A DNA stretch of 64,000 bases from an uncultured Chloroflexia bacterium. Lineage in GTDB: Bacteria; Chloroflexota; Anaerolineae; Anaerolineales; UBA4823. The stretch is from assembly GCA_963706905.1 (NCBI GenBank), contig CAVPNY010000020.1:137859-201858 (forward strand), written 5' to 3'. The position numbers were made by a program, and so were the translations under genes. A model generated the notes under the pieces. It saw only the letters and a program-made list of their open reading frames with translations. It ran no database searches and was not told the origin of the DNA. Positions 1 to 64,000 of the stretch are shown piece after piece; position 1 is the stretch's first letter; each line of letters begins with the position of its first letter.

Positions 1-113
1 AGGATCCAAAGATTGACTATCCCAAAAGTCGCGATCAGGAAAGCATTCAGTGTTTGAGCACGATGCAGCTGGTCGTCAGTGTTGTCCTTGGCGAGGATTT
101 GGTAGTTATTCAT
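1..113 (-). CDS. hypothetical protein, 5' part only (runs off left edge)
   Basis: ATG at 113..111 opens a frame (MNNYQILAKDNTDDQLHRAQTLNAFLIATFGIVNLWI...) that stays open to position 1. The ATG overlaps the stop of ORF 106..477 (ATGAATAA). No family recognised. Confidence 0.25.
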   Translation of the reverse strand, partial: MNNYQILAKDNTDDQLHRAQTLNAFLIATFGIVNLWI

Positions 114-477
114 CCAGCGAGATAGCATGGCTGCGTCTGTCTGTTTTCCTCCCCGGCAGGTGGTTTAGAAAGCCTGGAAATGCAGAACTAATTGTACATA
201 ATTGAAATCTATAAAACAATATTGAATATTTTACTCTCAGTTCACCCGTTTTGACTTCCAATCCTGCAAGGTTGCGAAGCCTCTCTGGGTAGAAGATAAG
301 CAGATGTGGATGGCATTCCATTCCCCTGGTATCTTCAGAAGCCTTACTGTATATAACGTCAGAATTGGATGATACGTACTTTGCAAATCTGCAAAGCCGT
401 TCAGGAGAATTCAGTGGTATATGTAGTAACAAATGCGATAATGTATCGTTATCTATGTTGGATGTAGGTGATGACAA
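106..477 (-). CDS. hypothetical protein (AT-rich ORF)
   Basis: 123-aa ORF in a region clearly more AT-rich than the rest of the window. No recognisable motifs. Its stop overlaps the next ATG, which suggests translational coupling. Confidence 0.3.
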   Translation of the reverse strand: MSSPTSNIDNDTLSHLLLHIPLNSPERLCRFAKYVSSNSDVIYSKASEDTRGMECHPHLLIFYPERLRNLAGLEVKTGELRVKYSILFYRFQLCTISSAFPGFLNHLPGRKTDRRSHAISLDE

Positions 478-596
478 TGGTGGGGACCACGAAGCAGCCA
501 GTACTTCTTATCAGTTATTTTTCTGGCCATCACCCAGTCCGAAAATATTATCGGTAGATGTTTTATTTTCTACTTCTCCCTCCTGCACGCCACCGC

Positions 597-1375
597 CTGG
601 GTTTCCTCTCCTTTACCAGGCGGTGAGCGTTTAATTAGGATGGATTGGAGAGCGCAATCCATCGTCCGGGTTTCAAGATGCACCAGGTGGTGAGGGTTTA
701 TTGGGGATGGATTGGAAAGTGCAATCCATCGTCCGGGTTTCAAGATGCACCAGGTGGTGAGGGTTTATTGGGGATGGATTGGAAAGTGCAATCCATTACC
801 CGGGTTTCAAGATGCACCAGGCGGTGAGGGTTTCTTGGGGATGGATTGGAGAGCGCAATCCATTACCCGGGTTTCAAGATGAACCAGGCGGTGAGCGTTT
901 AATGAGGATGGATTGGAAAGTGCAATCCATTACCTGGGTTTCAAGATGCACCAGGCGGTGAGCGTTTAATGAGGATGGATTGATAAGTGCAATCCATCAC
1001 CCGGGTTTCAAGATGCACTAGGCGGTGAGGGTTTATTGAGGATGGATTAGAGAGAGCAATCCATTGCCTGAGTTGTGGGATGTACCAGGTGGTGAGCGTT
1101 TAATTAGGATGGATTGGAGAGCGCAATCCATAACCTGGGTTTTAGGAGGCACCAGGCGGTAAGCGTTTAATTGGGATGGATCGGAAAGTGCAATCCATCG
1201 TCCGGATTTTTAGATGCACCAGGCGGTGAGGGTTTATTGGGGATGGATTAGGGAGCGCAATCCATTGCCTGAGTTTTGGGATACACCTGACGGTGTAGTT
1301 TATTGGGGATGGATTGGAGAGCGCAATCCATTACCCGGGTTTCAGTATGCACCAGGCGGCGTCGTCGATATTTAC
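597..1375. repeat. tandem array of about 11.5 copies of a 66-67 bp unit, each carrying a 9-bp-stem hairpin
   Basis: Unit starts (GGATGGATTGG) at 638, 705, 772, 839, 906, 973, 1040, 1107, 1174, 1241 and 1307. Each unit has GATGGATTG-N7-CAATCCATC (e.g. 639-647/655-663) followed by CCGGGTTTCAAGATGCACCAGGCGGTGAG(C/G)GTTTAAT. The first partial unit holds a 10-bp inverted repeat, CACCGCCTGG 591-600 / CCAGGCGGTG 616-625. The period is not a multiple of 3. Confidence 0.9.
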
Positions 1376-2862
1376 GGAAGCCACAGGACTGGCTGCGAGC
1401 TCAAGTCGCCGGGTTGGACAGCAGACGCCAGCGCATCGGTTACTTCCAGTGTTTCGAGATGCAATAGCTTGGGGTTTGCGTAATCGGGATGGTTCAGCAA
1501 TACACTTTTTCCATCCGGGGACCACTGAGGCGCCAGCCCGATCTGCCATGAGCCAGAAGCTGCCACATCTTCCTGGATGTTAAGGGTCTCAGGCAACGGT
1601 GATATCTGCCCGCTCTCCACATCATACAGCGCATATGTGACCAACGCCGCAGCCGGATCGGAATTCATTTGATACAGTTCCAGCAGCAGGCTACGTCCAT
1701 CCGGTGACCAGTAGAAATTAGGCGCTAAACCGGGTGTGGCCTGGTCACTGGGTTCTTGAGACCAGACTAAGCGGGGTTCTGAGCCATTCTGATTAGCGAT
1801 GTACACGGCCAACTGATCGCGGTGTTCCCCATAGGCGATCTTCCCGCCGCCAGGGGCGAAACGCACCTCGCCCAATCCACTGCTCTCCAGCGAAGGCCAG
1901 GCTAGCTCCTGGGTTTGCTCACCGCTGACCGGCGACCACCAGTAATACCCCGTGCTGACAGTATAGCCTTCCACCTTTCCTTCACGCCAATAGACTCGTT
2001 CTGGTGGGGCAGCGGGAAGTATTTGCCAGTGAGTGGGGCTGGTTTCCATCGAGGTCAGGCGGGTTAATCCACTGCCGTCTGGCTGAATGCGGTAAACAGC
2101 AGTTTGAAGCTGGTCATCTTCTGCGACGAAGGCAACCTGCCCATCGGGTAGCCAATAAGCTGTGCTCCAGGTCGCCAGACCACCGCCGGTGAAATGCTCT
2201 GCCAATTGCACCAGGGCGCTGGTTTCAAGGTTGAGCGCATACAGCTCGCCCAGCCGGCCCACTCCGGGGATGTCGGGTGTGGCGTCTAGGGTTGGCATGA
2301 GGGCCTGATTTGGGCTGGCAGACAGCAGCAGGTAACGCCCATCTGGCGAGATGGACAGCGGGGTGATATGCTGGCCTGGCAGCGTCAGCAATGGGGCGCT
2401 TTCGCTGCCATCCGGAAGAGCCGTGCAAATCGATCCCGAGCCACAGGAGTATACCAGCCGAGGGGATGGGTTCGTTTCCTGCAGGGGGGAAGTAGGATTG
2501 ACTAGTTGGACTGCAGATGGCTGGGTTGGGCTGACCCCGCTAGGCGAGTTGGGCAGCACGCGGATTGCAAGGAAGATGATCAGAACTGCAAATGCGATCA
2601 CGATCCCCGCGCTCAACCAGCCTAAGTCCAGCCGCGGCTGGGTTGACCGGTTAACAGCGATCTGTGCTAAGCGTTGTCCCAGATCGTGGACGAATTCAGG
2701 CGAGGCGGCAGGTGTAGGAGAAGGGTTGGCTTGCAGCCTGGCTGCCAGGTCCAGCTCAACACCGTTGTCCTGGCTGGCTGGCATTTTCTCTGCGCTTTCT
2801 GTGCCTGCCGCCAGACGGTTTTCCAGACGCCAGGCCCATTCAGACAGCTTATTCCGAGACAT
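1372..2862 (-). CDS. anti-sigma factor-like membrane protein with a TolB/PD40-type beta-propeller ectodomain
   Basis: ATG at 2862 overlaps the sigma gene stop by 14 nt. One TM segment (GWLSAGIVIAFAVLIIFLAI). Repeated PD40-like motifs SPDGRYLLL, WLPDGQVAF, FAPGGGKIAY, WSPDGRSLLL, WSPDGKSVLL. The ORF-track N-terminal extension to 2994 is antisense-overlap noise. Confidence 0.7.
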   Translation of the reverse strand: MSRNKLSEWAWRLENRLAAGTESAEKMPASQDNGVELDLAARLQANPSPTPAASPEFVHDLGQRLAQIAVNRSTQPRLDLGWLSAGIVIAFAVLIIFLAIRVLPNSPSGVSPTQPSAVQLVNPTSPLQETNPSPRLVYSCGSGSICTALPDGSESAPLLTLPGQHITPLSISPDGRYLLLSASPNQALMPTLDATPDIPGVGRLGELYALNLETSALVQLAEHFTGGGLATWSTAYWLPDGQVAFVAEDDQLQTAVYRIQPDGSGLTRLTSMETSPTHWQILPAAPPERVYWREGKVEGYTVSTGYYWWSPVSGEQTQELAWPSLESSGLGEVRFAPGGGKIAYGEHRDQLAVYIANQNGSEPRLVWSQEPSDQATPGLAPNFYWSPDGRSLLLELYQMNSDPAAALVTYALYDVESGQISPLPETLNIQEDVAASGSWQIGLAPQWSPDGKSVLLNHPDYANPKLLHLETLEVTDALASAVQPGDLSSQPVLWLP

Positions 2863-3325
2863 AGACCACTCCTTCCAATCTCTGGCGCTCGATCTGTTCG
2901 CGCAGGCGCTCAAGGGCGCGATGCAAACGCAGGTAAACGTTCGGCAACGAGCAGCCGAGCACGTCAGCCACTTCTGCACTGCTGAGCTGCTCAAAAAAGC
3001 GCAGTATCAATAACTGGCGGTCGGCGTTGGATAGTTTGGACAGCGCAGCCCACAGGAGCTGGGTTTGCTCGCTGGCCTGCACTGTACCCTCGACATCCAT
3101 CGGACTGGCATCTGTCTCATGCAAGGGGCAAAGCAGGCGCTGTTTCCAGTAGTTCTTGCGTATTTCGTTCAAGGCAATCTTATACAGCCAGGCAGCCGGA
3201 CTGCTGCCCTGGGTTCGGTAACCGTCCAGGTGGGCCAGGGCTTTTTCAAAAGTGCTGGCTGTAATATCCTGGGCCAGCTCACGGTTACCGGTCTGGCGGA
3301 AGGCAAATGCGAAGATGCGTCCCAC
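2849..3325 (-). CDS. ECF (sigma-70 family) RNA polymerase sigma factor, native 5' end missing
   Basis: Region 2 (ELAQDITASTFEKAL, AWLYKIALNEIRK) and region 4 HTH (LSSAEVADVLGCSLPNVYLRLHRAL). The frame stays open upstream to 3403 (..SLITAAQQDPQLFGQFYLRYVGRIF..) with no ATG. The first usable start is GTG 3325. The frame runs directly into the truncated istB. Confidence 0.8.
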   Translation of the reverse strand: MGRIFAFAFRQTGNRELAQDITASTFEKALAHLDGYRTQGSSPAAWLYKIALNEIRKNYWKQRLLCPLHETDASPMDVEGTVQASEQTQLLWAALSKLSNADRQLLILRFFEQLSSAEVADVLGCSLPNVYLRLHRALERLREQIERQRLEGVVYVSE

Positions 3326-3384
3326 ATAGCGCAGGTAAAACTGGCCGAAGAGCTGTGGATCCTGCTGGGCGGCGGTGATCAGGC

Positions 3385-3777
3385 TTACACATTGAATTCG
3401 GCCTCACAGGCAGCCCGGCCAAGTGCGCAAGATAAGTAAGTCTTGCCTGTACCTGTGGCACCCAGAACCAACACATTAAGATGGCGGCGGACCCAATCTC
3501 CCTGGGCGAGTTCGAGAACCTGGGCTCGTTTGAGGCCGCGCCCCGCAGACAGGTCGAGGTCTTCGATGGTGGCCTGGAGAGGGAAACGGGCGGACTGGAT
3601 GCGGCGGTGCAAGCGGTGGTTGGTTCTGCGGGTGATCTCGATATCGACCAGTAAGCCGAGCCGCTCTTCAAACGACAGCTCCGCGTACTGGGGATTTTGG
3701 AGCTGGTCTTCGAAGGCGGTGCGGAAAGCGGGAAGCTTGAGTTGGGATAGTTTTTCCAGTAAGGGTTGGTTCAACAT
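3385..3777 (-). pseudogene. istB: IS21-family IstB helper ATPase, C-terminal half missing
   Basis: 130 aa ending just after Walker A (LGATGTGKTYLSCALGRAACEAEFNV*). Full-length IstB proteins are about twice this length. Confidence 0.8.
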
Positions 3778-3788
3778 AGGAATGCTCC

Positions 3789-5324
3789 TCAGTTGTAGTA
3801 GTTCTCACCGCGGATATTTTCATGCGGCGGTAAGGGGGTGTTGGATGCGGGATCCAGCTGCCGTTGGTCGAGTTTGTTTTGGAGAATGTTGTGCACCCCT
3901 TTGTAAGAGCGAATACCGGCCGCATTAGCCCGTTTGCAGGCAGCTTCCAGGCGTTCTGGGGAGTAGCGTTTGGCCAGGCCAAGGACGCCCAGGCAAGTCC
4001 GGTAAGCCTGCTCAGGGTGCCTGCGGTCGTCGAGAGCACGGCGGATAAGTTCGGTAGCCTGCTCGCCGATCTCTGCGGCCCAGCGCAGAAAGCGCTCCGA
4101 GGACCACTGGCTGTAGAACTGGTGCTCAGGCGGCATATGCACGCTGTGGGTTGAAAAGCGCCCTTGGGCGGTAGAGCGGGGATGTGAGGCCACCCGTTTG
4201 CGCTGGTAGAAGATCTCGACCGTCTTTTCGGTTGCCCGGATGGTCACTTCCTTGCCGGTCAGGGTGTACGGGACACTGTAGAAGTGTTTGTCGAAGGAGA
4301 CGTGGTAGTCGATGTGGACGCGGGCCTTTTTCCAGACCGCAAACTCGTAGGGCGTTTCCGGCAGCGGTGAAAGGGCCGGTTGGTCCACTGCTTCAAACAG
4401 TTGCCGCCGAGACTGGCCTAGATGCTTCATCTCCCGCCGGTTGAGTTCGGCCAGCAGTTCGGCAATCGCCTGGTTGAGCTCGGTCAGACTGAAGAAGGTC
4501 CGGTCCCGCAGCCGGGCCAGGATCCAACGCTCGACTACCTGAACACCCACTTCCACCTTCGCCTTGTCACGCGGTTTGCGCACCCGTGCCGGAACCACCG
4601 CGATCCCGTAGTGATGGGCGAAGTCCTGGTAAGTTGGGTTCAGGTCCGGCTCATACAGGTTCGGACTGGTCACGCCCGCCTTGAGATTATCCGGAACCAC
4701 CATTTCCGGCACACCACCCAGGAATTCCAGCGCCCGAACCTGCGCTGCAATCCAGTTGGGCAAGCTCTGGGTCCAGTGCGCTTCCGCATACGTGTAGTTG
4801 CTGGCTCCCAGGGTCGCCACGAAAACTTGCGCTTCCCGGATTTCACCCGTCTCCGGGTCCACCACCGCCACCGTCTGCCCGGCGTAGTCCACAAACAGCT
4901 TCTCCCCGGCCTTATGTTTCTGCCGCATGGTGGGGTTGAGTTGGTTCTTCCACTCTCGGTAGTGCTGGCAAAACTGGCTGTATCCGTATCCGTCCAGATG
5001 CTCCTGTCGGTACTCCACCCACAACAGGCTCAGGGTTACTCCTTTACGCTTCAACTCCTTGTGCACATACTTCCAGTCCGGCTGCAGGATCTTCCGTCTG
5101 GATAACCCTTTCTCTGGATACAAGCGGGCTTCCAACTGCTCCGCCGTCATCCCTTCTGGAAGCGGCCAACTTAGCCCGGCCGCTTTGGCGTGCGTGACGT
5201 ACTCACTCACCGTACTGCTCGACACCCCACAACTTTTGGCAATCGCCCGGTGCGGCAATCCAACTTCAAATTTCAATCGCAGGATTTCTTCAATTTTTCG
5301 CATGGATAAACTCGCTTGAGACAT
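3789..5324 (-). CDS. istA: IS21-family transposase IstA
   Basis: 511 aa. N-terminal HTH (LPHRAIAKSCGVSSSTVSEYV), DDE integrase core and the typical IS21 IstA C-terminus. Followed 11 nt later by istB. Confidence 0.9.
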   Translation of the reverse strand: MSQASLSMRKIEEILRLKFEVGLPHRAIAKSCGVSSSTVSEYVTHAKAAGLSWPLPEGMTAEQLEARLYPEKGLSRRKILQPDWKYVHKELKRKGVTLSLLWVEYRQEHLDGYGYSQFCQHYREWKNQLNPTMRQKHKAGEKLFVDYAGQTVAVVDPETGEIREAQVFVATLGASNYTYAEAHWTQSLPNWIAAQVRALEFLGGVPEMVVPDNLKAGVTSPNLYEPDLNPTYQDFAHHYGIAVVPARVRKPRDKAKVEVGVQVVERWILARLRDRTFFSLTELNQAIAELLAELNRREMKHLGQSRRQLFEAVDQPALSPLPETPYEFAVWKKARVHIDYHVSFDKHFYSVPYTLTGKEVTIRATEKTVEIFYQRKRVASHPRSTAQGRFSTHSVHMPPEHQFYSQWSSERFLRWAAEIGEQATELIRRALDDRRHPEQAYRTCLGVLGLAKRYSPERLEAACKRANAAGIRSYKGVHNILQNKLDQRQLDPASNTPLPPHENIRGENYYN

Positions 5325-5410
5325 CTCTTCCTCCTCGGATCGGTTCCGAAGAGGATGCCCGATTTGTTTGAGTTTATCCAGCCTTCTCCCCCATGCTTCT
5401 CTGGGTTACT

Positions 5411-5503
5411 TGATCGGCATGGCCGGAATCACCGATCGGCATGAAACGGAATCGGTGATCGGCATGCGCCGGAATTCATGATCGGCTTGGCCCGGATTAT
5501 GCA
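5411..5503. repeat. IS21 terminal region with four 22-23 bp direct repeats (putative transposase binding sites)
   Basis: GATCGGCATG at 5412, 5434 and 5457, and GATCGGCTTG at 5480. Each is followed by (C)CGGAAT. Confidence 0.6.
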
Positions 5504-5614
5504 TTTGTTCATCCAAATCTGGCATTCAGAATCCTTTTACCAATTATTCTATACAATATAATCCAAAATAAGGGGAAATCTTTCAGGTGGTACTCAAATT
5601 CTTAGCCGTGGTTA

Positions 5615-5643
5615 TTGACACTCACATGTTTATATTCTATAAT
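5615..5643 (+). promoter_or_regulatory. consensus sigma-70 type promoter upstream of the PadR gene
   Basis: TTGACA (5615-5620), a 17-nt spacer, then TATAAT (5638-5643). It lies 22 nt upstream of ATG 5666. Confidence 0.55.
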
Positions 5644-5665
5644 ATATTCCGTAAGACGATATATC

Positions 5666-6037
5666 ATGCGAGGGAATATGAAGAATAAGCCTGCAAACAG
5701 CCCCAATCAGGTAGGGCTGCCTCTAACTGAGCCCGTTTTCTTGATCTTGTTGAGTCTGGCAAGCGGGAAGAAACATGGGTATGCGATCTTGAAAGATGTG
5801 GAAGATCTGAGCCGGAAGCGGCTGACCTTGAGCACCAGCACGCTATATGGCGCCCTGGCACGGCTGGAAGACCTGGGCTGGATCGAACATGTGGCTGTCG
5901 AAAGCCCGGCGACGCCTGGCCTGCCGCGTCGAGTCTTCCAGCTTTCTTCAAATGGAAGGCGTATGCTGGAGGAAGAGACCCACCGCATGCACAACCTTGC
6001 GGCATTGGCTCAGCAGCGCCTATCCGAGAATGGGTAA
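5666..6037 (+). CDS. PadR-family transcriptional regulator
   Basis: Winged-helix core (PVFLILLSLASGKKHGYAILKDVEDLSRKRLTLSTSTLYGALARLEDLGWIE). An alternative ATG lies at 5678. Confidence 0.85.
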   Translation: MRGNMKNKPANSPNQVGLPLTEPVFLILLSLASGKKHGYAILKDVEDLSRKRLTLSTSTLYGALARLEDLGWIEHVAVESPATPGLPRRVFQLSSNGRRMLEEETHRMHNLAALAQQRLSENG

Positions 6038-6045
6038 ACAGGCGC

Positions 6046-7099
6046 ATGGACGCTGAGCACTCTTTTGTCCATGTCTACCTGGCCTTGCTGCGCTGTTACC
6101 CAGCAGGCTATCAAGAAGCCTATGCCGAGGAGCTCGAGTACGCTATCCGGCAGGCAGCAGAGGCGGCCGCACAGCAAGGCCGGATGGACTCTCTTGCGAC
6201 TGGCCTTGCGGGAGCTGCGCGACCTGCCCGGCGCGGCGCTGAGCGCTCACTGGCGCGAAAGGAGGGGTAAGATGCTAAGAACTCGACCCGGCACATATCT
6301 TCCCGAAGGACCGCTGGCGTGGTGGATGCTGGTGGGGGTTTTTGTTCCGTTCTTCGTGGGCATCATGGCGGCTGATTTGTCGTCGTCTGTCTGGCCCCTG
6401 CCAGGCTGGGTCAACTGGCTGGGGATTGCGATGGGTATCCTGGGATTGGGGGTGTTGATCCTGACCTGGATTTTAGGTCTGATCAAGGGCTTCCCGGAGT
6501 GGAGCCTGCCCAGCCTGGGATTGGGTTTTTTTGTGCTGACATATCTGATAGATGGAGGTGTGGGCAGGCTGTTTGAGTTCTTCCATATCATACAATGGCC
6601 AGACAGCCGGCCGGAACAGATTCTGATGGTGGTCCTGCGTAGTTTTCTGTTCTTGCTGCCGGCATTGGTGATGGCAATGATCGTGCTGTTGTTGAGCCGC
6701 CCGTTCTACAGCCGGGTGCGCCAGGATTGGTCGCTATTGTCATTCCTATTCCTTGGTGTAGCCATTCCGCCTTTTATTATGAACGATCCTTACCAGCATC
6801 TGGCGCCTTTTGAGATAGCAGCGCTGCTGACGCTGGCGATCGGCGCGTGGATGTTCTTGAAATGGCGTACTCCCTGGCAGCGGCTGGCGACGCTGGCGGT
6901 GGCACTAACCCTGGCAACAGGCATCTATGCATTGGGAATCTACATTGTCTATCCTCTGGAAGATTGGGCGCAATTCAGCTCATTTCCACGTTGGTGGGAA
7001 GCAACCTATCCTCTCCTGAGCGTTCCGGCGATCCTTGTGTTGATTTGCGCGCCAGCGATCCTGACGCTTTTTCCACGCGAGGAACCAAAGGGGGCTTAA
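6046..7099 (+). CDS. PadR-associated membrane protein, apparently interrupted by one frameshift near 6181
   Basis: Frame 1 (6046..) gives MDAEHSFVHVYLALLRCYPAGYQEAYAEELEYAIRQAAEAAAQQG. This motif is typical of proteins encoded after PadR genes and continues sensibly only in frame 2 (WTLLRLALRELRDLPGAALSAHW..., then about 7 TM segments). Alternative reading: two genes, 6046..6270 and an SD-led ATG at 6272..7099. Confidence 0.6.
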
Positions 7100-7111
7100 A
7101 ACGAGAAGGAG

Positions 7112-7972
7112 TTAAGACAATTTGCTTAGTGAACCATAGCGCTGGGCATAAGCCCTGGTGAAGACTGCGCCAAACAGGAATATTTGGGCGAAGGTATAAA
7201 TCGCGATCAGCAAAACTGCAAACGCCCCGGCAGCTTCCAGAGCCGATCCAACCCCACCAAATCGAAAGTAGAGCCCGAACAATAGACCACCCAGGATCAT
7301 CAACAGCGTGGTGATCAACGATCCTGGCAGGACATCTCGCCAGGTGATTTTCACGTCCGGCAATACCTTGTACATAAATGCAATTGCCAGGATGATGACC
7401 CCAATAAGGACGAGAAAGTTCAGGAAAGTGAGCCAGCCGCTGGTCGGGATGAAAATCTCAATCAGGGACCCGAACCACAAGAGAATGACATTCAGTGCCG
7501 CGATCAAGATGACCAATAGTCCTAGTAAGATAACCATCAAAAAAGAAAACAGGCGGTACCTGACAAATGCCCGAGCTTGCTGCTGGGATGAATCTGGTGT
7601 CTGCCAGATAGTGTTCAGCGCAAATTGTAACTGATAGAAAATGCCGGATGCCGCGAAAAACAAAGCCAAAAAGCTGATGATCGATATCAGGATTGAGCTG
7701 CCTGAACTGGTGTTGGCAATCGCGGCCACTGTATTCTGAATGAAAATCGCAATCTCTGCCCCAAAAATCGCTTCCAGGCGGCTATAGAAACGCTCAGCGA
7801 AAGCTGCTTCATTTATAAATATTCCAGCCAGGAGAAAAGCGAGGTAGATCACAGGCGCGAAGGAGAAAACTCCATAGTAGGCCAGTGCCGCGGCGAGCAA
7901 AGTAGGCCGTTTGAGAACCCAGATCTGGGAAACTTCTTTAACAAGCTCTCTAATCACAGATATCTTATTCAT
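7112..7972 (-). CDS. YihY/BrkB-family membrane protein
   Basis: LAAALAYYGVFSFAPVIYL signature and a multi-TM profile over 286 aa. Confidence 0.85.
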   Translation of the reverse strand: MNKISVIRELVKEVSQIWVLKRPTLLAAALAYYGVFSFAPVIYLAFLLAGIFINEAAFAERFYSRLEAIFGAEIAIFIQNTVAAIANTSSGSSILISIISFLALFFAASGIFYQLQFALNTIWQTPDSSQQQARAFVRYRLFSFLMVILLGLLVILIAALNVILLWFGSLIEIFIPTSGWLTFLNFLVLIGVIILAIAFMYKVLPDVKITWRDVLPGSLITTLLMILGGLLFGLYFRFGGVGSALEAAGAFAVLLIAIYTFAQIFLFGAVFTRAYAQRYGSLSKLS

Positions 7973-8294
7973 GGGTCAATCCGATTCAACTGTTTATAAA
8001 ATTTTTAGAAATTTGATGGTATCGTCCTGCAAATTACAGCACAAACCACACAAATCTCCAGTTATTTAATTCTCCGAGATCCTACCCTTGCTCAATAGAT
8101 TTTATCCTTTTTTACTTTTCTGAGAGAGTTTATTTGGACTCAAAATGATTTACAGGCACAGAATAGAACAAAAACGGCCCAATTTGAGCCGGTTGCATCG
8201 TAGCAGTCTAAAGCCTTTATTTCCCGCTCTATTAAGGTCGGTATGGGCTTGCAGTGGTCAACGCGGAAACGTGCGGACAGGTGATTTAATAGAA

Positions 8295-8334
8295 ATCCTC
8301 CCGCAGGCTCGAAGATTAGCCATTGCGGGAGGAT
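8295..8334 (-). terminator. hairpin 3' of gene 8367..9023
   Basis: 11-bp stem, ATCCTCCCGCA (8295-8305) / TGCGGGAGGAT (8324-8334), 33 nt past the stop. On the minus strand it is followed by TTCTATT. Confidence 0.4.
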
Positions 8335-8366
8335 AAATTGGGTACTTAAAGTAGCTTTTAGGGAGG

Positions 8367-9023
8367 TTAATTTATCGTGCAGCCCAGGTTATTGTACATG
8401 TCCAGTGTATCTTTGAGCGCCAGCATCTGGGCTCGCGTACCGAGCAGAGCAGTGTTGACCTGGCTGATGATGTCAGCCGCGCTCATCGGATAGTCCACGT
8501 CCGGGTGGGCAGCATTCAGCACCGCGGCAGTGGCCGCGCGCAGCAGGATGCGTGCCGATCCCAGCTTATAGGGCCCGCCCTGGAAGGACAGTGCCTGGAG
8601 TAAAGTCTTGCTATCTAGATTGAATGCATCCGGCACATCAAAAACGTCTTCCACAGTCATGGTAGTCGTGTAACCGGTGACAGCCCAGGCTTTGGGATGG
8701 TTCTTCCAGTAGCCCGGAGTGCAGCCATCCTCGCCTGGGGGCGGGGGAGGTGGGGGCTCGTCGCTGATAATCTTGATATTGTCGATCGCGGCAGAGCCTT
8801 TCAGGTTGACGCGCATGAAGTCGACCCCCGTCACGCCAATTGTTAATACGCCATCAAGACCTTCGCCGACGACCGGAATGGCCACAGTCGCGAGCAGTAT
8901 GCCATCGCCATACAGTTTGATAGTGCCCCCGGCTTCGACAAACTCAACATCCCCAAAGCCGGCAGATGTGCAATAAATGTTGAAGTTGGTTTGATTCAGA
9001 GCGCTGGTTAGTTGGCCATCCAC
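8367..9023 (-). CDS. hypothetical protein with a poly-Pro linker and a C-terminal CTPGYWKNH domain
   Basis: 218-aa ORF. PPPPPPP linker, then GCTPGYWKNHPKAW. No signal peptide. The only start is a GTG fused to GGAGG, so the start is uncertain. Confidence 0.5.
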   Translation of the reverse strand: MDGQLTSALNQTNFNIYCTSAGFGDVEFVEAGGTIKLYGDGILLATVAIPVVGEGLDGVLTIGVTGVDFMRVNLKGSAAIDNIKIISDEPPPPPPPGEDGCTPGYWKNHPKAWAVTGYTTTMTVEDVFDVPDAFNLDSKTLLQALSFQGGPYKLGSARILLRAATAAVLNAAHPDVDYPMSAADIISQVNTALLGTRAQMLALKDTLDMYNNLGCTIN

Positions 9024-9068
9024 CTCCGAATTTCCCTACCACCCCAGTAGAAAGATGGATTCTTGTTA

Positions 9069-9138
9069 TTGATCGGATATCAGATTGTGGAATCACCGAA
9101 TTTGGAAGAAAATCGGTGATTCGCAACCTGATCGATGG
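9069..9138. repeat. IS21-end-like motif cluster (possible solo terminus remnant)
   Basis: Three blocks occur in the same order as in the IS end at 5409-5466: TTGATCGG (9069-9076), GGAATCACCGA (9089-9099), AATCGGTGAT (9111-9120). TGATCGATGG follows at 9129-9138. Confidence 0.35.
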
Positions 9139-9310
9139 TCTGTTGCAGGCGGTTGGTATGTCGCAGAGAGACGCATCTGGCCACAAATCCCGCCCCAGCC
9201 AATTGCTGGCTTTACTCCAGCAATCAATTTAGCTTGTCTTAACTATAGACATTTTCAATATTGATGTCAAGGGGATTTGCTGACAGATTGCTGACAATCC
9301 AGCGTTGAGC

Positions 9311-9895
9311 CTAATGCAAGTTAGCCTGGATAGCCTGGACCAGAACGGCTGGATCGACGTACATGGTGCGGTTGGGATTATCAGGAGCGCCGTAGTCCTG
9401 GATCCAGTGTATCTTCCCGTCTGCCCCGATTAAGATGAATGTATGGCCAGGCTCGCCTGTGTCTATTGCCCATTTGAGCACATCGTAGGCTGCGGAAACG
9501 GCACCATCAGCATCGGTGAGCAGTGGCACATCCCGGATGCCGAACTCGGCGGCAACTTGCTGCAGCTCTTGCGGTGAGTCTTTGGCGATCGATATCAGGT
9601 GAACGCCAGTGTCCTGAAAATCGGGATTGGTTTGCAGATCGACGATCTGCTGGTTGCAGGGTGGTCAGCCATTGGCCATGTGGAAGTAAAGCAATACTGG
9701 CTGGCCCTTATAGCCGGCTAGCGAGATGGTGCGCCCATCAGAAGCCGGCAAGCTGAAATCAGGAGCAGTTGAGCCGACCTGCAGGCTTGCGGGGCTGGCC
9801 TGGGCGCAACTGACCAGGCTGATCAAAGCCAGTACGGCTAGCAGAGTCCAGACCAATGGCTGGAAAACGATTTTTATTTTCGACAAGACATTCAC
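9311..9895 (-). CDS. TlpA/ResA-like thioredoxin-fold lipoprotein with an in-frame TGA in the redox motif (candidate selenoprotein, U-P-P-C)
   Basis: ORFs 9665..9895 and 9311..9529 are in the same frame (585 nt, which is 195 codons). The only interruption is TGA at 9667..9665, giving ..QPVLLYFHMANG[TGA]PPCNQQIVDLQ... Signal peptide with lipobox (LISLVSC). The downstream part is a normal TlpA-like fold. The start (GTG 9895) is uncertain. Confidence 0.7.
9634..9650 (-). promoter_or_regulatory. 17-nt hairpin 14 nt 3' of the in-frame UGA (candidate bacterial SECIS apical stem-loop)
   Basis: Minus-strand RNA reads UGA-N14-GCAGAUC-GUC-GAUCUGC. The stem is a perfect 7 bp and the apical loop contains G and U. 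Confidence 0.4.
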
Positions 9896-9962
9896 TAGAT
9901 ATTAGAATAAGTAGATAGATTATATCTGGTTTATTTAGTCAGATTCAATTTAGAGAGATTCA

Positions 9963-10448
9963 TCAGGGCTGGGTTGATTGCGCTAACGATCCGTAGCAGA
10001 ATTTATCAACCAGGTTGTTATCATTATCGCGCAGGTAGGCGCAATCGCCGTGATCGTTCCAGACTGGATCATCTAACCCCCAGTAGAGATCCCAGGGCCA
10101 GTTCTGACCTGCTTTGGTCCAGACCTTGACTGTATCATTCGCCATCAGGGAAAAGACTGGGAAGGTATAGACGTTGGCGTTTTCATCGCGCAAAGTCCAA
10201 CCTTCCATCGACTCCAAAGGATCAATATTAATATTCTCGATCTCAACATACTCATCCAACGCGTTCGGCGTGGGTTGATAGTCGATATCGATCAGGTAGA
10301 TGCCTGGAACAGGTGTGGGCGTGGGTTGAATAGGGTAATCAGAGAGGACCACAGGCAGGTAGAAAATCTCTTCCAGGGCGGCGCGCACAACGACCACGCT
10401 TCCCAGGGCGAGCAGCACAGCCAGAAACCATTTCAGGCGTTTGGACAT
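9963..10448 (-). CDS. lamin-tail-domain (LTD) secreted protein, paralog 1
   Basis: N-terminal anchor (LKWFLAVLLALGSVVVV). LTD-like core (EYVEIENINIDPLESMEGWTLRD..VKVWTKAG..PVWNDHGDCAYLRD). ATG 10448 is preferred over TTG 10466. Confidence 0.75.
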   Translation of the reverse strand: MSKRLKWFLAVLLALGSVVVVRAALEEIFYLPVVLSDYPIQPTPTPVPGIYLIDIDYQPTPNALDEYVEIENINIDPLESMEGWTLRDENANVYTFPVFSLMANDTVKVWTKAGQNWPWDLYWGLDDPVWNDHGDCAYLRDNDNNLVDKFCYGSLAQSTQP

Positions 10449-10454
10449 GAGTGA

Positions 10455-10460
10455 ATTATA
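10455..10460 (-). promoter_or_regulatory. TATAAT box 6 nt upstream of the ATG (possible leaderless transcript)
   Basis: The minus strand reads GGTTTATAATTCACTCATG, with no SD. The same arrangement occurs at the paralog (11104-11109). Confidence 0.35.
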
Positions 10461-10539
10461 AACCAACTCAAAGAACCGGCTTCAGATTTCCCAGCTGAAC
10501 TCAGCTCGCACAAACTGCGCGCTCGGGGGAGCTGAAGAT

Positions 10540-11097
10540 TTATGGCGTAGTGACCGGTGGGGCAAAGAAGATCATGCCGAGGATATCGTCTTCAAGGTAG
10601 CAGATCCCGTCGATTCGTTCGCGCGGGTCTTCACCGTTCATCACAAAAGCGCAGTCTTCGTGGTCATTCCAGAATTCATCTTCTCGATTCATGAAGAGAT
10701 CATCAAAGTCATTGCCGCCGGACTTGGTCCAGATCTCCACGATGTCGTCCGTCCCGAGGGTGAACTCGAAGGCGAGGTCGAATTTGTTGCTGGTATCGCT
10801 GGAGATGCGCCAGTTCTCCATGTCGACGGATTCGCTCGACGAGAGGTTCTCCAGGCGGATGAACTCGTTCAAGGGGCCGTTGAAGGGGGCAAAGTCGATT
10901 TCGGTTATGCATACCCCGGAGGTCTTTAATGAGAGACAAGGCGTGTCAGGAGTCATGGAGGGGCTGGGGGTGGGAATGGTGGGATACCCGGAGCGGATAA
11001 CTGGCAGATAGAGCATCTCATCCAGGGCGGCGTTCACAACGATCACGCTTCCCAGGGCAAGCAGCAAGGCTACCAAACATATTCCGCGCTTGGACAT
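10540..11097 (-). CDS. lamin-tail-domain (LTD) secreted protein, paralog 2
   Basis: Signal anchor, PT-rich linker and LTD core (NEFIRLENLSSSESVDMENWRISSD..VEIWTKSGGND..EFWNDHEDCAFV). Confidence 0.75.
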   Translation of the reverse strand: MSKRGICLVALLLALGSVIVVNAALDEMLYLPVIRSGYPTIPTPSPSMTPDTPCLSLKTSGVCITEIDFAPFNGPLNEFIRLENLSSSESVDMENWRISSDTSNKFDLAFEFTLGTDDIVEIWTKSGGNDFDDLFMNREDEFWNDHEDCAFVMNGEDPRERIDGICYLEDDILGMIFFAPPVTTP

Positions 11098-11103
11098 GGG
11101 TAA

Positions 11104-11109
11104 ATTATA
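11104..11109 (-). promoter_or_regulatory. TATAAT box 6 nt upstream of the ATG (possible leaderless transcript)
   Basis: The minus strand reads AGTTTATAATTTACCCATG, with no SD. Confidence 0.35.
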
Positions 11110-11185
11110 AACTAACCCTATGAATCGACCTTGCTGGTTTTTGTGCGAATTCCAATCACACTACTTCAGGATACTGAAGTTTAGG

Positions 11186-13492
11186 TCAGTGCTGGATCAT
11201 GGGTAGATAGTTCGGCCAATATGGCTGTGCCTGGGTGGTCAAGATGGTTCCATAATCTCCTACCAGCCAGCCTTTATTGGGATTTACGAAAGATAATCCC
11301 CGGATGGAGATGCCGGAAACCGAATTCTCCACGGATTTCCAGGAAGTTCCGCCATTATCGGTGTAATAAACCATGCCCTTATCTCCGACCAGCCAGCCGT
11401 TGAGTGCATCCACGAACTGGACATCCTGGAAATCGCCAGAGACATCCATATCCTCCCGAATCTGCCACAGGTCGCCGCCGTTGCTGGTCTGGTAAAGGCC
11501 TTCTCCAGCGATCCAGCCTTTTAGATTGTTGATCATCTCGATGGCATAAAATCGGACTGGGCAGTTTGGCCAGCCACAATCAACGCTTTGTGCAGCCCAG
11601 GATGCTCCACCATCAGAGGTATGGATTACTTTGCCCAGCCCACCGGCAGCCCAGCCATGTTGAGGGTCAGTAAAGTCCAGTTCACCCTGGACATCCGCAT
11701 ATCCAACACTCATCGAACCCGCTACTCCTGTTTGGACCCATTCCCAATGCTCGCCCCCATCTGTGGTGTGGGCAAAATAGGGCTCGGTTTGGTCTGCCAC
11801 TTGGTTGTAATGTCCATCATCCAACGCCCATCCGGTCTGGTTATCAATAAACTGGATGTCAAAGAATTCAGGCTCAAGACCGGTGAATAGTTCTTGCCCT
11901 TGCTCTATCCAATTTTGACCTCCATCTTCGGTATGCAGGATTGCGTATTGGCCAACATCTTCAGAGCGTCCGACCGCCCAGCCATTCAGGCTGTCGGTGA
12001 AATGCAGTCCATCCAATCGGAAAATGCTAAACAAGGCATCTGACAGAGGTGGCTGCTCATATTGAGATTCCCAGGTCTGCCCTCCGTCCGAAGTGGCCAG
12101 GATGATCTGACCTCGATGATCTGGTGCGTAGGTACGACTGCCAACTACCCACCCTAGATGTTCATCTACGAAAAAAACGTCTTCAAAGCGGAAGTGGGTG
12201 TTGAGATAAGCCGTCTCGAACAGGCAATCGCAGTTATTGCACGATGGTTCAGGCGGTGTCCATGCGCATGAATCCCAGGCGCGATCCGTAATCACCCTGT
12301 AATCGTGATCCCCGAGAGCGATCACCTGGTCGGTGGTGATAGCTATCCCATAGAGACCGTCAAGCTCATGAAATTCCATCTTGACCTTTTCCCAGTTATC
12401 GCCGCCGTCCAGGGTACGCCAGACAGGCGGACCCCATGCCCCGATATAGTTTGCCCCGACCGCATAGCCGTGCTGCGAATTAATAAACTGGACATCCCAT
12501 AGCATATCGTAGAAACTGCCTGGCTCTTGACGTTCCCAGGTCTGACCGCCATCCGCGGTGTGAAAGACTGCCCCGCCCGTTTCAGTGCTCAGGGTAAGAA
12601 AACCGACGGCCCACCCGTGAAGAGCGTCGATGAAATCGGCGTTGGTGAGCGAGATCTGCAGATCAGGATTGTATTGCTCGTTCCAGGTCTGGCCACCGTC
12701 GGGGGTATGGTAGACGACGGGATTGTGAATGGGTCTTCCATAAGCATCGTCACCTTCATAATTGACGCCAACCACCCAGCCAGTTTGCAGGTCAATGAAG
12801 TCCAGACCGCGCAGAATGCTGGCTCGTTCCGAGATGTCCAATTCATCCCAGGTAACGCCGCCGTCAGTGGTGCTCCACAGGCTGGCATCCCAGTTATCAG
12901 CGGTCCCCCATACATCATAGTGGGTTGGTTTAATTGATGAAGCCCATCCGTGAAGGTTGTCTGCAAAGGCAACACTTAGGAATTCCTCAGTGGTGCCGCT
13001 GTTCAGGCGGTTCCAATGTTTACCACCATCTCTGGTGCGCAGGATCACCCCCTCTAGGCCCACTGCCCAGCCATGAGTCGCATCTACAAAGTCAACTTCG
13101 TTTAGAATCGCTGTGCTAGGGAGATCCTGGGGGAGCCAGGTTTCCCCGCCGTCGGTGGTCTTAAGGATGGTGCCGACGTAAGCTTTACCTTCTTGATCCC
13201 AATGCGGATAACCAACAGCCCAACCCAGGGTGGAGTTGACAAATTCCAGATCATATATGTAGTATGAGGTTTCTTCGAATTGCTTGATCAAATCATAGCG
13301 ATAACCAGCCAGTGGGAGCGCCGGGGATATAGGTGGGGACGGATGGGTGGAATAGGGACTACGGCGCTCACTCTCGGTCTGGTTCCCAGCCAGCGAGAGA
13401 CTGAAGGGCAGGCAGATGAGCAAACACAAGATAGCCAGAAGGGCAACTTTCCAGACTTTTCTGCGAAAGGATTTGGAAAGGGACGCGTTCAT
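11186..13492 (-). CDS. BNR/Asp-box repeat (sialidase/Ycf48-like beta-propeller) secreted protein
   Basis: 768 aa. SD AAGGAGG. Signal anchor. About 12 Asp-box motifs (TTDGGETW, TRDGGKHW, TTDGGVTW, TPDGGQTW, TADGGQTW, TLDGGDNW, TSDGGQTW, TEDGGQNW, TTDGGEHW, TSDGGASW, ...). Confidence 0.8.
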   Translation of the reverse strand: MNASLSKSFRRKVWKVALLAILCLLICLPFSLSLAGNQTESERRSPYSTHPSPPISPALPLAGYRYDLIKQFEETSYYIYDLEFVNSTLGWAVGYPHWDQEGKAYVGTILKTTDGGETWLPQDLPSTAILNEVDFVDATHGWAVGLEGVILRTRDGGKHWNRLNSGTTEEFLSVAFADNLHGWASSIKPTHYDVWGTADNWDASLWSTTDGGVTWDELDISERASILRGLDFIDLQTGWVVGVNYEGDDAYGRPIHNPVVYHTPDGGQTWNEQYNPDLQISLTNADFIDALHGWAVGFLTLSTETGGAVFHTADGGQTWERQEPGSFYDMLWDVQFINSQHGYAVGANYIGAWGPPVWRTLDGGDNWEKVKMEFHELDGLYGIAITTDQVIALGDHDYRVITDRAWDSCAWTPPEPSCNNCDCLFETAYLNTHFRFEDVFFVDEHLGWVVGSRTYAPDHRGQIILATSDGGQTWESQYEQPPLSDALFSIFRLDGLHFTDSLNGWAVGRSEDVGQYAILHTEDGGQNWIEQGQELFTGLEPEFFDIQFIDNQTGWALDDGHYNQVADQTEPYFAHTTDGGEHWEWVQTGVAGSMSVGYADVQGELDFTDPQHGWAAGGLGKVIHTSDGGASWAAQSVDCGWPNCPVRFYAIEMINNLKGWIAGEGLYQTSNGGDLWQIREDMDVSGDFQDVQFVDALNGWLVGDKGMVYYTDNGGTSWKSVENSVSGISIRGLSFVNPNKGWLVGDYGTILTTQAQPYWPNYLPMIQH

Positions 13493-13810
13493 CGATGCCT
13501 CCTTGTGGCGATATGTTGGTCGGGGAGATTATTGATCACTATACTCCATCACTGTTTGTGATGTCAAGAACAATTGAACCCTCAGCCATATAAGCCAACT
13601 GGAAGCACATAAACTTAATCTTTCTGGCGTTTAAAGACTCCCATACCCACACCTCACTTGCCTCCCCGTTTCTGTCACGCCGGGAGATGATAAAAATGTA
13701 AGAGGTAATTGGACGGTGCTGCCGCTCCATAACTTTCTTTTTAACTCTCTCATTCTCACCCCTTTTCGGAGGGTAGGGCGAGGTCAGGGTTATGCAAGTA
13801 TAAAAACCAG

Positions 13811-13848
13811 AAAGCACCTCCCAAAAGACTAAATTTGGGAGGTGCTTT
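13811..13848. terminator. perfect 15-bp hairpin flanked by T/A runs (bidirectional terminator candidate)
   Basis: AAAGCACCTCCCAAA (13811-13825) / TTTGGGAGGTGCTTT (13834-13848). Followed by TTTC on the plus strand and CTGGTTTTT on the minus strand. Confidence 0.5.
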
Positions 13849-13865
13849 TTTCTGCAGGGAGAGTT

Positions 13866-13920
13866 GTAAAAAAGACCTCGGAAGTTGTTCAAGCCAGCTT
13901 AGCCTGAGACTTCCGAGGTC
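13866..13920 (-). terminator. rho-independent terminator of LTD paralog 3
   Basis: 12-bp stem, GACCTCGGAAGT (13874-13885) / ACTTCCGAGGTC (13909-13920), followed on the minus strand by TTTTTTAC. It lies 16 nt past the stop at 13936. Confidence 0.6.
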
Positions 13921-13935
13921 AGGGGAGCGGGGAAT

Positions 13936-14517
13936 TTACGGTGCGGTAACCGGTGGGGCGAAGAAGATCACGCCGAGGGTGTCATCTGCGCGGAAGCAGA
14001 TGGAATCAACTTTTGCCCTTTCATCGTCAATCACATAGGCGCAGTCTTCGTTGTTGTTCCAGAATTGATCTTCACGATCCATAAAGAGTTCGTCGGTGTC
14101 ATTGTCGCCGGATTTGGTCCAGATCTTTACGGTTTTATCCGACCCGAGGGTGAATGCGAAGTTGATGTCGTATTTATTGCCGCTGTCGCTGGAGATTCGC
14201 CAGTCCTTCATGTCATAGGACTTGCTCGACGAGATGTTCTTCAGGCGGATGAACTCGGTCGAGACGCCGCCTTCGAAATCGATATCGATAATGCACACAC
14301 CAGAGGTCTTCAACGAGAGACAGGGAGTGTCAGGAGTTTTGGTAGGTGTGGGGGTCTTGGTGGGCGTAGGCGTCACGGTGGGCGTGGCGGAGGGCTGGAG
14401 CGGGTAACTGTTGTTCACAATGGGGAGGTAGTTTACGGACAACATGGAGGCGCGGGCAATGATCACCACACCCAGGGTGAGCATCACTGCCACAATCAAC
14501 TTGAGAGTTTTAGACAT
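13936..14517 (-). CDS. lamin-tail-domain (LTD) secreted protein, paralog 3
   Basis: SD AAGGAG. Signal anchor, TPTPTKTPTPTKTP linker and an LTD core closely similar to paralog 2 (TEFIRLKNISSSKSYDMKDWRISSD..VKIWTKSGDND..QFWNNNEDCAYV). Confidence 0.75.
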   Translation of the reverse strand: MSKTLKLIVAVMLTLGVVIIARASMLSVNYLPIVNNSYPLQPSATPTVTPTPTKTPTPTKTPDTPCLSLKTSGVCIIDIDFEGGVSTEFIRLKNISSSKSYDMKDWRISSDSGNKYDINFAFTLGSDKTVKIWTKSGDNDTDELFMDREDQFWNNNEDCAYVIDDERAKVDSICFRADDTLGVIFFAPPVTAP

Positions 14518-15032
14518 CTTGGAATTCTCCTTATTCTGATCTTTAATCTTTATCGCTGGCTGGGTAGCCTGGTTAAAAAGCTGACCAGGCTGCTAGATGG
14601 CAATCCAGCATATGCATGGCGGCACAGCCTGGCTTGCCGGCCAGGGAGAAGCGCCGCTAAATAAACCTGCCTCACGTTAATACGCTTAACTAGCCTGCGC
14701 CTTACACAGGACGCAGGATTCTCCTGCAGCTCTTATTATAATATAACGCTCAAACGTTGGTGAAGGTTCCACATTACTCCCAGCATTATTTCAATATACT
14801 CTCAGGACCTATGGTTCATTTATCTTCGATTTAATCTTCGCCAGCCTGAGGCCAGCCCCGGGCCGTCAATCTCACATTGACATTCCCGGTTTGTAGGGTA
14901 TAATCAAGCCGGACAAGAACATTTGTTCTATTGCTCGGTCGAGGTCATGAAGACTGGAGGAAGGTTGGGAGCGATGGCGGCTGGAAGGTGCTGCGCACCC
15001 GGTCATGCGATGACCACCCCGGACGAGTTGCA

Positions 15033-15464
15033 ATGAGGCTGCCAGATTCGGTGCAGCGCTGGCTGAGGGGGTTGGCCTATCGTAGCTGGAGGCGCAGCCT
15101 GGATGCAGGACTGGCGGAGGCAATGCGGGTCATTGCTGACCAGGAGCAGCGGGCAGAGGAGGATGTGGCGGCGGACATGCTGCTGGTTGCCCTGGATCGG
15201 CGAAGGTCAGCCGAGTTCAGCCTGGAGCGCTGGAGCCGGCTGAGTCTGCGCGAGCAAGAAGTGACCGCCCTGGTGTGTCTCAAGCTGAGTAATCAGGAGA
15301 TAGCTGAGCGGCTGGTGGTCTCTGTTGAGACGGTCAGAACTCACATGCGGAGCGTCTTGCAGAAGCTTGACCTGCACAGCAAGGCTGAGCTGCGCCTGAT
15401 GTACGTTGATTGGGATTTTGGTCGGTGGCTGGAGAACTTGCCTGTTGAGGATTCTAATGAGTAA
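15033..15464 (+). CDS. LuxR/GerE-family HTH transcriptional regulator
   Basis: C-terminal LSLREQEVTALVCLKLSNQEIAERLVVSVETVRTHMRSVLQKLDL. ATG 15033 is preferred over the TTG at 14931. Confidence 0.7.
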   Translation: MRLPDSVQRWLRGLAYRSWRRSLDAGLAEAMRVIADQEQRAEEDVAADMLLVALDRRRSAEFSLERWSRLSLREQEVTALVCLKLSNQEIAERLVVSVETVRTHMRSVLQKLDLHSKAELRLMYVDWDFGRWLENLPVEDSNE

Positions 15465-15599
15465 GGGGGCTTTTCGGGGGAACTATTTTGTGCGAAATGG
15501 GGTTAATCGATCAGATCGCACATTTTGATCGCCGATCTCAGGCGAGATGGCTCGGAGCATTATTTTATTATTATTTGATACATTCTGGAGGAGGCGCGC

Positions 15600-15878
15600 A
15601 TGGCGAGCAAAATCTTGGGCTGGATTCTGGTGGTGCTGGGCGTCCTGGCTTTCCTGGCCGGGTTGTACGGGTTTATCGCAGCGCAGGCTGCCGAGCTGGT
15701 GCCGAATGTGATGCCAGTTTTCGAGAGCGCAGACCTGCAAGTGATCGCCGAGCTGCTGGATAAGATCGCCCTGGTGCTGGAGAAATTTGCGCTATTGAGT
15801 ATCCCGGTGCAGTGGGCGCTGATTGGGTTGGGCAGCATAGGGGTGGGGGCTTATTTATTGAAATCTAAGGCGTTCTGA
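15600..15878 (+). CDS. small two-TM membrane protein
   Basis: SD GGAGGAGG 6 nt upstream. 92 aa with hydrophobic N- and C-terminal helices. Confidence 0.55.
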   Translation: MASKILGWILVVLGVLAFLAGLYGFIAAQAAELVPNVMPVFESADLQVIAELLDKIALVLEKFALLSIPVQWALIGLGSIGVGAYLLKSKAF

Positions 15879-15928
15879 GCGTTCGAAATTTGCGCATAGT
15901 CATCTCAAGCCTGCCTGGGCAATCACGC

Positions 15929-16855
15929 TCACCCAAAATGGCGCTCTAATTCGGATGTGTAGCGTTGACCCAAACGGCTGGCATTGTCTTCCAGCCAATC
16001 GCCGAAAAGTGTGCGCCCGCGCGGCAACTCATGGGAGACGAGCAGCTCGGCCATCAAGCCATCGATCTCGTGGCGGGTGATCAACACATCGTTAAATGAT
16101 AGACCTAACGCTCTGGAAGCCAGGTAAGCCAGCCCGGGCGGCAGGTGGAAGAAACCCACTCGGCGACCCAACCCGGCCGCGATCAGGCGTAAAGATCCTT
16201 CAAAGGTGAAAATCTTGGGTCCAGCGGCGTCCCAGGTCAGGTTTTCAGCTGCTTGCCCCGCCTGTACGGCGATCTCAGCTACATCGCCAGCGTAAATTGG
16301 CTGCAGGCGATAAGCTCCATCTCCTGGGATGGCAAAGACTGGCAGCCGGCGTAGCAGGTAGGCGATATTGTTGACCAGGATATCTTCTGGGGCGTAGACC
16401 AGGGTAGGCCGGATGATGGCGTAGGAGAGACCGCTGTCCTGGACAGCCTGCTCAAGGATGTGTTTTCCTTGAAAATACGGGAAAGGTGAGTTGGGCGGCG
16501 GGTTGGTAACGCTGATGTGCACGATGCGCTGCACACCGGCGCTGAGGGCAGCCTGGATCAGCAGGCGAGTGTTGGCGATAGCTTGGTCATAGGAGACCTG
16601 GCCGTGGTTGAAACGCACCCAGTAAGTATTATATAAAGTAGAGACGCCCTCCAGGCTGGCAGCCAGAGCCTGCGGTTGATCGAAATGAAAGGGATAAGCT
16701 CGAATCTTACCTTCAAAGAGGTGAACCCGCTCCGTGTGATTGGTTAATGTGACCACCGGATAGCCTAGATCAAGCAGGCGGCGAGCAATGTAGCGCCCGG
16801 TGTAGGAGAAAGCCCCGGTGACGGCGATGAGATTTTGGGTTTCTGGTAGGTCCAT
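15929..16855 (-). CDS. NAD(P)-binding SDR/NmrA-like epimerase-dehydratase family protein
   Basis: N-terminal Rossmann motif (IAVTGAFSYTGRYIARRLL) over 308 aa. Confidence 0.8.
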   Translation of the reverse strand: MDLPETQNLIAVTGAFSYTGRYIARRLLDLGYPVVTLTNHTERVHLFEGKIRAYPFHFDQPQALAASLEGVSTLYNTYWVRFNHGQVSYDQAIANTRLLIQAALSAGVQRIVHISVTNPPPNSPFPYFQGKHILEQAVQDSGLSYAIIRPTLVYAPEDILVNNIAYLLRRLPVFAIPGDGAYRLQPIYAGDVAEIAVQAGQAAENLTWDAAGPKIFTFEGSLRLIAAGLGRRVGFFHLPPGLAYLASRALGLSFNDVLITRHEIDGLMAELLVSHELPRGRTLFGDWLEDNASRLGQRYTSELERHFG

Positions 16856-16906
16856 AAGAGCGGTTCAATCAGCAGCAGGGGCTGCAGTCTTAGCGGAGTT
16901 ATGCAG

Positions 16907-17923
16907 CTAGATCACCTTGCAAGCGATAATAGTCGTGTCATCAGACAGTGGTTGCCCTTCAGAGAATATCTCAATACTCCGGCGCAGCCCAGTGACGATC
17001 TGAGCTGTGGGCAGATGGCGCATCCCGGTGACGGTCTCAGCCAGCCGTATTTCACCGAACAACTGCCGGACCGGATTCATCGTCTCAGTGACGCCATCCG
17101 TATAGCTGAGCAATAGATCGCCTGCGCGCAAGGAGCAGCTTTCAAGGCGGTAATGCGCTCCTTCGATTAATCCAATAGCCGGACCAGTGGGATGCAGCCA
17201 GACAGGCTCTCCTGTGGCGTTGACCAGTAAGGGAGGATTATGCCCGGCTGAGATATAGGAGAAGCGCTGCGCTGACAGGTCAAAACGCCCGATCAGCAAG
17301 GTAATAAACAAGGTCAGGTTGATATTGTTCTGGTAAATATGCAGGAGCCGGCTGATCAGCTCGTCTGGATCACGGCTGAATGGCGCCAGGGTGCGCAGGG
17401 AGGTTTGCAAGCTGGCCATGACCAGTCCGGCAGAAATACCATGCCCCGCCACATCTGCCACAACCAGTCCAAAGGAGCCGTCACTATATTGTATGAAGTC
17501 GAAGATATCCCCGCCAACGATCTGCGCCGGGCGGCTGAAAGCAGCCAGCTCCAGACCCGGTATGTAGGGAATCTCGCTGGGTAGCAACGCCCTCTGCACG
17601 CTCTGCGCCAGCTCAAGTTCGCGTTCCAATTCGCGCACTTCCGGTTCAGTGAAGTGGTCGATACACACGCTGGCAGTGTAATCCATCTCCAGATGCTGGG
17701 TGCCGATGTGGAGATGGCAGACATCGCATAGCCCGAAAGTCCCATCCCCCGTTTTGGCGATGACACCATCGATGACGTGCAGGTGATCAGCAAACTGGCT
17801 CTCACCGGCTGTCCCCAGGCGCTTTTGGCGCTCCTCGAGGGGTGCATTGGAGAACCAATTATCCAGCGTCCGGCGCTTTTCTCGCAAGTTTTCGCCAATG
17901 AGTTGATACATTGCGACTTCCAT
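16907..17923 (-). CDS. PP2C/SpoIIE-family serine phosphatase (RsbU-like) with an N-terminal Cys-rich segment
   Basis: AQSVQRALLP..PAQIVGGDIFDF..LVVADVAGHGISAGLVMA..GHNPPLL..SDDTTII. The N-terminus holds CDVCH..(17)..CIDH, possibly a zinc ribbon. Confidence 0.85.
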   Translation of the reverse strand: MEVAMYQLIGENLREKRRTLDNWFSNAPLEERQKRLGTAGESQFADHLHVIDGVIAKTGDGTFGLCDVCHLHIGTQHLEMDYTASVCIDHFTEPEVRELERELELAQSVQRALLPSEIPYIPGLELAAFSRPAQIVGGDIFDFIQYSDGSFGLVVADVAGHGISAGLVMASLQTSLRTLAPFSRDPDELISRLLHIYQNNINLTLFITLLIGRFDLSAQRFSYISAGHNPPLLVNATGEPVWLHPTGPAIGLIEGAHYRLESCSLRAGDLLLSYTDGVTETMNPVRQLFGEIRLAETVTGMRHLPTAQIVTGLRRSIEIFSEGQPLSDDTTIIACKVI

Positions 17924-18203
17924 TTAATCCTTCTCCATGTATTTCGAAGCAATTCTCCCGATCTGTGGGAAATCTTCGATGCAGGCTATACAACAACTTG
18001 TTCGTGATGGAACACTTTCATTGAAGATGAGATCACCAGTGAGCTTTGATGGAGATGGAATACGCTGGGAGAGTGGGATAAGTGTTCTATTTCGGTGAAT
18101 TGTATCCATTAAATGCAGATTGCTCAAGTAGTCTGATTGGTTGCTGAAACTGCTTGGCACTATCGAAAACAGGTTGATATGCGTATCTGTGCAGGCGTCA
18201 TCC

Positions 18204-18410
18204 TCAGCTTGCAGATTGGCGGCGAAAAATAACAATCAGGCTCAGAATGAGCAGCACAAAGCCAGCCGGGGTCAATAGCGCGTATATGATCCAGTTGGTG
18301 GGGAAGATCAGGTCCAGGGAGATAGCTATTGTGTATACGATGTTGGCTGTCAGAGGCATAGCCAGCAGGGGCAGATAACGATGAATGGGGAGATTACCCT
18401 GAAAGGTCAT
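18204..18410 (-). CDS. small membrane protein
   Basis: 68 aa with two hydrophobic helices. Its ATG overlaps the upstream stop (ATGA coupling). Confidence 0.45.
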   Translation of the reverse strand: MTFQGNLPIHRYLPLLAMPLTANIVYTIAISLDLIFPTNWIIYALLTPAGFVLLILSLIVIFRRQSAS

Positions 18411-19192
18411 GTCGAGGCTTGAGTTGGACTGATCGCCCGATTTCTACGCAGAGCTATGTATACGAATATCAGGAATACAGGCAAAATCGCCAGCGATAAA
18501 GGATTGATTGGGACAGTGATCATCAAGAAATAGATTGCCAGCACTATTATGCTCGGGATCGTCATCCATGTCGGTGGTTGAAAGCCTTCGGGAGAGATCG
18601 TGCGGTCAGCGACCCAATACGCCAGAATCACCAGCAGGCTGGCGACCCAAGTAAAGAGCATGAAATCAAGTGGCTTGGTGATAAATTCGGGAGTCTCAAG
18701 CTGCCAAAAGATGGCCCAAAAGCCCCAGAAGGCGCCCAGTCCAACGGCAATCCCTAGGGATTGGGTCATTTTCGAATGATGGTATCCACGCCGCATCAGG
18801 TACCAGCCGAAGCATACGCTGATCAGGGAATGCCAGGCGAGACCTGTCCAGGAGATCTGCAGTGGAAAAGAATCATACATGGTCTGAACCAGCACACCCT
18901 CGGCGAGCCAGCCGTACAAGGCGCCGGTGATAAATAGAGCGGGCAGACTGGCTACGTGAAATTGATGAACCACAGACAAGAATAAGAACGATAATAAGGA
19001 GTAAGCCAGCCAGGTGAACAGCCAGCCAAGCACATGATCTTCTTCTGGACGGTAACGCGCCCAGAAGACTAGCTCCGAGTAGAACATCAATATGAAACCG
19101 GTAGCGAATACGTGGATAAGAAGGCGCAATTGTTTACGCATATTATCCATTCTCTGATCGCAAGAGCTGCCAGGCTCCATAAGCCTGGACAA
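18407..19192 (-). CDS. multi-TM membrane protein, unknown function
   Basis: About 7 hydrophobic segments. The likely start is internal (ATG 19150 or 19141), next to the upstream stop. Confidence 0.6.
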   Translation of the reverse strand: MSRLMEPGSSCDQRMDNMRKQLRLLIHVFATGFILMFYSELVFWARYRPEEDHVLGWLFTWLAYSLLSFLFLSVVHQFHVASLPALFITGALYGWLAEGVLVQTMYDSFPLQISWTGLAWHSLISVCFGWYLMRRGYHHSKMTQSLGIAVGLGAFWGFWAIFWQLETPEFITKPLDFMLFTWVASLLVILAYWVADRTISPEGFQPPTWMTIPSIIVLAIYFLMITVPINPLSLAILPVFLIFVYIALRRNRAISPTQAST

Positions 19193-19829
19193 ACATGGTC
19201 AGGATGGCAGCGTAGACGATCACTTTCTGTCCGGTGGCCTGGATGAGCATTCCCTGGGGAGATGTAAAATCTGGCCCGTTAAACAACAGCCAGATATATC
19301 CAGCCAGCAGGATGGCGAAGGCCAGGTACGTCCAGGCGTAGACATTCGGGTAATGTGGAGTGAGCAAGACGGCTGGTAGATAGAAGATCACCGCAATGAA
19401 GAAGAAGATAAAAGCCACCTGGACGAAGTTCCCATGCAGGCTGAGGTACAAATCAGCCGGGCTCATGGCAACTCCGATGAAGCTGAGCCCGGATATTATG
19501 CCAAAGATAGAGCCGATAATGCTCAATCCATAGGCCAGGCGGCGCTTTTTAAACAGGGGCGGAGCAAAAAGGAAGAAGAGCACTAGCGCCACCCCGGCCA
19601 GTGTCAAGGCGATGACAAATAACAAGAAGGAGATTGTTTTAGGGCCACCGGAAAAAGTTTGGGAAAGCCCTAAATCGCTAAAGAAATTGCGAAAGAACTG
19701 GTAACCTTGAGCGGAAGGCTCCTGGTAAGTGCCTCCTGGATAGGCAAGCATAGCCAGGAAGGTTAAAAGGACGAATTGAGCACAACCAGCCATCGCCAGG
19801 GGAAAGACGTTCTTGGAGAAGCGGCGCAT
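19143..19829 (-). CDS. multi-TM membrane protein (DUF998-like)
   Basis: ATG 19829 is preceded by AGGAGG at 8 nt. N-terminus MRRFSKNVFPLAMAGCAQFVLLTFLAMLAYPGG.., about 6 TM. Confidence 0.65.
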   Translation of the reverse strand: MRRFSKNVFPLAMAGCAQFVLLTFLAMLAYPGGTYQEPSAQGYQFFRNFFSDLGLSQTFSGGPKTISFLLFVIALTLAGVALVLFFLFAPPLFKKRRLAYGLSIIGSIFGIISGLSFIGVAMSPADLYLSLHGNFVQVAFIFFFIAVIFYLPAVLLTPHYPNVYAWTYLAFAILLAGYIWLLFNGPDFTSPQGMLIQATGQKVIVYAAILTMFVQAYGAWQLLRSENG

Positions 19830-19939
19830 GGCAATATCCTCCTGGTGTGCGGAGATATTTCCGACACACCAGATCATTGTACCGCAGGATCAAATGGGGA
19901 GGAGTTGAGATTAAGCAAGCGAGTGACTTGTAGCAAACG

Positions 19940-19976
19940 CACAACGCCCCTCCCGGGATGAGGAAGAGGCGTTGTG
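19940..19976 (-). terminator. hairpin 3' of the PKD-repeat gene
   Basis: 9-bp stem, CACAACGCC (19940-19948) / GGCGTTGTG (19968-19976), with a 19-nt loop and no clear T-run. Confidence 0.3.
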
Positions 19977-20073
19977 ATTATTTATCAGGCTGAGGAGCGC
20001 AGCAGTGATTGGCCAAGGGGTGATTGACAATAAAAATGTAGGTCAATCGTCTGGCAGCTCTCAACGGTTTGAA

Positions 20074-23000
20074 TCAGCGGCTGGAATTCCAGATCTTATT
20101 CATTAACGGAAGGTAGACAGGAGCGACAGGTGGCGGCAGCTCATCGGAGATGCTTACACTGGCCGAGTCGGAACCGCTACCGCCATCGTCATCAGTAACT
20201 GTCACCGTGATCATGTACTCGCCTTGGACGGAATAAGTGTAACTCGCAATACAGGCATTATTGCTGATTACACCATCGCTGATTGTGCTATCACCCCAGT
20301 TCACCTCACAGACTAGGGTGTCATTAATGCCAGGATCAGAAATTGGAACGTCCAATTCGACAACCTCGCCTACCTGGAAAATTGGATTGCCAACCAACCC
20401 ATCCATGGTAACGACTGGCGGGCGGTTGTTGATGGTGATAGTTGCTGTGTCCGAAACGGGCGGATTGTGACCATCATCCAGAGTCAGGGTCAGGGAGAAC
20501 TCACCATCATCGGTGCAGAAAAAGGAGGTTGCAGGAGCGGCAGGGTTACCAAAGGTGCAGGTTGTTCCGAATTCGACTCCTTCTCCAGGGGTGTAAGCCC
20601 AGGCAATTGTCAGCGGATCTCCTTCTGGGTCGCTGGATGATCCGGCAAGGTTGATTGCCTGGCCTTCGTCGCCAGTATAGGGGCCGCCAGCCTCTGCAGT
20701 GGGCGGGTCGTTGGGGATGGGGTTGATCCTAATTGATGCGCTGTCGCTGCCAGAATGCCCATCATCATCCAGAACTGTGACAGTGAGGCTGATATCACCA
20801 GGGGCGCTGTAAGCATGACTGGCTGTGCAGGTTCCGACAGCAACCACGCCATCGGAGGTTGTCCCATCTCCCCAGGCTATTTCGCAAGTATGAGTATCGT
20901 TGCTGCCGTCATCATTGAACGTGGCGGATAGGTTAACTATCTCTTCCTCGGTGAATGCACTCCCGTCCGCCGGAGCGGTCAGGGTGGCGACCGGAGCGCG
21001 GTTGCTGATGGTTCAGCGTGGCGCTGGCGGTGACCGGCGGGTTCATGCCGTCATCTACGGTCAGGTTAATGGTGTAGCTGCCATCATCTGTACAGGAGAT
21101 ACTGGTTGCAGTTGCAGAGGCATCTGCGAAGGTGCAGATTGCGCCGGAATCTACATCCGGAACGGGGGTGTAGGACCAGGCATAGGTGAGTGGGTCGGCC
21201 TCAGGGTCAGAGGCTGAGCCGGAGATACTGACATCCGAGCCTTCAACGCCGGTATAAGGTCCGCCAGCCTCTACCGCAGGAGCATTGTTCAGAATGGTGA
21301 TGACAATGGTTGCGGAATTTGAGCCGCCATCATCATCAGTAACTGTAACCGTCAGGCTGTATTCACCCGGAGCGGTGTAAGCATGGCCGGCAGTGCAATC
21401 ATCTCCTGCCACATTTCCAGGCAAGCCTGTTCCATCGCCCCAGTCGATCTGGCAGTTCAGGGTATCGTTATCACCGGCGTCCTCAATCCGTGCGCTGATG
21501 TCGACCTGTTGGCCCTGGTCGAAGGAAGCGCCGTCTGATGGAGCCGTTATGTTGAGAGTGGGCTCCAGGTTTCCCAGGAAAATGGTTGTGTCGTCACTGA
21601 CTGGTGGATTGGTGCCGTCATCTACAGTCAGCGCCAGGGTGAAAAGCCCGTTGTCCGTGCAAGAGAAAGTGGTGTCCGGGGCAGCGGCGTCGGCAAAGGA
21701 GCAGGTTGCCCCAGAATCGACACCTGGGCCGGGGGCGAAAGACCAGGTAACAGTCAGGGAATCACCTTCCAGATCGGAGGCCGTCCCATCCAGGCTCACC
21801 GAAAAGCCTTCGTCGCCGGTGTAGGGACCACCCGTGTCCACAGTCGGCGGGTCGTTGAAGACGGTGATGCCAACCATTTTGGAGGCAGATCCACCATCGT
21901 CGTCTGTCACGGTGACGGTGATGGTGAAATCGCCAAGCGTGTCATAGACATGCGAGGCGGTGCAGACGCCAGCGACGATGACCCCTGCGCTGGTGGTTCC
22001 GTCGCCCCAGTCAACGGTGCAGGTCAGGTTGTCATTGCCTGCATCGCTGACCTCAGCAGAGACGTCCACCTGGTCGCCTTCGCGGAGGGATGCGCCTTCA
22101 GATGGAGCAGTGATCGTTACGCTCGGGTCAGCCTCGCTCAGAGTGAGGGTCGCGGAGCTGGCGACGGGCGGGTTGATGCCGTCATCCACGCTCAGAGTCA
22201 GGCTAAACTCACCAGCGTCGGTGCAGGAGACGGTCGTATCCAGTGCAGCGGCGTCTGCAAAGGCGCAGGTCGTACCGGGGTCAACGTCTGGACCAGGGGT
22301 ATAAGACCAGGCGGAGGTGAGCGGGTCGCCTTCGGGGTCCGAAGCTGAGCCGGAGATACTGACATCCGAGCCTTCATCGCCGGTGTAGGGGCCGCCTGTG
22401 GACGCAGATGGCGGGTCGTTGAAGACGTTAATGCCAACCATTTTAGATGTAGAGCCACCGTCATCGTCTGTCACGGTGACGGTGATGGTGTAGTCGCCAG
22501 GCGTGTCAAAGACATGCGTGGCGGTGCAGACGCCAGCGACGATGACGCCTGCGGTGGTGATGCCGTCGCCCCAATCGACGGTGCAGGTCAGGTTGTCATT
22601 GCCTGCATCGCTGACCTCAGCGGAGACGTCCACCTGTTCACCTTCGCGGAAGGAAGCGCCATCAGAAGGGGCAGTGATATTCACACTCGGGTTGGTCTCA
22701 CTCAGGGTGAGGGTCGTTGAGCTGGCGACGGGCGGGTTGATGCCGTCATCCACGCTCAGGGTCAGGCTAAACTGGCCAGCATCGGTGCAGGAGACAGTCG
22801 TATCCAGGGCAGCGGCGTCGGAAAAGGTGCAGGTTGTGCCGGGGTCAACGTCTGGACCAGGGGTATATGACCAGGCAGAAGTGAGCGGGTCGCCTTCGGG
22901 GTCAGAAGCTGAGCCGGAGATACTGACATCCGAGCCTTCATCGCTGGTGTAGGGACCGCCCGCCTCCGCAGTAGGCGGGTCGTTGAAGACGGTGATGCCG

Positions 23001-24808
23001 ACCATTTTGGAGGCAGATCCACCATCGTCGTCTGTCACGGTGACGGTGATGGTGTAGTCGCCAGGCGTGTCAAAGACATGCGAGGCGGTGCAGACGCCAG
23101 CGACGATGACCCCTGCGCTGGTGGTTCCGTCGCCCCAGTCAACGGTGCAGGTCAGGCTGTCATTGCCTAAATCGCTGACCTCGGCAGAGACGTCCACCTG
23201 TTCGCCTTCGCGAAAGGAAGCGCCGATAGATGGGGCAGTGATCGTCATATTCGGGTCAGCCTCGCTCAGGGTGAAGGTCGCGGAGCTGGCGACTGGCGGG
23301 TTGATGCCGTCATCCACGCTCAGGGTCAGGCTGAACTGGCCAGCATCGGTGCAGGAGACAGTCGTATCGAGGGCAGCGGCGTCGGAAAAGGTGCAGGTTG
23401 TGCCGGGGTCGACGTCTGGACCAGGGGTATATGACCAGGCAGAAGTGAGCGGGTCGCCTTCGGGGTCAGAAGCTGAGCCGGAGATACTGACATCCGAGCC
23501 TTCATCGCTGGTGTAGGGACCGCCCGCCTCCGCAGTAGGCGGGTCGTTGAAGACGGTGATGCCGACCATTTTGGAGGCAGATCCACCATCGTCGTCTGTC
23601 ACGGTGACGGTGATGGTGAAATCGCCAAGCTTGTCATAGACATGCGAGGCGGTGCAGACGCCAGCGACGATGACCCCTGCGCTGGTGGTTCCGTCGCCCC
23701 AGTCAACGGTGCAGGTCAGGCTGTCATTGCCTGAATCGCTGACCTCGGCAGAGACGTCCACCTGTTCGCCTTCGCGAAAGGAAGCGCCGATAGATGGGGC
23801 AGTGATCGTCACATTCGGGTCAGCCTCGCTCAGGGTGAAGGTCGCGGAGCTGGCGACTGGCGGGTTGATGCCGTCATCCACGCTCAGGGTCAGGCTGAAC
23901 TGGCCAGCATCGGTGCAGGAGACAGTCGTATCGAGGGCAGCGGAGTCGGCAAAGGCGCAGGTTGTACCAGGGTCGACACCTAAACCTGGCGTGTAAGACC
24001 AGGCGTAGGTAAGGAGGTCGCCATCGGGATCGGCAGATGTCCCATCCAGGTTAACATCGGAGCCTTCGATACCGGTATATGGGCCGCCGGCGCTAACCGT
24101 CGGTGGGTCATTGAGTTCGAAGTCGTAAGTAGTGTTGACTCCATTTATCCCGAGGGTCAGGGCATCCGTGTAGCCGGTGAAGGCCAGATTCCAGGATGAG
24201 CCAGCCGCAAACCGTACCGAGCCATTGTGACGCACGCCAGCATGGGGGTACCAGGATAAGAGCTGGGTTATGGTGCAGGGATTACTCTGTGTGCAGCGAT
24301 TACTGCCGAGGTTAATGGTGGCGTACCATTTGCCTGTCAGGGCATTCCAGGTATACCAGGTATCCTCCAAGACAGTACCAGTTCCAGCAGTCCGGAAGGG
24401 TTCGAATACCAGCCAGCCTTGATTCGAGCGATCCGGATCGACAATGTTGTAGTCCATCTCCAACTGCAGTGTCACAGTCCGGTTATTGCTCGGATCTGAA
24501 GAAGACCGGTAGGAGCTGTACTCAAGACGGGTCAGGGAGTCCAGGCGCGTGCTGGGAAAGCCTGTGGTTCCCAATGAATAGCCGCCATTATTGTTGGTTG
24601 TCAGCCGGGCGGAACCAAACCCCAATGGGGGCGTATCCGGCCCATCGGTGATCGCTCCAGAACCGGAGGGGGCAAACTGGTGGAATGACCAGTCGTCCAT
24701 GCTTGAAGGAGCGATCACAACTGTTGTGTCGGCCAATACCTGGTCGACCGTGCTAAAGAGCATGGCTATTACGATTAAAATCACAAAAATGGGGGTCAGC
24801 TTATTCAT
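20074..24808 (-). CDS. giant secreted PKD-domain repeat protein (7 bipartite modules, about 1577 aa) with one frameshift at about 21010
   Basis: Signal anchor (MNKLTPIFVILIVIAMLF), a 233-aa N-terminal domain, then modules of about 188 aa (NDPPTAEAGGPYT..WGDG..ASH.Y...G.Y.ITVTVTDDDGGS). The 1291-aa ORF leaves frame at CTGAAC[C]ATCAGCAACCGC (21010-21012). Removing one C gives LNISNRAPVATLTAPADGSAFTEEEIVNLSATFNDDGSNDTHTCEIAWGDGTTSDGVVAVGTCTASH.., which runs in frame into ORF 20074..20847. Confidence 0.85.
21857..24112. repeat. four near-identical 564-bp tandem units inside the PKD gene
   Basis: Module boundaries (AAC/AAT of NDPP) at 24112, 23548, 22984, 22420 and 21856. The antisense shadow ORFs 22503..22952 and 23067..23516 are identical over their last 80 or so residues. 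More diverged units continue down to about 20100. Confidence 0.85.
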
Positions 24809-25294
24809 TTGTGGTGTCCCTTTACAATCCGAATGAAATTTGAATAATCGACAACGATATGTCGGTAGGAAAACTTTCGGGGATTATAGTGAAAGGGAAC
24901 ACAAATATGCTTTGCAAACTTGTTTGAGAATGAGCAATTAAACTTGCATTCTTGAAAACTAAAAATCCAGTCTGGAAGGCAAATCTGCCTGCATAGAATT
25001 CCCCACAGGCACCTGGATAGTCTTAAAGAATATTCCCGCTGGTTGGATCCTGTAATTCCTCCAGAACCGGAACCGCGGGAGATGTGATGGGCTTCGTATC
25101 CCTTGCCGGGCTGGCCAGCAGGAGGCGAAGTAATCCCATTAAAACTTTAAAGTCCGGAGACTATTTTCGCCAGTGTATGCTGCACAAAAGCCACCAGTAG
25201 GATCCAAAACGCATATGAAGTAAACTCAGCATAAGCCTCACCGAGCAATCTTGCTATTGCGATTTTGTGATGAGTTCAGCGAAACAAGGAGAGA

Positions 25295-25717
25295 TTAAGC
25301 GGAAGCCAGCTCCGGTTGGCGGAGCAGGCTCACTGCGGTAAGGATGGCAATAAAATTGGTCGGAATCTGGAAGTACAGGATTGCCAGGAGGTTATCCACT
25401 GAGGAGAGGTAACCTTGAGTAAGGAAGTGTAAAGGCAGGAAGATCAAGGGTGTCCAAAGCAGGGAAAGCAGGTAAACAGCGCTGATCTCACCCCAGCCAA
25501 CCAGGCGGAGATGGGCCAGTGCAGGCCGGCTGATTACCTGGTACCAGGAGGTGAAACCCAGGATTAATGCCACCACCGCGATCGGCGCTTGGACGACCAA
25601 CTGGTCGACTGGCCAGGTGACGCGCAGCAGGTGGTAGAAGCCGAACCCGACCAGGATCGAGACCAGGCAGCCCACCGCTAATACAAAACTATGCAAGCCA
25701 ATCCGCAAGGTTCTCAT
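25295..25717 (-). CDS. four-TM membrane protein, unknown function
   Basis: 140-aa hydrophobic ORF. Confidence 0.55.
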   Translation of the reverse strand: MRTLRIGLHSFVLAVGCLVSILVGFGFYHLLRVTWPVDQLVVQAPIAVVALILGFTSWYQVISRPALAHLRLVGWGEISAVYLLSLLWTPLIFLPLHFLTQGYLSSVDNLLAILYFQIPTNFIAILTAVSLLRQPELASA

Positions 25718-25863
25718 CGCAACGCTCCTTCCAATGTCGCAACTAAGCAGAACACCCTCCTCAATGAATAACGAATCGAGACCGGTTTTGTTTCACCTGG
25801 AAACGGGTTGGGATGCAGGATCTGCTGCATCATGGTTCTTTTTGGATGTGGTATGAATTAACT

Positions 25864-25896
25864 GAAAAAAGTGACCGGCCAATCAAGGCCGGTCAC
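25864..25896 (-). terminator. rho-independent terminator of gene 25935..26330
   Basis: GTGACCGGCC (25871-25880) / GGCCGGTCAC (25887-25896), followed on the minus strand by TTTTTT. Confidence 0.6.
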
Positions 25897-25934
25897 CGAT
25901 CATCTGCTGTATGGTGTGAAGGGATGGAACTGTT

Positions 25935-26330
25935 CTATTTGGCCTCCGTGTCGAACTCCTTGCGCACGCCGGGCAGCAGGCAGTAGATCAAGATCACCGC
26001 GTTGATCAATACAGAAGGCAGCATAGCAGCCCAGGGTGAGCCGCCCAGCCAGGATACAAAGTCCAGGATCAGGTTAATGATGGCAAGTATCACCAGGAAC
26101 ATCCAGGCCTGCGGGTTGACGCTCCACAGCATGCGCACCAGCCAGATGTAGATGAGAGCCATGATCCCCCAAAGGATAGCGCCAAGTAAGTTAAAAGTGA
26201 AAAACCGCAGTGGGCCTAGCGATAGCGGTAGCAAGTGTAGCATCTGCAGCGTATGGAAGATCGCCACAGCTGCTGCCAGGCCAGCCAGGATGGCAAGCAG
26301 GGTGACCCCAAAAGGACGATTTTTGTACAT
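25935..26330 (-). CDS. four-TM membrane protein, unknown function
   Basis: ATG 26330 (MYKNRPFGVTLLAILAGLAAAV..) is preceded by GAGAGGAG. The ORF-track extension to 26399 is unlikely. Confidence 0.6.
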   Translation of the reverse strand: MYKNRPFGVTLLAILAGLAAAVAIFHTLQMLHLLPLSLGPLRFFTFNLLGAILWGIMALIYIWLVRMLWSVNPQAWMFLVILAIINLILDFVSWLGGSPWAAMLPSVLINAVILIYCLLPGVRKEFDTEAK

Positions 26331-26533
26331 ATAGAAACTCCTCTCAAGTGATTTATTTTGCCCAGGTTTGGACGTTTTGTTTGGATGATTCACACGCACG
26401 GAACCAGGTGTGACTCCTCCCCATGAAACAACCTGTAAGCGATTGATTCGCTTTTGGTTATGATCTTTATAACCCGGATCAGTTCGAAAAGTTACAAGGA
26501 TCAGAGAAGGTCATTCAATTTGTGAAATCCTAG

Positions 26534-27048
26534 TTACACGACCAGATAGACCAAGGCGGCAAACCCAGCTGTGATCAGCGCGCCGACCAGACAGAATACC
26601 ACGCCAATCAGGAAACCATGGAAGTGAAAGGCATAATCCTTGTAGCCAGCCATTCCCTCTGTATCGGGCAGTATGATCATCCTGGGCTGGATGGTATTAA
26701 AGATCAGCCAGTCCAGGATAAGTAAATCGAAGATATTAAACACCAGCAATGTAGTGAAAGCAGATAAGAAAATTGCCCAAAAGGGTGGCTCGCCTAACAA
26801 TCTGCTCAACTGGATAATCGACAGGAGCAACACGCCAACCAGGAAGATCAGGAAGCCAGACTGGCGATGCTTTTATGACGTTTTGTATTGCTCCTCACAG
26901 GAGTATATGCAGCTTTGATGTCTGGGGGGTAATCACCAATCCAGATCTCCGGGTCAATCGAAAAGCTGATCAGGATGGTCAGACCCAACAAAAAACTGAC
27001 CACAAGACCATATAGCAGGCTATTTTGCAGGACGAGTGAGATTTCCAT
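26534..27048 (-). CDS. membrane protein split by a homopolymer frameshift
   Basis: ORFs 26848..27048 and 26534..26833 join if the minus-strand A4 run (plus TTTT, 26871-26874) is read as A5. That gives ..SNTKRHKKHRQSGFLIFLVGVLLLSIIQ.., a basic loop followed by a TM helix. Confidence 0.55.
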
Positions 27049-27139
27049 AAAGCTTTCCTCATCTACAAGTGATTATCGCAGTGGTCCGAGCGGATTATCC
27101 TTGATTCACCGCCAATAACGAAGGAGTATAATACAGCCC

Positions 27140-28018
27140 GTGGGTCTCAACGTCATCATCATCGTGATCATCTCCACGTTCATGCACGCAGGGTGGAATT
27201 TACTGGCCCGCTATGACCGGGCCGAAGGCGATTTTTACCGCAAGATGCTGATAATTACTGCACTGGTCGGGGCTATCCCAGTGCTGGTAGCAGAGCTGCG
27301 CTTGCAAGCCATGACACCCCTGGCCTGGGCTTGCGTGTTCGGCTCGGGTATTTGTGCGGCTTTTTACCTGTTCGGGCTGGCCAAAGCCTTCGGCTCCTCC
27401 GATTTTACCATTGTGTACCCGGTGGCGCGCGCCCTGCCGGTGATTTTTATTGCGTTTATTGATGTTGCCCGTGGCCGTCCTCTGACCACCATCGGCTGGA
27501 TCGGTATTTTACTTGTCACTGGGGGGGTTTTGCTGGCGCCGCTGCGATCCTTTGGTGATTTTCACCTGAGCAATTACTATAACCGCACCTCTTTGTGGAT
27601 GATCCTGGCTGCCCTGGGTACGGTGGGGTACACCTTCCTGGACAAGGTGGCGGCTGAAGTGGTCATGTCTGGTGCAGTTACGGCAGCCATTTACTGCTAT
27701 ATCTACTTTGCCATCTCCTACCCACCCTACGAAGGGTTGTTTCGCCTGGGTAAATTGGAACGCGGTAGCGGCCAGCGCGCTTTTTGGGTACGGGCTTTTT
27801 TTGCAGCCCTCATGGGTTTCGGAGCTTACTGGCTGATCCTGTGGGCGTACCAGCTCAGCCCCTATGCCAGCTACATCGTGGCTTTTCGCCAGTTCAGCAT
27901 CGTGATCGGGACAGTCATCGCCTTCCTGTATTATAAAGAGGGCGGGGTGGTAGTACGGCTGACCGGGGCTTTATTGATCACTTGTGGGATGGTGCTGATC
28001 GCGGGTTGGGGGCGTTAA
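27140..28018 (+). CDS. DMT/EamA-superfamily transporter
   Basis: 292 aa, about 10 TM, N-terminal FMHAGWNLLAR motif. GTG start. Confidence 0.7.
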   Translation: MGLNVIIIVIISTFMHAGWNLLARYDRAEGDFYRKMLIITALVGAIPVLVAELRLQAMTPLAWACVFGSGICAAFYLFGLAKAFGSSDFTIVYPVARALPVIFIAFIDVARGRPLTTIGWIGILLVTGGVLLAPLRSFGDFHLSNYYNRTSLWMILAALGTVGYTFLDKVAAEVVMSGAVTAAIYCYIYFAISYPPYEGLFRLGKLERGSGQRAFWVRAFFAALMGFGAYWLILWAYQLSPYASYIVAFRQFSIVIGTVIAFLYYKEGGVVVRLTGALLITCGMVLIAGWGR

Positions 28019-28058
28019 GGCACTCAATTAGAAGTTGTAAGTGGAAAGTAGTCAAGTA

Positions 28059-29042
28059 TCAGACAAAATTCCTTAATATCAGATAGCCAAGTCCACCGAG
28101 GGCAGCGGTAACCGGGATGGTGATCAACCAGGCTACGCCGATCTGACCTGCCAGAGTCCAGCGAACTTTGTTGGCGCGCTCGGCTGCACCAGCCCCGACG
28201 ATGCTGGAGGAGATCACCTGCGTCGTGCTGACTGGTCCGCCCAACAGGGCTGCGCCCAGAATTACAATGGTGCTGGCGATCTGGGAAGAGAAAGCGTGGG
28301 ATGGTCGCACCTTGTAGAATCCGGCTCCCATGGTCTTGATCAGCCGCCAGCCGCCCAGGGCTGTCCCCAGGGCGATGGCAGCCGCGCTGGCAAAGATAAC
28401 CCAGGTTGGTACATAGAAATACGGAATCACTTCAAAGGCAACCAGCCCCATTGCCATAATGCCCATGGTTTTTTGGGCATCGTTGGTGCCGTGACTTAGC
28501 CCCAGCGTAGCAGAGGTGACCCACTGGCCTTTCAGGAAGATCTGGTTGACCTTGGGAGTGGAATACTGGCCGATAGTCAACACCAGGCTCATCACCAGCC
28601 AGCCGAATAACAATCCCAGGATGGGCGAGAGGAACAAGGCGATCAGGACTTTGATCAAGCCTTCTGGGATAATCACACTGAGGCCGTAGCCGGTGACCGC
28701 CGCGCCGACGAAACCGCCGATCAGGGCATGTGAGGAGCTGGAAGGGATGCCGAAGAACCAGGTCAGCAGGTTCCAGATAATGGCGGAGAACAGCGCGGCC
28801 ATCGCCACCGGGATGGTAAGCGCCTCTTCGCTGATCACTTCACTGCCGATGGTGGTGGCGACGGCAACGCCAAACAGGAAGGGTCCGATCAGGTTGGTCA
28901 GGGCGGTCATCGCCAAGGCAACCCGTGGCGGCATGGCTCGTGAAGCGATAACCGTGGCGACTACATTAGCGGAATCGTGAAAACCGTTGAGGAAATCGAA
29001 GGTTAGAGCGGTAGCGATGAAGATCAGCAGGGCGATGTCCAC
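28059..29042 (-). CDS. inorganic phosphate transporter, PiT family
   Basis: FDFLNGFHDSANVVATVIASRAM and the second-half repeat LSHGTNDAQKTMGIM. 327 aa. Confidence 0.85.
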   Translation of the reverse strand: MDIALLIFIATALTFDFLNGFHDSANVVATVIASRAMPPRVALAMTALTNLIGPFLFGVAVATTIGSEVISEEALTIPVAMAALFSAIIWNLLTWFFGIPSSSSHALIGGFVGAAVTGYGLSVIIPEGLIKVLIALFLSPILGLLFGWLVMSLVLTIGQYSTPKVNQIFLKGQWVTSATLGLSHGTNDAQKTMGIMAMGLVAFEVIPYFYVPTWVIFASAAAIALGTALGGWRLIKTMGAGFYKVRPSHAFSSQIASTIVILGAALLGGPVSTTQVISSSIVGAGAAERANKVRWTLAGQIGVAWLITIPVTAALGGLGYLILRNFV

Positions 29043-29055
29043 GTAATCTTATCCT

Positions 29056-29865
29056 TCAGACAATAGATGAGTAGCGCATGGTCTCTGGAATGGGCAGGTC
29101 GAGCAGTGTGCAAATGGTGGGCGCGATCTGCAGTTGGGAGAGTACCTGGCCTGTATGCCCTTCGCCAGGCAATCCGGGTAGTATTAAGAACAATGGCACC
29201 TCACGCATCTCCGGGGTCGTCCCGCCGTGGATGCCATCCGCGTCGATGCCGTGATCGCCAGTGACCAGGATCGTGTAGCCAACTTCAAGCGCTTCTGGGA
29301 TCAGGTTCGCAAGGATCAAGTCCTGAAGTCTGGCCTGAGTGCGGTACTGGCGTGAGTCGGATCCAAACTGCTCACCATTGTAATCCAGGCCCATCGGGTG
29401 GATCAGCAGATAATCGGGGAAAAAGCGGCGGGCCAGCATGGCGCCAGTAGCGAATAATTCGATGTCCGGGAAGTCGTCTTCAGAGTAGAAACGTCCGTGC
29501 TGGATCAGCAAAGACGGGTCATCAACTTCACGGTCGTTGACCCGGTCATAAGGGGTGCGGTTATAAAGCTCGGAGAACCAGGAGTAAGCCGCTGCAGCGG
29601 TGACTTTCCCGGCCTGGGCAGCGATCTGAAAGACATTGGGTTTTTCTGAGCGCCTGACCACCTGGTTGGTGTAAATTCCATGCTCGGAAACTGGCAGTCC
29701 CGTGTGCACAGTCTCGTACATAGGGCGCGACAGGCTGGGCAGCTCTCCGAGTACTTTATACAGGCTGGCTTTCTTGTTCTCGACCAGGTGGCCCAGGAAA
29801 CCCATGTGAGTCATGGCTACATCGAACCGCAAGGCGTCGGATAGTATGAGGATCACTTTCGGCAT
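29056..29865 (-). CDS. alkaline-phosphatase-superfamily nucleotide pyrophosphatase/phosphodiesterase (ENPP-like)
   Basis: VILILSDALRFD metal-site motif near the N-terminus and LVTGDHGIDADGIHGG near the C-terminus. Confidence 0.7.
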   Translation of the reverse strand: MPKVILILSDALRFDVAMTHMGFLGHLVENKKASLYKVLGELPSLSRPMYETVHTGLPVSEHGIYTNQVVRRSEKPNVFQIAAQAGKVTAAAAYSWFSELYNRTPYDRVNDREVDDPSLLIQHGRFYSEDDFPDIELFATGAMLARRFFPDYLLIHPMGLDYNGEQFGSDSRQYRTQARLQDLILANLIPEALEVGYTILVTGDHGIDADGIHGGTTPEMREVPLFLILPGLPGEGHTGQVLSQLQIAPTICTLLDLPIPETMRYSSIV

Positions 29866-30090
29866 ATTTTTTCAGTCCTGAATTTATCCTTTTTATCGAT
29901 CTATCATTTTAAGCCAAAGCGCTGAAAGCTTGTCCTAAGGGAAGTAGGGTAGTGAATAATCTCTGCGCAGGGTCCGGGGTGAAGAACGCGCCTCAGTCGG
30001 TTTGTTTGTAAATTGTATGCTGGCGCGAAGGACGCAAAGGCAGGGGAGAATCGGGCCTTTGCGTCCTTGTTTCACCATGCGAGATCAATT

Positions 30091-31170
30091 TTATGGATTA
30101 ACAGCTCCATGTTCAATAATTAACACCGCCTCGCGCGAGCATGTGACCTCGATTGAATCGCCAATGTTGGGTAATGCAAGGAACGGATTGTTGAATGTGT
30201 CCATGTTAAGCAAGGTTTTCCCGATGCTTATTCGAATGCGCACGATTGAACCCAAGAAGGTGATAGTCTCTACAGTGCAATCGATCAGGTTCGCTTTCTT
30301 GCCATCCGAAGCAAAGCTAAGCCGCTCCGGCCGGATGGAGACAGTGACTTTGTCACCGGGCTGCCGCCCGGGCATATCTGCTGCAGTTTCCAGGACATGC
30401 CCATCGATGGAGAGGAGCCGCTTGGCGGGGTCAACGATCTCCGCCTGCACGGTGTTGAGTGTGCCAACGAATTGGGCAACGAACTCGGTGGTTGGAAAGT
30501 TGTATATCTCAAAAGGCACGCCAACCTGCTCCATCACTCCATTGTTCATCACTACCACCCGGTCAGAGATCGATAGGGCTTCTTCCTGGTCGTGGGTCAC
30601 ATAGATGGCGGTGATGCCGAGCTGCTGCTGGATGGCGCGAATCTCGCTGCGCAGCGAGACGCGGATCTTGGCGTCCAGGGCAGAGAGAGGCTCATCGAGC
30701 AACAGCATCTGCGGCTTGAGCGCCAGGGCGCGTGCCAGGGCTACGCGCTGCTGCTGTCCACCGGAGAGCTGGGCTGGATAGCGGTCGCCATAACCGGGCA
30801 TGTGGATCAAGGCCAGCATCTCGTCCACGCGGGTTTTAATCTCCTCAGGGGAGCGCTTGGCGATCTTCAGGCCAAAGCCGATGTTTTGTCCAACCGTCAT
30901 GTTGGGGAAGAGGGCATATGCCTGGAAGACCATGCCTACATCGCGCTTATTAGGCGGTATGTTGGTAACATCTTTGCCATTAATGCGGATGGTGCCCTGC
31001 GTAGGCATCTCAAATCCAGCCACCATGCGCAATGTGGTGGTTTTCCCGCAACCGCTGGGGCCGAGGAAGGAGACCAGCTCGCCTTTCTCCACCTGCAGGT
31101 TGAAATCCTTGACAGCCATGGTCTCTTTACCAAAAGTTTTACTGACGTTGTCGATATCTAAGAATGCCAT
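30091..31170 (-). CDS. ABC transporter ATP-binding protein (PotA/FbpC-like, with C-terminal TOBE-type domain)
   Basis: Walker A GPSGCGKTT, signature LSGGQQQRVALARAL, Walker B LLLDEPLSALD. ATG 31170 with a GAGG SD. Confidence 0.9.
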   Translation of the reverse strand: MAFLDIDNVSKTFGKETMAVKDFNLQVEKGELVSFLGPSGCGKTTTLRMVAGFEMPTQGTIRINGKDVTNIPPNKRDVGMVFQAYALFPNMTVGQNIGFGLKIAKRSPEEIKTRVDEMLALIHMPGYGDRYPAQLSGGQQQRVALARALALKPQMLLLDEPLSALDAKIRVSLRSEIRAIQQQLGITAIYVTHDQEEALSISDRVVVMNNGVMEQVGVPFEIYNFPTTEFVAQFVGTLNTVQAEIVDPAKRLLSIDGHVLETAADMPGRQPGDKVTVSIRPERLSFASDGKKANLIDCTVETITFLGSIVRIRISIGKTLLNMDTFNNPFLALPNIGDSIEVTCSREAVLIIEHGAVNP

Positions 31171-31228
31171 ATTCAACCTCTACCAATTCCCAGATGTCCA
31201 GACATTGCGGGGAAATATGAATTTCAGA

Positions 31229-32011
31229 TTATTTGACGCCAGCCACCTGGGCCTGGCCTGGAGCACCGCGGGCGACGCGCTGGATGACACCGATCGAGAT
31301 CCAGGTCAAAGCAAAGCTAACCACGGCCAGCGCCTGAGGGGTGTAGGCTTGCATGGCGCCGACTTCTTCCATGTAGGGGCCAAATGCATCCCAGTACATC
31401 AGGGAGGCGAAAGTAAACTCGCCCATCACGATGGCAAATGTCAGGAAGACGCCGCTCAGGATAGCCACCCTCAGGTTGGGGAAGATCACACTGAATAGGA
31501 TCGTGCGCGTGCTGGCGCCCAGGCTCTGCGCCGCCTCGGTGAGGGTGCGCACGTCAATGGCGCGCAGCCCGGTGTCGACTGCCCGGTACATGTAGGGAAA
31601 AGACAATGTGACATAGCCAGCGATCAATAAGATCGGGGTTCTGCTCAGCACCAGCGGTGGCCGGCCATAGATACGAAGCAGACCAAAGGCCAGAACCACG
31701 GCTGGCACGACGAATGGCATCAAGGTGATGAACTCCACTACAGGCCGGAGGCGCTTGTAGCGCAGGTGCACAAGGTAGGCGGTTGGCACGATTAACAGCA
31801 AGCTGATGACGATGGTCAGAGCTGCCCAGCCCAGCGAAGCGCCGAAATTTGCATAAAATTCTGGGTCGGAGAAAGCCACCCTATAGGCAGCGAAGGTGTA
31901 CCTGCCCTTGACCATTTTAAGACTGAACTGAAATAATGCGAACAAAGGCAGGAAGAAATAGAGCATCCCGATGATGAAAATTATCCAAGCCCAAATAGAC
32001 CGGGTTTTCAT
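31229..32011 (-). CDS. ABC transporter permease (PotC-like)
   Basis: ATG 32011 overlaps the upstream stop (ATGA). Six-TM MalFGK-type permease. Confidence 0.85.
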   Translation of the reverse strand: MKTRSIWAWIIFIIGMLYFFLPLFALFQFSLKMVKGRYTFAAYRVAFSDPEFYANFGASLGWAALTIVISLLLIVPTAYLVHLRYKRLRPVVEFITLMPFVVPAVVLAFGLLRIYGRPPLVLSRTPILLIAGYVTLSFPYMYRAVDTGLRAIDVRTLTEAAQSLGASTRTILFSVIFPNLRVAILSGVFLTFAIVMGEFTFASLMYWDAFGPYMEEVGAMQAYTPQALAVVSFALTWISIGVIQRVARGAPGQAQVAGVK

Positions 32012-32922
32012 TGTGACCACCTCGAGGCGATCCTTTGCGTGTAAGCATAACCGACCATGCACAGGCTCATGATGACGATCATGCCCAGCGCCAGGGCATT
32101 GCCCAGGCCGGGATCGTAAAGTACATCTCCCTGGATGACAGCGCCAATTAAAATCGTCACCAGATTGATGAAACTACCCGAGAAGGCATAGGCCGTGGCG
32201 TAAGCGCCGAAGGCATTGCCGAATAATAAGATCGTGGTTCCCATGATCGAGGGCAGCAATATAGGTAGAGCGACATGCCGCCAGAACTGGCCGTAGGTGC
32301 CGCCCAGGTTTTCGCAGGCCTCGCGCCACTCGCGGCGCAGGCCATCCAGGGCAGGCGCCATGATCAGCACCATTAAGGGGAACTGGAAGTACATGTAAAC
32401 GATGCTTAATCCCCACATGTTGTAAATCGTGAAACCGGCCTGGTGGATATCGATATTAAAGAGTTCCTCAATCCAGCCGGTCACCAAACCGGCGTTGCCC
32501 ATGGTAGCGATAAAAGCGAAAGCCAGCGGCACACCGGCGAAGTTAGAAGCCACGCCAGAAAAAGTGACCATGAAAACGCGGAAGGGGCCAGGCAGACCGC
32601 CCAGGATCACGGCATAAGCCAGCAAGAAGCCAAACAGGGCGCCACCCAGGGCGGTGACTACGCTGATAACAAGACTGGTCTTATAGGCGTTCATGATATC
32701 GCTGCGGGCGAATAAGTTGATGATATTCTGGAAAGTAAACCCACCGTCAGCGCCTTGAAAGCTACGGATGAAGATCGAGACGGAGGGCAAAAACAAGAAC
32801 ATGATGGCGTATAAGAAAAATGGCACCAATCCCAGCCAGGCCCAGCTGAATTTCTTGGACTGGGGACGCGCCACAGGCGCGTCCCCATCCATGAGCCGGC
32901 TATTAACAGTTCGGCTCGTCAT
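32008..32922 (-). CDS. ABC transporter permease (PotB-like)
   Basis: 304-aa multi-TM protein with an EAA-like loop (LDGLRREWREACENLGG). Confidence 0.85.
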   Translation of the reverse strand: MTSRTVNSRLMDGDAPVARPQSKKFSWAWLGLVPFFLYAIMFLFLPSVSIFIRSFQGADGGFTFQNIINLFARSDIMNAYKTSLVISVVTALGGALFGFLLAYAVILGGLPGPFRVFMVTFSGVASNFAGVPLAFAFIATMGNAGLVTGWIEELFNIDIHQAGFTIYNMWGLSIVYMYFQFPLMVLIMAPALDGLRREWREACENLGGTYGQFWRHVALPILLPSIMGTTILLFGNAFGAYATAYAFSGSFINLVTILIGAVIQGDVLYDPGLGNALALGMIVIMSLCMVGYAYTQRIASRWSQ

Positions 32923-32934
32923 CGTACAATCCTT

Positions 32935-34092
32935 TCATTCACCGTAAACGACTTTGCGCCAGTTCTCAGTGATGTAGGTCTTGGATGCAGTTAGTTCATC
33001 GACAGTCAGGAAGACCGCTTTCTCGTAAACTTGAGCTGGCGGAAGCTTGTCGAGCATCTCCTGTGGGACCACATTGCGCGCTACCATGTCGTTAAAGCGA
33101 ATTGGGTGGGCATAGCCCTTGAGGTAGATATTTTGCCCTTCGTCGCTCATCACAAACTCCCACCACAGGCGCGCCGCCGCCGGGTGCGGGGCATAGGCGC
33201 TGATCCCGCCGATGTACGGGCCAGCTAAGATGCCGGTAGCGGGGACAACAATCTCCAGCTCGGGGTTGCCCGCCAGGGAATCGCGGTTGGCTAGCGCCAA
33301 GTAATCCCATTCCATGACGATGGGAGTCTCGCCCTGGGCGATCTTACCCTGGTCGGCGATCACCGGGATGAAATTACCCGCATCATTCATTTCTTTCCAG
33401 AACTGTAACCCAGCCTCAGGGGCTTTTGCTATATCGCCACCAGTTCGGGAGAGACCCGAAGCCATGACGGTTTGGACAGCCTGGTTGGACTTGAGCACGT
33501 CTCCAGCCATGGCGACCTTGCCCTTATATTCCGGCTTGAGCAGGTCTTCCCAGTCCTGGGGGGTGTTCTCGATGGCGGGCTTGGAGACTTCAAACACCAG
33601 CACGCCGTAATACTCCGCCCACCAGTATCCATCCGCATTTTTTGCACTTTCGGGGATGGTCGCCCAGTCGGCGACTTTGTAAGCGGCGACGACGCCGTCG
33701 GTCACAAGCTGTTCTCCATAGCCCACGCCAACGTCGATCACGTCCGGCGCCTGCGGGCCGCCGCTGTCCTTGTTGGCTTTAATGGCTTCGATTTCGTCCG
33801 CCGAGCCAGCGTCCGGATTGAGTTCATTGACAGTGAGGCCATACTTAGCTTTGAAGGTTTCGATCATTTCCCCATAGTTAGCCCAGTCATGAGGTAAGGC
33901 AATCGTGGTCAGTTGGCCTTCTTCTTTGGCCAGCTTAACCAACTCGTCCATATCCATGGTGAGCGGGAAGGGGGTGGCTTCGGTGGCTGCTGGTGCGCAG
34001 GAGGCTAACAATGCTGCGCCGCCGGTAAGACCAGCCAGTTTTAGGAAATCTCGGCGGGACATACTGCCGATCGGGCGTCTTTCACTAGACAT
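32935..34092 (-). CDS. ABC transporter substrate-binding lipoprotein (family 1, PotD/AfuA-like) with Tat signal
   Basis: SRRDFLKLAGLTGGAALLASC is a twin-arginine signal plus lipobox. ATG 34092 has GGAGG 5 nt upstream. Confidence 0.85.
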   Translation of the reverse strand: MSSERRPIGSMSRRDFLKLAGLTGGAALLASCAPAATEATPFPLTMDMDELVKLAKEEGQLTTIALPHDWANYGEMIETFKAKYGLTVNELNPDAGSADEIEAIKANKDSGGPQAPDVIDVGVGYGEQLVTDGVVAAYKVADWATIPESAKNADGYWWAEYYGVLVFEVSKPAIENTPQDWEDLLKPEYKGKVAMAGDVLKSNQAVQTVMASGLSRTGGDIAKAPEAGLQFWKEMNDAGNFIPVIADQGKIAQGETPIVMEWDYLALANRDSLAGNPELEIVVPATGILAGPYIGGISAYAPHPAAARLWWEFVMSDEGQNIYLKGYAHPIRFNDMVARNVVPQEMLDKLPPAQVYEKAVFLTVDELTASKTYITENWRKVVYGE

Positions 34093-34633
34093 AGGTTCCT
34101 CCATATAGAATAGTTAGATTGAATATTATTCTGTTAAGAATTCTGCAGTAGTTAGGGTGAGCGAAGGAAAAACCACCTCCTTTCAATATTATCTCAAGTT
34201 TTACTTAACCATAGTGAGAATGATTGTATGCTCTCCTGCATACAAAAAATGGTGAGAAAAATCTCCTCACAAGTCTCTTCCAACTAAAGGGTCGAATAGA
34301 GACTTCTTTAGCTTTTGGGTTGATTTCGAGGGGGTAAACCGGGTCAGCATGTGCACAACAGTTTTGGCAAGCGTTCACCCGAAAGGCTGGCTTTGATGGA
34401 TTTTACGACGATGTCAAAAAATGATGATAATTGATTGGTTTTGATTGGGTTAACTTATTTATGGAATTTTAGCATGCAAATTCCTTAAAGTCAAATAAGT
34501 AAGGTCAATTTAAGAATTCATCCACTTTACGTGATTTGACTAAGTGAACTCGTGAGAATTGATTCCTGCTGATGATCAATAGAACCAGAATGCCCAGGTC
34601 GATGACCAACGTGAGGAAATCAAGCCAGCCGAT

Positions 34634-36077
34634 CTATTCATCGCTTTGCCGGCTGTTATCCAATAACCACTCATAGAAAGCTGGGTCAGAGTAAAAATCT
34701 GTCCAGATATTGTGACCGCCTGCCCTCGATTACGGTAAACTGCACCTGCCCGCCAGCCGATCTTATGGCATCCACAGTTTTCTGGGCGGCGGACAGGGGC
34801 ACGATTGGGTCCTCAGTGCCGTGGACCGCCCATACCGGGACGGCTTTGATCCGCTCCCAGGGCAAGGTGAATGGCTTGAAACCTTCCAGAGTCGCTCCGG
34901 GCAAGTATTTCGGGTCGAAGCCAGCCAGGGGGGCCAGGGCAGCGAACAGATCAGGGCGGTGCAAGGCGTAGCGATAGGTCGCCTCGCCACCCATGCTGAT
35001 GCCTGTCAGGTAAACGCGCTGAGAATCGACCCGATACTCTGAAAGAATCCCCTTTAACAGATCATCAAGATAGCTTTCCGGGAAGGATCGGAATTCGGGT
35101 AAAACTTCCAGCATGGGGGAGACGATAATGAAAGGCAGCGGTTGGCCATTTAGCACGACCCGCAGGGGTCCGTGCTTGGTGAGCAGCGAGAGGCTGTGGC
35201 CGCGCTCGCCGGTGCCGATCAAAAAGACGATCAGCGGCCAGGTCTTTTGAGGATCGACTTCGTAACCTTGTGGCAGGTAGAGGGCATAACCCCGGCCAAC
35301 ACGCTGCTGGGCGACAGCCTCATATTCGTTGAAGATGATGCGCCGGCTCTGCAGGTAGCGGGGATAGTCACGAAAATAGTGGCGAGCCTGCCCTCTGTGC
35401 AGCTCAACCGAGCGAGCAACCTGTTCTGAAGGAGGTACGCGGATATTGCCCAGCAGGCGGTCACTCACTGGATCGTAGGAGAAAGAGATCAATCCTACGA
35501 CTCCTTTGCCTTCAGGATGACCTGTCAGGTCGGCCCGCCATTCGATGATAGGGGAGTCTCCTGGAATCACTTTGAAATTGGATTTCCTTGATGAAGAAGG
35601 GATACTGTAGGTCTGTGCCAGCCCACAAATAAGCTATGCCATCCTGTGGTGTAATCTGGCTGACCAGCAGGACCAATTGGGTTCCGGTGTCTCCATACGG
35701 CCCGATTTCGACACCTTCCCACCGGCCCAGGAACGCCGCCAGTGCCTTAGACGTGTTTTCTGTGGGGGGAGAAACATCCAGGTTGCCAAAGATCAGGAAT
35801 TCGTTGTTCTCACTATCCAATGGCTGGTGAACGGCTGTGAAGTCTGGGGTATAGAAGTTCTTCCAGGAAGCCTCGATTGGTTTATTGGTTGTCGACGCCG
35901 GCGCGATGGATTGCAAGGTGGGAGATGGCAGGATCGGCGCTTGGGTTGGGGGTGGAAGCGAAGTCGTTGCGGGTTCGATTTTGCGTGTAGCCATGATGTG
36001 TGGTTTGATTGGCAGGCAGACAGTATCAATGTGATGAAAAACAGAGCTTGAGCCAAGACGAACTGAACTTTCCGCAT
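34634..36077 (-). pseudogene. alpha/beta-hydrolase (esterase) lipoprotein carrying three frameshifts
   Basis: Lipoprotein signal (MRKVQFVLAQALFFITLILSAC, ATG 36077) in one frame. The PT-rich linker and N-domain are in a second frame (ORF 35512..36141). The hydrolase core (GISMGG nucleophile elbow) is in a third (ORF 34686..35570). The C-terminus is restored by deleting A at 34721, giving ..VIEGGGHNIWTDFYSDPAFYEWLLDNSRQSDE* with the stop at 34634. The middle shift is an extra A at 35571-35573. The first shift lies between about 36011 and 35985. Confidence 0.75.
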
Positions 36078-36139
36078 GACTTTCGTACGGAGTGAATCCG
36101 CATCCTTTTGAGAGTGTACAGGATTTCAAAAGGGGAGTC

Positions 36140-36180
36140 AATAAGCCCTCGGGTTGGAATTCCCAACCCGAGGGCTTATT
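36140..36180 (-). terminator. perfect 18-bp hairpin 3' of the APC permease gene
   Basis: AATAAGCCCTCGGGTTGG (36140-36157) / CCAACCCGAGGGCTTATT (36163-36180). There is no strong T-run. Confidence 0.45.
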
Positions 36181-36224
36181 GTCTACTAAATACGTCTTAC
36201 TTTCAACTTCTTGCTGACGACTGG

Positions 36225-38102
36225 CTATTCAACCGGGATTGACGAGTAAACCTTGTTCACGTCGATACCCTGGCGTTTACGATAGGCGCTGAAGCCGAAA
36301 TAGATAGCCGCAGCCAAAACATAGAAGAAGATCATGAACGCCATAGAGGTGGCGTTTGACCAGCCGATGGCATAGTAAGCGAAGTCGAAGGGTGGGACAT
36401 GCGGGTCCCAGAACCACTCGATCAACAGCCAGTTCAAGAAGAGGAAGAAAACCAGTCCAGCCAGGGTGACCAGCGGCATCTTAGCGCCGGCCAGGATACG
36501 CTTGCCGACATAGTAGGCCAGCCAGATGATCAGCCCAGCGTTGAACACGGTCAGCAAGGAGACCACAATCACACTCAGCCAGGTCACTGCACTGGGGCCG
36601 GTGGCGCCTAGATTAGTCAGTACAGTGTACATGTAGCTGAAGGAGGAGTAGATCAGGTATACGCCGCCGACAACGAACAGCAGCATGACGATCCAGCTCA
36701 GCCAGGTGGGTACTTTATACTTGGCGATCGGCGAGCCTTCGAAGACATCTTTGCTGCGCCAAGGCAGGATGGTGGCGGCGATGGTCGTGCCGAAGAAGGT
36801 GACGGCGATCACCAGGGTGGCGTCCAGCACCAGAGTTTGGAAGCCCAGGACATCAAATGCGTATAAGATGGCAATGATGATCCCTGGGATTACCATCAAC
36901 AGCAAGGCTACAATTGGCGTGCGAGTCCTCGGCTCGACATAGGAAACCCCTTCAGGGAGCATGCGGTCGAATGCGGCGGCAAAGATCACCCGGGTGGAGC
37001 TGAGGAAGACCGTGCCAGACCAGCCAAACCACCACAGGCTCATCAGCAAGATGACGATGAACTGGATCGCCCGGCTTTTGACCAGGAAGGCGGCGAACAG
37101 CCCCGGATATGGCCAGAATGGCAGGGGCGAGGCCTGGTCGGTGTAGCCCCAGACGTAGTTCCAGAAGGCGCCATTGGCCTTGTTGTAGAAGTCCCAGCCA
37201 AGCGTCTTGGCGATCAGGGCAAAGAACACCAGCGCCAACACCGCGGTAACGATGATGGCCGCGGCCATGCCCAAGAAGTTGCGCTTGTAATCCGATGCGC
37301 CGCGCACTTCGCCATACAGGGTAGAGCCCCAGTTCGGCCACAAGTTGAAGAACACGATCATCGGGATCAGGGCGAAGCTGGCAACGAAGGCGATGTTGCC
37401 TAAGGGAGCGGCAGCAGTGCCTGCCGCCTCACCCGCGGCGAGAGTCTCGGCGTAGTAATCCCCTGGCGGCAAGTTGAACATCTCCGGCACTATGGTATTC
37501 AGGTTAGTCACAAAAGTCTGGTTGTTGCCGATTAACAGCAAGATGAAGACCAGCGCCAGACCTACTGCACCACCCCAGAAGCAGAACTTCTGGATGCGGG
37601 CATACCATTTCATCCCAACAGCGATGTATATGAATACCAGAACACACAAGAAGATGGCGGCGAACAGCTGCCCGTAGGAAGTCATGAACCACAGAGCAGT
37701 ATCAGGCAGGCCTGCTAAGGCGAACAAAGGGGTGAAGACTATGTAGACCAGCATCTGGGCATACAGCGGTACCCACAGCCAGAGGATGAACCACCATCCG
37801 GTCACGGCAAGAATGAACCCGATACCCCGGCCGAGGATGCGGCTCTGCCAGACGTAATCACCGCCGGCGCGTGGCATGGCGGAGATCAGGCTGGCGTAGA
37901 CGATCACTTCAAAGATGGTAAAAATGCCTCCTACCACCACGGCGGTGGCCAGGTTACCCCCAAAGTAATAGCAATAGGAGAAGATGAACAGACCGAGGGT
38001 GATCAGGTTGATCGAAAAGGTCGCGTAAATGAAGGCATCAAACGTGGACCAGGAGCGTACCAGCCCGCTGGCCTTGCGAACGAACAAGGTGACTTCACTC
38101 AT
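36225..38102 (-). CDS. APC-superfamily amino acid/organocation permease, copy 1
   Basis: 625 aa, 12 or more TM. Contains RKASGLVR, PRAGGDYVWQSR and a C-terminal GIDVNKVYSSIPVE. Paralogous to 42808..44661. Confidence 0.85.
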   Translation of the reverse strand: MSEVTLFVRKASGLVRSWSTFDAFIYATFSINLITLGLFIFSYCYYFGGNLATAVVVGGIFTIFEVIVYASLISAMPRAGGDYVWQSRILGRGIGFILAVTGWWFILWLWVPLYAQMLVYIVFTPLFALAGLPDTALWFMTSYGQLFAAIFLCVLVFIYIAVGMKWYARIQKFCFWGGAVGLALVFILLLIGNNQTFVTNLNTIVPEMFNLPPGDYYAETLAAGEAAGTAAAPLGNIAFVASFALIPMIVFFNLWPNWGSTLYGEVRGASDYKRNFLGMAAAIIVTAVLALVFFALIAKTLGWDFYNKANGAFWNYVWGYTDQASPLPFWPYPGLFAAFLVKSRAIQFIVILLMSLWWFGWSGTVFLSSTRVIFAAAFDRMLPEGVSYVEPRTRTPIVALLLMVIPGIIIAILYAFDVLGFQTLVLDATLVIAVTFFGTTIAATILPWRSKDVFEGSPIAKYKVPTWLSWIVMLLFVVGGVYLIYSSFSYMYTVLTNLGATGPSAVTWLSVIVVSLLTVFNAGLIIWLAYYVGKRILAGAKMPLVTLAGLVFFLFLNWLLIEWFWDPHVPPFDFAYYAIGWSNATSMAFMIFFYVLAAAIYFGFSAYRKRQGIDVNKVYSSIPVE

Positions 38103-38283
38103 AGTTATCTCCTTTATGATTGAATGGTTATGATCCTTTTGTACATTGAATCCATAACCGATATCGGAAAATTAACCAATAGATGAGCGATCGTTCGACT
38201 TGGGAAGTTTAGATTAAGTGGACCTCCTTTCTCTCGAGATAAGCCTCGGGAATAAAATCTTGTTACATAAGTATGGATCAGAT

Positions 38284-39222
38284 TTATCCAGAAGTCAAAA
38301 CAAAAGAGCCGATTTTGTTCGGTTTCAACTCGATCACTGCACCAAGCAGGACGCCCTGCTCATACATGCTGCCCGGGTTAATGCACAGGGTGTTTTTGTA
38401 GCGGGTAGTGCCTTTGCCTTCGTGGATGTGGCCATGCAAACCGAGCAATGGGTGGTATTTTTCGATCACATTCAGCACAGCCTTGCTGCCAACCGAGATC
38501 AGGGATTGGCCGGCGTAAGCCAGGCGCATGTCTTTGGTAAGCTCAGGCGCCTGGTCGAGGCCGCTGCCATAAGGCGGGGCATGCAGGTTGAAGATGGCAG
38601 TTGCCGGGTTCTTGGCCTGAGAGATGATCGCTTCCAGGCGGGGAAGCAGGGCTTCGTCTGGCTCTTCCCGGTGCGTGTCCCAGGGAGTGGGATTCGTCCA
38701 GCCAGAGCTGACCATCTCATGATCCTTATCGATCTGGATGACTTTGCCTTCAGCGTGGATCACGGCTTTGGAGGTGGCGATGACCTGGTCGACTTCGAAG
38801 ACATCATCGTTGCCAGGACAAACATAGCATTGGACACCTGTGCCGGCCAGTTTCTGATCAGCGTACTCCATCCAGCGCACCAGGGTCTTGGTCACCTCCT
38901 GCAGGAAGATTTCATCCGAGCGACCAGAGGTGCTGGAGATCTCTTGAACCTCGTCTGGGGTGGTGATATAAGGGTAATATCCGCGGTTCTGGATGCCCTG
39001 GGCCATCTTTTGGACCGCTTCATCCCCTTCCAGGATCGACTCCTGGTCGAGTAAGGTGACTTTGTATTTGCCGCTCCCCTGGTCGATGATCGGGATGATG
39101 GCCTTGCCGGTCATATCGCCGCCCAGGATCAGCAGTTCGGCCTCGTAAAATTTCCCGGCGTTGATGAATTTCTTCCAGCAAATCTCCGAACCGTGCACGT
39201 CTGTGGCATAGAAAAGTTTCAT
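38284..39222 (-). CDS. metallophosphoesterase (calcineurin-like), copy 1, intact
   Basis: LFYATDVHGSE, GGDMTGK, PGNDD, NLHAPP and GLHGHIHEG metal-ligand motifs. 312 aa. Confidence 0.85.
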   Translation of the reverse strand: MKLFYATDVHGSEICWKKFINAGKFYEAELLILGGDMTGKAIIPIIDQGSGKYKVTLLDQESILEGDEAVQKMAQGIQNRGYYPYITTPDEVQEISSTSGRSDEIFLQEVTKTLVRWMEYADQKLAGTGVQCYVCPGNDDVFEVDQVIATSKAVIHAEGKVIQIDKDHEMVSSGWTNPTPWDTHREEPDEALLPRLEAIISQAKNPATAIFNLHAPPYGSGLDQAPELTKDMRLAYAGQSLISVGSKAVLNVIEKYHPLLGLHGHIHEGKGTTRYKNTLCINPGSMYEQGVLLGAVIELKPNKIGSFVLTSG

Positions 39223-40132
39223 TTAAATCTCCTTGGTAACGTCCTGTAGCCAAATGGGGAACTCGGGCGAGTCCAGCTTGGCTTCGGCGCGGCTCCAGCG
39301 CTCGATTGCCCAGCCCCAAAAGTCATAATCGATCTTGGAAATACTGGTTTGGATAGCAGCCCACAAGCCCCAGCCAACGTCTGACATGATCATATTGAGC
39401 TTCATGCGCGCCAGCTTTGCTGGGGAAGCTTTTCCAAAGTAGGCTGCGCACAGCTCTTGAATGCGAGCTTCATCGTAGCCTAACTCCTGGCAGGTATTGC
39501 CCAGCTCAAAAGTAGGGTCGTTGTTACCGCTGTACTCAAAATCGATCAGGCGGAGTAGCTCACCATCGTCAATATAATTCTCCGCCAGCAGGTCATTGTT
39601 GCAGGGCACGCTGGGCAAAGGGTGAACAGCAAAAGCCTTTTCGATAGCATAGACGGCAGGCATGCGATCTGGGTAACGGTCAGGGATTCTAAAATTGCGC
39701 TGCCTGCAGATGTCCAGGTAATACTCGGTCAGGCGAAACATGTTGAAATCGGTGAGGAAGCGCGGCCCGTTGTGCAGCCGGCGGAGTGACTGGGCGATGC
39801 GCGCTCGGCATGCCAGGAGCGTTCAGCCGTTCGTTGGACATGGTCACGCCGTTGATGAACTCCAACACCATGACATCGTGTTCTGCCAGGTGATAGAGCA
39901 CTTTTGGACCAACGCCCGCCTCCGCGGCAGCCCTGGAGTTATGGTATTCATTGCGCCGGTCGATCGCCAGCAGCTCGGTGCTTTCGCCGGGGATGCGTAC
40001 AAAATATGCCGTCCCGTCTACTTCCACGCGGAAATTGGTATTCGTCAGGCCTCCTGAAAGAGGCCGGATTACTGCGTTCCGCCCCTGCCAGTCGGGGATT
40101 GTGGCGACGACTTCTTCGATGGTAATGGTCAT
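39223..40132 (-). CDS. choline/ethanolamine-kinase-like phosphotransferase, one frameshift at about 39800-39822
   Basis: LSGGLTNTNFRV, Brenner-like CNNDLLAEN and IDFEYSGNNDP motifs. ORF 39689..40168 (..MSNERLNAPGM) and ORF 39223..39741 (ARIAQSLRRLHNGPRFLTDFNMF..) join after removing one nt. The stop at 39223 abuts the ATG of the metallophosphoesterase at 39222. Confidence 0.75.
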
Positions 40133-40217
40133 GGATTCTTCCAGTGTGTTCCCCTCTCCCCTGAACAATTGCAGGGGGAGGGGAAAGCTCAGCTTCGCTG
40201 AGTCGGGGTGAGCGGCA

Positions 40218-42641
40218 TCAAGCCCTCAATTTCTCGCCTTTCGGGTCGAGTAAGACAGCTGGACCGACCTCTGCTCCGACGACAGCGTCGAAAACATCCA
40301 CCTCCAAGCGGGTGCCTTTCTTTGCCAGCGCAAGTGGCAGGTAGGCATAGGCGATATTACGCTTGATGGTGAAGCCATAGCCCCCGCTGCGCACCCGCGA
40401 AACGACCTTCTTATCAAGATAGACGGCTTCGCCGCCATAGACTGGCAGGTAGTCATTCCCATCGAGCAGCAAAGTGCACAATTTATGATTTGGACCGCTC
40501 TCTTTGATCTTTTCCACGGCTTTCCGTCCGATGAAATCACCCTTCTCCAGGTCGACACAAAAGCCCAAACCGGCGGAGTAAGGATCTTCCATGGGGGTAA
40601 CATCTGCAGTGAAGTATTTATAGCCTTTTTCCAGGCGCAGGCCATCCAGGACCTTGTAACCGCCTGGCTCGATGCCAAATTCAGCCCCGGCTTGCATCAG
40701 GCGGTCCCATAGCATGGTGGCGCGCTCAAACGGCGGGTAAAGCTCCCAGCCTAGCTCGCCGACGTAGCTGACCCTTTGAGCGAGAACCTGGACACCATTA
40801 ACATCGATCCATTCAGCTTTCAGGTACGGGATGGCGGCATTAGAAACGTCGCTGTTGGTCACTTTTTGCAGCACCTGGCGCGCCTGGGGACCCCACAATG
40901 CCAGGCAGGCCCAGTCCATGGTGACGTCGCGGATTTCAACCGGCGGATCGCCAGGACACACTTGCATGCGCAACCAGCCCAAATCGTTTGAGATGAAGCC
41001 TGAGCCGGTGACGACGCGGAAATTGTTTTCAGCCAGGCGGGTGATGGTGACATCGGCTTCAACGCCGCCGTTGCTGTTGAGAAATTGCGTATAGATAGTA
41101 GAGGAAACAGGTCGATCCATGTCACTGTCGGCGACACGCTGTAATAATGGGAGTGCGCCTGGACCTTGCAGCTCGATTTTACCGAATGAGCTCAGGTCGT
41201 ACAGGGCGACGCGCTCCCGGGTGGCCTCGTGCTCAACGCGCAGGCGCTCAAAGAATGGCGGCTTGGTGAATCCGAATTTGCGCTGGTCCTCGCCAGCCAT
41301 GCGCCAGGGTTTCCCGGGCTGGAAGTAATTGACGCGTTCCCAGCCGTATTTCTCTCCATACACCGCGCCTAATTCCTGAGTACGGAAGTGAACGGCGCTG
41401 ACCCGGTGCGGGCGTGCCCATTCATATTCGTCATGGGGGAATCGCAGGCGATAGTAGTACTTGACACATTCTCGAGTGCGCTCAGCAGCGTATTCGGGGT
41501 TGGCAAAATAGTTACCGAAGCGGGTGGCGCGGAAGGCGTACATATCCAGGGTGGGCTCGCCTTCGACGATCCACTCGGCGAGCAGCTTACCCATACCGCC
41601 CGCACCGCCATAGCCGTTGAGCGACATGCCGCACAGGTTCCAAAAGCCGCGCGCTCCAGGCAATGGGCCGATGATGGGCTGGCAGTCAGGGGTGTAGGCA
41701 CCGGGGTGACAGACCAGGGTGATGATCTCAGCCCGATCCAGGAAGGGGAAGCGCCGGATGGCGCCTTCGAGTAGCTGTTCAAATCGATCGTAATCCGGTG
41801 GCAGCGCGCCAATGTGATCCCAGGGTGTGCCATCGATCCAGCGCTCCTTGGGATTGGGTTCATAACCGCCGATCACCAGACCACCGGCCTCCTGACGCCC
41901 GTAAACCAGGTTATCAGGATCGCGGAAGCAGGGGGCAGTGTGAGGAAACTCATTGCCTGGGACCGCTTTGAGTGCAATGTGCTGGTGGTCAACCGGGGTG
42001 GTAGGCAGGTGCAGCCCGGCGAAGGCTGCCACGCGCGGTCCCCATAATCCGGTCGCGTTGATGATATGCTCGCAGCGGATGGGACCTTTGTCGGTGAGGA
42101 CTTCGACTACCTCGCCTTTGGGTGAGAGGGTGATGCCGGTTGCGCGGGTGCTGGTGTAAATGGTTACACCCATGTCGCGCACCACGCGTGCCATGCCTGT
42201 GGTAGCCAGATAAGGGTCGAGCTGTCCGTCACGGGGCAGGTAGATAGCCCCATAGAAGCTATCAGGGCTCAATTGGGGCATGATGCGGCGCGCCTCCTCC
42301 GGGGAGATGACTTCCGCATCCATGCCGATGCCCTTAGCCCGGCTGGCGCTGCGCTGAAATTCGCGTAACTGTTCCGGGCTGGAAGCGATGCGTAGACTGC
42401 CGACATGCTCAAACAATCCCAGCTCGCTGTACATCTCGATGCTGTATTTGCGGAACTGCATCAGGGTCTGTGAGGTGGCGAATTGTGTGACCAGTCCAGC
42501 AGCAAACCCGGATTCGCCGCTGGCGACCTCGTTCTTCTCCAGGATTACCACGTCTGTCCAGCCCAGCTTGGCCAGGTGGTACGCCAGGCAGACCCCATAA
42601 ATGCCGCCGCCGATGACGACGACTCTGGCTTGATCTTTCAT
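40218..42641 (-). CDS. FAD-dependent oxidase fused to a GcvT-type folate-binding domain (dimethylglycine oxidase / sarcosine dehydrogenase-like), copy 1
   Basis: ATG 42641 with a GAGGAGG SD. VVVIGGGIYGVCLAYHLAKLG dinucleotide fold. The C-terminal aminomethyltransferase domain has LRLEKGYKYF and GLGFCVDLEKGDFIGR. Confidence 0.85.
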   Translation of the reverse strand: MKDQARVVVIGGGIYGVCLAYHLAKLGWTDVVILEKNEVASGESGFAAGLVTQFATSQTLMQFRKYSIEMYSELGLFEHVGSLRIASSPEQLREFQRSASRAKGIGMDAEVISPEEARRIMPQLSPDSFYGAIYLPRDGQLDPYLATTGMARVVRDMGVTIYTSTRATGITLSPKGEVVEVLTDKGPIRCEHIINATGLWGPRVAAFAGLHLPTTPVDHQHIALKAVPGNEFPHTAPCFRDPDNLVYGRQEAGGLVIGGYEPNPKERWIDGTPWDHIGALPPDYDRFEQLLEGAIRRFPFLDRAEIITLVCHPGAYTPDCQPIIGPLPGARGFWNLCGMSLNGYGGAGGMGKLLAEWIVEGEPTLDMYAFRATRFGNYFANPEYAAERTRECVKYYYRLRFPHDEYEWARPHRVSAVHFRTQELGAVYGEKYGWERVNYFQPGKPWRMAGEDQRKFGFTKPPFFERLRVEHEATRERVALYDLSSFGKIELQGPGALPLLQRVADSDMDRPVSSTIYTQFLNSNGGVEADVTITRLAENNFRVVTGSGFISNDLGWLRMQVCPGDPPVEIRDVTMDWACLALWGPQARQVLQKVTNSDVSNAAIPYLKAEWIDVNGVQVLAQRVSYVGELGWELYPPFERATMLWDRLMQAGAEFGIEPGGYKVLDGLRLEKGYKYFTADVTPMEDPYSAGLGFCVDLEKGDFIGRKAVEKIKESGPNHKLCTLLLDGNDYLPVYGGEAVYLDKKVVSRVRSGGYGFTIKRNIAYAYLPLALAKKGTRLEVDVFDAVVGAEVGPAVLLDPKGEKLRA

Positions 42642-42807
42642 ACGAATAACCTCCTCAATGAAGCTGTGATGGGAATTGACTGTAAAGCAATCAATGGTAA
42701 ATAACAACCAACAGCCGGTCGAAAGCTGCCAGGAAAACCCTGGCAGCCATCGACAGGCTGACACTTTACAACTACTGCTAACTGAATACTGTTTACTGAC
42801 TACTCTC

Positions 42808-44661
42808 TTATTCAGGCGGTATCTCCTTGAATGCGTAGTTCACATCGATGCCGCGCGATTTCTGCATGTTCTTGGTAATGATATACCAGATCGCCGATAG
42901 GACGATGATGCCGAAGGCGATGATCTGCGCCCACATGCTGCCTGGGAAGCCGGAGAAATCCCAGTTGCCCAGCACACCCAGGGCGGGGGATAGCAAGAAG
43001 GCTACCACCATAGACATACCGAAGCCACCACCCAGCATGCCCAGGGCTGACAGCCAGGGAGCTTTTTCGCCGCGCAGCCAGCCCGTGATGTTATTCCGCA
43101 TCGGATACAGGAACAGGATCACAGCCAGGATGGCGCCGATTCGGACAACCCAAATGAGCGCGGGATAGCTGGCGAAAGCCTGCGGCGCCAAAACCCAGGA
43201 GGTTACGATGAAGGCGAGCACTCCCAGCAGGGTAAACAGGACGCCGACCAGGCCGCTGACTTTGTACTTGGCGCCGGGAGAGGCATCGTAGACTTCCTTC
43301 GCCTTGTAGGGCAGCAGGGCACCAGCCAGGCAGGTGATGATGAAGACGTAGCCGCAGCCGAAGGTGACGCCCAGGGTCAGGCCGACCCATCCGGGCACCA
43401 GGTTGTATGCCAGGATCACTGGGATGGAAGCCAGGAAGTAAGCCAGGTGAGCGTTCAGCGGGGTGTGATAGCGCTCATTGACTTTGCTAAACCACTCCGG
43501 AAGAACTCGATCCAATGACATGGCGACCAGGATACGGGTCATGCCGATGTAGCAGTTATGTACGATCTGGTGGGAGTTTAGGATGTAGCCCAGGCCAATG
43601 ATCAATACGATGATGGGGGAGGCAGATACGGCGATGGCGATGATGTTTGGCCATAAGTAGAAGCCATTGACCGTCGCCTCGGGGATCAGCGACCAATAAC
43701 CAGCGCCGGCTACGTACAGGAATTCATCACCAGCCAGGCGCTCTAAACCGGCAGCCAGCAGAGCCAGCAGGATACCGGTGACGATCAAGGAGCCAACCAT
43801 AATGACTGCCTGGCTTTTGAAGGAACGGGCATCTTTGATCTCTCCGTTTTGCTGAGCGGAGTAGGTCGCCCACTGCAGGGAGGTCCACGCAATCGGAGCA
43901 ACCAGCAAGGTGGCGATGATGCTGAATGGAGGGGTAGTGTCGATCCCGGCTCCCTGGACCGCAGCCAGGGCGGTCTGGTAGAAGTCTTGCACGCCGCCGG
44001 AGGCCACAGCAAAGGCATTTAAGCGCTCTACGAACTGGCTGGCGGGGGTTAAGAATAACACTCCAAACATCACAGCGAAAGCCGCCAGGACGACGTACCA
44101 CATGACCCACTGGAGACGCACATAGTTCTTGAAGCCGGAGACCAGGATGACCATGGCGACAAAGGCGTTCAGGATGCTGGTGATGATGATCCCGGTTGAC
44201 GTGGTAAACCATAATCCGAGGGCAGAGAGGCTGGCATTCCCCAGCGTGGCGCCTAATCCCAGAAATAAAGGGGCAAACCCCAGGTACGAGAGAAGCCAGC
44301 CAGAGAGACCTACCCACTGCAGGATCCAGATCACGTAACCGGACATGACCACGGTGAAAGCCGTGCCGCCGCCGAAAACGCGGCTCTGAAATACATAATC
44401 GCCGCCCGAGCGTGGCAAGGCGGTGGAGAGCCAGACGTAGGCAAAGGCAATGGGGATTTCGATCAGCATGGCCAGCAAGATGCCCCACACCATCTTCCCC
44501 CCGGGCAAGGCGCCTGGCGCCCACAGGTAAGTCCAGGGAAAGATTAAACCCATGGTTAAAATATTGTAGACAAAAGCGGAGTACGGGGACATGACCCGCA
44601 CTAGGCCAGAGGCTTTACGGGTAAAGACCTCAGGCTTTTGGGATGCGGTTGAAGCGGTCAT
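42808..44661 (-). CDS. APC-superfamily permease, copy 2
   Basis: 617 aa. Contains TRKASGLVR, PRSGGDYVFQSR and a C-terminal GIDVNYAFKEIPPE. Confidence 0.85.
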   Translation of the reverse strand: MTASTASQKPEVFTRKASGLVRVMSPYSAFVYNILTMGLIFPWTYLWAPGALPGGKMVWGILLAMLIEIPIAFAYVWLSTALPRSGGDYVFQSRVFGGGTAFTVVMSGYVIWILQWVGLSGWLLSYLGFAPLFLGLGATLGNASLSALGLWFTTSTGIIITSILNAFVAMVILVSGFKNYVRLQWVMWYVVLAAFAVMFGVLFLTPASQFVERLNAFAVASGGVQDFYQTALAAVQGAGIDTTPPFSIIATLLVAPIAWTSLQWATYSAQQNGEIKDARSFKSQAVIMVGSLIVTGILLALLAAGLERLAGDEFLYVAGAGYWSLIPEATVNGFYLWPNIIAIAVSASPIIVLIIGLGYILNSHQIVHNCYIGMTRILVAMSLDRVLPEWFSKVNERYHTPLNAHLAYFLASIPVILAYNLVPGWVGLTLGVTFGCGYVFIITCLAGALLPYKAKEVYDASPGAKYKVSGLVGVLFTLLGVLAFIVTSWVLAPQAFASYPALIWVVRIGAILAVILFLYPMRNNITGWLRGEKAPWLSALGMLGGGFGMSMVVAFLLSPALGVLGNWDFSGFPGSMWAQIIAFGIIVLSAIWYIITKNMQKSRGIDVNYAFKEIPPE

Positions 44662-44905
44662 CTATTTTCTTTCTCCTTTCGAATAACAAAAGTTAGAAGA
44701 AGAGACGGCTCACCTGTCTTACCTGCCAGAGCGCAGACCGTGCCTGGCATTCAAGAGCAGGTTTAGAATTAATAACCCAAAAATTCCTAGAAAGTTCCCT
44801 CCTTTCGTTGAGCTTATGATTTTCTGAGCGGAGCAAGGTTTCTCTGATTCATTGTTTATTGAGATTCCTCAGGACTGCGCCTCTCGGAATGTTGTGGGGG
44901 CAAAT

Positions 44906-45902
44906 TTAGCCGCTGGTCATTTGATAACCTTCGATCTGCCCGCCAGAGAAGTTGACCAGCACGCCGCGCAATACGCCCTCGCCGTATTCCGAGCCTGGGT
45001 TAATCACTGTTGAACGGCCGATCTTGGCCACGGCCATCGATTCATGAATGTGGCCGTGCAGGCCTAACATGGGCTGGTATTTTTCGATCGCCTTGCGCAC
45101 GGATTTGCTGCCTGCCCCGTGCATCACAATCTGACCGGCTTTATAGATCGGACTGGGTGGGTCGGTTGTCCAGTCCAGCTCCGGACAGGTATCCAGGGTA
45201 GAGTCAATCGGGGGATCGTGAAAATTAAAAATGGCTTTATTGAGGTCGGGTACCTCGGCGACTGTTTTATCGATCATGGCAGCCAGCTCCTCTTCGCTGA
45301 TCTCGCGGGGAGTCTTCCAGGGAGTCGGGGTACTGAAGCCGACGCTGACCATGGGGGTTTCTTCATCTACAGTAGACCATCTTGTTTTCACAACCGAAGA
45401 AGGATTGAGTGCCTGGACGGTAGATCGGCGCCAGAACTTCGGGGTCATCATCGTTGCCGCCGGTGACATAGCATTTGATGCCGGTGCCAGCCAGGCGGGT
45501 CTCGGCCAGGTCGACCCAGGATTCAAGGCGCTCGCGTGCTTTCTGGTGGAAGAGCTGATCGATGGCAGCCGGGTTGTTTTGAAGGGTGTGGAATTCAGTT
45601 TCATCCATCACATGGCTGTAGAAACCCAGCAGACCGATGCGGTCGAGCAAGGCTTTCATGTCTTCTTCTGTGGTGATATGCCGGGTGCTGCCCTGTAACG
45701 TGGCGCGGTAGTTTCCGTCACCCTCCTTGATAATCGGGATAAGCAGTTTCCCGGTGATATCCCCGCCCATTACCAGTACGTTGGCATTGTAGAATTTACC
45801 CGCGTTGACAAATTTTCGGTAGGTGCGCTCGCTGCCATGCAGATCAGTCGCGTAAAACAGGCGGGTGGAGATCTTCTTTGTTTTCTTGAACAGGAATGAC
45901 AT
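44906..45902 (-). CDS. metallophosphoesterase, copy 2, one frameshift at 45371
   Basis: ORF 45363..45902 (..GGNDDDPEVLAPIYRPGTQSFFGCENKMVY) joins ORF 44906..45604 (VDEETPMVSVGFSTPTPW..GLHGHIHES..) after removing the T at 45371. The junction then aligns with copy 1 (AEGKVIQIDKDHEMV). Confidence 0.8.
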
Positions 45903-45947
45903 CCATTTCCTCCAGGGTATTGTAAATAAGCTGTGTGGTAATCGGTG

Positions 45948-46766
45948 TTATTGCAATCTAGGGCGGTAGCCAGCTACCAGGATATCAATATTGTGTTCCC
46001 TGAGGGCGTCACGCCCGGTGGCGGGAAATTTTTCGTCTACAACCAGCTTTTGGACCTGGTCAAGGCGGGCGATCTGAAAATTAGAAACCACCCCCCACTT
46101 GGAGTGGTCAGCCAGGACGATCACTGGACCATTGGTACGGTCGAGCATGACACGCACCAGCTCGGCTTCGGCGTTGGCCGGGACGGTAAAGCCATGCTTG
46201 AGGGTGATGCCGTCTACCCCGATAAAGGCTTTATTTGCATACAATGAGCTGAGATTTTCGATGGCGAAACGCCCGGCGATGGCGTTGGATCTGGGTTGGA
46301 AAGTACCACCTACCAGAACAACGTCAAAGCCAGCCTCTCCTATCTCCAGAGCAGCGACCAGGTTATTGGTGATTACGGTGATAGCCGCCCCTCCGCGTAT
46401 GTTGCGGATCAGTTGAGTGGTTGTCGTGCCGCTGTTAACGAATACCATGTCGCCGTCTTCGATCAAGGTGGCGGCCAGGGCTCCGATCAGGCGCTTTTCT
46501 TCGACATTGCGTTGGGCGCGCTGCTGGTATTCGGCTTCAAGCTGCAAGCGCTGGTTGAGGATCGCCCCGCCATGGGTGCGGGTCAGGATGCCTTCACCTT
46601 CCATCCATTCCAAATCTCGGCGGATGGTAGCTTCGGAGACATCCAACAAGCTGGATAGTTCAATACTGGGGACGATCTTGTGGATCGCCAGGTATTCTTG
46701 GATGCGTTCACGTCTTTGGGCAGGTATCAGATTCTTGCTCATGTCTCCTTGCCTTGTAGCTAGCAT
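45948..46766 (-). CDS. DeoR-family transcriptional regulator
   Basis: N-terminal HTH (RRERIQEYLAIHKIVPSIELSSLLDVSEATIRRDLEWMEGEG) plus a DeoR C-terminal sensor domain. The start is either 46766 or 46742. Confidence 0.85.
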   Translation of the reverse strand: MLATRQGDMSKNLIPAQRRERIQEYLAIHKIVPSIELSSLLDVSEATIRRDLEWMEGEGILTRTHGGAILNQRLQLEAEYQQRAQRNVEEKRLIGALAATLIEDGDMVFVNSGTTTTQLIRNIRGGAAITVITNNLVAALEIGEAGFDVVLVGGTFQPRSNAIAGRFAIENLSSLYANKAFIGVDGITLKHGFTVPANAEAELVRVMLDRTNGPVIVLADHSKWGVVSNFQIARLDQVQKLVVDEKFPATGRDALREHNIDILVAGYRPRLQ

Positions 46767-47300
46767 GAGAACCGAATACGAGGATTGCCAAAATCCTGCA
46801 ATATACCGACGTAGTTATCCGCAATTAATCGGTTAAACCCAACAAGTGTCCCTTGGTTGTGCTCTGGAAGAGGTACGAGTGGCCAAAACGCATGATGGTG
46901 AGAGCGGGCTGGACCTGTTGGGTCAGATACCTGGAGGCTATTTACCCTGGCGTGACAGGGAAATCACCTGTACGCAAGGATTTGTGGTTGACGGAAATTG
47001 AGCGAAACTTGAAAACATTATAGCGGCTTTTGCAAATAAATGCAAGAATTTGATGGTGGAGAGCTCATAGATCTTAGATGCCATCCATGATCTGTGTAGT
47101 CTGACTGAAATATGACGAAATATGAGCGAATTAACCATGAAGAACCGCTTTCTTTGCAGATATTTGCACTTTTTTGTTTTTCCGGTATAATTGCACAAGC
47201 CCTTTTGTGTATTAACTTTCGATCCTATAGGAATGGCAGCCAGTGCAATCTGCGCCGCGCTGCTCCGCCAGGTAGTTTATTTACCAGACAGGAGCGTTTT

Positions 47301-48092
47301 ATGACCAGTAATCCAATTGGGATGGGACAACAGGATCAGGCGGAGCGCGATAAATTTGAAAATGAGCTCAAACGTATCTTGAACGCCAGCGACCAGGCAG
47401 GAGTGCTCCTGCGAGTGATCGGATCGCTGGCGTTTCAAATGCATTGTCCAAAAAACGGGTCACTACAAGCCGCCATGGGGCGGGCTTACACGGATATCGA
47501 TTTTGGCGCTTATAAAAAGCAGACTAAAGAAGTCAAAATTTTGATGACTGGCTTGGGTTATATTGAGGACCGTGAAGTCTTTATTGTCAGCGAAGGAAAT
47601 CGATCAATATTCAACAACCCAACCAGCGCTTTGCATGTCGATGTTTTCTTTGATAAGCTGGATTTCTCCCATGAGATCAGTTGGATCGACCGGCTGGAAG
47701 TTGATAAACCAACCATTCCGCTGGCTGAGCTGCTTCTGGAAAAGATGCAAATCCTTCAGATCAATGAGAAGGATATTATCGATACAATCATGCTGCTGCT
47801 TGAGCACCCTTTGGGTATCCATGATGATGAAGAGATTAATATCCAACGCATCGCACAACTGTTATCCAAGGATTGGGGTTTGTGGCGCACCACTTCGATG
47901 AACCTGGAGAAGGTACGCCAGATGGCGGATCATTACCCGCAGCTAAGCAATGAACAGAAAGTTCATGTGGATAAGCAGGTGAAGCTTGCCCTTAAGCGCA
48001 TCGAAGATGAACCGAAAGCGACTTCGTGGAAGTTGCGGGCGCGAGTCGGCGACCGGGTTAAATGGTACAAGGATGTGGACGAAGTCGGTTGA
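47301..48092 (+). CDS. hypothetical protein, possible Pol-beta-fold nucleotidyltransferase
   Basis: AGGAG SD 7 nt upstream of ATG 47301. VIGSLAF..(23)..TDIDF resembles a GS..D.D NTase motif. The region is lower in GC than its surroundings. Confidence 0.4.
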   Translation: MTSNPIGMGQQDQAERDKFENELKRILNASDQAGVLLRVIGSLAFQMHCPKNGSLQAAMGRAYTDIDFGAYKKQTKEVKILMTGLGYIEDREVFIVSEGNRSIFNNPTSALHVDVFFDKLDFSHEISWIDRLEVDKPTIPLAELLLEKMQILQINEKDIIDTIMLLLEHPLGIHDDEEINIQRIAQLLSKDWGLWRTTSMNLEKVRQMADHYPQLSNEQKVHVDKQVKLALKRIEDEPKATSWKLRARVGDRVKWYKDVDEVG

Positions 48093-48113
48093 TTCTTTAT
48101 AAGGAGATAGACC

Positions 48114-48926
48114 ATGAACAGATTGGTTCGTGATTTGATGCACCCAGGGATTATGACCTGCCGACCGGATGCTTCACTGGGGCAGGTAGCCCGGATGCTG
48201 GCTGAGCGGCGCGTTCATTCTCTGTTTGTTGTTGATCGAAACAATAAACCGATCGGTGTGATAACCGACTATGATATTTTGGCTGGTGAGTGGCTTTCAG
48301 GTGACGCAGAAAGTCTGATCGCCATGCGCGGGATGACCGCGGGAGAGTTGATGTCCTCCCCGGTGGAGACAATCAACGCCGATGACCGGGCGAGCGAGGC
48401 AGCCCGGCGGATGCGCGAAGAAGGTATCCGCCGCTTGCTGGTTTGCGATAAGGGCAAGCCCGTAGGTGTGATCTCTATCTCGAATTTCCTGGTGGTGCTG
48501 GCCGAAAGTGCCCCGATTGGGCGTGACACGGTAGGGGATGTTATGTCCGACGTATACCTGGTTTGCAGAGACAAAACATCGGTCAAGATGGTCGCAAAAG
48601 CGCTCACCGATACCGGGTGGCGGTCTGTACTTGTGGTAGACGCCTGCGGGAAGCCACTGGGTCTTTTCAGTGGTCTGGACTTGCTGTCCTATGAGAATAT
48701 CCATGGAATACCAGATGATAAGCCTGTTACCGAGCTCATGCATTCATTCCTGACCATTGGAATGGAAGCCAATTTGCAAGAAGCGGCTCGTTTGATGATT
48801 GAGAATCGCCACCACCGGTTGCTGGTTATAGACCCGCATGAGCCGGAGTGTCTCCCGCTCGGCATCATCTCATCTTTTGATATCGTCGTGGGGATGGCTC
48901 GTCCGGATTCGGTATGGCAGCAGTAG
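48114..48926 (+). CDS. CBS-domain protein (two CBS pairs)
   Basis: Four CBS-like segments (VRDLMHPGIMTC.., AGELMSSPVETI.., VGDVMSDVYLVC.., VTELMHSFLTIG..). SD AAGGAG. Confidence 0.75.
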   Translation: MNRLVRDLMHPGIMTCRPDASLGQVARMLAERRVHSLFVVDRNNKPIGVITDYDILAGEWLSGDAESLIAMRGMTAGELMSSPVETINADDRASEAARRMREEGIRRLLVCDKGKPVGVISISNFLVVLAESAPIGRDTVGDVMSDVYLVCRDKTSVKMVAKALTDTGWRSVLVVDACGKPLGLFSGLDLLSYENIHGIPDDKPVTELMHSFLTIGMEANLQEAARLMIENRHHRLLVIDPHEPECLPLGIISSFDIVVGMARPDSVWQQ

Positions 48927-49163
48927 GAAAAAGTAGTTGAAAGTAGTCTCTCGACAATATCCAATAAACTTAGAAGTTACGCAGTTCAAGAGGACGGGGG
49001 GTGGGCTACGCCCGCCAAAACCCCCACACTCCCACCAATTGCGTAAGTCCTAAAACTATTATGATTAAGCAGTGGTGAGTAGTGATTATCGAACTATGAG
49101 CCGCTGCTTATTCCCATCACACACCAACAACATTTACATCATCCAACAAGGAGATTATTAAAT

Positions 49164-51602
49164 ATGGCTGAATTCCCAACGCAGGCTCAAGTAGTTGTCA
49201 TCGGTGGTGGGGTGGGCGGTTGCAGCATTGCTTACCACCTGACGGAAATGGGCTGGAAGGATGTAGTAGTCATCGAGCGCCACGAGCTGACAGCTGGCTC
49301 TACCTGGCATTCTGCTGGATTGGTGGGACAGCTTCGCTCAGACGCGAACCTGACCCGCATGATGTCTTACAGCACTGATCTTTATCGACGCTTGAAAGCC
49401 GAGACTGGCGTCGATACTGGCTGGCGTGAAGTGGGTGGGATTCGCCTGGCCTCCTCTGCTGAGCGGATGGAGGATGTAAAACGGCTGGTGGGCATGGCGC
49501 GCTCTTTTGGAATGCCAATGGAGATGCTCACCCCACAAGAAGCCTACAATATGTTCCCGATGATGTCGTTGGATGGGGTTCAGGGCGCTGCTTATACCCC
49601 CACCGATGGCGTGATCGATCCGACTGGCCTGACCAATGCCCTGGCAGCTGGCGCAAAGATGCGCGGGGCGAAATTCTTGCAAGATACAAATGTTGAGCGG
49701 ATTAACCTGAAAGATGGCGTTGTGCATGAAGTCGTGACTGATAAAGGCACCATCCGCACAGAGATCGTTGTCAACGCGGCTGGGCAATGGGGCGGTGAGG
49801 TTGGCAAGATGGTCGGCCTGTTCTTGCCGGTTGTGCCGATGGCCCACCTGTACATTATTACAAAACCGATCGAAGGTATTGGACACGATTTCCCCACATT
49901 GCGCGACCCAGACTTGCTGGTCTACTGGCGTGAGGAAGTTGGTGGTTTGGTGACGGGAGGATACGAGCGCCATCCAGAGCCGTTTGGTTTAGGAGGCATC
50001 CCTAAGGACTTCAAGTATCAGCTATTAGCTCCTGATTGGGATCGCTTTGCTCCATTGATGGAAAATTCGATCAAGCGCGTTCCAGCCGTTGAGACAGCTG
50101 AGATTATCCAACTGCTCAACGGGCCGGAAGGTTTCACTCCCGACGGTGAGTTCCTGCTTGGCCCAACAGCGGTCAAAGGTTTTTGGGTAGCCTGCGCATT
50201 TTGCGCCCACGGTCTGGCAGGAGCTGGCGGCATCGGTAAGACCATGGCTGAATGGATCATCGATGGGCAGCCTGAATGGGATGTGTGGCGGTTGGATGTG
50301 CGCCGCTTCGGCCCCAATTACGCCAGCCTGGATTATACTGTGACACGCACGGTCGAAACCTACTCCCAATATTATGACATCCACTTCCCCGGCGAGGAGC
50401 GCATGACCCGCCGTAACCAGCGCCTCTCTCCGACGTATTATCGGTTGCGCGAGCTAGGCGCTTCCTTCGGCGAGAAGTTTGGCTGGGAGCGGCCAAACTT
50501 TTTCAAGCCTTACGAAGAGTTAGCTCACCACGGTCACGAACCCATGGGTTGGCCTCACCACAACTGGTCTCGAGCCATCGGCTACGAGCATCTAAAGACA
50601 CGCGATGCGGCAGGCCTGTTCGACGAGACCTCATTTAACAAGTTTGAGGTGCGTGGTCCTGGGGCGCTTAAATTCCTCAATTATGTATGTTCCAACGAGA
50701 TCGATGAGCCGGTGGGTACAGTAGTTTACACCCAATGCTTGAATGCGCGCGGCGGGATTGAGTGTGACTTTACGGTCACCCGCCTAGGGGCAGAGCGCTT
50801 CTTTATCATCACTGGTACAGCCTTCGGTGAGCACGATCGCTCCTGGTTGCGCTTGCATATGCCTGAAGATGGTACGGTCTCCATTGAAGACGTGTCTTCA
50901 TCTTATGCCTGTATCGGGTTGTGGGGACCGAAGGCACGCAAGATCCTGCAAAAGGTCACCCGGGATGACATCTCAAATGAAGCTTTTCCTTACATGACGG
51001 CCAAATCAATCACTGTTGGCGATGTGCCGCTGTTGGCCAGCCGCGTGACCTATGTTGGCGAGCTGGGCTGGGAATTCTATTGCCCGATGGAGTACGGCCT
51101 GCGATTGTGGGATACACTTTGGGAAGCCGGCGCGCCAGAAGGGATGGTTGCGGCAGGCTACAAGGCTCTGGACAGCTTGCGCCTTGAAAAAGCTTACCGC
51201 TATTGGAGCGCTGAAATCAGTCCTGACTACACTCCTTTCGAGGCTGGACTGGGTTTTGCTGTCAAGCTGGATAAGGGTGAATTCATCGGTCGAGAAGCAC
51301 TCCTCAAACAGAAAGAGGCTGGCCTGACGCGTAAATTGTGCTGTCTGAGTCTGGACGACAACCGTACCATCGTGCTGGGTAAAGAACCAATCCGCCTGGT
51401 TGGAACCGATCAAATTATCGGTTGGCTGACCTCCGGCGGTTACGGTTATTCGATCGAGAAAAGCCTGGCTTTCGCCTATCTCCCCATTGAATACGCTAAA
51501 CCTGGCACTGCATTGCAGATCGAGTGGTTTGGCGAGAATGTCGGGGCGATCGTTGAGAAGATGCCGCTATACGATCCGAAGGGGGAGCGGATTAAAGCGT
51601 AG
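49164..51602 (+). CDS. FAD-dependent oxidase fused to a GcvT-type domain (dimethylglycine oxidase-like), copy 2
   Basis: 812 aa. VVVIGGGVGGCSIAYHL. C-terminal LRLEKAYRYW and GLGFAVKLDKGEFIGR. Paralog of 40218..42641. Confidence 0.85.
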   Translation: MAEFPTQAQVVVIGGGVGGCSIAYHLTEMGWKDVVVIERHELTAGSTWHSAGLVGQLRSDANLTRMMSYSTDLYRRLKAETGVDTGWREVGGIRLASSAERMEDVKRLVGMARSFGMPMEMLTPQEAYNMFPMMSLDGVQGAAYTPTDGVIDPTGLTNALAAGAKMRGAKFLQDTNVERINLKDGVVHEVVTDKGTIRTEIVVNAAGQWGGEVGKMVGLFLPVVPMAHLYIITKPIEGIGHDFPTLRDPDLLVYWREEVGGLVTGGYERHPEPFGLGGIPKDFKYQLLAPDWDRFAPLMENSIKRVPAVETAEIIQLLNGPEGFTPDGEFLLGPTAVKGFWVACAFCAHGLAGAGGIGKTMAEWIIDGQPEWDVWRLDVRRFGPNYASLDYTVTRTVETYSQYYDIHFPGEERMTRRNQRLSPTYYRLRELGASFGEKFGWERPNFFKPYEELAHHGHEPMGWPHHNWSRAIGYEHLKTRDAAGLFDETSFNKFEVRGPGALKFLNYVCSNEIDEPVGTVVYTQCLNARGGIECDFTVTRLGAERFFIITGTAFGEHDRSWLRLHMPEDGTVSIEDVSSSYACIGLWGPKARKILQKVTRDDISNEAFPYMTAKSITVGDVPLLASRVTYVGELGWEFYCPMEYGLRLWDTLWEAGAPEGMVAAGYKALDSLRLEKAYRYWSAEISPDYTPFEAGLGFAVKLDKGEFIGREALLKQKEAGLTRKLCCLSLDDNRTIVLGKEPIRLVGTDQIIGWLTSGGYGYSIEKSLAFAYLPIEYAKPGTALQIEWFGENVGAIVEKMPLYDPKGERIKA

Positions 51603-51673
51603 CGAGGAGTGGAATGTAGAAAGTCGCCAGTCTACAGGATACAGTATTCAGAACACGATGAGAGAATAAATCA

Positions 51674-51711
51674 GAGACTTCCGAAGTGTTTAAACAAGCT
51701 TCGGAAGTCTC
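51674..51711 (+). terminator. 13-bp hairpin 3' of the oxidase gene, no T-run
   Basis: GAGACTTCCGAAG (51674-51686) / CTTCGGAAGTCTC (51699-51711). Confidence 0.35.
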
Positions 51712-51818
51712 CATGTGCCTTATAGAAGTCATGTTGATTTCAGGACAAAGCTTACTTGACACTTCCATACACATCGTTGAAACTTGAAAGAATATTCACG
51801 TAGGAGTATACATAAATT

Positions 51819-53813
51819 ATGTACAATGACACCGATCGTTTAGCTGCCACGACTATCCGTATGCTGGCAGCAGACGCTGTGACTCAGGCCAAATCGGGAC
51901 ACCCCGGGTTACCCTTGGGCGCAGCAGATATCACCTTGACGCTGTGGTCGAAGGTGATGAAACACAACCCGTCTGATCCGCTCTGGCCGGACCGGGACCG
52001 CTTCGTGCTTTCAGCCGGACACGGCTCAGCGTTGCTCTACGCTCTGCTGCACCTGTACGGCTACCCCATGCCGCTGGATGAACTCAAACGTTTTCGACAG
52101 TGGGGCAGTATTACTCCCGGCCACCCGGAATATGACCCCGAGCGCGGCGTGGAGACGACAACTGGTCCACTGGGTCAGGGCTTTGGCAACTCGGTGGGCA
52201 TGGCGCTGGCTGAGGGCATCCTGGCTGCTCATTTCAACCGGCCGAACTACCCCCTGGTTGATCACTATACCTTTGTCCTGGCCTCAGACGGGGACCTCAT
52301 GGAAGGGGTTTCGCACGAAGTAGCCTCCTTCGCTGGGCATCTGGGGCTGGCAAAGTTGATCGTGCTCTATGATGACAACCACATCTCAATTGATGGTTCC
52401 ACAGATCTTGCGTATAGTGATAATGTACCTGAGCGCTTTACGGCATATGGCTGGCATGTCCAGGCGGTGGATGGGCACGATCTGGAGGCGATCGATGCTG
52501 CAGTGCGGGCAGCCCAGGCTGAAAACGAACGCCCCTCGCTGATTGCTTGCCGCACACATATTGGCTATAAGAGCCCCAAGCAAGACTCTGCTAAGGTTCA
52601 TGGTTCTCCCCTCAATGAGGAAGAATTACAGAAGACTAAAGAAGCCTACGGCTGGGATCCAGACGCCAAATTCTACATCCCTGAAGAGGTTAAAGGATAC
52701 TTCCAAAAAGTAAAGCAGGCAGGAGCGGATAAGCAGGCCGTGTGGGAAAAACTCCTGGCAGGCTACCGATCGGAATATCCTGACCTGGCTAAAGAATGGG
52801 AAATTTATGTCAAAGGAGAGTTGCCGCTGGGTTGGGAGCAGGCTCTGCCGGAGATGCCGGCCGAGAAGCCACCTGCGACCCGTGTGGCATCTGGCAAAGT
52901 GCTGGATGCCATCGCAGCGCACTTGCCTACCCTGGTGGGAGGCTCCGCTGACCTGACCCCGAGCAACAATACCCTGCCCAAGGATGGCAAAGTTATCCGT
53001 CGTGGCGATTACGGTGGGCAGTACATCCATTTTGGGGTGCGTGAGCATGGCATGGGCTCGATCATGAATGGATTAGCGCTGCACGGATTACGTCCCTACG
53101 GCGGCACGTTCTTGATCTTCTCCGATTATATGCGCCCGACGATCCGCCTGGCTGCGATGATGGGTTTGCCGGTGGTATATGTCTTCACTCACGACAGCAT
53201 CGGGTTAGGCGAAGATGGTCCGACACACCAGCCGGTGGAGCATCTGACTGCCCTGCGGGCGATCCCCAACCTGGCGGTTGTACGCCCGGCGGATGGAAAT
53301 GAAACGATCACGGCCTGGAAGCTGGCTCTGCAGCGCAAACGGGCTCCCACCGCGCTGATCCTCACTCGCCAGGACTTGCCATTGGTCACACCGGTTGACG
53401 ATAGCCTGCTGCGTGGGGGATACGTTCTTGAGGATGCTGAGAACGGCAGCCCGGATGTAACGTTGATCGGCACTGGCTCCGAGGTGAGCATTGCGCTCAA
53501 GGCACGGGAATTGCTGGCAGCCGAAGGGATCCATGCTCGGGTGGTTTCGCTGCCCTGCTGGGAGCTATTTGACGCCCAGCCTGAAGCATACCAGCAGAGT
53601 GTATTGCTGCCGGGGGTGCCGCGTGTGGCGGTTGAAGCCGGCGTCAGCCTGGCCTGGGCGCATTATCTGGAAGGCGACAATGGGTCGGTAGTCGGGTTGA
53701 ACCGCTTCGGTGCTTCAGCGCCTTATAAGACGCTGTATACCGAGTTCGGCCTGACCCCAGAACACGTAGCGGAGAAGGCCAGGAAGCTCGTCGCGATGGA
53801 AAAGGTGGGTTAA
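51819..53813 (+). CDS. tkt: transketolase
   Basis: 664 aa. SGHPG, GPLGQG and [20 protein letters not shown] motifs. Confidence 0.95.
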
Positions 53814-53929
53814 TTCTATCTATTGAAACCATATTGGTCACAGGGATATTTAATAAGCTCTACCACTTATGACCTGCAGACCTGACAACACACACACATA
53901 TATATACACATTAAGGAAAGGAAATTGTC

Positions 53930-55042
53930 ATGAAGAAGTCGATTGAAGAGTTCTATACTCCCTGGGTCAAGGGGATTCCGATGTACATTTCGAATCACAT
54001 CGAGCTGGCCTGGCAGCAGCCTGAGCTACACCGCTTGATGTCTAACGAAAACCCCAACCCGCCTTCCCCGAAGGTGATGGAAGCTATTGTCAAGTATGCT
54101 CAACTGGGCAACCGCTACATGGACCAGGGTCTGCTGGTGCGCAGTAAAATTGCTGAGCTCAATGGATTGGATGGTCCTGAGAATGTGATGGTTGGCAATG
54201 GCTCTAGCGAAGTGTTTGATAACATCTTCCGCTCCTTCCTGCAGCCTGGCGATGAAGTCATCCAGCATACGCCGTGCTTCGGAATCTACAAGCTACGCTG
54301 CAATATCCTGGGCGGCAAGCTGGTCTCCGTGCCGATGGTATACAAGGATAAGCAGATCCTTTATGATCCGGGTTCGATCATGGAAGCGATCACCGAGAAG
54401 ACCAAGATTATCGTGGTCGCTAACCCTAACAACCCGACAGGCAACTTCATGGACCCACAGCATTTCATCACGATCGCTGAAACAGGCGTCCCCTTTATCG
54501 TGGATGAAGCCTATGTCGAGTACGCTGGGCTGGGCAAGTCACTGGTCGGTTTGACCAAGAAGTTCAAGAACGTGATGGTCACACGCACACTGTCCAAGGC
54601 TTACGGGCTGGCAGGCCTGCGCTTCGGCTATGCTATGGGCGACAAGGATGTGATCGGGCAGATTTCTGGGGCGCTGATCCCGTGGAACGTCAGCACCATC
54701 GGAATGTGGGCAGCATTGGCGGCCTTCGAGGATCAGGAAGCGCTCCAATACCGGGTTGATTTCAACAATAAAGCCCTGGCATACTTCGAAAAAGAACTGG
54801 GCAACCTGCCTGGATTAGACCTATTCAAGTCGTATGCCAACTATATATTATTTGATGCGGGCGGCGCGGGTAAGCGTGGCAAGGATATGCTCGATTTCGC
54901 TCTCCAGCGCGGTATGATTTTCCGCGGCGAGACCGAGAAGTACGGTTCTGACGGCTGGTTCCGCATCACTGTCGGATCTGATGAAGAAAATAAGATGGCA
55001 GTGCAGGCTGTGAAAGATTTCCTGGCTGGCAAGCCGGCGTAA
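53930..55042 (+). CDS. class-II PLP aminotransferase (histidinol-phosphate aminotransferase family)
   Basis: SNENP, NPNNPTG, DEAY and TLSKAYGLAGLRFGY (PLP-Lys) motifs. 370 aa. Confidence 0.8.
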   Translation: MKKSIEEFYTPWVKGIPMYISNHIELAWQQPELHRLMSNENPNPPSPKVMEAIVKYAQLGNRYMDQGLLVRSKIAELNGLDGPENVMVGNGSSEVFDNIFRSFLQPGDEVIQHTPCFGIYKLRCNILGGKLVSVPMVYKDKQILYDPGSIMEAITEKTKIIVVANPNNPTGNFMDPQHFITIAETGVPFIVDEAYVEYAGLGKSLVGLTKKFKNVMVTRTLSKAYGLAGLRFGYAMGDKDVIGQISGALIPWNVSTIGMWAALAAFEDQEALQYRVDFNNKALAYFEKELGNLPGLDLFKSYANYILFDAGGAGKRGKDMLDFALQRGMIFRGETEKYGSDGWFRITVGSDEENKMAVQAVKDFLAGKPA

Positions 55043-55073
55043 GGGATCCACGAAGTTCACAGAGGAGATTACC

Positions 55074-55111
55074 AAAACCTCCGAGTTCTGCCAGAACTCG
55101 GAGGTTTTTTC
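55074..55111 (+). terminator. rho-independent terminator
   Basis: AAAACCTCCGAGTT / AACTCGGAGGTTTT stem followed by TTTTCT. It lies 31 nt after the stop at 55042. Confidence 0.75.
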
Positions 55112-55155
55112 TGATCAATATGCAAGCAGGCTGGTTTCCAAGGTAAAATGGCAGC

Positions 55156-55812
55156 ATGCTTACTGAAGATTACGTCATGCGCATGCTCAATCAGGCGCTC
55201 GCTGTGCTGCTTAAGATCGCTGGATTTAAGCAGGCCGGGCAATACAAACAAGCCCAGCAGGCCATTGATCAGGAATTGGAGGAATTGCTGGGTCTGAAAG
55301 CTGACCTGGTTTGGCGGTTGGACGATGAGGCTATGTTGAGGGCGCTTACCATAAACGATCAATTGGATGTGGTGCGCCTGGAGATCATCTCAGATTTGTT
55401 TCGTGAACAAGGGGAGATCAACGCGGCCCAGGGAAGGGTAAATGAGAGTCGCGAGAGCTTCCGCCGGGCGCTGATGGGTTATCTGGAGGTTGGACTGGCC
55501 AGTGAGTCAAATGAGAATAATATCCCGTTAAATCAGAAGATAGATGGGTTATTGCAAACTCTAGGGCAAACAAATCTTTCTGAAGATACCTTGTGGGCAT
55601 TGTTTTGCTATGCTGACCAGAGTGGTGACTTTGACGAGGCTGAGCGAGCGCTGGCCGATTTGGCTGCGCGGCCGGGAGTTATCGCCGACTTGCGGCCAGA
55701 GATCATAGCTTTTTATGAGCGTCTTTTAGCTCTGCCGCCAGATGAGTTGAGTCACCGTGGTCTCGATCGCGTCCAGTTTGAGCAGAAATTAGCCCACATT
55801 ACGGATGCGTAA
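55156..55812 (+). CDS. hypothetical helical protein
   Basis: 218-aa ORF, predicted all-helical. No catalytic motifs recognised. Confidence 0.5.
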   Translation: MLTEDYVMRMLNQALAVLLKIAGFKQAGQYKQAQQAIDQELEELLGLKADLVWRLDDEAMLRALTINDQLDVVRLEIISDLFREQGEINAAQGRVNESRESFRRALMGYLEVGLASESNENNIPLNQKIDGLLQTLGQTNLSEDTLWALFCYADQSGDFDEAERALADLAARPGVIADLRPEIIAFYERLLALPPDELSHRGLDRVQFEQKLAHITDA

Positions 55813-55986
55813 GAGGGATGAAGCACAAATCTGTATTATACAGTCTGGTATTTCGTATAGACGTATGGATGAATCCAAATAAAGGGGAACTTTCTGTTTG
55901 AGCCCGTGGAGATATTGATGCCTCCGGCTCGTGTAACCTTTCAAAGGATTTCACATCAAATCAATAAAACGTGAAAAGGCACCGAC

Positions 55987-56472
55987 ATGAAAAACATGAT
56001 TCTATCTTTCTCTTCGAACTATTCTCGATTGGGTAATCCCAATTATCATAGGCTTACTCTATTAGCTTTACTTTTAATCAGTCTTCTGATGGCTGGTTGT
56101 TCCTCCGCACCAGATATTGAAACCATGCCGGCGCCAGCGGAGACTTTGCCAGTCAATGCCTGGCAGCAAATAAGCGTTGAGCAGGCAGCAGCCCGCTATG
56201 AGGCTGGCGCTTTCATGCTGGATGTGCGCCAACCGGAGGAGTGGGAAGAGGTGCACATCCCCGGCGCCACACTGATCCCACTCGGCGAGTTACCTCAGCG
56301 CCTGGGTGAATTGCCTCAAGATCAAGAGATCGTTGTATACTGTCGTTCAGGTAATCGCAGCCAGTCAGGAGCGGAGATCCTGGCCAAGAACGGCTTTAGC
56401 GGAGTGACTTCGATGGCGGGCGGGATTCAAGAATGGGGCACAGCAGGTTATCCGACGGAAACTGGTAAGTGA
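55987..56472 (+). CDS. rhodanese-domain lipoprotein
   Basis: Lipobox LLMAGCSS. Rhodanese active-site loop VVYCRSGNRS. Confidence 0.8.
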   Translation: MKNMILSFSSNYSRLGNPNYHRLTLLALLLISLLMAGCSSAPDIETMPAPAETLPVNAWQQISVEQAAARYEAGAFMLDVRQPEEWEEVHIPGATLIPLGELPQRLGELPQDQEIVVYCRSGNRSQSGAEILAKNGFSGVTSMAGGIQEWGTAGYPTETGK

Positions 56473-56682
56473 GGCGCCATCGCCTGTAAGACCTCCCGTA
56501 GTGTCTATCCCGAAAGAAGGAAGGATGGAGCCCTGCGGGAGGTTTTGATTCTCTTGAAATTCATTTTTATTGTGGGGGGTCTTGTTTTGGAGGGTAAATT
56601 CCTATATACTCATATTGGCAAAATCTATATTGACCAGCTGTAAAGTTGCGCTGATAAATGGACACCTGCTGGAGGAAAGATC

Positions 56683-57702
56683 ATGAGCTGGACTGATCAA
56701 TTGAATGACGACCCGCTGTCCTGGCTGTTGGAAGTAGAGAACCCGGGGGTAAGCTACCTGGCGCTGCGCGACTTGTGCGACCTGGATGAGGATGACCCCA
56801 AGCTGCTAAATGCTCGGGAGCGAGCACACCGGGAGGGACCGATCGCCTCTATCCTGGTGGCGATGGAGCCAGAAGGATGCTGGGTTAAATCTGGGGCAGG
56901 GTATTATCCCAAGTACCGGGGCACGGTCTGGTCATTAATTGCTTTGGCGCAATTGGGAGGCTCGGTCGCCTGCGATGAGCGCATCCAGCGGGCTTGCGAT
57001 TACCTGCTCGATCACAGCCTGGCTCCAGACGGGCAGTTTACAACGAACGGAGCGCCGTCCGGCACGGCTGATTGCCTGCAGGGCAACCTTTGTGCCGCAT
57101 TGAGTGACCTGGGGATCGATGATCCCCGCTTGGAAACGGCTTATGGGTGGATGGCACGCAGTGTGACGGGTGAAGGCATAGCGCCGATGGAGGAGAAAAG
57201 TGCTCCAGTACGCTATTATGCCGGTAAGTGCGGTCCATTGTTTGCCTGCGGCTCGAATAACAAGTTGTCTTGCGCCTGGGGGGGTGTCAAAGTGATGCTG
57301 GCATTCAGCAAGATGCCGATGAATTACTGCACGCCTCTGGTTGGGGACGCCATCAAACAGGGCGTTGACTTTTTCTTGGGTGTCGATCCGGCCACGGCGG
57401 GCTATCCCAACGGTTGGAGCGACAAACCCAGCGGTAACTGGTGGAAATTTGGCTTTCCGGTATTCTACGTCACCGACCTGCTTCAGCTGGTCGAAGCCAT
57501 GGTTCGGTTGGGTTATGGTAATGATGCGCGTCTGATGATTGCCTTACAGCTCATTCTCAGTAAGCAGGATGCCAGCGGGCGCTGGGCGTTGGAGTACGAC
57601 TATAGTGGCAAAACCTGGGTCGATTTTGGGGTTAAGAAACAGCCGAATAAATGGGTGACTTACCGCGTATTGCAGGTGTTGCGCACTGTAGCTGTTTTAT
57701 AG
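56683..57702 (+). CDS. alpha/alpha-toroid protein (prenyltransferase / squalene-oxidase-repeat-like)
   Basis: 339 aa. SD GGAGG. Repeated W/G-rich helical hairpin segments. The family assignment is tentative. Confidence 0.4.
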   Translation: MSWTDQLNDDPLSWLLEVENPGVSYLALRDLCDLDEDDPKLLNARERAHREGPIASILVAMEPEGCWVKSGAGYYPKYRGTVWSLIALAQLGGSVACDERIQRACDYLLDHSLAPDGQFTTNGAPSGTADCLQGNLCAALSDLGIDDPRLETAYGWMARSVTGEGIAPMEEKSAPVRYYAGKCGPLFACGSNNKLSCAWGGVKVMLAFSKMPMNYCTPLVGDAIKQGVDFFLGVDPATAGYPNGWSDKPSGNWWKFGFPVFYVTDLLQLVEAMVRLGYGNDARLMIALQLILSKQDASGRWALEYDYSGKTWVDFGVKKQPNKWVTYRVLQVLRTVAVL

Positions 57703-57710
57703 AGAAGTAA

Positions 57711-58712
57711 ATGCGATCCTATCTTTTGCTCAAGTTTATTCTTGTACTGTTGATCTTTGCCGGTTTCTTTCCCACTCACCGGGTATCGGCGCAGGAAAGT
57801 GCCCGATCTGAATTGATTAACCTGATCAACGGGCTTCGAGCGAGCTATGGGCTGGCCCCCTATACTGTAGATCCGGGTTTAATGGCCATGGCTCAAGAAC
57901 ATTCAGCTTACCAGGCATCCATTCATACCAGTACCCATCAGCACAGTGACGGTAGCGATCCACCTGATCTCGGTGTGGTGGAAAATGTAGCTGGCGGCGA
58001 CATCGGTTTCTTGGATCCTCAGATTGCTGTATACCAGATCTGGGTCGACGCGGTGCATATGAAGACTATGACTGGTTATGAGGCTGGATCGATGGGAGTA
58101 GGGGTTGCCGATGATGGGGAAACGGTTTATTACACCCTGGAGGTCCGCCCATCGGACAGCGCTGCGACAGCCAGCGATCCGTCCGGAACTGAGTTAACCC
58201 AGAATCCATCAACCCCCATGCCTCTAGTCCCTTTGGCTACGGTGACCCCTAATTCTGACGGGGCGACCTTTCATGTGGTTGGATATGGGCAGACGCTGTG
58301 GGCTATTGCCCTCGCTTACGGTGTCAGGATCGAACAAATCCGGGCCTGGAACAATATTCCCGAAGACTCGAGCGATATCTATGCCGGTCAAAGGTTGCTT
58401 GTACTCCTGCCCGGCATGACTCCGGTCACCCCAACGATCAAACCCGGGACAGTGCAAAAAGATAGTGCTACGGTGCTCACGTTGCTCAATCTGGTCGAAA
58501 GTACGAGCACACTATCGCCGACAGCCATTCCTACCTCTCCTGCTCCGCCAGCTTTGTATCCTTCTGGTGTGCAAATACATGAGGAAATTCCCTCAGTGAC
58601 TGATTCAGCCTCGACAGTATCAGGATCACAGGGCTTACTGATCGCCGGGGTGAGCATTCTGGTCGGATTTCTTCTATTGATCATCCTGCTTATAACGAAA
58701 AAACCAGCCTGA
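57711..58712 (+). CDS. secreted CAP/SCP-domain plus LysM-domain protein with a C-terminal TM anchor
   Basis: Signal peptide. CAP-like LINGLRASYGLAPYTVDPGLMAMAQEHSAY. LysM segment FHVVGYGQTLWAIALAYGVRIEQIRAWNNI..IYAGQRL. C-terminal hydrophobic helix. Confidence 0.65.
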   Translation: MRSYLLLKFILVLLIFAGFFPTHRVSAQESARSELINLINGLRASYGLAPYTVDPGLMAMAQEHSAYQASIHTSTHQHSDGSDPPDLGVVENVAGGDIGFLDPQIAVYQIWVDAVHMKTMTGYEAGSMGVGVADDGETVYYTLEVRPSDSAATASDPSGTELTQNPSTPMPLVPLATVTPNSDGATFHVVGYGQTLWAIALAYGVRIEQIRAWNNIPEDSSDIYAGQRLLVLLPGMTPVTPTIKPGTVQKDSATVLTLLNLVESTSTLSPTAIPTSPAPPALYPSGVQIHEEIPSVTDSASTVSGSQGLLIAGVSILVGFLLLIILLITKKPA

Positions 58713-58761
58713 TGCACCATTTGACGGTTGGGATCACTGTGATTATCTTGGAGGCTTCTGG

Positions 58762-59529
58762 ATGAATACTCGTAAGCAGCTCGCTTTATTGGCAGTATTG
58801 GTACTCGTCTATGCTTTCCTGGCCTTTTTGACGGTGGTTTTTTTCCAGGGAGCACAGCAAGCCGGGGTGCAATCACAGGTTCCCGCTGTGACGTCAGATC
58901 TACCGGTCTGGCTCCTCGGACTGGCGAGCGGTGGGATTATTCTGGTAGTGTACGGTCTGCTTGGGCTGGTAGGATTTTGGTTTGCCCGCAAGTTGGGACT
59001 GCCAGGGGTTTATAAGGAAGGGGCTGGCTGGGGAGAATGGGTGTGGATTCCACTATTGGTCGGTCTGGTGCTGGGAGTTCTCATGGTTGTCATCGACCGC
59101 TTGTTCGCATTGGGAGCAGGTTGGGATGGATTTACACACCCAAGCTTCCCGTTCTCCATCATAGCCTCGGCAACGGCGGGAATCGGAGAGGAGATCTTGT
59201 TCCGCGGCTTTGTGCTGGGGTTGTGGGCTTTCCTGATCAATCTGATCTTGCGCCGTTGGGGAAAAACCAACCTGGCATTATGGATCGGTAATGGTATCGC
59301 TGCGCTGGCTTTTTCCGCCGCTCACCTGCCAGCACTGATGTTCTTATATGGCGACACGTCCATCTCGGCCATACCACCTCTGGTGTTGGGTGAGCTTTTC
59401 TTGTTGAATGGATTACTTGGTCTGGTAGCCGGCGAGCGAATGTTCCGCGCTGGTCTAATCGCGGCTATAGGAGTTCACTTCTGGGCAGATATCGTTTGGC
59501 ACATGATCTGGCCGCTGTTGACGGGATGA
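58762..59529 (+). CDS. CPBP-family (CAAX/Abi) intramembrane glutamic protease
   Basis: GIGEEILFRGFVLG, FSAAHLP and GVHFWADIVW motifs. SD GGAGG. Confidence 0.75.
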   Translation: MNTRKQLALLAVLVLVYAFLAFLTVVFFQGAQQAGVQSQVPAVTSDLPVWLLGLASGGIILVVYGLLGLVGFWFARKLGLPGVYKEGAGWGEWVWIPLLVGLVLGVLMVVIDRLFALGAGWDGFTHPSFPFSIIASATAGIGEEILFRGFVLGLWAFLINLILRRWGKTNLALWIGNGIAALAFSAAHLPALMFLYGDTSISAIPPLVLGELFLLNGLLGLVAGERMFRAGLIAAIGVHFWADIVWHMIWPLLTG

Positions 59530-59646
59530 TTTCCGGTTCCTTTTAGGGAAGAACCGTGGGATTTGAAACCAGGAATTTGCCTCACAAATCTTTCTCGATC
59601 ATAATCATCAAAACATAATCGCACACAATCAGAAGGAGCGCTTGAA

Positions 59647-60143
59647 ATGTCTGCAAAAAGTATCGAGTTACTCAATAAAGCCATTGCTGATGAAATCTCA
59701 GCGGTACATCAATACATGTTCTTCCATTTCCATTGTGATGATCAGGGATATGATCTGTTGGCAATCCTTTTAAGAAGACTTCGATCGAAGAGATGGGGCA
59801 CATCGAGCGCTGTGCAGAAAGAATCTTGTTCCTGGGCGGCGAAGTGGAAATGGTATCTGCCATGGAGGTAAAAAAGATCCATGACGTGAGTGAGATGCTC
59901 AAAATGGCCAGGAAAATGGAAAAAGACAGCGCCAAGGACTACAATATTTGGGCAAATGAGTGTGCCGCAAATGCCGATTCAGCTTCGAAGAAGGTTTTTG
60001 AATCCCTTGTTGACGATGAGGAACGGCACTTCGATCAATATGATACCGAGCTGGCAAATATTGAAAAATTTGGCGAGCGCTACCTGGCTTTACAATCTAT
60101 TGAACGCAGCAAATCCATGGCTGGTGGGGTTGTGGCTGACTAA
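59647..60143 (+). CDS. bacterioferritin-like ferritin-fold protein split by a homopolymer frameshift
   Basis: ORF 59647.. (MSAKSIELLNKAIADEISAVHQYMFFHFHCDDQGYDLLAI) joins ORF 59793..60143 if the T4 run at 59768-59771 is read as T5. That gives ..LLAILFKKTSIEEMGHIERCAERILFLGG... Confidence 0.75.
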
Positions 60144-60177
60144 TCATAGGTCTGCATAAGTTAGAAATCTTATCGGA

Positions 60178-60211
60178 AGATCGCCAGTCAGGCTGGCGAT
60201 CTTTTTATTTT
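60178..60211 (+). terminator. rho-independent terminator
   Basis: AGATCGCCAG / CTGGCGATCT stem with a 5-nt loop, followed by TTTTTATTTT. Confidence 0.8.
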
Positions 60212-60435
60212 AAGTGAATTCGGGAGAAGGTGCTTGCACTTTATTGGTCGCGCAAAATGATAAATGAGATTGCTTCGCTTTGCCAGAAAAGGTCAATCAA
60301 GATAGGGAGATTTGTTAGTTATTTCACAGATTTGTAAGAAACATAACATCTATAAACTAGGTGCGTTAATATTCTAAGCGCGGGCTTAGTGTCATTCGTA
60401 AGGCAGCTTGCCATTTATTCTGGAGGGGTATAATT

Positions 60436-63400
60436 ATGCAAAATCATCTTTTTTGGATTCATTCAATTCGCCGGTTGGGGACAGCTGCGTTGCTAGCTGG
60501 ATTGGTGCTGGCTGGATTGGGCGCTCAGGTCACTCAAGCTGGTACGCCAGATAAAAGTGTCACACCCCGGCCGCCGCTGCTGACAGAGACGGTCAGCGCA
60601 GGCAGTTCACATACCTGTGGGATAAAAAACGATCAGACCTTGGCCTGTTGGGGGAACAATGCCAGCGGTCAGGCAACACCACCAGCGGGGGCATTCACCC
60701 AGGTGAGTGCCGGAGGAAATCATACTTGCGGATTGATGGCCGATGGTACATTGGCGTGTTGGGGTTCCAACGCTAGCGGCCAATCCACGCCTCCCACCGG
60801 GATCTTCGCCCAGGTCAGCGCGGGCGCTAGCCATACCTGCGCGATCCGAACAGATGGTACGATTGCCTGTTGGGGCAGTGATGCCAGTGGACAGGCAACT
60901 CCGCCGGTCGGGATATTTACTCAGGTCAGCGCCGGGGAGCTGCATACCTGCGGATATGAAAAACGATGCAAGCCTGGCTTGTTGGGGGAGTAATACCAAC
61001 GGCCAGTCCTCACCTCCAGTTGGGACATACACACAGGTTGAATCGGGCGGATACCATACCTGTGCGTTAAAGACAGATGGCACCCTGGTTTGCTGGGGTG
61101 ATAACCGCAACGGGCAAACCTTAACACCAGCGGGCACCTTCACTCAGATCAGTAGCGGTTACTGGCATAGCTGCGCTGTGCAGAGTAATGGCGAAGCGGT
61201 CTGTTGGGGCGACAACCGCAATGGTCAGGCAGCTCCACCGACGCTCTACGCCGGCGCTTATCTACAGGTGAGCGCTGGGCGCTACCACACCTGCGCTGTC
61301 AGAGATGATAGTACACTCAACTGCTGGGGGCGTAATACCTCTGGCCAGGCTCCGACTCTGGCTATCAGCCCAGCCAGTCTACCCTTTGGCGAGGTTGGCT
61401 TGGGCTACAACCAATCCTTGAGCGGGGGCAATGGTACTGCCCCCTACTCATTCAGCCGGGTTTCTGGAAGCCTGCCCCCAGGGTTGGGTCTTTCTGTTGG
61501 TGGATTGATAAGCGGCACACCAACACTGGGTGGCTTGTATACCTTCGCGGTGCAGGTAACAGACGTATCGCCGTTACCTTTCTCATTCCAGCACCAGTAC
61601 GATCTAACGGTGATCATAAATACCCCACCGCAGGCAGACGACGACGCTTTCACGGTGAGCGAGGACTCAGCAAATAATCCATTCGATGTTTTGGCCGGCG
61701 ACACAGATATCGACGACGACCCGTTGACTGTCTCAGCAGTGGCTGACCCGCCGCATGGAACCACGCTCGACAATAATACCAATGTGCTCTATTCTCCTGA
61801 TCCTGGCTATGTAGGGGCGGATTCCTTTACTTACACCGTTTCAGATGGGATGGGCGGCAGCGATACAGCAACCGTTACGGTCACTGTGACCAATGTCAAT
61901 GATGCGCCGGTTGCTGATGATGATACGTTTACGGTGACTGAAGACACTTCGAATAATAGCCTGGATGTGCTCAACGGCGATATCGATGTGGAGGGCGATC
62001 CATTGACCATCACGTCTGTTACTGACCCGCCGCGAGGTACGGTGGTAAATAACTCCACCAGTGTGAGCTACACCCCTGACCCGAATTTCTACGGATCTGA
62101 TTCTTTCTTCTATACCGTCTCGGATGGGAATGGTGGAAGCGATACGGCCAAAGTAACCGTTACGGTGACCAATGTCAATGACCCGCCTACCGCGGATGAT
62201 GATGCATTCACTGTTAACGAAGATTCATCGAACAACTCTCTGGCTGTGCTGGTTGGCGATGCTGATCCAGAAGGCAATCCGCTGGTGGTAGATTCAGTAA
62301 GCGACCCGCCACATGGCACTGCGGTGGACAACAACTCCAATATCCTATACACCCCGGAGGCCAATTTCTTCGGGACAGATACCTTTACTTATACCATTAC
62401 GGATTACCGCGGTGGGTATGCTACCGCGACGGTGACGGTCACGGTGCGTAATGTCAATGACCCGCCGGTGGCAGGCGATGATAGCTTCACTGTCAATGAG
62501 GACAGTTCGAATAATGTCCTGGACGTACTAGATGGTGATACGGACTTGGACGGCAATCCATTACAGGTTGCTTCAGTCAATGATCCGCCTCATGGTACAG
62601 GGGTGGATAATAACACGGATATACTTTATACCCCTGACGCCAATTTCACCGGCACTGACACGTTTACCTATAGCATTTCAGATGGCCAGGGCGGCTCAGA
62701 CACAGCCGCGGTGACTGTTACAGTGCGCAATATCAACGATGCGCCGAGCGCAGATGACGATAGCTTTACAGTCAACGAGAACAGCCTTAGCAATGGACTG
62801 GCGGTGCTGGTAGGGGATAGCGATTTGGATGGGGATACCTTGGTAGTGGATGCAGTGGGCGACCCACTACATGGTGTTGCGATTGATGATAACTCCCAGG
62901 TGCTTTACACCCCAGACCTGAATTTTAGTGGTTTGGACACCTTCACGTACACGATATCCGACGGCAACGGCGGGACAGCCAGCGCCACAGTTACTGTTAA
63001 TGTGATCAACGGTAACGACTTCCCGCTGGCTGATGATGACACCTTTACAGTTAATGAGGACAGTGGCAATAATCCCCTCGATGTGCTGAACGGTGACACA
63101 AACTCCGACGGAGATACACTGATTGTCTTGGCGGTTAGTGACCCGTTGCATGGCAGCGCGTTGGATAATAATATCAACGTGCTCTATACACCTGATCCAA
63201 ACTTTAGTGGGACGGATACCTTTACCTACACCATCTCGGACGGTCACGGGGGCACAGACACTGCCACAGTCACGGTAACGGTGATGAATGTGAATAATGA
63301 TGCTCCTTCGGCGGAGGCAGATGCCTTCAGCCTGGATGAGGATAGCAGTGGGAACCCTCTGGAGGTGCTGGCTAATGACACCGACCCGGATGGAGATCTA

Positions 63401-64000
63401 TTGGTCGTTTATTCAGTGAGCGATCCACTGCACGGCACAGCCACTGATAGCGATAACAATATCTATTACACACCCGACCCAAACTTTATCGGTGAGGACA
63501 GCTTTACCTATACTGTTTCGGATGGCAATGACGGTTGGGATACTGCCACGGTGACTGTGACGATGAGCAATGCCAATAACGACGCACCGGAAGCGGACGA
63601 TGACGCCTTTACGATGGCTGAAGACAGCGGTATGGCCTCGCTAGATGTTCTGTCTGGCGACAGCGACTTAGACGGCGATTCTTTAACCGTCTTTTCTGTA
63701 ACCAGCCCGTCACATGGTACAGTGCAGGATGGCGACAGTGCCGTGCTATATACCCCGCAAGCCAATTTCTTTGGAATTGATAGCTTTACTTATACAGTTA
63801 CAGATGGACAGGGCGGTACCGATACGGCTACTGTTGCAATTACCGTTACTCCGGTTAATGACGCGCCTCAGGCAATAGATGATGCCTTCATGGTCGGTGA
63901 TTACCCGGCGCAAAGTGAGCTGGATGTCCTTGAAAACGATAACGACCCAGACGGTGATGTTTTGCACATCTCGGCTGTTAGTAGCCCGGCCAATGGCACA
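60436..64000 (+). CDS. giant secreted protein with RCC1 repeats, an Ig-like domain and tandem ~95-aa cadherin-like/VCBS-type repeats; one frameshift at about 60955; 3' end beyond the window
   Basis: Signal peptide, then RCC1-like repeats (HTCG..DGTLACWG.N..GQ..PP.G.F.QVSAG). The ORF leaves frame at GGA[T]ATGAAAAACGAT (60955). The +1 frame from 60956 continues the repeats (KNDASLACWGSNTNGQSSPP..) and by my hand translation stays open to 64000. From about 61640 there are eight complete units and a partial ninth of (A/G)DDD.FTV.ED..NN.LDVL.GD.D.DGD.L....V.DP.HG.....N....YTPD.NF.G.D.F.YT.SDG.GG.D.A.VTV.V.NVND. Confidence 0.8.

What the first reader, a model, noticed from the sequence alone, without database searches (positions are those of the whole stretch)
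9311..9895. In-frame TGA at the nucleophilic position of a thioredoxin-fold CPPC motif: candidate selenocysteine lipoprotein (G-U-P-P-C) with a hairpin 14 nt downstream
Two ORF-track entries (9665..9895 and 9311..9529) lie in one frame and are separated only by TGA (9667..9665). Read-through gives ..KGQPVLLYFHMANG-[TGA]-PPCNQQIVDLQ.. TlpA/ResA-type thiol-disulfide oxidoreductases carry W-C-x-x-C at exactly this place, so the TGA sits on the attacking Cys. UxxC variants of thioredoxin-fold proteins are a known class of bacterial selenoproteins.

The 17 nt at 9650..9634 fold into a perfect 7-bp stem with a GUC loop (GCAGAUC-GUC-GAUCUGC), starting 14 nt after the UGA. That position and size fit a SelB-binding apical SECIS hairpin. 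The protein has a lipoprotein signal (LVSC), so it would be an extracytoplasmic selenoprotein.

The alternative is a TGC/TGT to TGA nonsense mutation producing a pseudogene. I recognised no selA, selB, selD or tRNA-Sec in this window.
Basis: partly seen in the sequence, partly recalled or inferred. Interest (0 to 1): 0.8.

Follow-up and report, generated by a model that had tools for sequence, protein, structure and literature searches.

The report
Unannotated selenocysteine redoxin lipoprotein gene
The in-frame TGA is almost certainly a real selenocysteine codon in a membrane-anchored, thioredoxin-fold redox protein conserved across many Anaerolineae genomes; databases truncate the gene, but it belongs to an already catalogued kind of bacterial selenoprotein.

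Summary
One minus-strand ORF (9895..9311) has a single in-frame TGA (9667..9665) in the motif FHMANG-U-PPC, followed 14 nt later by a perfect 7-bp/GUC-loop hairpin. In 82 of 83 related loci the same codon is TGA; one has TGG and none has Cys. Purifying selection is equal on both sides of it (dN/dS 0.22 and 0.18). TGA is otherwise the commonest stop codon in these genomes, and 19 loci have no start codon from which the C-terminal part could be made separately. The hairpin is selected as RNA: CAG..CTG swaps to CAA..TTG (52 vs 28, no mixed cases), ATC..GAT swaps to GTN..GAC, and the third loop base varies freely. It meets the published bacterial SECIS criteria. More distant full-length homologues carry CxxC at exactly this place (89 of 99). 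The protein has an AhpC/TSA-Redoxin fold closest to ResA/Etrx and BCP, lacks the peroxiredoxin P/T/R triad, and keeps a conserved lipoprotein signal. About a fifth of loci lie next to a His-rich copper-type P-type ATPase. Sec machinery could not be checked in this genome, but cultured Anaerolineae have it. "Prx-like thiol:disulfide oxidoreductase, PF00578, UxxC" is a known predicted selenoprotein class, so this is a new, well-supported member that databases mis-annotate.

The parts
9311..9895 (-). Complete selenoprotein gene: 194 codons plus the TAG stop. GTG start at 9895; an alternative TTG start lies at 9886.
   Evidence: Single frame with one internal TGA. Pfam AhpC-TSA 2.2e-25 (89.5 bits) and Redoxin 1.3e-18 over residues 39-167, spanning the TGA. 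tblastn matches in 80 genomes run through the TGA.
9806..9895 (-). Signal peptide with lipobox L-V-S-C (Cys30): the membrane-anchored, extracytoplasmic lipoprotein signal.
   Evidence: Sequence. A hydrophobic stretch plus lipobox Cys 44-73 residues (mostly 45-50) before the Sec was found in 74 of 83 loci by a strict regex, which missed the window's own L-V-S-C. The AF2 model has low pLDDT for residues 1-38, consistent with a signal peptide and tether.
9665..9667 (-). Sec-encoding UGA (residue 77).
   Evidence: TGA in 82 of 83 related loci, TGG in one, TGC/TGT in none. Aligns with the first Cys of CxxC in Etrx2 and in 89 of 99 Cys homologues.
9656..9667 (-). Redox motif U-P-P-C (residues 77-80).
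   Evidence: Context FHMAxG-U-PPC is near-invariant. C80 aligns with the peroxidatic/resolving Cys position and U with the Thr of PxxxTxxC in the Prx 5enu.
9634..9650 (-). Bacterial SECIS apical hairpin GCAGAUC-GUC-GAUCUGC, embedded in codons (Q)-Q-I-V-D-L-(Q).
   Evidence: Fold. Covariation CAG/CTG 52, CAA/TTG 28, 0 mixed; ATC/GAT 75, GTN/GAC 5; third loop base free. RNAalifold recovers it independently. Pair counts and controls. dS is halved in these codons. Meets the published bSECIS criteria.
9437..9457 (-). Conserved G-E-P-G-H-T-F segment (residues 147-153). The invariant His151 occupies the position of the peroxiredoxin catalytic Arg, next to the probable cis-Pro.
   Evidence: Invariant columns G147 E148 P149 H151 T152 F153. 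H aligns with Arg of 5enu. PGH(T/S)F is kept in the Cys homologues.

Best explanation
Window 9895..9311 (minus strand) is one gene for a roughly 21-kDa precursor selenoprotein.

Recoding step. The UGA at 9667..9665 is decoded as selenocysteine. The mRNA hairpin 14 nt downstream (9650..9634; 6-7 bp stem, G-U-N loop) acts as a bacterial SECIS. By inference it recruits SelB-GTP-Sec-tRNA(Sec) to the ribosome when the UGA reaches the A site.

Product. It is exported and lipid-anchored through Cys30 on the outer face of the cytoplasmic membrane. It folds as an AhpC/TSA-Redoxin thioredoxin fold with the active site U77-P-P-C80 at the start of helix 1.

Most likely chemistry. It works as an extracytoplasmic thiol-disulfide oxidoreductase of the ResA/TlpA/Etrx kind. 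Sec77 is the exposed nucleophile that attacks a substrate disulfide (or sulfenate). Cys80 resolves the mixed selenylsulfide, and the resulting Se-S bond is re-reduced by a membrane electron donor. It is not a canonical peroxiredoxin, because the Pro/Thr/Arg triad is replaced by Met/Sec/His.

Possible substrate context. A recurrent but not universal link to His-rich CPH-type P-type ATPases, YHS-domain kinases and cytochrome c suggests the substrates or conditions relate to copper or heavy-metal stress, or to cytochrome maturation at the membrane surface.

Shown here: the conserved in-frame TGA, the RNA-level selection on the hairpin, the fold, the alignment of U to the CxxC Cys, and the lipobox. 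Inferred: actual Sec insertion, the direction of the redox reaction, the electron donor, and the metal link.
For: - **TGA conservation:** 82 of 83 loci from different species genomes have TGA at this codon in the near-invariant context FHMAxG-U-PPC-xQQIVDL.
- **Translation continues past the TGA:** dN/dS is 0.22 upstream and 0.18 downstream, with saturated dS of about 1.8-1.9. The Pfam domain spans the TGA.
- **No separate C-terminal gene:** 33 of 83 loci have no ATG, and 19 have no start codon at all, in the eight codons after the TGA.
- **Standard genetic code:** TGA ends 16 of 35 long ORFs in the window, 159 of 393 in the flanks, and 21 of the family genes themselves.
- **SECIS:** perfect G-C<->A-U and A-U<->G-C covariation at synonymous sites. 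Leu is CTG/TTG in 80 of 80 (background 55%) and Ile is ATC in 76 of 76 (background 52%), while the third loop base is unconstrained. 96.4% of cells are paired against 10-40% in slid registers, and 0 of 500 shuffles reach the observed covariation. RNAalifold finds the same stem. dS is halved in the SECIS codons. Loop GUN, stem 6-7 bp, 21 nt from UGA to loop, -8.1 kcal/mol: all four published bSECIS criteria are met.
- **Cys homologues:** 89 of 99 full-length homologues at 30-43% identity have CxxC aligned with UxxC.
- **Fold:** the AF2 model has pLDDT above 90 in the domain. Foldseek top hits are Bcp1, LsfA, Etrx2 and ResA, with target-normalised TM of about 0.8.
- **Active-site alignment:** U aligns with the first Cys of WCGPC in Etrx2. 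In the Prx 5enu, Thr, Pro and Arg correspond to U, M and H.
- **Lipobox:** conserved across the family.
- **Sec trait in the class:** Anaerolinea thermophila and Caldilinea aerophila are SelD+ SelA+ SelB+, with 4 and 3 selenoproteins (Peng et al. 2016 Table S1, PMC5029168).
- **Metal context:** the P-type ATPase cluster is present in 18 of 82 loci, mostly same-strand and directly upstream. There is also a YHS kinase (7 loci), cytochrome c (6) and MerR/MerA-like/HMA in L001. The Cys homologue P0139 lies next to a YHS-YHS-ATPase.
Against: - No selA, selB, selD or tRNA-Sec was found in the 64-kb window or in about 1 Mb of homologue flanks, so Sec machinery in this genome is unverified.
- There is no experimental evidence of selenium incorporation.
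- The bare 17-nt hairpin is weaker than -7.5 kcal/mol in 45 of 82 relatives.
- No Rfam SECIS model matches.
- One lineage has TGG (Trp) instead of TGA, which is not the usual Sec/Cys exchange.
- Gene neighbourhoods are mostly variable, and the window's own neighbours (LTD proteins, BNR protein, BrkB, PadR) give no functional hint.
- The REC-GGDEF 'neighbour' cluster may be inflated by generic receiver-domain similarity.
Confidence: 0.9

Rival explanations
1. The gene is a real selenoprotein, but its function is metal handling rather than disulfide exchange. In this reading the U-x-x-C pair plus the invariant His151 (and His72/Met73 in FHMA) bind Cu(I) or Hg(II) at the membrane surface. The protein would be a Sco-like metallochaperone or trap working with the adjacent CopB-type exporter.
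For: - The His-rich CPH-motif P-type ATPase is directly upstream in 8 loci and within 4 kb in 15 of 82 loci. A random 12-kb stretch would be expected to hold one about 1% of the time; this figure is my inference, not a computed value.
- Other metal-related neighbours occur: a YHS-domain kinase, cytochrome c, HMA proteins and the MerR/MerA-like context of L001.
- The Cys homologue P0139 lies beside a YHS-YHS-ATPase.
- There is weak SCO1/SenC similarity (Pfam E 0.0027; PDB Sco1 1on4 E 6e-5).
- His replaces the Prx Arg near the active site and is invariant, including in the Cys homologues.
- Several metal-handling proteins (MerP, CopZ-family, cation ATPase, mercuric reductase) are already predicted selenoproteins.
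Against: - Sco proteins use CxxxC; this family has UxxC spacing.
- The SCO1-SenC Pfam score (18.1) is below its cutoff of 22.8.
- About 80% of loci, including the window, have no metal gene nearby.
- No coordinates were available to check that His151 lies within bonding distance of U77/C80.
Confidence: 0.25
2. The gene is a real selenoprotein that acts as a peroxidase, in other words an atypical peroxiredoxin in which Sec77 or Cys80 reduces peroxides at the cell surface.
For: - The best Pfam family is AhpC/TSA.
- The best PDB sequence hit is an alkyl hydroperoxide reductase, 5enu.
- The Foldseek top hits are Bcp1, LsfA and Bcp4.
- Public annotations call the fragments 'peroxiredoxin' or 'AhpC'.
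- Sec is an excellent peroxide-reducing residue (established chemistry of GPx and PrxU).
Against: - The defining Prx active site PxxxTxxC plus Arg is not present. Pro is replaced by Met73, Thr by Sec77 and Arg by His151.
- NCBIfam thiol-peroxidase models are far below cutoff (55 vs 140, 29 vs 270 for PrxU).
- The motif is CxxC-type, as in ResA/Etrx.
Confidence: 0.12
3. The UGA is read through or recoded as a standard amino acid (Trp, Cys or Gly) without the Sec machinery, and the hairpin acts only as a read-through stimulator.
For: - Sec machinery is not demonstrated in this genome.
- One lineage has TGG = Trp at the site.
- Some gene callers translated the TGA as W under code 4 (P0001).
Against: - TGA is the most used genuine stop codon in the window and flanks, and it terminates 21 family genes.
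- The site corresponds to a catalytic Cys in 89 of 99 homologues, where Trp or Gly would be inactive.
- The hairpin matches the SelB-type bSECIS consensus in loop sequence (G-U), size and spacing.
- In the TGG lineage the stem has decayed, as expected if the stem serves Sec insertion.
- Cultured Anaerolineae have SelA/SelB/SelD.
Confidence: 0.04
4. The gene is a pseudogene produced by a TGC/TGT->TGA nonsense mutation, or it is two separate small genes.
For: Gene callers split it into a 76-aa and a 72-115-aa ORF.
Against: - The same TGA is present in 82 of 83 loci from different species.
- dN/dS is 0.18 downstream of it.
- No locus has TGC/TGT.
- 19 loci have no start codon after the TGA.
- The single thioredoxin-fold domain spans the TGA.
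Confidence: 0.01

Closest known systems
Prx-like thiol:disulfide oxidoreductase selenoproteins (PF00578, UxxC/UxxU; 'Prx-like 1' of the GOS study; exemplar WP_010940744.1 from Geobacter), and the 'Redoxin family protein' selenoprotein (PF08534, UxxC; HEU0032618.1)
   Same: AhpC/TSA-Redoxin thioredoxin fold. Sec occupies the first position of a UxxC motif that is CxxC in Cys homologues. An in-ORF bacterial SECIS hairpin follows. The family is predicted bioinformatically and its function is unknown.
   Different: This is a distinct subfamily at the sequence level, and no NCBIfam model reaches its cutoff. It has the signature FHMAxG-U-PPC-xQQIVDL...GEPGHTF and a conserved lipoprotein signal. It is confined mainly to Anaerolineae/Chloroflexota, with some Acidimicrobiia. 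The close family is essentially obligately Sec, with no Cys form among the 83 loci examined.
ResA / TlpA / CcmG / StoA and pneumococcal Etrx1/Etrx2 (extracytoplasmic membrane-anchored thioredoxins)
   Same: Membrane-tethered or lipoprotein thioredoxin-fold reductases that act outside the cytoplasm. U aligns with the nucleophilic first Cys of WCxxC. Structural TM is about 0.8 to ResA and 0.68-0.74 to Etrx2.
   Different: Sec replaces Cys. The Trp before the motif is Gly. His151 sits next to the probable cis-Pro. The ResA NCBIfam score is 53.8 against a cutoff of 170. No ccdA/resBC neighbours were identified.
BCP/PrxQ and 1-Cys peroxiredoxins; the Sec-containing peroxiredoxin PrxU
   Same: They give the best overall sequence and fold similarity. 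PrxU shows that this fold can use Sec.
   Different: Prx and PrxU have T-x-x-C/U with Pro and Arg. In this family Sec occupies the Thr position, and Pro and Arg are replaced by Met and His. PrxU scores 29 bits against a cutoff of 270.
E. coli fdhF / Moorella fdhA-type bacterial SECIS elements
   Same: A hairpin inside the coding sequence shortly after the UGA, with a small apical loop that begins G-U. Spacing is within 16-37 nt.
   Different: This is a minimal 6-7 bp perfect stem with a 3-nt loop and no bulged U. It is encoded by a conserved Q-I-V-D-L peptide, and no Rfam model matches it.

Membership tests
Bacterial selenoprotein gene (Sec-UGA plus bSECIS) | In-frame UGA conserved in orthologues, with coding constraint on both sides | tested here: met
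   TGA in 82 of 83 loci. dN/dS is 0.22 upstream and 0.18 downstream.
Bacterial selenoprotein gene (Sec-UGA plus bSECIS) | Downstream stem-loop meeting the bSECIS consensus: loop 3-9 nt with G in position 1-2, stem 4-16 bp, 16-37 nt from UGA to loop, MFE <= -7.5 | tested here: met
   Window hairpin: loop GUC, 7 bp, 21 nt, -8.1 kcal/mol. Covariation supports it. The 17-mer alone passes the MFE criterion in only 37 of 82 relatives.
Bacterial selenoprotein gene (Sec-UGA plus bSECIS) | Cys-containing homologues with Cys aligned to the Sec position | tested here: met
   89 of 99 full-length representatives have CxxC aligned to UxxC.
Bacterial selenoprotein gene (Sec-UGA plus bSECIS) | selA, selB, selD and tRNA-Sec present in the same genome | not testable with these tools
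The cultured Anaerolineae A. thermophila and C. aerophila are SelD+/SelA+/SelB+.
Bacterial selenoprotein gene (Sec-UGA plus bSECIS) | Selenium incorporated in the protein (75Se labelling or mass spectrometry) | not testable with these tools
   This requires an experiment.
Prx-like thiol:disulfide oxidoreductase selenoprotein (PF00578, UxxC) | Significant PF00578 (AhpC/TSA) domain | tested here: met
   89.5 bits against a cutoff of 26, E = 2.2e-25.
Prx-like thiol:disulfide oxidoreductase selenoprotein (PF00578, UxxC) | UxxC redox motif at the CxxC position | tested here: met
   U-P-P-C; alignments.
Prx-like thiol:disulfide oxidoreductase selenoprotein (PF00578, UxxC) | Orthology to the catalogued exemplars (WP_010940744.1, HEU0032618.1) | not tested
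   The exemplar sequences could not be retrieved with the tools.
Peroxiredoxin (Prx/BCP) | Active-site P-x-x-x-T/S-x-x-C plus the conserved Arg | tested here: not met
   Aligned to 5enu, Pro is replaced by Met73, Thr by Sec77 and Arg by His151. NCBIfam peroxidase models are below cutoff.
ResA/TlpA/Etrx extracytoplasmic thioredoxins | CxxC at the helix-1 N-terminus, with an exposed first Cys | tested here: met
   U aligns with the first Cys of WCGPC in 2yp6. The helix starts at the motif in the AF2 model (H82-92 of P0001).
ResA/TlpA/Etrx extracytoplasmic thioredoxins | Membrane anchor or lipoprotein signal placing the domain outside the cytoplasm | tested here: met
   A lipobox was found in at least 74 of 83 loci, and the window has L-V-S-C.
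ResA/TlpA/Etrx extracytoplasmic thioredoxins | Family model score above the curated cutoff | tested here: not met
   ResA NF002854 scores 53.8 against 170, and TlpA NF047696 scores 18.3 against 230.
Sco1/SenC copper chaperones | CxxxC motif plus a distal His ligand; Pfam PF02630 above cutoff | tested here: not met
   The spacing is UxxC, not CxxxC. PF02630 scores 18.1 against 22.8. A conserved His is present, but its geometry was not checked.
SelL-related redox protein (NF040769) | Model score above cutoff | tested here: not met
   35.1 bits against 120.

The most novel reading that the evidence does not exclude
The family is a selenium-dependent partner of CopB-type copper exporters in monoderm Chloroflexota and Acidimicrobiia. 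In this reading it is a surface-anchored U-x-x-C/His protein that either captures exported Cu(I) (or Hg(II)) as a Sco-like selenolate chaperone, or repairs copper-catalysed mis-oxidation of exported proteins. That would tie selenium nutrition directly to copper tolerance. The obligate use of Sec (no Cys form among close relatives) would then reflect a chemical requirement for metal affinity or for resistance to over-oxidation outside the cell.
Probability: 0.2. Interest if true: 0.6.

Novelty: new member of a known kind. Interest (0 to 1): 0.35.

Why it matters
There are three practical consequences.

1. **Annotation.** A protein found in many uncultured Anaerolineae genomes is systematically mis-annotated. 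The genome scan gave 196 matching stretches, and all 80 kept carry TGA. Databases list 113-117-aa 'peroxiredoxin', 'AhpC' or 'redoxin domain' fragments plus orphan 60-90-aa N-terminal pieces. In some cases the TGA is translated as Trp under code 4. A curated model with a Sec flag would correct hundreds of entries.

2. **SECIS benchmark.** The family is a clean natural example of a minimal bacterial SECIS embedded in a conserved peptide, with perfect synonymous-site covariation. That makes it useful for testing SECIS predictors and for SelB-specificity studies outside Proteobacteria and Firmicutes.

3. **Biology.** It adds an extracytoplasmic, lipid-anchored selenoprotein to the redox toolkit of Chloroflexota, with a testable link to copper or heavy-metal export.

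It does not change the concept of what bacterial selenoproteins are.

Tried and rejected
- **Second selenoprotein in the window.** The best candidate was the TGA at 32937 (-), in the context KVVYGE-U-KDC, joining 392-aa and 308-aa stretches. It is simply the stop codon of an ABC substrate-binding protein, followed in the same frame by the permease start MTSRT.
- **Sec machinery.** ARAGORN found no tRNA-Sec in the window or in 60 loci. Regex scans for SelA (SGDKLLGGPQ), SelD (GxGC/UxxK) and SelB (GHVDHGKT) signatures in the window and about 1 Mb of flanks gave only spurious hits.
- **Rfam.** There was no hit at gathering threshold over the whole window, and at E<=10 over 9500-9750 only a meaningless miRNA hit appeared.
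- **UGA-containing mini-hairpin.** RNAalifold proposed one (columns 7-9 / 15-17 of A2). Its pairs are forced by the Gly and Pro codons and 12 of 82 are broken, so I do not claim it.
- **Structure prediction of the window protein with U->C.** I modelled the 58%-identical relative P0001 instead.
- **REC-GGDEF neighbour.** The cluster is present in 36 loci but directly adjacent in only 9. Single-linkage clustering on a generic receiver domain probably inflates it, so I do not use it for function.
- **Contexts of Cys homologues P0158 and P0143.** The contigs were short or uninformative.
- **Source organism.** Identical proteins occur in JGI metagenome 3300027897, an ENA assembly and a Logan assembly, but no taxon name was obtained.
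- **Haft & Tolstoy 2025 paper.** It is not held in the library. deep-Sep 2025 does not mention this family.
Full report
**1. The observation**

On the minus strand a single reading frame runs from GTG at 9895 to TAG at 9313..9311, with one internal TGA at 9667..9665. The read-through product is 194 residues and contains ...KGQPVLLYFHMANG-[TGA]-PPCNQQIVDLQ....

The 17 nt at 9650..9634 (GCAGAUC GUC GAUCUGC) begin 14 nt after the TGA. They form a perfect 7-bp stem with a 3-nt loop in both the MFE and the centroid structure, at -8.1 kcal/mol for the 17-mer alone. The N-terminus has a hydrophobic signal sequence ending in the lipobox L-V-S-C (Cys30).

The window contains no tRNA, no Rfam family at gathering threshold and no SelA/SelB/SelD signature motifs.

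Taken alone, the hairpin is only mildly unusual. 28 of 2298 TGA trinucleotides in the window (1.2%) are followed by a perfect hairpin of at least 7 bp that satisfies the same loop and spacing rules. The 71-nt region does not fold better than shuffled controls (z = -0.37).

**2. What the protein is**

With Cys substituted for the TGA, the product matches Pfam AhpC/TSA (E 2.2e-25, 89.5 bits) and Redoxin (1.3e-18) over residues 39-167, so the domain spans the TGA. No NCBIfam model reaches its cutoff. The best are thiol peroxidase (55 vs 140), ResA (54 vs 170), SelL-related (35 vs 120) and PrxU (29 vs 270).

Against PDB sequences the best hits are an AhpC/TSA protein (5enu) and the pneumococcal surface lipoprotein thioredoxin Etrx2 (2yp6/4hqz). 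The printed alignments are informative:
- Against Etrx2, the TGA aligns with the first Cys of W-C-G-P-C and Cys80 with the second.
- Against the peroxiredoxin 5enu, the Prx motif P-x-x-x-T-x-x-C corresponds to M73-x-x-x-U77-x-x-C80, and the catalytic Arg corresponds to His151.

The family therefore has a CxxC-type active site and lacks the Prx Pro/Thr/Arg triad.

An AlphaFold2 model was made of the 58%-identical full-length relative P0001. The model is confident in the domain (pLDDT about 90-97 for residues 41-197) and disordered in the signal and tether region. Foldseek against the PDB returns Bcp1, LsfA, Bcp4, Etrx2 and ResA at E around 1e-10, with target-normalised TM of about 0.8.

**3. 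The TGA is conserved, not a lesion**

A search of 5.8 billion proteins returned 318 hits. Almost all were 113-117 aa long and began 'MQQIVDL...', which is the first Met after U-P-P-C. Only two were full length. In P0001 the 'W' is a TGA translated under code 4. P0002 has a true TGG.

A scan of one genome per GTDB species gave 196 matching stretches. The best 80 were fetched with flanks. They come mostly from Anaerolineae/Anaerolineales/Chloroflexota MAGs, and several long contigs are binned as Actinomycetota/Acidimicrobiia.

Counting the window and two metagenome contigs, 82 of 83 loci have TGA at the homologous codon, one has TGG, and none has TGC or TGT. The context FHMAxG-U-P(P/A/H/D)C-xQQIVDL is nearly invariant.

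Three results exclude a pseudogene:
- Pairwise NG86 estimates give dN/dS 0.22 for the 44 codons before the TGA and 0.18 for the part after it, with dS near saturation.
- TGA is an ordinary and frequent stop codon in these organisms. It ends 16 of 35 long ORFs in the window, 159 of 393 in the flanks, and 21 of the family genes themselves. The genetic code is therefore standard and the internal TGA is context-specific.
- A separately initiated C-terminal protein is excluded. 33 of 83 loci (the window included) have no ATG in the eight codons after the TGA, and 19 have no start codon of any kind there. The thioredoxin fold would also be cut in two.

**4. The hairpin is selected as RNA**

The stem lies in the codons Q-I-V-D-L, so protein conservation alone could produce a conserved palindrome. 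The synonymous sites decide the question:
- The Gln third base pairs with the Leu first base. The counts are CAG/CTG 52 and CAA/TTG 28, with no mixed combinations.
- Leu is CTG or TTG in 80 of 80 carriers, against 55% in the rest of the same genes.
- Ile is ATC in 76 of 76, against a background of 52%.
- Asp is GAT whenever the partner codon is ATC (75 loci), and GAC whenever Ile is replaced by Val GTN (5 loci). That is an A-U to G-C compensatory change.
- The third base of the loop codon GTN is unconstrained (T 32, G 31, C 15, A 3).

RNAalifold on a gapless 82-sequence alignment (A2) recovers the same stem, with pair 30-40 as GC 53 / AU 29 and pair 31-39 as AU 77 / GC 5, none broken. For the 7-bp stem, counting identical rows once (80 distinct sequences), the formal pair count gives 96.4% of cells paired, against 10-40% in registers slid by 1-3 nt. 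It gives 34 cells with changes on both sides, against 10.4 +/- 2.1 in shuffles, and 0 of 500 shuffles reach the observed covariation. The seventh, outermost pair is formed in 66 of 80 sequences, so the core is 6 bp.

The synonymous rate in the 12 codons after the TGA is half that of the rest of the gene (dS 0.93 vs 1.8-1.9). The single TGG lineage is the only locus using TTA for the Leu, which weakens the stem. That is the pattern expected if the stem exists for decoding the UGA.

The published consensus for bacterial SECIS elements is a loop of 3-9 nt with G in the first or second position (usually followed by G or U), a stem of 4-16 bp, 16-37 nt between UGA and loop, and MFE <= -7.5 kcal/mol (review PMC13188914). 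The window's element has loop G-U-C, 7 bp, 21 nt and -8.1 kcal/mol. In relatives with A-U substitutions the bare 17-mer is weaker (median -6.3; 37 of 82 pass the energy criterion). The hairpin is still part of the MFE fold of the UGA..+50 context in 69 of 82.

**5. Cys homologues**

An exhaustive HMMER search of 1.84 billion cluster representatives with P0001 found 151 proteins at E <= 1e-10. Besides C-terminal fragments and N-terminal fragments ending exactly at the Gly before the TGA, there are about 100 full-length proteins at 30-43% identity. In a MAFFT alignment, 89 of 99 have C-x-x-C exactly at U-x-x-C, with consensus LYFxEGxxCxPCWxQ, and they keep the PGH(T/S)F segment. This meets the classical criterion that Sec aligns with a redox-active Cys in homologues. 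Neither the Sec form nor the Cys form has a curated NCBIfam model.

**6. Sec machinery**

This is the one requested test that I could not do for this genome. The window and about 1 Mb of homologue flanks contain no tRNA-Sec or sel genes, and these genes are normally unlinked to selenoprotein genes.

The literature shows the trait in the lineage. Chloroflexi were already listed with selenoproteins in 2006 (PMC1794560). Table S1 of Peng et al. 2016 (PMC5029168) scores Anaerolinea thermophila UNI-1 and Caldilinea aerophila as SelD+, SelA+ and SelB+, with 4 and 3 selenoproteins. An Anaerolinea sp. MAG is among the carriers (L046).

**7. Function**

A signal peptide with a lipobox Cys 44-73 residues (mostly 45-50) before the Sec is conserved. 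The domain is therefore tethered to the outer face of the cytoplasmic membrane.

Given the CxxC-type site, the absence of the Prx triad, and the ResA/Etrx similarity, the most likely chemistry is disulfide (selenylsulfide) exchange. Sec77 would be the attacking nucleophile and Cys80 the resolving residue. This is an inference from established thioredoxin-fold mechanisms.

Gene neighbourhoods vary, and the window's own neighbours are uninformative: three lamin-tail-domain proteins, a BNR/Ycf48-like protein, BrkB and PadR. One association does recur. A His-rich P-type ATPase with a CPH motif (CopB-like) occurs in 18 of 82 loci. It is mostly on the same strand, ending just before the gene, and it is within 4 kb in 15 loci.

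Other metal-related neighbours also occur:
- YHS-domain histidine kinases (7 loci) and cytochrome c (6 loci).
- In L001, MerR, an HMA-containing MerA-like reductase and an HMA protein.
- The Cys homologue P0139 lies two genes upstream of a YHS-YHS-P-type ATPase.

This suggests a role connected to copper or heavy-metal stress, or to metal delivery. The link covers only about a fifth of loci, so I hold it at low confidence.

**8. Comparison with what is known, and novelty**

The catalogues of prokaryotic selenoproteins already list three relevant entries:
- 'Prx-like thiol:disulfide oxidoreductase (PF00578; UxxC, UxxU)', predicted in 2004.
- 'Prx-like 1' (pfam00578, UxxC), with 225 sequences and 2,740 Cys homologues in the GOS data.
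- 'Redoxin family protein (PF08534, UxxC)' (PMC13188914, PMC9312934, PMC2398784).

By the field's domain-plus-motif classification this gene belongs to that kind, and extracytoplasmic thiol-oxidoreductase selenoproteins (DsbA-like, DsbG-like, thiol:disulfide interchange protein) are also catalogued. It is therefore not a new type of system.

What is specific here:
- It is a well-delimited subfamily in Anaerolineae, extending to Acidimicrobiia, with its own signature and lipoprotein anchor.
- The close family uses Sec exclusively.
- Its minimal SECIS is unusually clean and covaries.
- Public annotation misses it everywhere I looked. The fragments are called 'peroxiredoxin', 'AhpC' or 'redoxin domain-containing protein'. 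On a JGI contig carrying this stretch of the window, only the 72-aa C-terminal piece of the gene is called.

I could not retrieve the catalogue exemplars to test whether one of them is this exact subfamily.

**9. Verdict**

The probability that this is a genuine Sec-decoding gene is about 0.9 or higher. The residual doubt is the unverified machinery and the lack of any experiment. The specific biochemical role is inferred: oxidoreductase is most likely, and metal-handling or peroxidase roles are possible. Novelty is 'new member of a known kind', and interest is moderate to low (0.35). The main values are annotation repair, a SECIS benchmark, and a testable selenium-copper link.

Noticed in passing
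L001:2474-3028 (GCA_004566075.1, contig SMUX01365537.1): This is the only non-TGA member. It has TGG (G-W-P-S-C) at the Sec position and a decayed SECIS stem (CAG ATC GTG GAT TTA). It lies between MerR plus an HMA-MerA-like reductase and cytochrome c plus an HMA protein. Three near-identical proteins from other samples exist. A Sec-to-Trp replacement, rather than Sec-to-Cys, at a catalytic position is unusual and unexplained.
   Followed up: partly
L064/L065 (same 1.5-Mb contig CAWBYY010000011.1); L057/L059; L030/L053; L025/L055: Several genomes carry two paralogous Sec-containing copies of the family, each with its own TGA and hairpin.
   Followed up: no
L050, L070, L010, L072, L074, L077: The family also occurs on long contigs (up to 1.6 Mb) binned as Actinomycetota/Acidimicrobiia. 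These copies have the variant MADG-U-PPC and an A.G mismatch at the outermost stem pair (CAA...GAA). This suggests spread beyond Chloroflexota. Short contigs binned as Methanosarcinales, Nitrosomonadaceae and Planctomycetales are probably mis-binned.
   Followed up: no
L073:3737-5929 and 17 other loci (upstream of the selenoprotein gene): A His-rich N-terminus, CPH-motif P-type ATPase (CopB-like) lies immediately upstream on the same strand in many loci. YHS-domain histidine kinases (for example L044:3915-4958) and cytochrome c genes (for example L014:5400-6191) also recur.
   Followed up: partly
window 9963-14517 (-): Three paralogous secreted Lamin-Tail-Domain proteins (9963-10466, 10540-11097, 13936-14517) flank a 768-aa BNR/Ycf48-like repeat protein (11186-13492). 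This is a cluster of secreted proteins of unknown role directly upstream of the selenoprotein gene.
   Followed up: partly
window 8367-9023 (-): The 218-aa ORF directly downstream of the selenoprotein gene has a poly-Pro linker (PPPPPPPG) and no Pfam match.
   Followed up: no
window 32008-34104 (-): An ABC substrate-binding protein and its permease share a reading frame across a TGA stop in a U-x-x-C-like context (GE-TGA-KDC). This is a false-positive pattern for selenoprotein scans.
   Followed up: yes
L002:258-851 (ENA ERZ23498868) and P0001: A public gene call translated the in-frame TGA as Trp. The likely cause is selection of a code-4 model for a short contig, which produced a spurious full-length 'G-W-P-P-C' protein in the databases.
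   Followed up: yes
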